Part shown: positions 1-14,764 of the stretch, piece after piece
Numbering within the stretch: the stretch's first letter is position 1
How the letters are laid out: every line of letters begins with the position of its first letter
Assembly (NCBI RefSeq): GCF_006345805.1
Contig: NW_021825638.1
Span: forward strand, 1 to 14,764
Direction of reading: 5' to 3'
DNA length: 14,764 nucleotides
Source of the DNA: Octopus sinensis
Taxonomy: Eukaryota
Position numbers and translations under genes: made by a program
The notes under the pieces: generated by a model
Database searches by the model: none
Told to the model about the DNA's origin: nothing
Seen by the model: the letters and a program-made list of their open reading frames with translations, nothing else

Positions 1-10
1 TCTATTTTCT

Positions 11-722
11 GCGACAGGCATTGTAGAAATTTCTTAAATGCTAAGCGAGCAGTGCATAGAAGTTAAAATGTATCCACACCTCTGCTAGAAACGCTTGTTT
101 CCTACATAAAATATTCTCTGAGATGTCTCAAAATCTTTTTCATTTTCAATAACACATCATAATGTGTTGAATGTCTCATAATAAACAAAACCTAAATGCT
201 ATTTGCTGTCATTCTCAGATTTATTGCCATACACTTGAAGCAAATTGTCTGTGCAACAGACCCTTTGGTGTGGTAATTCTGTTAGTAGCAGATTTTCGCC
301 AAACTGCTCCTGTGATAACAAGAGATTCTAATGCTGTTATTATTGAAAATTGTATTAAATGCTCGCAACTTTGGCCTCATGTAGACATGTAAAATTGGTA
401 GGTATTTCCGGAAATCTGAAAATGACAGGGACAGAAGAATTTAGTAGTTGGTCACTTGATGTTGGAAGAATTTCATAATCGGCTACTTGATGTTGGAAAC
501 GTTACACTGACGTGTGAATATTGAATGACTGGAAGAAAGTTTAATTCCTATGCTATCAGAACTAATATCAGGCGGAAGGATATTATTAGATATTTGGAAT
601 TTCAAGAGATATCTCAAAGGAAGAATCAATCGAAAATGCCTCTTGAAAGACATTGTTATCTACTAAAAATGTAGTTACTTTCTACCTGAACAATTGCTAT
701 TCTTATATTGCTGCCTGGAAAT
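11..722 (+). pseudogene. Decayed Helitron-type PIF1-like (SF1B) helicase fragment
   Basis: ORF 171-392 contains RPFGVVILLVADFRQTAPVI...IENCIKCSQLW, matching the PIF1/Helitron motif PFGGK.ILLGGDFRQ.LPV...SIK.S.LW. Colinear motifs lie in other frames: ATGI at 11, MTGTEEFSSWSLDVG at about 422-466 (F..WLL.IG-like), LSTKN..LN at about 655-695 and LLPG at about 708-719. Stops and frameshifts occur throughout. Confidence 0.8.
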
Positions 723-844
723 ATTCTATATATTTTTCTCTTGTGTGTCTTCGTTAAGATTTTTTCTTCAGCAGTAGTATCTTGCAACATCTGTGATACA
801 CGTTTTCACACATCTCTACTCCTAAAATGTGTTACGTCATAGAA

Positions 845-1027
845 CGGCTTTACTCGTATATGAATTATTCTGTTTTATACTAGACTTTTGCTAAAAAGAA
901 TTCTGGGGTACGACTTATACAAGGGGCAAAGCTAAAAATATGAAAAAAAAGATATTGTACAAATGTTATATATTGTACCAAGACTTAACACTAAATTAGG
1001 GATATTACTTATACACAAGTAAATACG
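845..1027. mobile_element. Degenerate Tc2/pogo-like MITE
   Basis: Imperfect terminal inverted repeats: CGGCTTTACTCGTATAT (845-861) versus the reverse complement of the right end, CGTATTTACTTGTGTAT. The subterminal motif ACTTATACA occurs at about 913 and about 1007. The termini resemble CCGTATTTACTCG..TATAAG-type ends. Confidence 0.5.
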
Positions 1028-1901
1028 ATGGCTTCAATTCAAAGACTCTGAGCTTCTCTCAATCTCCATTGCGCTTCTTGCTGCATCCACTGTTTCTTGT
1101 GAAGCACAAGAATTTGTTTGTCTGTTTATTTCCCTTCCTGTTTCTAATTGTTGTGCAGATAAGTCTGATCAATAACTTCTCACTAGTTCACTCTAATCTT
1201 TTTTCTTTCAAGACGAGTCTCCATTATGAATGAATTAAAAGTAGAAACACAAATCAATTTTTCCTTTTGTCTGCGAGGAGTTTTGCTGAATCTACTTAAC
1301 ACATAACCAACATTTAAATGACATGATAACATGATATCACAGAATATAATTAATTGATTCTACTGTAGTCTGTTGATTAGGCTTCAAGTCAACTTTTGAA
1401 GGCGAAATAATCAAACTTGATGCATTGTTGAATAAAAGTGTATATTTGTTCATGAATGATTACATTCTTACTTAAATATGCATGTGCGTTGCGTGCGTGC
1501 GTGTGTATCGAGTATTGATGCATTTTGTATGTTGTGTTAAGAACAAAGAATTTACTATCTCAATAAATAAATGATTGCGGGCACGATAGCTAGTCTTTAA
1601 ACAAGCTTGAAGAAACATTTGCTAAAAAGTCCAAAATTCGGAGACTTTATGTCGTTTTCTTCTAAGGTAGAAGGATGGAATTTGATGGTTCTGCTTCGCT
1701 GAACATCCCATAAGAAACTCTGTATATTACTTAAGTACTTATATTGAAAAAAATTATAAGAAAAAAAAGGCAAAAATTATAACAAACACCGTATTTAATC
1801 GTCGTATTAAAATGAACGCGCCACTGTTATACGCATCAGTGAAAGTTCGTATGTAAATGAGATATTTATACTATATTATACTATACCATATATATATATA
1901 T

Positions 1902-2510
1902 CGTGAAGTATATTTGCCACCTAAATGTGGATGACCCATATGGGACGATGGTACTGTAGTTTAAAACCCCAGGAAGATATCTTCTCCAGTTGGCTAACGG
2001 CGCACTGTCTGTACTTGCGAAGGGAAATCACTGTTTCATCCCTAGCCTGACGTGATACACACGGACCCGGGTTTCTGGGTAGTAAACTATCATTAGTGTG
2101 TGACAATCATCGCCTAAGGATGAGACGTGATTCCGAATGCAAAATACAATATGCTTTTTCCAGTGACAAACGGTTGCTAATCTCGAAAAAGGAAGAAAAC
2201 AACAATAATAAATCTCTGAACGAGACGTAAACAGTCGCAGCACGATATCGGGAAGTATATTTGCCACCTAAATGTGGCTGACCCACATGGGACGATGCTA
2301 GAGTGTGATAATCACCAGCTGAGATCAGCAGCTGTCTGTGACTGGAAAAAGCATATAGTATTTTGCGTTCGGAGTCACGTCTCATCGCTATTACCCGTCC
2401 TGTTTCCCATCTTTTTCTCTCGTTGTTTGCGTCTTTAACTCATGTGTTTTCCTAAGTCATGTTGTTAACAGTTGGTGACGTCCTGTACGCGTATATGCCA
2501 CCCACCATAC
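1902..2510. repeat. Cluster of three related short interspersed-repeat copies (+, -, +), possibly Penelope-derived
   Basis: Direct repeat 1905-1950 versus 2252-2297 (44/46 identical). Inverted repeat 2119-2184 versus 2321-2386 (58/66 identical). Weaker homology at about 2016-2047. The cluster starts immediately after a (TA)n tract. Confidence 0.7.
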
Positions 2511-2619
2511 ATATAATAATTTCCATTATTATTTAATTGAACGGCCACGCATCTAATTCCAAGTATATAATATATATATATATATATATATTATATTATA
2601 TATATATATATATAGAAGG

Positions 2620-2670
2620 AGCTTCTACAGGACTAGAACTGTTTCATTCAAGAGAAATCATCAGGAAGCT
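2620..2670 (-). ncRNA. Type I hammerhead ribozyme with complete core
   Basis: Minus strand reads AGCUUC-CUGAUGA-U-UUC-UCUU-GAA-U-GAAA-CAG-UUCUAGUC-CUG-UA-GAAGCU. This gives a 6-bp stem I, CUGAUGA, a short stem II closed by U.U, GAAA, stem III ACAG/CUGU and a GUA cleavage triplet. Confidence 0.85.
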
Positions 2671-2677
2671 ATTTAAC

Positions 2678-2850
2678 TATATATATATGTATATATGTAT
2701 ATATATATATATCATATTATATATTTGTATGTATATTATGTATATGTGTGTGTATGTGTATGTGTACATGTACGTGTACGCTCGTGTGTTTATGTATATG
2801 TAGGTACGTAGAGTTTATTATGTAGGATGTGTACTATCCTATGTGTAATG

Positions 2851-2890
<40 letters not shown>

Positions 2891-3110
2891 TATATATATA
2901 TAATATATATATATAGGTGTATATATATATGTGTAAGTTTATATGTATGTATCCGTCTGTATAATGGGTAACTGCACGTATATACTTAATATTTATTATT
3001 TATGTATATGTAGGTACGTAGAGTTGTATGTATGGATGTGTATATATACATATGTGGTAAATGGGTATATATATATATATAGTATATTATATATATATAT
3101 ATTATATATA

Positions 3111-3178
<68 letters not shown>

Positions 3179-3534
3179 TATATATATGTGTGTAAGTTTA
3201 TATGTATGTATCCGTCTGTATAATGGGTACCCGCACGTATATATACTTAATATTCATTATTTATTTTTTGAGTATGCATGTATGTATATGAATAACTGCA
3301 CGTATATATATTTTATTATTTATTTTTTGAGTATGCATGTAAGTATATGAACATAAGGAGGAGCGCGTGGTGTGTATGTGTAAGCATATGTATAGATATA
3401 TGATACTTTTACGCATGTGTGTACTTATGTGTATATATGGATGCGCGTGTGTGTGTGTGTGTATGTGTACGCATGTATATGTGTAGGTGTGTGTATGTGT
3501 ATATATAGTATATATTTGTGTGTATATGTATATA

Positions 3535-3573
<39 letters not shown>

Positions 3574-4226
3574 GTGTGTATGTATATATATATATATATG
3601 TGTATATATATGTATATGTATGTGTATGTATGCGTGTATATGTATGTATATGTATATGTGTGGGTGTGTGTATGTGTATATATGTATGTATGTATGGGTG
3701 TATGTATATGTATGTATATATACGTATATATATATATATATATATACATATATATGTGTATGTGTATGTTTTTGTATGTAGGTGTATATGTATATGTGTA
3801 TATATATTTATTGGTGTATATGTATGGACTAGTCTTCCGTGGGTGTATTGAGGTATGTATGTGTAAGCGTGTAGACACGAATCTGTAGGTACGCGTACGT
3901 ATGTGTATATATGTGAATGTATGTAGATGTATGTATGTATGACTATAACGCGTGCGTGCGTGTATGTGTATGAGTGTACGAATGAGTGAGTGTGCGTGCG
4001 AATGAGTGTGCGGCGTGAGTGAGTGCTTGTGTTCGAGTAGAAAGATAAATGGACATGCTGTCGTCCCCAGGGAGACGATAGCCAAGATGCTTGTGACCGA
4101 GGTCAAAGATAACAAAAGTAATAAATGAAAATAATAATAATAAAATTAAAATAAGGGAATGGGTTTTGCTGTTTATGTATATGTGTGTATGTGTAGGTAT
4201 GTATAGGTACACATATGTATATATAT
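2678..4226. repeat. Compound (TA)n/(TG)n/(TATG)n microsatellite field containing a tandem duplication
   Basis: Low-complexity sequence read directly. Units at about 2791-3000 and 3001-3260 share the anchors GTAGGTACGTAGAGTT and GTAAGTTTATATGTATGTATCCGTCTGTATAATGGGTA. Confidence 0.9.
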
Positions 4227-4598
4227 ACTCTTTACTCTTTACTCTTTTACTTGTTTCAGTCATTTGACTGCGGCATGCTGGAGCACCACCTTTTAGTACT
4301 TATTCTATCGGTCTCTTTTTGCCGAACCGCTAAGTGACGGGGACCTAACCACCAGCATCGGTTGTCAAGCAATGCTAGGGGGACAAACCTAGACACACAA
4401 ACACACGCATACATATATACATACATATATACGACAGGCTTCTTTCAGTTTCCGTCTACCAAATACACACTCACAAGGCATTGGTCGGCGGCCGGGCTAT
4501 AGCAGAAGACCACTTGCCCAAGATGCCACGCAGTGGGACTGAACCCGCAACCGTGTGGTTGGTTAGCAAGCTACTTACCACACAGCCACTCCTGCGCC
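4227..4598 (-). mobile_element. tRNA-derived SINE with head and tail, (AGTAAAAG)n-type tail
   Basis: Minus-strand head GGCGCAGGAGTGGCTGTGTGGTAAG...GGGTTCAGTCCCAC has pol III A and B boxes. There is an internal microsatellite and a tail ...GACTGAAACAAGTAAAAGAGTAAAGAGTAAAGAG. The tail is shared with 6643-6759. Confidence 0.88.
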
Positions 4599-4899
4599 TA
4601 TATGTATATATATATGTGTATATATGGACATGTGTGTGCATGTGTGTATGTTATATATATATGTGTGTGTATGTGTGTATGTGTATGTGTGTGTATGTAT
4701 ATATTTGTGTGTATATGTATGTGTGGGCGTGTGTGTATATATACATGTATATGTATGTATATATATATATTATATATATATATATATGTAATGCGTATAT
4801 ATATGTAGTGTATATGTATTGTCTATGTATGTGTGTGTTATATGTATAATGTGTGGTGTGTGTGTGTGTGTGGTATTATATACATATGGTGTTATGTAT

Positions 4900-5248
4900 A
4901 GTATAAGTGAGAATCTCCTTATTTACATTAAAACTCTATTCTTCTATTTATTTTTTTATTCCTTTATTTATTCTTGTATCTATTTTACCACTGACTCCTT
5001 GACCACTCCCCTAAGTATGATATTTTTGCGCTATGCCTACCCCCCAAAAAGTCCCCCACTACCACCCCTTTAAACCTGCCTAAATGTATAAAGGCCAAAA
5101 CTATTCCTGGTAACTAGCTTCCTGATGATTTCTCTTGAATGAACAGTTCTAGTCCTGTAGAAGCTCCTTCTATATAATAATTAATTTTACTCTGCTATGT
5201 ATTGAGTACCTTATTTCACTGTGGGTTAACCCGAATCAACCCGGGACC

Positions 5249-5250
<2 letters not shown>
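4900..5250 (+). mobile_element. Hammerhead-bearing non-coding element (Penelope pseudo-LTR-like)
   Basis: Non-repetitive island between microsatellites that contains an HHR nearly identical to the reverse complement of 2614-2677. Boundaries are approximate. Confidence 0.6.
5116..5165 (+). ncRNA. Type I hammerhead ribozyme, one A missing from the GAAA box
   Basis: AGCUUC-CUGAUGA-UUUC-UCUU-GAAU-GAA-CAG-UUCUAGUC-CUG-UA-GAAGCU. It is identical to the 2620-2670 copy except GAAC for GAAAC. Confidence 0.75.
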
Positions 5251-5315
<65 letters not shown>

Positions 5316-5505
5316 GGAGAGTTCATGAAAAAAAAAACAAAAGACGAAGACAGGTGGCGTAGAAAACAAGCAGATGTATTAGTATAACGCTCAGGAATTG
5401 GAAAAGTATTTTACGTTTCGAGCCTACGTTCTTCTACAGAAAGGGACACAGAAAAAAAAAAACAAGGGAGAAACGAGGAGCGAAAAAATGTGTGTAGTGG
5501 CTCGA
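5316..5505 (-). mobile_element. About 190-nt minimal-hammerhead cassette, family B copy 1 (HHR at 5408-5444)
   Basis: Minus strand CCUUU-CUGUAGA-A-GAAC-GUAG-GCUC-GAAA-CGU-A-AAAU. Colinear with 6924-7115 and 11615-11804. Abuts (TA)n at its 3' end. Confidence 0.75.
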
Positions 5506-5929
5506 TCTAGTGGATCAGGGATGACTTGGACGAAGGGTCATCGCAGCGAGAGATAGTAGAGGGATAGATCACAATAAAGACGCCACAAACTGCTCGTAGA
5601 AATGAACAAAGAAAGTGCGTGTGTGTATAAGAGAGTACATCAAAATTCGATCAGAGGTTATGTTAGTCTCAGGAAGAGATGGTGTCAGCCAAGGAAATAC
5701 TGGTTCAATAACTAATATTATGGGGGAATTGATGTCCTTAAAATAATAGTTATTTTCATAAAAACATGTAGTTTATATTCATATAAAAGAAGAAAAATAA
5801 AATGGAGATTGGGAAGTTAATAATTGTTTATTATTAACAACGAATCAACCATTATCCCAAACAACTGCTTCAATTAAAACTAAGTGAATTAATTATATAT
5901 TAAATTCATATGCTCTGAGCATAATATCT

Positions 5930-6219
5930 TCTCGTAACCATGTCATCGACCAGACTATCAGGTGTAATATATATAGCTGGTCACAATGCAATCTGCGTCG
6001 TTTTCGTTTTGGGATGATGGTGAGCAGGCTAACATTCCACCACCCCGGCCTTGATTGGAAGGCTGTACTGTCACAGGGTTACCTATGAACTGCTAAGCAG
6101 ACTGGAACAGCGTAAAATGAAGTGGTTTGCTCATGAACACAATGTGTTGCCCCATCCGGAAATCGAATCCACGATCCAGTGAATGTGGCTGTAACAGCGT
6201 AACCACGGGGCCACATGCT
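5930..6219 (-). mobile_element. Older, diverged tRNA-derived SINE with CORE-like centre
   Basis: Minus-strand head GCATGTGGCCCCGTGGTTAC...GGATTCGATTTCC (A and B boxes) followed by GTGTTCATGAGCAAACCACTTCATTT. Its 3' region (plus strand CGACCAGACTATCAG...GCTGGTCACAATGC) is homologous to 6277-6320. Confidence 0.75.
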
Positions 6220-6258
6220 TTAAACAATATATATATGTGTATATATATATATATATAT

Positions 6259-6560
6259 ATCACGTGATCACGTGACCGACCAGACCATCAGATGTTGTTA
6301 CACATCGCTGGTCACAATGCGTTCGCATTGTTTTAGCCTTCGAATGACGCCACCCCGCTGGCTAAACGAGCAGGCCAACAGAAGAAAGAGTGAGAGAAAG
6401 TGTGGTGAAAGAGTACAGCAGGGATCACCACCCCCTGCCGGAGCCTCGTGGAGCTTTTTTGTGTTTTCGCTCAATAAACACTACAACGCCGGTCTAGGAA
6501 TCGAAACCGCGATCCTACGACCGCGAGTCCGCTGCCCTAACCACTGGGCCATTGCGCCTC
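6259..6560 (-). mobile_element. tRNA-derived SINE, full length, (CACGTGAT)n tail
   Basis: Head GAGGCGCAATGGCCCAGTGGTTAGGGCAGCGGACTCGCGGTCGTAGGATCGCGGTTTCGATTCC has A and B boxes. The tail is GTCACGTGATCACGTGAT. Flanked by (TA)n and (CA)n. Confidence 0.88.
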
Positions 6561-6642
6561 ACACCACACACACAAACACACACACACACACACACACACA
6601 ACACACACATATATATAATATATATATATAATATATATATAT

Positions 6643-6759
6643 ACTCTTTACTCTTTTACTTGTTTCAGTCATTTGACTGCAGCCATGCTGGAGCACCGCC
6701 TTTAGTCGAGCAAATCGACTCCATGACTTATTCTTTGTAAGCCTAATATTTATTCTATC
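6643..6759 (-). mobile_element. 5'-truncated SINE (3' tail of the 4227-4598 family)
   Basis: ACTCTTTACTCTTTTACTTGTTTCAGTCATTTGACTGC..CATGCTGGAGCACC matches about 4234-4287. No tRNA-like head is present. Confidence 0.85.
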
Positions 6760-6923
6760 ATAAATCAACGCTTACAGTTCCTTGCGCATCCGATTGGGCC
6801 AAGACGCTCACCCATCAAATTCAGCCAAATTAACTGTATAGATACACAACTGTCTAATACGACATATAGCACACACATACGTGTGCGCGCATATATGCAT
6901 ATGTATATATACATATATGTATA

Positions 6924-7115
6924 TTCGCCATGCAGGACCGCTGTAAACTACAAGTTGTTTTTCACTCTTTGTTTATTTTCTCTTATTCCTTTCTCTTGTG
7001 GAGCGTAGGCTCGAAACGTAAAAGACTTTTTCATTTTTCCCAAGCGTCAAACTAATGTACTTGCTTGTTGTTCATACACCAATCTCTGTCTTTTGTTTTT
7101 CTAAAAATGTCAACT
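6924..7115 (+). mobile_element. About 190-nt minimal-hammerhead cassette, family B copy 2 (core degraded; motif at 6988-7024)
   Basis: Starts TTCGCCATG, like the 11804 end on the minus strand. CCUUU-CUCUUGU-G-GAGC-GUAG-GCUC-GAAA-CGU-A-AAAG keeps stems I and II and GAAA, but the CUGA box is mutated. Microsatellite lies on both sides. Confidence 0.75.
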
Positions 7116-7830
7116 ATCTATATATATATATATATATATACTATATATAATATATATATATATATATAATATATATATATATTATATATCTATATAATAT
7201 ATATATAATATATACATATATACACAATATATATATATATATACACCATGTTTCACTAGATACAGTACAATTTTTCAAGTTTTAATCTTTATATTTTAAA
7301 TTGTTTTCATAATTTCTTTTGGGGATTATTATAGTTGATTTGGAACAAAAGAATTCCAAAATCGATATCCAGCATTTCTAGCATTTCACAATCTCATCTC
7401 CAAGAATTAGATTGAATCTATTTTTGTTCTTCCTTATTTACTGATTGAATTTGTTGTAGACTTTCCTGACAAAGGGTTATTGACCGCTGGGGTGATGTAT
7501 CAGAAGCCATGCGTCGATTTACTTGTCACAGACAAATTTTGATTTTGTTTTTCTCTGACTGTAGCGTACTGTTAATTTTTTGATGCGTTATAATTGTTGT
7601 ATTGTATCGCGATATGGGTTTATCTGCCATACTTAAAGTTCTATTTTCGTGTGCAATTTTATAAAGTAAATATTTTCTTCTAATATTTCTCTAATTTCCT
7701 TTTGTGGTGCGTAGTGTAATGTAGTGCAATAGCTCCATCCATCTATCCAGCCATCCATCAAACCATCCGTCCGTCTGTCTATCTGTCTGTCTCTATATAT
7801 GTATGTGTGCAAATACATACGTACGTATAC

Positions 7831-7909
<79 letters not shown>

Positions 7910-7932
7910 TATATATATTATATACATATATA

Positions 7933-9211
7933 TAAGTTCCCGCGGTTTTTTAAAAAAATTTAACTATTTTAAAAGGTTTAATAAAAAAAATAACAATTAA
8001 TTAACCAATAATGTATTCACCCTTGCTGTTTACAACTTCTTCCCAACGTTCAACAAGATTTTCAATACCTCGTTGGTAGAACTCACCCGATTTCGACTCG
8101 AAAAATTGATCCAAGTTCTCAATTCTGCATTAGTATTGAACGAAACTCCGCGCATAGCATTTGAAAGAGATCGATAGAGGTGGAAATCCGTTGGTGCCAA
8201 ATCAGGAGAGTACGGCAGGTGTGCCAGCATTTCCCAGCCATGCGTTTGAATGGCTTGCTTTGTCATATTGGCGATATGAGGGCGGGCGTCGTCGTGTAGC
8301 AGAAGAACTCCATGCTGCCGATTAGTTCTTTTCTCTTGAATAGCCGTGTTGAGTCGTTCAACGTGTTGAACATAGAGTTCCGCATTGACCGTTTGGTTCC
8401 GTTCAAGCAATTCATAATAGATAATCCCTTCCCAGTCCCACCATACGCATAACATCGTTTTACGCAGATTAAGATCTTGTTTCACTCGCGCGGTGTCACT
8501 TGTTTACCGGGGCTAAGCCACTCCTTACGCTGCTTCATATTGATGTACAGTCACCATTTTTCGTCGTCAGTAACGATTCGGTAAAGAAATCGTTGCTTAT
8601 GTCCATGACTTGAGTGGTGATGAGCAAGCAAACCAGCAGAGATTGTGGTTCGTTGATTTTTGTTGTTGTCACTTAAAGCATGCTGAACCCATGCTCCATA
8701 CTTCTGAACCTTTCCCATCGAGAGAAGATGCTTCTCTATAGCAGTGTGGAAGCATTCCATTTTCTCTGCCAGTTCCCTTGTCGTTTGACGAAAATTTTCG
8801 TGCAAAAGATGGTTTAATCGCTCTTCATCGAACTCAACTGGACGGCCAGAACGAAGTAACTCTTTGAGGTTAAAATTTACATTTTCGAACTAGGCATACC
8901 CGTCACAAGCGGTTCTTACAGCTATGGCACCCCCTCGATATACGAAACAAATGTCGCAAGTAGTTTTTGCAGCCTTAAAACCTTGATTAAAAGCGAAAAG
9001 AAGGTGTCGAAAATACTCGTTTTTCTTAACTTGACATTCCATTCTGATGATATGAAAATAAACAAAAATTAACTAAAATTAACTAGAAAAAAAAAACACA
9101 AAAGAAAATAGATCCCAAAATAGAATTCTCGAAAAAAATAGATTCCAAAATTTAAAAACGTAATAAATTCCAAAATTTAAAAAAACCGAGGGAACTTAGT
9201 TGCTAACTCAA
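7933..9211 (-). mobile_element. Mariner (DD34D) DNA transposon, near full length
   Basis: Inverted termini TAAGTTCCCGCGGTTTTTT (7933) and AAAAAACCGAGGGAACTTAGTTGCTAACTCAA (ending 9211). About 1.28 kb with a transposase pseudogene inside. The outer part of the left TIR is missing. Confidence 0.95.
8001..9042 (-). pseudogene. Mariner transposase pseudogene
   Basis: ATG at 9042 (MECQVKKNEYFRH...). Motifs RSGRP, WVQHAL (WVPHEL-like), IVTDDEKW, HDDARPH and YSPDLAPTD, with 34 residues between the second and third Asp. Ends ERWEEVVNSKGEYIIG* at 8001. In-frame stops at 8890-8892 and 8551-8553; frameshifts near 8490 and 8110. Confidence 0.95.
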
Positions 9212-9399
9212 TGCATACATACTCTTCACACACATTCACACACAGACATAGACTTAATGTCAGCTGCTTCTTTATGCAAGAATTTTAATTTCTTTCTGCT
9301 GAAGGAAATATCACCATGGAAACGCCAGTGATTTCTTTGTATCTTAGCTTGCCAGAGAGTTACCAACACACTTTCCTTTCCTTACCATTCTTTGCTGGA

Positions 9400-9679
9400 T
9401 ATATAGAATGACAGAGGCATATCAGATAATGCCATAGTGACGGATTGCACTGAATCGGTTGTTGTTTCGACTGGCGTTTTCTAATCTTGTCCATCTGGTG
9501 TTGTCTTCCTCGGCCACTTCAAATGTTGTTCACATGGACCATCTGTTTTCAATATGCGACACTTGAACTTTTGAAGGGGGATTGGTCGTGTTCAATTCTT
9601 TTCTTCGACCTTACTGCCATGGGTGGGCTTCCTAGGATCATTAGTCTAATGCGCAAGACCTCCACCATGAAATAAAGTG
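9400..9679 (-). mobile_element. Possible old, internally deleted RTE-type retroelement
   Basis: Minus-strand start CACTTTATTTCATGGTGGAGGTCTTGCG...CACCCATGGCAGTAAGGTC resembles RTE 5' UTR starts as I recall them. GGCCGAGGAAGACAACACCAGATGG resembles a frameshifted C-terminal GRGRP..RW motif. The 3' boundary is uncertain. Confidence 0.4.
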
Positions 9680-9888
9680 ACAAACAAAGATAAATATGGA
9701 TGTGTGTGTGTGTCTGGTTTAAAAAGCCACATGAAACCCCATGATAGATCTAAGGTGTAAGTGCAAAAGGTGGTCAGATTCTTATAAGTAGACAACCACT
9801 ATGTATGTATGCATGTATGTATGTATGTATGTATGTATGTATGTATGTATGTATGTATGTATGTATGTATGTATGTATGTATGCATAT

Positions 9889-10443
9889 GTCAGGTCACTT
9901 TCGAGTGCTACTGGTAACATGTAACCCAGTGCTACCTGTTGCATGGTCGGGTCGTCGGCGACTAAACCGGCAACCCCACCAAGCTCGCTTGGTGAGGAGG
10001 GTGTTTATTGGTCACCCTGCGGGATGAAAAACAAAACCCGTCAAAGGGTGGAGGAACACTTGAGAGTCAACGGCCATCCAATAAATGTCTTAAAGCTGTA
10101 TCATGCTTAGAAATAATAGAAATAATCGGATTGAATACCCGATCGCGCAGTTAAACCATTGGGAGTGAAGGACTCCTAGCCTTTGTCAGGACATCCTTCT
10201 AGGAGAAGGCAACTCAGGTAACTGGGATAACTCCGACATAAAACCTGCGGCTCAGTGGTTACCGATGATGTTGACTTGTTCTTCTTTTCGGATTATGGCT
10301 GCTGTTGCTTAGTGAGTGGGATTGACTCAGTGCACAGCCTTTCCTCACTTAAAAAAATATCTTCTTGCAGAGGCATTGCACGATAACAACATTGATTAAG
10401 CTTCGTGCAATGGCCATACTCGATAACGAGGGGGCAGCCACCA
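9889..10443 (+). mobile_element. Non-autonomous RTE-derived element (5' UTR fused to 3' end) in (TATG)n
   Basis: About 555-nt non-coding island between perfect (TATG)n tracts. It carries CCTTCTAGGAGAAGGCAACTC and GGTGAGGAGGGTGT, resembling RTE 5' UTR motifs. The end CCATACTCGATAACGAGGGGGCAGCCACC resembles an RTE 3' stem-loop before a short-repeat tail. Family assignment is from recall. Confidence 0.6.
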
Positions 10444-10803
10444 TGTATGTATGTATGTATGTTTGTATGTATGTATGTATTTATGTATGTGTGTGTGTAT
10501 GTATGTATGTATGTATGTATGTATGTATGTATGTATGTATGTATGTATGTATGTATGTATGTATGTACGTATGTATGTATGTATGCATATTTAAAGACGC
10601 TATTGCAAAGAATTTTTGGCACAGTCGCCACATCGAGGAAAAGTTTTCCAAAATTAAATATTTTTGTATAATTTATCTTTAGAAAAACCAAAATCACATG
10701 AATATTTTCTGGAAAGGAGTTTTCGCATTTTTCGTAATCTGTTTCGCTGTTGACAGCATCTCAAACAGAAATTGCATGGGATTGTATTTGTGTTGACTGA
10801 TTC

Positions 10804-10840
10804 TAGCTTTGGATTAGCTTTGGATTTAGCTTTGGATTAG
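10804..10840. repeat. Short tandem repeat (TAGCTTTGGAT) x3
   Basis: TAGCTTTGGAT-TAGCTTTGGATT-TAGCTTTGGAT-TAG read directly. Confidence 0.9.
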
Positions 10841-11614
10841 AATTCTTATAAAGTGGTGGTATGCTGTCAACTTAATGTGACAGTCCCATGAAAGGAAATA
10901 ATACGACTGCTATTTAGCCCTAGGAAGCACCGCTTCCTGTCGGCCTTGACACATTTTCTGTGTCCTTATGTTTAAAAGGGGCAGATAAGCACATCCACCC
11001 AGCAATTATTCTTTTAACTTTCATAGTTGATAATTTTCTTTGTTTAGACTTAAACAATTGTGAAATAATTGAATAGAGCACCAAAACAACAGGGGAAAGA
11101 ATTGAAAGACAATGCACGTATGAATAAAATTTCATTTACAGCATCACATACCCGCAATGTAATGAAAATGTTATCGGCCAAATGGGATAAAAATTAATAC
11201 ATCGTGTTAGAGTACATAAACAGAAAAAAATTAAAATTCACCCCTGAGAAATGGTCCACGTAGAGAACATCTAAAGATATGCATAAATGCAAAATTCGAA
11301 ATACTTCCTATTTTCAGAATAAAGACGTGAAACGCTAGCTTTATGTATTCATTTTTGCAGCTGTTTAGCAGGCAATGGCTGAGAGAGGCAATACATTCGG
11401 AGGCTTTTTCTGTGTTGTTCCTAAACCTCTGCCTCATTCATTTCTTCTTAGGTAGGAAACTGTCAGTATCATTGTGTATATATGTACGTACGTGTGTGCG
11501 TGTATGTATGTAGGCACATATGTATGTATGTATATATGTTATGTATGTATGTATGTATGTATGTATGTATGTATGTATGTATGTATGTATGTATGTATGT
11601 ATGTATGTATGTAT

Positions 11615-11804
11615 GGGGAGAATTCACAAAAAAGCAAAAGACGAAGATAGGTGGTTTAGACAACAAACATGTATTAGTATAACGTTCGTGAAGTGAAAAG
11701 GTCTTTAACGCTTCGAGCCTACGCTCTTCCACAGAAAAGAACACAAAAAGAAACAAGGAGAGAAAATAAAGAATGTGTTGTGGCTAGTTATCTATCATGG
11801 CGAA
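11615..11804 (-). mobile_element. 190-nt minimal-hammerhead cassette, family B copy 3 (HHR at 11703-11739)
   Basis: Minus strand starts TTCGCCATG and contains UUUU-CUGUGGA-A-GAGC-GUAG-GCUC-GAAG-CGU-U-AAAG. It is cleanly embedded in (TATG)n on both sides. Confidence 0.8.
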
Positions 11805-11846
11805 TGTATGTATGTATGTATGTATGTATGTATGTATGTATGTATG

Positions 11847-11877
<31 letters not shown>

Positions 11878-12428
11878 GAGTTTCCTCTTGGTATGCAGAC
11901 AGTTGATTAAAATGCAGATCATTAGATCTAGCTACTTATTACTTCAGAGTCTAACATTTTTATATTACTGAATTGCTATTTTCTTCACCTAGTGAAGCCA
12001 TTAACATCATTTCCAAATATCGATTAAATTATCTCGTGTTTTTCTACATATATACGTATATATACATTACATACGTACGACCGTACGCACATACATACAT
12101 ACGTACATACATACATACATACAGATCTGTGTGTGATGAATATGTCTCCATTTGAAAACCAGTGCAGATTATGTTAATTATTTTATAAACGTTATCACCA
12201 TACATAATGGTGAACTATGATAAATGTATAAGAGAAAATTAATATAATCTATATCCGTTTTAAACGGGAAACATTTATGACACATAAAAATAAATATGTA
12301 GAAAAAATTATAACAAAACGTACATGATACGTTTCTTCAAAAATAATAATATAGAATAATATATATATATATATATGCATACATACGTACTTGTGTGCAT
12401 AACTATCGATCTGTCTATTTTTGAAATA

Positions 12429-12473
<45 letters not shown>

Positions 12474-12672
12474 AAATGGCAACACGTTTGTATATTTCTA
12501 CATGCCATGCCTGTATATCCTTATATATATGTGTGTTTCTATTATACGAAGTTTTGTCAGTAAACAAATCGCGGTTTCAAAGCGACGAAAATATTTTGAC
12601 ACAAATTAAATATAAATGTTGAAGTGAATGCGTTTTCTTAAATAGCTTATATACAATCTTCCTTGCTGCAAT

Positions 12673-12708
<36 letters not shown>

Positions 12709-12709
<1 letters not shown>

Positions 12710-12907
12710 TTAATCCAAACATGAAAACACAAAGAGAAAACACAAGACGTGAGGACGTGGAACAAGTATAGTATTATTGGACGCTCAGGAAAGAAGGAAA
12801 GAAGGAGGGTTTCGTTTCGAGCGGAGCTCTTCGTCGAAACATAGGAAAAGGAAAGATCCAAAGAAGGGAAGACGGAGGGAAAAAATCGCCAACGATCACA
12901 TTTTGAA
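12709..12907 (-). mobile_element. Minimal-hammerhead cassette, family C, left arm of inverted pair
   Basis: Reverse complement of 13001-13212 over about 200 nt. The HHR at 12809-12840 reads GUUU-CGACGA-A-GAGC-UCC-GCUC-GAAA-CG-AAAC, so the U of CUGA and the cleavage-site UU are deleted. Confidence 0.85.
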
Positions 12908-12941
12908 TATATATATATATATAAACACACGCGGTCACATT

Positions 12942-13000
<59 letters not shown>

Positions 13001-13001
<1 letters not shown>

Positions 13002-13212
13002 TCAAAATGTAACCGCGTGTGTACCGTTGGCGATTTTTTTCCTCCGTCTTTCCCTTCTCTGGAGCTTTCCTTTCCCTATGTTTCTGACGAAGAGCTCCGC
13101 TCGAAACGTTAAACCCTCCTTCTTCCCTTCCTTCCTGAGCGTCCAATAATACTATATTTGTTCCACGTCCTCCCGTTGTGTTTTCTCTTTGTGTTTTCAT
13201 GTTTGGATTAAC
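13001..13212 (+). mobile_element. Minimal-hammerhead cassette, family C, right arm of inverted pair
   Basis: 212-nt unit flanked by (TA)n and containing the HHR at 13080-13114. Confidence 0.85.
13080..13114 (+). ncRNA. Minimal type I hammerhead ribozyme
   Basis: GUUU-CUGACGA-A-GAGC-UCC-GCUC-GAAA-CGU-U-AAAC. It has a 4-bp stem I, CUGACGA, an extra A, a 4-bp stem II and GAAA. Stem III is a loopless palindrome (AACGUU) with a GUU triplet. Confidence 0.8.
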
Positions 13213-13232
13213 ATTATATATATATATATATA

Positions 13233-14703
13233 TTCGAGTGTGTCGAAACATAACGACTTTTAAGAAACGCTATAAGAAAATTAGGGTTATGTGACCCCTC
13301 CGTACCACTCGCGTACACCCCCACAATTAAATACTCTAATTTTCTATATTAAGCATATAATCTCTAATACATATAATAAATTGCTTATGAAGCATTTGAT
13401 CATATTCCACTGTAGGAACCGTGTTTAAAACATCTGATGAGTTAAGACAATTGGTAGGTAGGTATCCCTACAAAATTGTAAAATTGCAACTTTTCAATGA
13501 ATTTTTTTTTAGAAAATGTATATATTTGTTAAATGATTTTCTTTTGTTTTTCTGATTATTTCAGAGCTAAGTTGTATTATAATTTTACAAAAATACCTAT
13601 ATAAATTCAAACTGTAATAATTTAAGTATATAAAATTGTATAATGGCAACTAGAAGTAAAAGCAGCAATTGAGCATTTGGATTTCCTGCAGAATTTCCTA
13701 CAACAATGACCCACATCAAATGCTGATATATTCCGAGATTCTTTTTCTTCAGAAAGCTTGAAGAACATATATATATATAAAAAAAGACTTCATCCCCAGC
13801 GAAAGAATGCTACCGCATTGTTGCTGCAGATGTGCAAACAATGTGGGACAATTTTTCTTGTCCTTATATTGGATTTGAGGGAAAAGCTCTAAAAATTGAT
13901 AGATTGATTGAATCTGCTTATAAATTAAACAAAATACCTATGAAGCAAAGAGGAGATAATTTCGATAAGAAATTCGAGGAGTTCGATGAAATGTTTGATA
14001 TATGCACCTGCACTTGTTATGACAATCAAATAAATAGATCTGACTGTCGTAGCCAATACCTCTTCCTTGTCATAGCCAAGGAGTCGAACGTGCTATCAAA
14101 TTTAGTGATAAAGACTTCTGAAGTGAGAATATGCTACCAAAATAGGCACAAATGCCTATTAATTGTACAGAAATCAAGACAAAGTTTACCTCACTTTGAC
14201 TGGAAGAGACAATGGTCATTTAATTAAATAGTAATTATTATTAATGCTTATTTTATGGTGTTCACTGTCCATGTATTTCGTTTGAGGTTCGTGCATAGAT
14301 TTTTTATTGCATATCATAATAGTCATTAAAAATTTACCTTTTGCTAATATTGAAAGTGCTTTTCTGAATACAGGCATATTTCTAAAATAAAAATAATACA
14401 AAATATATAAATAAAGATTCCAATAACTGTTTTTTTTTTCAGGGTATAGGGGAGGTGCATATAATTTTTAAAATGTTTTATAAGTAATATTTAACCAATA
14501 CAAAGTTAATAGCATAAAAAACAAGTTTACATTTCCTTATATTTTCAATATTCAAAACGCAGAATTAGGTGGGGTGGTGCCATGCGAAGGGTAGGTTTTT
14601 AACTCAGCAAGTTTATACTTAAAAAAAATTTTAATTTATTTCTCACACCAAAATGATCACCAAGCAATGTGGAATCAGAAATAAAATTTCGACCCCCGCC
14701 TAA
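13233..14703 (+). mobile_element. Internally deleted DNA transposon, hATm-like
   Basis: Imperfect TIRs TTCGAGTGTGTCGAAA (13233-13248) and TTAGGCGGGGGTCGAAA (reverse complement of 14687-14703), each adjoining (TA)n. A transposase-like N-terminus lies inside. The subfamily call is from recall of TTAGGG-type termini. Confidence 0.6.
13643..14065 (+). pseudogene. Transposase N-terminal fragment (hATm-like)
   Basis: ATG 13643 MATRSKSSN*AFGFPAEFPTT, then a frameshift to PTSNADIFR. ORF 13832 gives MWDNFSCP...KIDRLIESAYKLNKIP...EMFDICTCTCY...DC, resembling the TRS..FG.P..LPT..D and W....IP...LFDIC.C.C pattern of this group. No catalytic domain is visible. Confidence 0.55.
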
Positions 14704-14722
14704 TACATATATATATATATAT

Positions 14723-14728
14723 ATCGGA

Positions 14729-14764
<36 letters not shown>
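14723..14764 (+). pseudogene. 5'-truncated tRNA-Asn(GTT) sequence, runs off the window
   Basis: ATCGGATAGCGCGTTCGGCTGTTAACCGAAAGGTTGGTGGTT nearly matches metazoan tRNA-Asn from the D loop to the T arm. Anticodon stem TTCGG/CCGAA with GTT at 14743-14745. (TA)n replaces the acceptor 5' strand and D-stem 5' strand. Confidence 0.85.

What the first reader, a model, noticed from the sequence alone, without database searches (positions are those of the whole stretch)
2614..2677. Bare 64-nt complete hammerhead inserted in (TA)n, with a U.U pair closing stem II
The non-repetitive insert is little more than the ribozyme. All core nucleotides are present, with predicted cleavage after GUA (between 2626 and 2625 on the minus strand). 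The usual G10.1-C11.1 pair is replaced by U.U, and stem II is only 3 bp. Stem III has a real 8-nt loop, so it could fold as a monomer. This is the best candidate for activity.
Basis: partly seen in the sequence, partly recalled or inferred. Interest (0 to 1): 0.75.

Follow-up and report, generated by a model that had tools for sequence, protein, structure and literature searches.

The report
Inverted hammerhead end of Penelope retroelement
This is a real hammerhead-ribozyme sequence, but it is likely the short flipped end of one of thousands of copies of a Penelope-type jumping gene, its U·U pair is common in that group, and the way other copies end suggests that the ribozyme likely sits at the capped start of the element's RNA, where it would cut the cap off.

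Summary
The motif is real: full type I core, U10.1·U11.1, 3-bp stem II, predicted cut 2626/2625. It is not a stand-alone insert. The genome holds 5,581 matches to core plus stem II (control 0). Full-length copies are a Hydra-type Penelope-like retroelement (RT, GIY-YIG, 3-kb microsatellite-like 3' UTR). Here the 64 nt are most likely the short inverted end of one insertion, 2609-5250, whose other end (5111-5176) has lost an A of GAAA. U·U is not new: 14 of 26 published Hydra rows have it. The 8-nt loop III is unusual (1-3 nt there), but it is near-palindromic and is predicted to favour dimers. A hairpin over the cut site is predicted to block native copies, not this one. Half of sampled copies end within 15 nt before the core; 19 of 28 joined to (TA)n carry an extra G at the first base of stem I, 29 nt after TATAAA: a likely cap signature. 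This copy ends 7 nt upstream of that peak. The scan noted cap-ended Penelope stubs before on other DNA. Cleavage is untested.

The parts
2609..2677 (-). Short inverted terminal copy of the element's pseudo-LTR: hammerhead plus the first bases of the short 3' end; 5' break 13 nt before C3
2665..2670 (-). Stem I 5' arm; its first A (2670) is the inferred capped start of the element's RNA in intact copies
   Evidence: inference
2658..2664 (-). Core C3-A9 (CUGAUGA)
2646..2657 (-). U10.1·U11.1, 3-bp stem II, 4-nt loop II
2627..2642 (-). Stem III (4 bp) with 8-nt near-palindromic loop; predicted dimer interface
2625..2626 (-). Predicted cleavage site, after GUA
   Evidence: sequence; established hammerhead numbering; untested
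2611..2629 (-). Competing 8-bp hairpin over the cut site; predicted to dominate native copies, outcompeted in this copy by (UA)n pairing
2564..2608 (.). Left half of the (TA)n target (inferred)
   Evidence: no UTR landmark left of 2609
2678..5110 (+). 5'-truncated body of the same element: microsatellite-like 3' UTR and pseudo-LTR, interrupted at about 4228-4598 by another repeat
5087..5092 (+). TATAAA box 35 nt before C3 of the second copy; the spacing is kept across subfamilies
5111..5176 (+). Second hammerhead copy, one A of GAAA missing (mutation or assembly error)
5177..5250 (+). Long 3' 'tail', which in full-length copies runs into the start of the reading frame
5251..5315 (.). Right half of the (TA)n target (inferred)

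Best explanation
The 64 bases are a type I hammerhead motif from the terminal repeat of a high-copy Penelope-like retroelement with Hydra-clade motifs, likely left here as the short inverted end of a single 2.6-kb insertion, and predicted to cleave only weakly or conditionally. Shown: family, copy number, link to an RT/GIY-YIG frame, one long and one short 3' end per insertion, fixed U·U. Inferred for the family: Pol II starts at the first base of stem I, 29 nt after TATAAA; reverse transcription starts at two AT-rich sites about 25 and 90 nt past the cut site on uncut RNA, from both sides of a nicked (TA)n target; the two cDNAs join head to head; cDNAs that run off the capped 5' end give bare or palindromic hammerhead stubs with an extra G. 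Inferred for the ribozyme: it can fold while the RNA is being made, until a hairpin over the cut site forms about 15 nt later; cleavage, likely helped by dimer formation through loop III or by the element's protein, would release a 45-nt capped leader. This copy broke 7 nt upstream of the cap peak, has no TATA box, and is likely a passive by-product in vivo.
For: Copies: 40 of 40 other scored hits 63/64 identical, 1,146 candidates; 5,581 vs 0 control. Full-length copy L033: hammerhead, frame, UTR, hammerhead, 5,388 bp apart; frame end followed in order by UTR landmarks to the terminal repeat in 7 of 10 frame-bearing loci. Motifs RWR, DKT, CxCX5C, CxxC, CxH, no CCHH match the Hydra definition. 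Window 2773-5180 aligns in order with the L033 UTR and nothing continues left of 2609. One long and one short end in inverted pairs (L007, L008, L014, L030, L031, L032, L042). U·U in 14 of 26 Hydra rows of File S2; no substitution at either U in the first 100 of 2,323 copies, 3 deletions. 50 of the first 100 of 5,581 copies lose native sequence within 15 nt of C3 (counted by eye); 453 perfect palindromes centred on stem I; G at -7 in 19 of 28 TA-joined copies, p 2e-6 against 0.25; 12 of 12 fetched from those 19 are bare between (TA)n. Untemplated G is read as a copied cap in L1 (PMC9341517 passages). Only 33, 55 and 77 copies differ at the bases beside the cut, so templates were mostly uncut, as for the anole element PAc (PMC11167929).
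Against: No Pfam RT or GIY-YIG hit and no PDB hit for the frame; the clade rests on motifs and homologues, with no tree. No Rfam hammerhead match. No compensatory change in 8 aligned copies, 0 of 13 pairs; the family is young, so conservation says little about selection. The two ends in the window differ at three positions near the ribozyme, which a separate insertion would also explain. This copy's junction is unique among 35 loci and outside the cap peak. 6 of 28 TA-joined copies have C, not G, and most of the first 100 of 656 G-preceded copies can take the G from the inverted partner. D. virilis Penelope has a TATA-less internal promoter (PMC2377424 abstract). No cleavage or start-site data exist here.
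Confidence: 0.78

Rival explanations
1. The 64 nt are a separate bare stub of the same element that inserted later into a (TA)n tract at the truncated 5' end of another copy.
For: Bare stubs between (TA)n exist (12 of 12 fetched); the UTR is rich in the target; the two ends differ at three positions.
Against: The stub sits exactly where the body stops, faces outward, and has the short end while the far end has the long tail, as in ordinary inverted pairs. It lacks the extra G and extends 7 nt beyond the stub peak.
Confidence: 0.1
2. One reading: an autonomous, monomeric, active ribozyme that works at this locus.
For: All core bases present; the (UA)n flanks are predicted to clamp stem I and remove the blocking hairpin; U·U is reported as the best tolerated mispair (PMC3088659 section 8); fungal PLE hammerheads with a long helix III cleave as monomers (PMC4209133).
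Against: P(three stems) is only 0.04-0.05; the dimer is favoured by about 10 kcal/mol; no TATA box in this copy; antisense pairing in a read-through RNA; metazoan PLE hammerheads are weak or protein-assisted.
Confidence: 0.07
3. The family ribozyme works by the published circle model: the two terminal-repeat hammerheads dimerise, cut out a unit-length RNA, and the circle is the template.
For: Near-palindromic loop III and a subfamily change that strengthens the duplex (-16.6 against -14.2); two direct copies in L033; model in PMC4209133. One copy ends exactly at GUA (L045).
Against: A circle has no 5' end, yet half of the copies stop at one spot with an extra G. It can coexist with the best explanation for long copies only.
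Confidence: 0.2
4. The inverted end is an assembly artefact on a small unplaced contig.
For: The contig is short and repeat-rich; homopolymer indels are common in copies.
Against: The same inverted layout recurs on chromosome-size contigs, e.g. L031, L032, L065.
Confidence: 0.03

Closest known systems
Hydra-clade C-terminal-EN Penelope-like elements (Craig et al. 2021, PMC8557442; section 11, passages, Files S1-S2 part 2 read)
   Same: RT then GIY-YIG, DKT, CxCX5C, CxxC and CxH, no CCHH, (TA)n target, type I hammerhead in the terminal repeat; U10.1·U11.1 in 14 of 26 rows; Penelope-9_HM also has a 3-bp stem II; the same stem III letters occur in several rows.
   Different: Loop III is 8 nt (1-3 nt in all 26 rows); unit length 5.4 kb (generally under 3 kb) because of a 3.1-3.3 kb microsatellite-like UTR; RWR for RWK; hammerhead differs from Hydra-1_Obim.
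PAc, Poseidon element of Anolis carolinensis (Frangieh et al. 2024, PMC11167929; parts 1-2 of 4 read)
   Same: Two internal RT start sites that make the tail; insertions read through the cut site.
   Different: Other clade; its start sites are not homologous to the target, whereas both 3' ends here are AT-rich like the target; the parts read do not mention a cap signature.
Natural hammerheads with U10.1-U11.1 (Perreault et al. 2011, PMC3088659; passages and section 8 read)
   Same: U·U closing a very short stem II; palindromic stem-loop III read as a dimer interface.
   Different: Many short-stem-II cases there use a pseudoknot; none was identified here.
Inverted pLTR insertions with junction palindromes (Arkhipova et al. 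2013, PMC3846280; passages read)
   Same: Head-to-head inverted end, optional tail on one end, TATA and initiator in the pLTR.
   Different: That paper explains the palindromes by self-priming on an antisense template; the extra G here points to run-off at a capped sense RNA.
Non-LTR retrozymes (bioRxiv 10.64898/2026.07.22.740005, part 1 of 5 read; PMC7229834, listing only)
   Same: Type I hammerhead, PLE origin.
   Different: They are tandem non-coding monomers; these copies are dispersed, inverted and linked to a coding element.

Membership tests
Type I hammerhead ribozyme | Core C3-A9, G12-A14, A15.1-U16.1, H17 | tested here: met
Type I hammerhead ribozyme | Three helices, stem I open-ended | tested here: met
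   99% of cells paired, slid controls 30-52%, but no covariation; stems II and III weak, P 0.16 and 0.38
Type I hammerhead ribozyme | G10.1-C11.1 pair | tested here: not met
   U·U; a known natural variant
Type I hammerhead ribozyme | Loop I - loop II tertiary contact | tested here: inconclusive
   Loop II varies among subfamilies and no conserved stem I extension was seen
Type I hammerhead ribozyme | Match to an Rfam hammerhead model | tested here: not met
Type I hammerhead ribozyme | Mg-dependent site-specific self-cleavage | not testable with these tools
   needs the bench
Hydra-clade Penelope-like element | Single frame, RT then C-terminal GIY-YIG | tested here: met
   Motifs in L033 and L034; homologues of about 700 aa, two labelled PF00078, one named GIY-YIG endonuclease. 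Pfam did not hit the frame itself, nor recover PF00078 on P0012
Hydra-clade Penelope-like element | DKT, CxCX5C linker, CxxC and CxH, no CCHH | tested here: met
   against the text
Hydra-clade Penelope-like element | RWK motif | tested here: inconclusive
   RWR in L033; RWK or RWR in homologues
Hydra-clade Penelope-like element | Hammerhead in pLTR, (TA)n target, inverted end with tail | tested here: met
Hydra-clade Penelope-like element | Generally under 3 kb | tested here: not met
   5,388 bp between the two hammerheads in L033; a usual trait, not a strict criterion
Hydra-clade Penelope-like element | Groups with Hydra in an RT tree | not tested
   no labelled reference proteins were at hand
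Non-LTR retrozyme | Head-to-tail tandem non-coding monomers, each with a hammerhead | tested here: not met
   31 outward-facing pairs among the first 100 of 5,732 hits; linked to a coding frame

The most novel reading that the evidence does not exclude
In this Hydra family the hammerhead begins at nucleotide +1 of the capped mRNA and is a self-decapping switch: it has a window of about 15 nt of transcription to cut off a 45-nt capped leader before a built-in hairpin locks the site, with the long palindromic loop III allowing either monomer or dimer rescue. RNAs that escape cleavage are the templates whose capped ends are copied into thousands of bare and palindromic stubs, and the element also spreads 3 kb of its own (TA)n-rich target with each long copy.
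Probability: 0.35. Interest if true: 0.75.

Novelty: new variant of a known kind. Interest (0 to 1): 0.48.

Why it matters
The flagged oddity (U·U, short stem II) is ordinary for this clade, and this copy is likely debris. The family is more useful: what Penelope hammerheads do, and how inverted ends form, are open questions in the papers read. A fixed, cap-marked 5' end at the first base of the ribozyme turns both into direct tests (CAGE, cyclic-phosphate sequencing, concentration-dependent cleavage). The 3-kb microsatellite-like UTR would also make this element a source of simple-repeat DNA and of its own targets.

Tried and rejected
Rfam: only microRNA-like hits on simple repeats, no hammerhead. 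Pfam and PDB on the frame: nothing useful. Protein atlas: not answered. Expression: no RNA holder listed on record; contigs of four runs guessed to be RNA cover the frame and pLTR, with loose ends at the first base of stem I in three of four, but contigs cannot show starts and these may be other subfamilies or genomic stubs, so this is not used as evidence. Read support for the window's own junction was not obtained. Footprint of cleavage in genomic copies: 33, 55 and 77 copies with a changed base beside the cut, many point changes or joins explained by the hairpin's own microhomology; no pile-up can be claimed. Covariation: none (one search used a misregistered structure and is disregarded). 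Snap-back at stem I as the main source of palindromes: rejected, that product is about 2 of 33 listed against 453 double-hammerhead palindromes. Retrozyme, Naiad (N-terminal EN) and Neptune/Nematis (CCHH, CX2-5CxxC) rejected on layout and motifs. Lunse et al. on small PLE hammerhead dimers was not held (title seen only) and may already cover such variants. Paper searches showed no listing of a cap signature at a PLE hammerhead or of this family; subscription papers, Repbase and bioRxiv supplements were not seen.

Full report
Observation. The minus strand of 2614-2677 carries a complete type I hammerhead core with U10.1·U11.1, a 3-bp stem II, a 4-bp stem III with an 8-nt loop and a GUA triplet; the cut would fall between 2626 and 2625. 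Rfam does not detect it, and the 64-mer alone folds no better than shuffles (z 0.24; with flanks z -2.46). A second copy lies at 5111-5176 on the plus strand with one A of GAAA missing.

Family. A DNA search of the genome (2.72 Gb) gave 1,146 candidates; the 40 other scored hits are 63/64 identical. A tight pattern for core, U·U and stem II has 5,581 matches against 0 for the reversed control; a looser one 5,732 against 426. In the first 100 of 2,323 copies anchored on stem I, neither U is substituted (3 lose one by deletion), 4 have core substitutions, and N7, loop II and one loop III base vary by subfamily. No compensatory change appears in 8 aligned copies.

Parent element. L033 holds a full-length copy: hammerhead, a reading frame of about 730 codons with one frameshift, a 3-kb UTR, and a second hammerhead 5,388 bp downstream. 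The UTR is 77% TA/AT/TG/GT dinucleotides, yet it aligns between two contigs at 86.9% over 3,393 columns. In 7 of 10 frame-bearing loci the frame end is followed in order by UTR landmarks up to the terminal repeat; one is truncated, one ends with its contig, one shows no landmark. The protein has RWR, DKT, YHDDG, CxCX5C, a GIY-YIG-like motif, CxxC and CxH and no CCHH, which matches the Hydra clade as defined in section 11 of PMC8557442. Homologues are mostly about 700 aa. Pfam and PDB gave no useful hit and no tree was built. The best other genomic frames are 95-97% identical, so the family is young.

This locus. Window 2773-5180 aligns in order with the L033 UTR and pLTR on the plus strand, with another repeat inserted at about 4228-4598, and no UTR landmark lies left of 2609. 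The far end carries the long tail and the flagged end the short one, as in other inverted pairs. So the 64 nt are best read as the short inverted end of one insertion, 2609-5250, between the two halves of a (TA)n target. The TA run on the 5' side of the ribozyme belongs to the element. A separate later insertion is not excluded, since the ends differ at three positions.

U·U and loop III. File S2 of PMC8557442 lists 26 Hydra hammerhead rows; 14 have U·U, and one of these also has a 3-bp stem II. PMC3088659 section 8 reports natural U10.1-U11.1 and says that this mispair is the best tolerated. What differs here is loop III: 8 nt against 1-3 nt in all 26 rows. It allows a weak monomer hairpin (-2.1 kcal/mol) but is near-palindromic; two copies pair at -14.2, a subfamily variant at -16.6, and the 58-mer cofolds as a double hammerhead at -25.6 against 2 x -7.8. 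Monomer activity cannot be assumed.

Competing fold. In native context an 8-bp hairpin covers the cut site (P 0.99; three-stem fold 0.0002). In this copy the (UA)n flanks close stem I (P 0.99; three-stem fold 0.047). For an RNA starting at the first base of stem I, P(stem I) is 0.97-0.99 up to 12 nt past the cut, 0.25 at 15 nt and 0.12 at 20 nt. These are equilibrium models without Mg2+ or tertiary contacts. In vivo this copy has no TATA box, and a read-through RNA would first contain the antisense of the second copy (-109.8 kcal/mol).

Where copies begin. Of the first 100 of 5,581 copies, 50 lose native sequence within 15 nt of C3, nearly all joined to an inverted copy (counted by eye); 453 loci are perfect palindromes centred on stem I. 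TATAAA lies 35 nt before C3 with the spacing kept while the spacer diverges. Among 28 copies joined to TATAT one base before stem I, that base is G in 19, C in 6, A in 2 and T in 1; the element has T, A or C there (G in one listed copy) and the repeat would give A (p 2e-6 against 0.25). Twelve of these 19 were fetched: all 12 are bare inserts between (TA)n, 6 with the short end and 6 with the tail. An untemplated G is read as a copied cap in L1 (PMC9341517 passages). The inference is that the mRNA starts at the first base of the ribozyme and that stubs are run-off cDNAs of uncut, capped RNA. The larger G count of 656 is confounded by the partner's own G. The flagged copy breaks at -13, a junction unique among 35 loci (85 overlapping matches), so it lies in the scatter and not in the peak. 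Few copies differ beside the cut site (33, 55, 77), in line with PAc, where uncut RNA is the main template and the ribozyme needs protein (PMC11167929).

Prior work. PLE hammerheads, inverted ends, tails and junction palindromes are published. The passages of PMC3846280 explain the palindromes by self-priming on an antisense template. Seven paper searches listed nothing on this family or on a cap signature in PLEs; Lunse et al. was not held. I noted the run-off idea and ran the G test before looking up earlier notes; those show that the scan reached the same reading on other DNA, which is not independent evidence.

Verdict. Real motif, known kind, modest variant (long loop III, long microsatellite-like UTR). 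The flagged copy is probably passive. The family gives a testable model of ribozyme position and insertion mechanism. Interest 0.48.

Noticed in passing
window 13084-13115 (+), inside the inverted repeat 12688-13233: A second, unrelated minimal type I hammerhead core with a palindromic stub for stem III, in another Penelope-like inverted insertion; the opposite arm lacks an intact core.
   Followed up: no
window 5316-5500 (-), 6960-7110 (+), 11616-11800 (-): Related repeat ends beside (TA)n or (TATG)n that look like degenerate Penelope-type termini (self-alignment).
   Followed up: no
window 8030-8889 (-): Broken mariner-type transposase; Pfam PF01359 at E 6e-19 on the 3' piece.
   Followed up: partly
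window 171-392 (+): PIF1-like helicase fragment, E 8e-8, probably a Helitron remnant.
   Followed up: partly
window 4228-4598 (+), related to 6622-6703: A SINE-like repeat inserted into the element's UTR; absent from the other copies. The SINE label is recalled.
   Followed up: partly
L033 1100-4245 (-), L034 6720-10000 (+): The element carries a 3.1-3.3 kb microsatellite-like 3' UTR that is collinear between contigs, so part of the genome's simple-repeat DNA travels with a retroelement.
   Followed up: partly
L045 293-331 (+): One copy ends exactly at the predicted cut and is joined to upstream pLTR sequence of a second copy in tandem.
   Followed up: partly
L032 2795-4500 (+), L035 about 3000-5300 (-): Two other Penelope-like frames with similar linker motifs abut this family's copies in opposite orientation; their nearby hammerhead-like cores have no U·U.
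   Followed up: no

Follow-up and report, generated by a model that had tools for sequence, protein, structure and literature searches.

A fixed U6 variant of the hammerhead core in the pseudo-LTRs of an octopus Penelope-like retroelement

Hammerhead cassettes of the window

The window analysed here is a 14,764-nucleotide stretch of Octopus sinensis DNA (NCBI RefSeq assembly GCF_006345805.1, contig NW_021825638.1, positions 1 to 14,764, forward strand). It carries three short copies of a hammerhead-bearing cassette, family B, together with two cassettes of a related family C, which serve as a comparison group (Table 1). The family B cores that an earlier note had read as CUGUAGA, CUCUUGU and CUGUGGA were all located, each with U at position 6, and the TTCGCCATG start that it described is indeed common to B2 (6924) and B3 (11804), both about 190 nt in length; the start of B1 lies a few bases further in. 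Its description of stem II and the GAAA element as kept is largely borne out, the exceptions being private changes in B1 (G to A in stem II, giving GAAC in place of GAGC) and in B3 (A15.1 to G, giving GAAG in place of GAAA). The core of B2 has decayed privately (G5C, A9U and G at 9a); its subfamily, Bf, itself reads CUGUUGA. The CUGACGA core attributed to family C is present in the first cassette and not in the second, the damaged core of which is without U4 and the U16.1/H17 step. A scan of the window against Rfam returned no hammerhead even at E ≤ 1, only microsatellite-driven miRNA and snoRNA matches. A repeat search of the window was dominated by microsatellites.

Table 1. Family B and family C features in the window
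Feature	Position	Strand	Description
Copy B1	5316..5510	-	Short pseudo-LTR copy, subfamily Bd; 3' end abuts (TA)n
B1 hammerhead	5407..5444	-	Minimal type I; core CUGUAGA with an additional A; U6 at 5436
B1 predicted cut	after 5412	-	Sequence prediction
Copy B2	6923..7114	+	About 190-nt pseudo-LTR copy, older subfamily Bf; starts at the family 5'-end hot spot
B2 hammerhead	6988..7025	+	Decayed core CUCUUGU; U6 at 6996; predicted cut after 7020
B2 uORF remnant	6930..6944	+	Family 4-codon upstream ORF; codon-5 stop decayed to TGT
Copy B3	11616..11805	-	Pseudo-LTR copy of subfamily Be, about 190 nt, lying within (TACA)n; starts at the 5'-end hot spot
B3 hammerhead	11702..11739	-	Core CUGUGGA with an additional A; U6 at 11731; predicted cut after 11707
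B3 uORF	11784..11798	-	Intact (ATG, 3 codons, TAG); closely follows the inferred transcription start
Family C cassette 1	13000..13212	+	Canonical A6 core; motif 13079-13115
Family C cassette 2	12709..12908	-	Inverted relative to cassette 1; damaged core; motif 12806-12841

Position 6 in the genome and the parent element

Position 6 was tabulated genome-wide with a 30-mer pattern in which N7 was free and the other 28 letters were fixed. Among the 12,974 copies found, 12,543 (∼97% of ∼13,000) have U, 128 have A and 303 have C or G (89 C and 11 G among the best 100 of these 303 matches), so that A6 copies are rarer than the C and G class. Chance does not account for the family B matches, since the family pattern gave 13,218 hits in the genome and its reversed-pattern control none. 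Two sets of copies drawn without selection on the core agree: U6 is present in 41 of 43 ORF-anchored copies and in 25 of 26 bystander copies (28 rows, two of which were set aside as members of other, A6 families), and A6 in none of either set. Natural A6 back-mutants exist within the U6 subfamilies. Runs labelled organisms A-D, which list no variant at position 6, were left out of account, since the known variation at N7 is missing from them as well. The frequency check that the earlier note had proposed therefore gives U as the consensus, and of its two suggestions that of a natural core variant is upheld: U6 is fixed in the family B hammerhead and does not reflect decay. The opposite view, in which each of the three copies decayed on its own from an A6 family, draws on the further private changes found in every one of them; it is refuted by these counts and by the occurrence of U6 in near-intact elements, and we give it practically no credence.

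By sequence, each cassette represents a shortened pseudo-LTR from an abundant, autonomous Penelope-like element (PLE) of Neptune/Nematis type, a class assigned from domain layout, linker motif and pseudo-LTRs, with Neptune and Nematis kept together. Longer family B copies run into a single ORF encoding a reverse transcriptase (RT; Pfam RVT_1, E = 9.5e-08, above the cut-off), a zinc-finger motif CxxxxCxxC in the RT-EN linker and, at the C terminus, a GIY-YIG domain (containing the YIG motif; E = 0.006, below the Pfam cut-off). The frames are near-intact and up to 1,009 aa long. In seven of 20 long loci, same-strand motifs 3.9-4.5 kb apart flank the ORF on both sides; the flanking pseudo-LTRs are 91-99% identical to each other, and 13 of these 14 motifs are U6, the remaining one being C6. 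Six of 19 long copies are at least 99% identical over the ORF to copy L156, from which we infer that the U6 lineage amplified recently. Near-intact elements of this recent amplification have U6 in both pseudo-LTRs. A search for ORFs upstream of 30 family C/D loci found none. The origin of the cassettes from an autonomous element had been missed in the earlier note.

The five B subfamilies are 10-30% apart in their flanks, and their 36-nt motif differs only at N7 (U/A/C/G/U) and H17 (U/A), that is, in two of 36 motif columns against 48 of 121 ungapped flank columns (Fisher p = 6.5e-5). N7 and H17 are the two motif positions that catalysis leaves free. C3, U4, G5, G8, A9, G12, A13, A14, A15.1, U16.1 and an H17 other than G are kept in all five subfamily majorities; among 71 rows drawn without regard to the core, one has G at H17. 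Set against the published minimal hammerhead (min-HHR) consensus, the motif has stems I and II, the extra base before stem II, GAAA-NN-U-H and the palindromic 15.2/16.2 pair; in place of the canonical A6 of CUGANGA it has U, and it is therefore filed as a variant rather than as a canonical min-HHR. Stem I covaries, with C-G in family B and G-C in families C and D. The GUAG loop and the letters of stem II are invariant across the B subfamilies, part of this motif invariance being by construction, because the discovery patterns fixed stem II and GAAACGU and left positions 4-9a free; among the bystander copies no stem II type other than that of the family was seen. The invariance of loop and stem II exceeds catalytic need and is consistent with protein binding. 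U6 motifs and canonical A6 min-HHRs alike have an extra A lying between positions 9 and 10.1.

Insertion ends, predicted folds and U6 cores elsewhere

Inserted B copies cross the predicted cut site, their ends lying a further 94-103 nt downstream (subfamily medians). As they run about 100 nt past this site, the RNA template that was copied was uncut. Insertions of the A6 family C likewise extend past the cut site, and an uncut template is thus not particular to U6: the earlier suggestion of a family that spread without needing cleavage holds narrowly, in that inserted copies span the cut site, and fails as a trait specific to U6. Insertion 5' ends fall in the cut-site class at 16 of 50 distinct young B loci (best 100 of 201 matches), a class in which TA microhomology pools three registers, and at the cut site at nine of 41 distinct family C loci (best 100 of 335). 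Among these B and C loci there is no excess of 5' ends at the cut site, a comparison that the pooling of registers keeps from discriminating.

The motif lies ∼75-115 nt behind the inferred transcription start. Transcription would begin at an Inr-like site ∼75-85 nt before the core, and internal RT priming ∼100 nt after the cut site would yield the 190-nt cassettes. The 4-codon uORF lies ahead of the motif, and the beginning of the long ORF is several hundred nucleotides downstream. A splice acceptor was also weighed as an explanation of the 5' hot spot and rejected, because some subfamilies lack the AG. Among 238 full cassettes in ∼1 Mb of loci, surveyed as cassettes, no head-to-tail 190-nt arrays were noticed.

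When whole cassettes are folded, stem I pairs have a probability of 0-0.19 and no hammerhead monomer is predicted to be stable, as expected for the type. In an alternative rod fold, U4-G5-U6 would pair with A15.1-C-G. This fold is not uniform among U6 motifs according to the computations, P(U6-A15.1) ranging from 0.42 to 0.98 across five B motifs and from 0.03 to 0.96 across seven motifs from metagenomes; the A6 family C has an alternative fold of its own. N7 would be paired in the rod, yet takes all four letters.

The metagenome motifs come from 25 loci that match a U6 hammerhead pattern; the pattern required U6, so that it gives no rate of U6 relative to other core changes. They form about three unrelated groups, with stems that covary and are unrelated to those of family B, and stem II is fully paired beyond one forced pair in eight of the 16 distinct sequences (shuffle p 0.006-0.019 each). 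Four loci adjoin GIY-YIG tails, one of which passes Pfam. To judge from these matches, the same A6U change occurs in unrelated elements from other organisms and the endonuclease tails belong to a different Penelope clade. The U6 elements have no loop sequence in common. Four of the 25 loci (L172, L181, L185 and L193) appear to match by chance and lie in gene-dense, prokaryote-like sequence. A scan of viral contigs gave three matches, none with U6.

Known systems and the possible role of the motif

A literature search found no natural A6U hammerhead; the collection of Lunse et al. 2017, which lay outside the search and reportedly holds about 150,000 PLE variants, could contain one. The closest relatives of the motif are the min-HHRs of metazoan PLE pseudo-LTRs (Cervera and De la Pena 2014, PMC4209133), which as described there share with it the type I order, U-rich 5' flank, stem I of 4-5 bp, extra unpaired base before stem II, G10.1-C11.1 pair, GAAA-CG-U-H, palindromic stem III and presence both in the two pseudo-LTRs and in thousands of solo truncated copies. 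In contrast to family B, all 44 alignment rows among the matches listed from that source have A6, and the core variant given in it is U3-A8; its descriptor requires cuganga and so could not find U6. A natural change at position 6 is on record for phage Bcep176, where an A6C hammerhead cleaves at a low but detectable rate, better with Mn2+ (PMC3088659; PMC7151607); that is a single phage sequence with C6, whereas the family B change has become fixed, with more than 12,000 copies, and its scaffold is minimal and of the dimer type.

Among whole elements, the Poseidon element PAc of Anolis also has a hammerhead in its pseudo-LTR, AT-rich targets, an uncut RNA as insertion template and an RT start ∼85-92 nt after the cut site, compared with 94-103 nt in family B (PMC11167929). 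In PAc, however, the ORF begins inside the hammerhead and the account, as far as it was available, mentions no position-6 variant, whereas the long ORF of family B begins downstream, a 4-codon uORF lies before the motif and the protein has a zinc-finger linker. The Neptune and Nematis EN+ PLEs (10.1101/2021.04.23.441226) are described as having the same RT, zinc-finger linker, C-terminal GIY-YIG, pseudo-LTRs and microsatellite insertion sites. Non-LTR retrozymes (10.64898/2026.07.22.740005) likewise derive from PLEs, are short and non-coding and have a hammerhead of type I. Tandem arrays of hammerhead-bearing units are taken as diagnostic for them; the cassettes surveyed here are dispersed monomers matching the pseudo-LTR of the autonomous element.

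Changes at A6 cost 10-100-fold in cleavage, compared with more than 100-fold for changes at C3, G5, G8, G12, A14 and A15.1 (earlier work cited in PMC4075628). The U6 change thus likely makes the motif a slow self-cutter, and we put at about an even chance the reading that it is an attenuated ribozyme, assisted by dimerization or protein and still under selection, with cutting predicted and insertion using uncut RNA. U6 would slow cleavage and only a fraction of transcripts would be cut, as a dimer or with the help of the element protein; a PLE hammerhead that cleaves only with PLE protein has been described (PMC11167929). Pairing through the ACGU palindrome would bring together the two motifs that a full-length transcript carries 3.9-4.5 kb apart. 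More speculatively, U6 may favour the inactive rod, and occasional cleavage may remove the capped leader with the uORF, licensing translation. As PLE min-HHRs are very slow already as dimers (PMC4209133), a further 10-100-fold loss may be functionally zero.

The main rival, a less probable one, is that the motif does not cleave at all: A6U would have inactivated it in the ancestor of family B, with the hammerhead-like fold being kept for recognition by the element protein, in RNP assembly or in positioning the internal RT start. The uncut insertion templates, the letters of loop and stem that are invariant beyond catalytic requirement and the stabilization of the rod by U6 in most B motifs are in its favour, as are reports that catalytic hammerhead mutants leave insertion unaffected in vitro and that the cut site of another PLE lacks RNA-seq read ends (PMC11167929), and that Naiads amplify without detectable canonical hammerheads (10.1101/2021.04.23.441226). 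Variation confined to N7 and H17, however, is the pattern of a catalytic core, the freedom of N7 does not fit a paired rod, position 6 is among the most tolerant core positions (PMC4075628) and U6 is met again in a further clade whose loops and stems differ. That recurrence, and the long life and recent success of the lineage, would also fit a U6 whose cost is offset, for instance through the extra A that lies between 9 and 10.1 or through a contact of the loop, leaving cleavage as good as in A6 min-HHRs; this is improbable, because the extra A is not specific to U6, no loop sequence is shared and, in the CUGA region, a 3-8 swap is the sole rescuing double mutant. Conservation at the DNA level, as an element of an internal promoter, with the hammerhead shape a mere relic, would suit the position of the motif behind the start and the internal promoter of Penelope (PMC2377424), but the compensatory pairs in stems I and II indicate RNA structure, making it quite improbable. 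An extension of the attenuated-ribozyme reading appears unlikely: that A6U acts as a throttle which has recurred under selection and become fixed in two or more PLE clades on separate occasions, and which holds the monomer in the rod until a protein-dependent cleavage divides uncut RT templates from cut, uORF-free mRNAs.

Why most PLEs keep a hammerhead is an open question, since cleavage is weak in vitro and unneeded for insertion in the single reconstituted system. The octopus genome offers a matched natural experiment, combining a near-intact, recent U6 lineage, A6 sister families with the same stems and A6 back-mutants. Cleavage by U6 motifs would widen the consensus of natural hammerhead cores and mean that a large class has escaped descriptor searches; were the throttle real, a class of U6 hammerheads would be invisible to CUGANGA-based searches. 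Absence of cleavage would mean that the fold of a dead ribozyme has been retained for some other function in a successful retroelement.

Position 6 in the family B hammerheads

The earlier note had described three family B cassettes with U at hammerhead core position 6 (U6), where the canonical CUGANGA has A (A6), and a family C copy with CUGACGA; all four motifs were located (see table), as was the TTCGCCATG start common to B copies 2 and 3. Every B copy in the window carries private extra changes. The B motif comprises a U-rich flank, a stem I of 4–5 bp and a seven-letter core with one further unpaired base, with a G–C pair opening stem II and then GAAA-CG-U-H. This layout matches the minimal type I hammerhead (min-HHR) of Penelope-like elements (PLEs; PMC4209133), from whose published alignment, with A6 in all 44 visible rows, the B cassettes differ; the published descriptor demands A6 (PMC4209133 supplement). 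An Rfam scan gave no hammerhead anywhere in the window, even at E ≤ 1.

In the 2.72 Gb, microsatellite-rich animal genome containing the window, a pattern with positions 4–9a free matched 13,218 times (control pattern, 0), with U6 in 100 of 100 among the matches listed. Position 6 was tabulated using a 30-mer with its other 28 letters fixed and N7 (position 7) free: among 12,974 occurrences it was U in 12,543 (96.7%), A in 128 (1.0%) and C or G in 303 (2.3%). The A6 copies include all four N7 letters and are spread over different subfamilies, as would scattered back-mutations. The older subfamily of copy 2 (350 matches) is likewise U6 (88 U, 9 C and 3 A among the matches listed). Copies collected without selection on the core agree: U6 is present in 41 of the 43 that were ORF-anchored and in 25 of the 26 bystander B copies (two further rows, from other families, were left out), and A6 in none. 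U6 is thus the family consensus, refuting the suggestion that these are merely decayed copies. A looser canonical pattern found 4,927 A6 motifs genome-wide; family C and its relatives with 3-nt loops make up most of the first 100 matches listed. Fetched loci L037, L103 and L104 show a further min-HHR family with canonical A6, in which stem II and its loop are long. ARAGORN found no tRNA in the window.

Features of the window
Feature	Position	Strand	Remarks
B copy 1 hammerhead motif	5407-5444	-	core CUGUAGA
B copy 2 hammerhead motif	6988-7025	+	core CUCUUGU
B copy 3 hammerhead motif	11702-11739	-	core CUGUGGA
Family C motif	13079-13115	+	core CUGACGA
4-codon uORF	11784-11798	-	right behind inferred start; kept in five B subfamilies (fetched loci L001-L255)
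4-codon uORF	6930-6944	+	as preceding
Separate canonical type I hammerhead	2621-2669	-	CUGAUGA; 4-bp stem III; U.U pair opens stem II
Second copy of same	5117-5164	+	as preceding, minus one A of GAAA
Broken mariner-type transposase	8030-8889	-	Pfam Transposase_1, E 6e-19 for 3' piece
Repeat, about 550 nt	9890-10440		between (TATG)n tracts; also upstream of cassette in fetched locus L029
Pair of family C cassettes in head-to-head arrangement, with (TA)n between	12709-13212		start piece duplicated at 12935-12947
SINE-like recurrent repeat	4230-4590		microsatellite-flanked
SINE-like recurrent repeat	6270-6760		microsatellite-flanked

Parent element and insertion ends

Followed upstream, longer B copies pass through a C/T-rich UTR and reach a GIY-YIG frame that has a CxxxxCxxC linker before it. 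A 169-aa piece used as query gave 16,014 first-look candidates, with open frames of up to 1,009 aa among the 150 scored. The 20 long loci fetched, picked mainly by frame length, encode a reverse transcriptase (RT; YIDD present, Pfam RVT_1 score above its cut-off) together with GIY-YIG (Pfam score below cut-off), in frames that appear near-intact. In seven of these loci the ORF is flanked by a motif on either side, the two lying 3.9–4.5 kb apart, with U6 in 13 of the 14 motifs; six of 19 long copies are at least 99% identical over the ORF to L156, the long copy used as reference. Since a Zn-finger linker is diagnostic of Neptune/Nematis (10.1101/2021.04.23.441226), this feature by itself would place the parent element with one of the two. 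A search upstream of 30 family C/D loci turned up no parent ORF, so family C may be largely non-autonomous. The head-to-head family C cassettes in the window resemble the inverted arrangements that PLE insertions typically show.

The 3' ends of B copies lie at TA-type repeats 94–103 nt (subfamily medians) past the predicted cut site and those of family C at 102 nt, in agreement with internal RT priming about 85–92 nt past the cut site in an Anolis element (PMC11167929). At the 5' end, 41 of 114 B copies (ORF-anchored copies of subfamily Ba and reference copies excluded) have their end in the 12 nt preceding a conserved ATG, four in the next 17 nt upstream, and 32 extend far upstream. Untruncated copies carry CA(G/T)T at this cluster, which we take to be Inr-like. 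From the clustering and this motif we infer a transcription start, in agreement with the internal promoter of Penelope (PMC2377424). The 190-nt cassette would then be the cDNA between the start site and the site of RT priming. In U6 and A6 families alike the cassette covers the predicted cut site, so that its RNA template was uncut in both.

The conserved ATG opens a 4-codon uORF, with the first stop at codon 5 in 88 of 94 ATG-bearing B copies (TAG in four B subfamilies, TAA or TGA in the fifth). Its retention in all five suggests that PLE leaders are under selection for a minimal uORF. At this position, families C and D carry an ATG followed immediately by a stop.

Constraint on the core and recurrence of U6

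Sorting of 238 full cassettes by flank features gave five B subfamilies (80, 35, 28, 23 and 10 copies), family C (36) and family D (7), with 19 cassettes unassigned and left out of the comparison. The B subfamily majorities are 10–30% apart in their flanks, where 48 of 121 ungapped columns vary, against two of 36 motif columns (p = 6.5e-5); these two, N7 and H17 (position 17), are the two positions that the hammerhead leaves free (PMC4075628). The invariance of stem II and GAAACGU is partly due to their being fixed in the discovery patterns; the small bystander set contained no other stem II type. A stem I pair is C–G in B and G–C in C/D, and B and C/D flanks are 42–50% distant. Because these families share flanks and A6 is the general state, U6 would most simply be derived in the B ancestor.

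Metagenome contigs scanned with stem II free, using a pattern that admitted U6 only and hence gives no ranking against other changes, yielded 25 loci with 16 distinct stem sequences. Eight of these have stem II fully paired beyond the forced pair (p 0.006–0.019 each), three have one mismatch, one is weak and four are apparently chance; the real loci form about three groups by DNA similarity among the matches listed. Four (L178, L186, L187 and L191) adjoin GIY-YIG tails, Pfam being passed by L191 only. The Zn-finger linker is absent from L191 and L178 where their sequence covers that region, which points to the Penelope/Poseidon clade, to which we presumptively assign their C-terminal motifs. 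U6 is thus not confined to a single lineage or a single loop. The U6 min-HHRs of metagenome loci L171–L195 have covarying stems II of 6–7 bp and C at H17, several in inverted arrangements adjoining GIY-YIG tails that belong to another PLE clade.

Possible consequences for the ribozyme

A6 is among the more tolerant core positions, with a 10–100-fold loss (PMC4075628, citing earlier mutagenesis); natural A6C cleaves at <0.1 per min, better in Mn2+ (PMC3088659; PMC7151607), and a published pairwise mutant scan found low activity across the CUGA region, rescued only by the 3–8 swap. Even dimeric PLE min-HHRs cleave slowly (PMC4209133), and the Anolis hammerhead needs the element's protein in order to cleave and is not required for insertion in vitro (PMC11167929). 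Folding of natural copies suggests that U6 adds U4-G5-U6 pairing with A15.1-C-G, which would hide the dimer palindrome (P = 0.42–0.98 across five B motifs and 0 for natural A6 copies); this pairing is uneven among the metagenome motifs, and a separate alternative fold is predicted for family C. Among the matches listed, neither family B nor family C had an excess of insertions that begin at the cut site, in a comparison where TA microhomology pools registers.

We give an even chance to the B motif being an attenuated ribozyme that acts with assistance and is still under selection. That a dead hammerhead fold has been kept for protein binding is a more tentative proposal; the loop letters, invariant across B subfamilies beyond what catalysis explains, speak for it. 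We prefer the attenuated ribozyme. Viral 5'-UTR hammerheads show cleavage-dependent translation initiation (PMC13725137), so that cleavage here may plausibly serve to remove the uORF leader. Both the element and the motif are of known types; a natural A6U hammerhead was not found in the literature searched, the largest survey of PLE hammerhead variants aside. The U6 family would offer a clean natural test case for why most PLEs keep a hammerhead.
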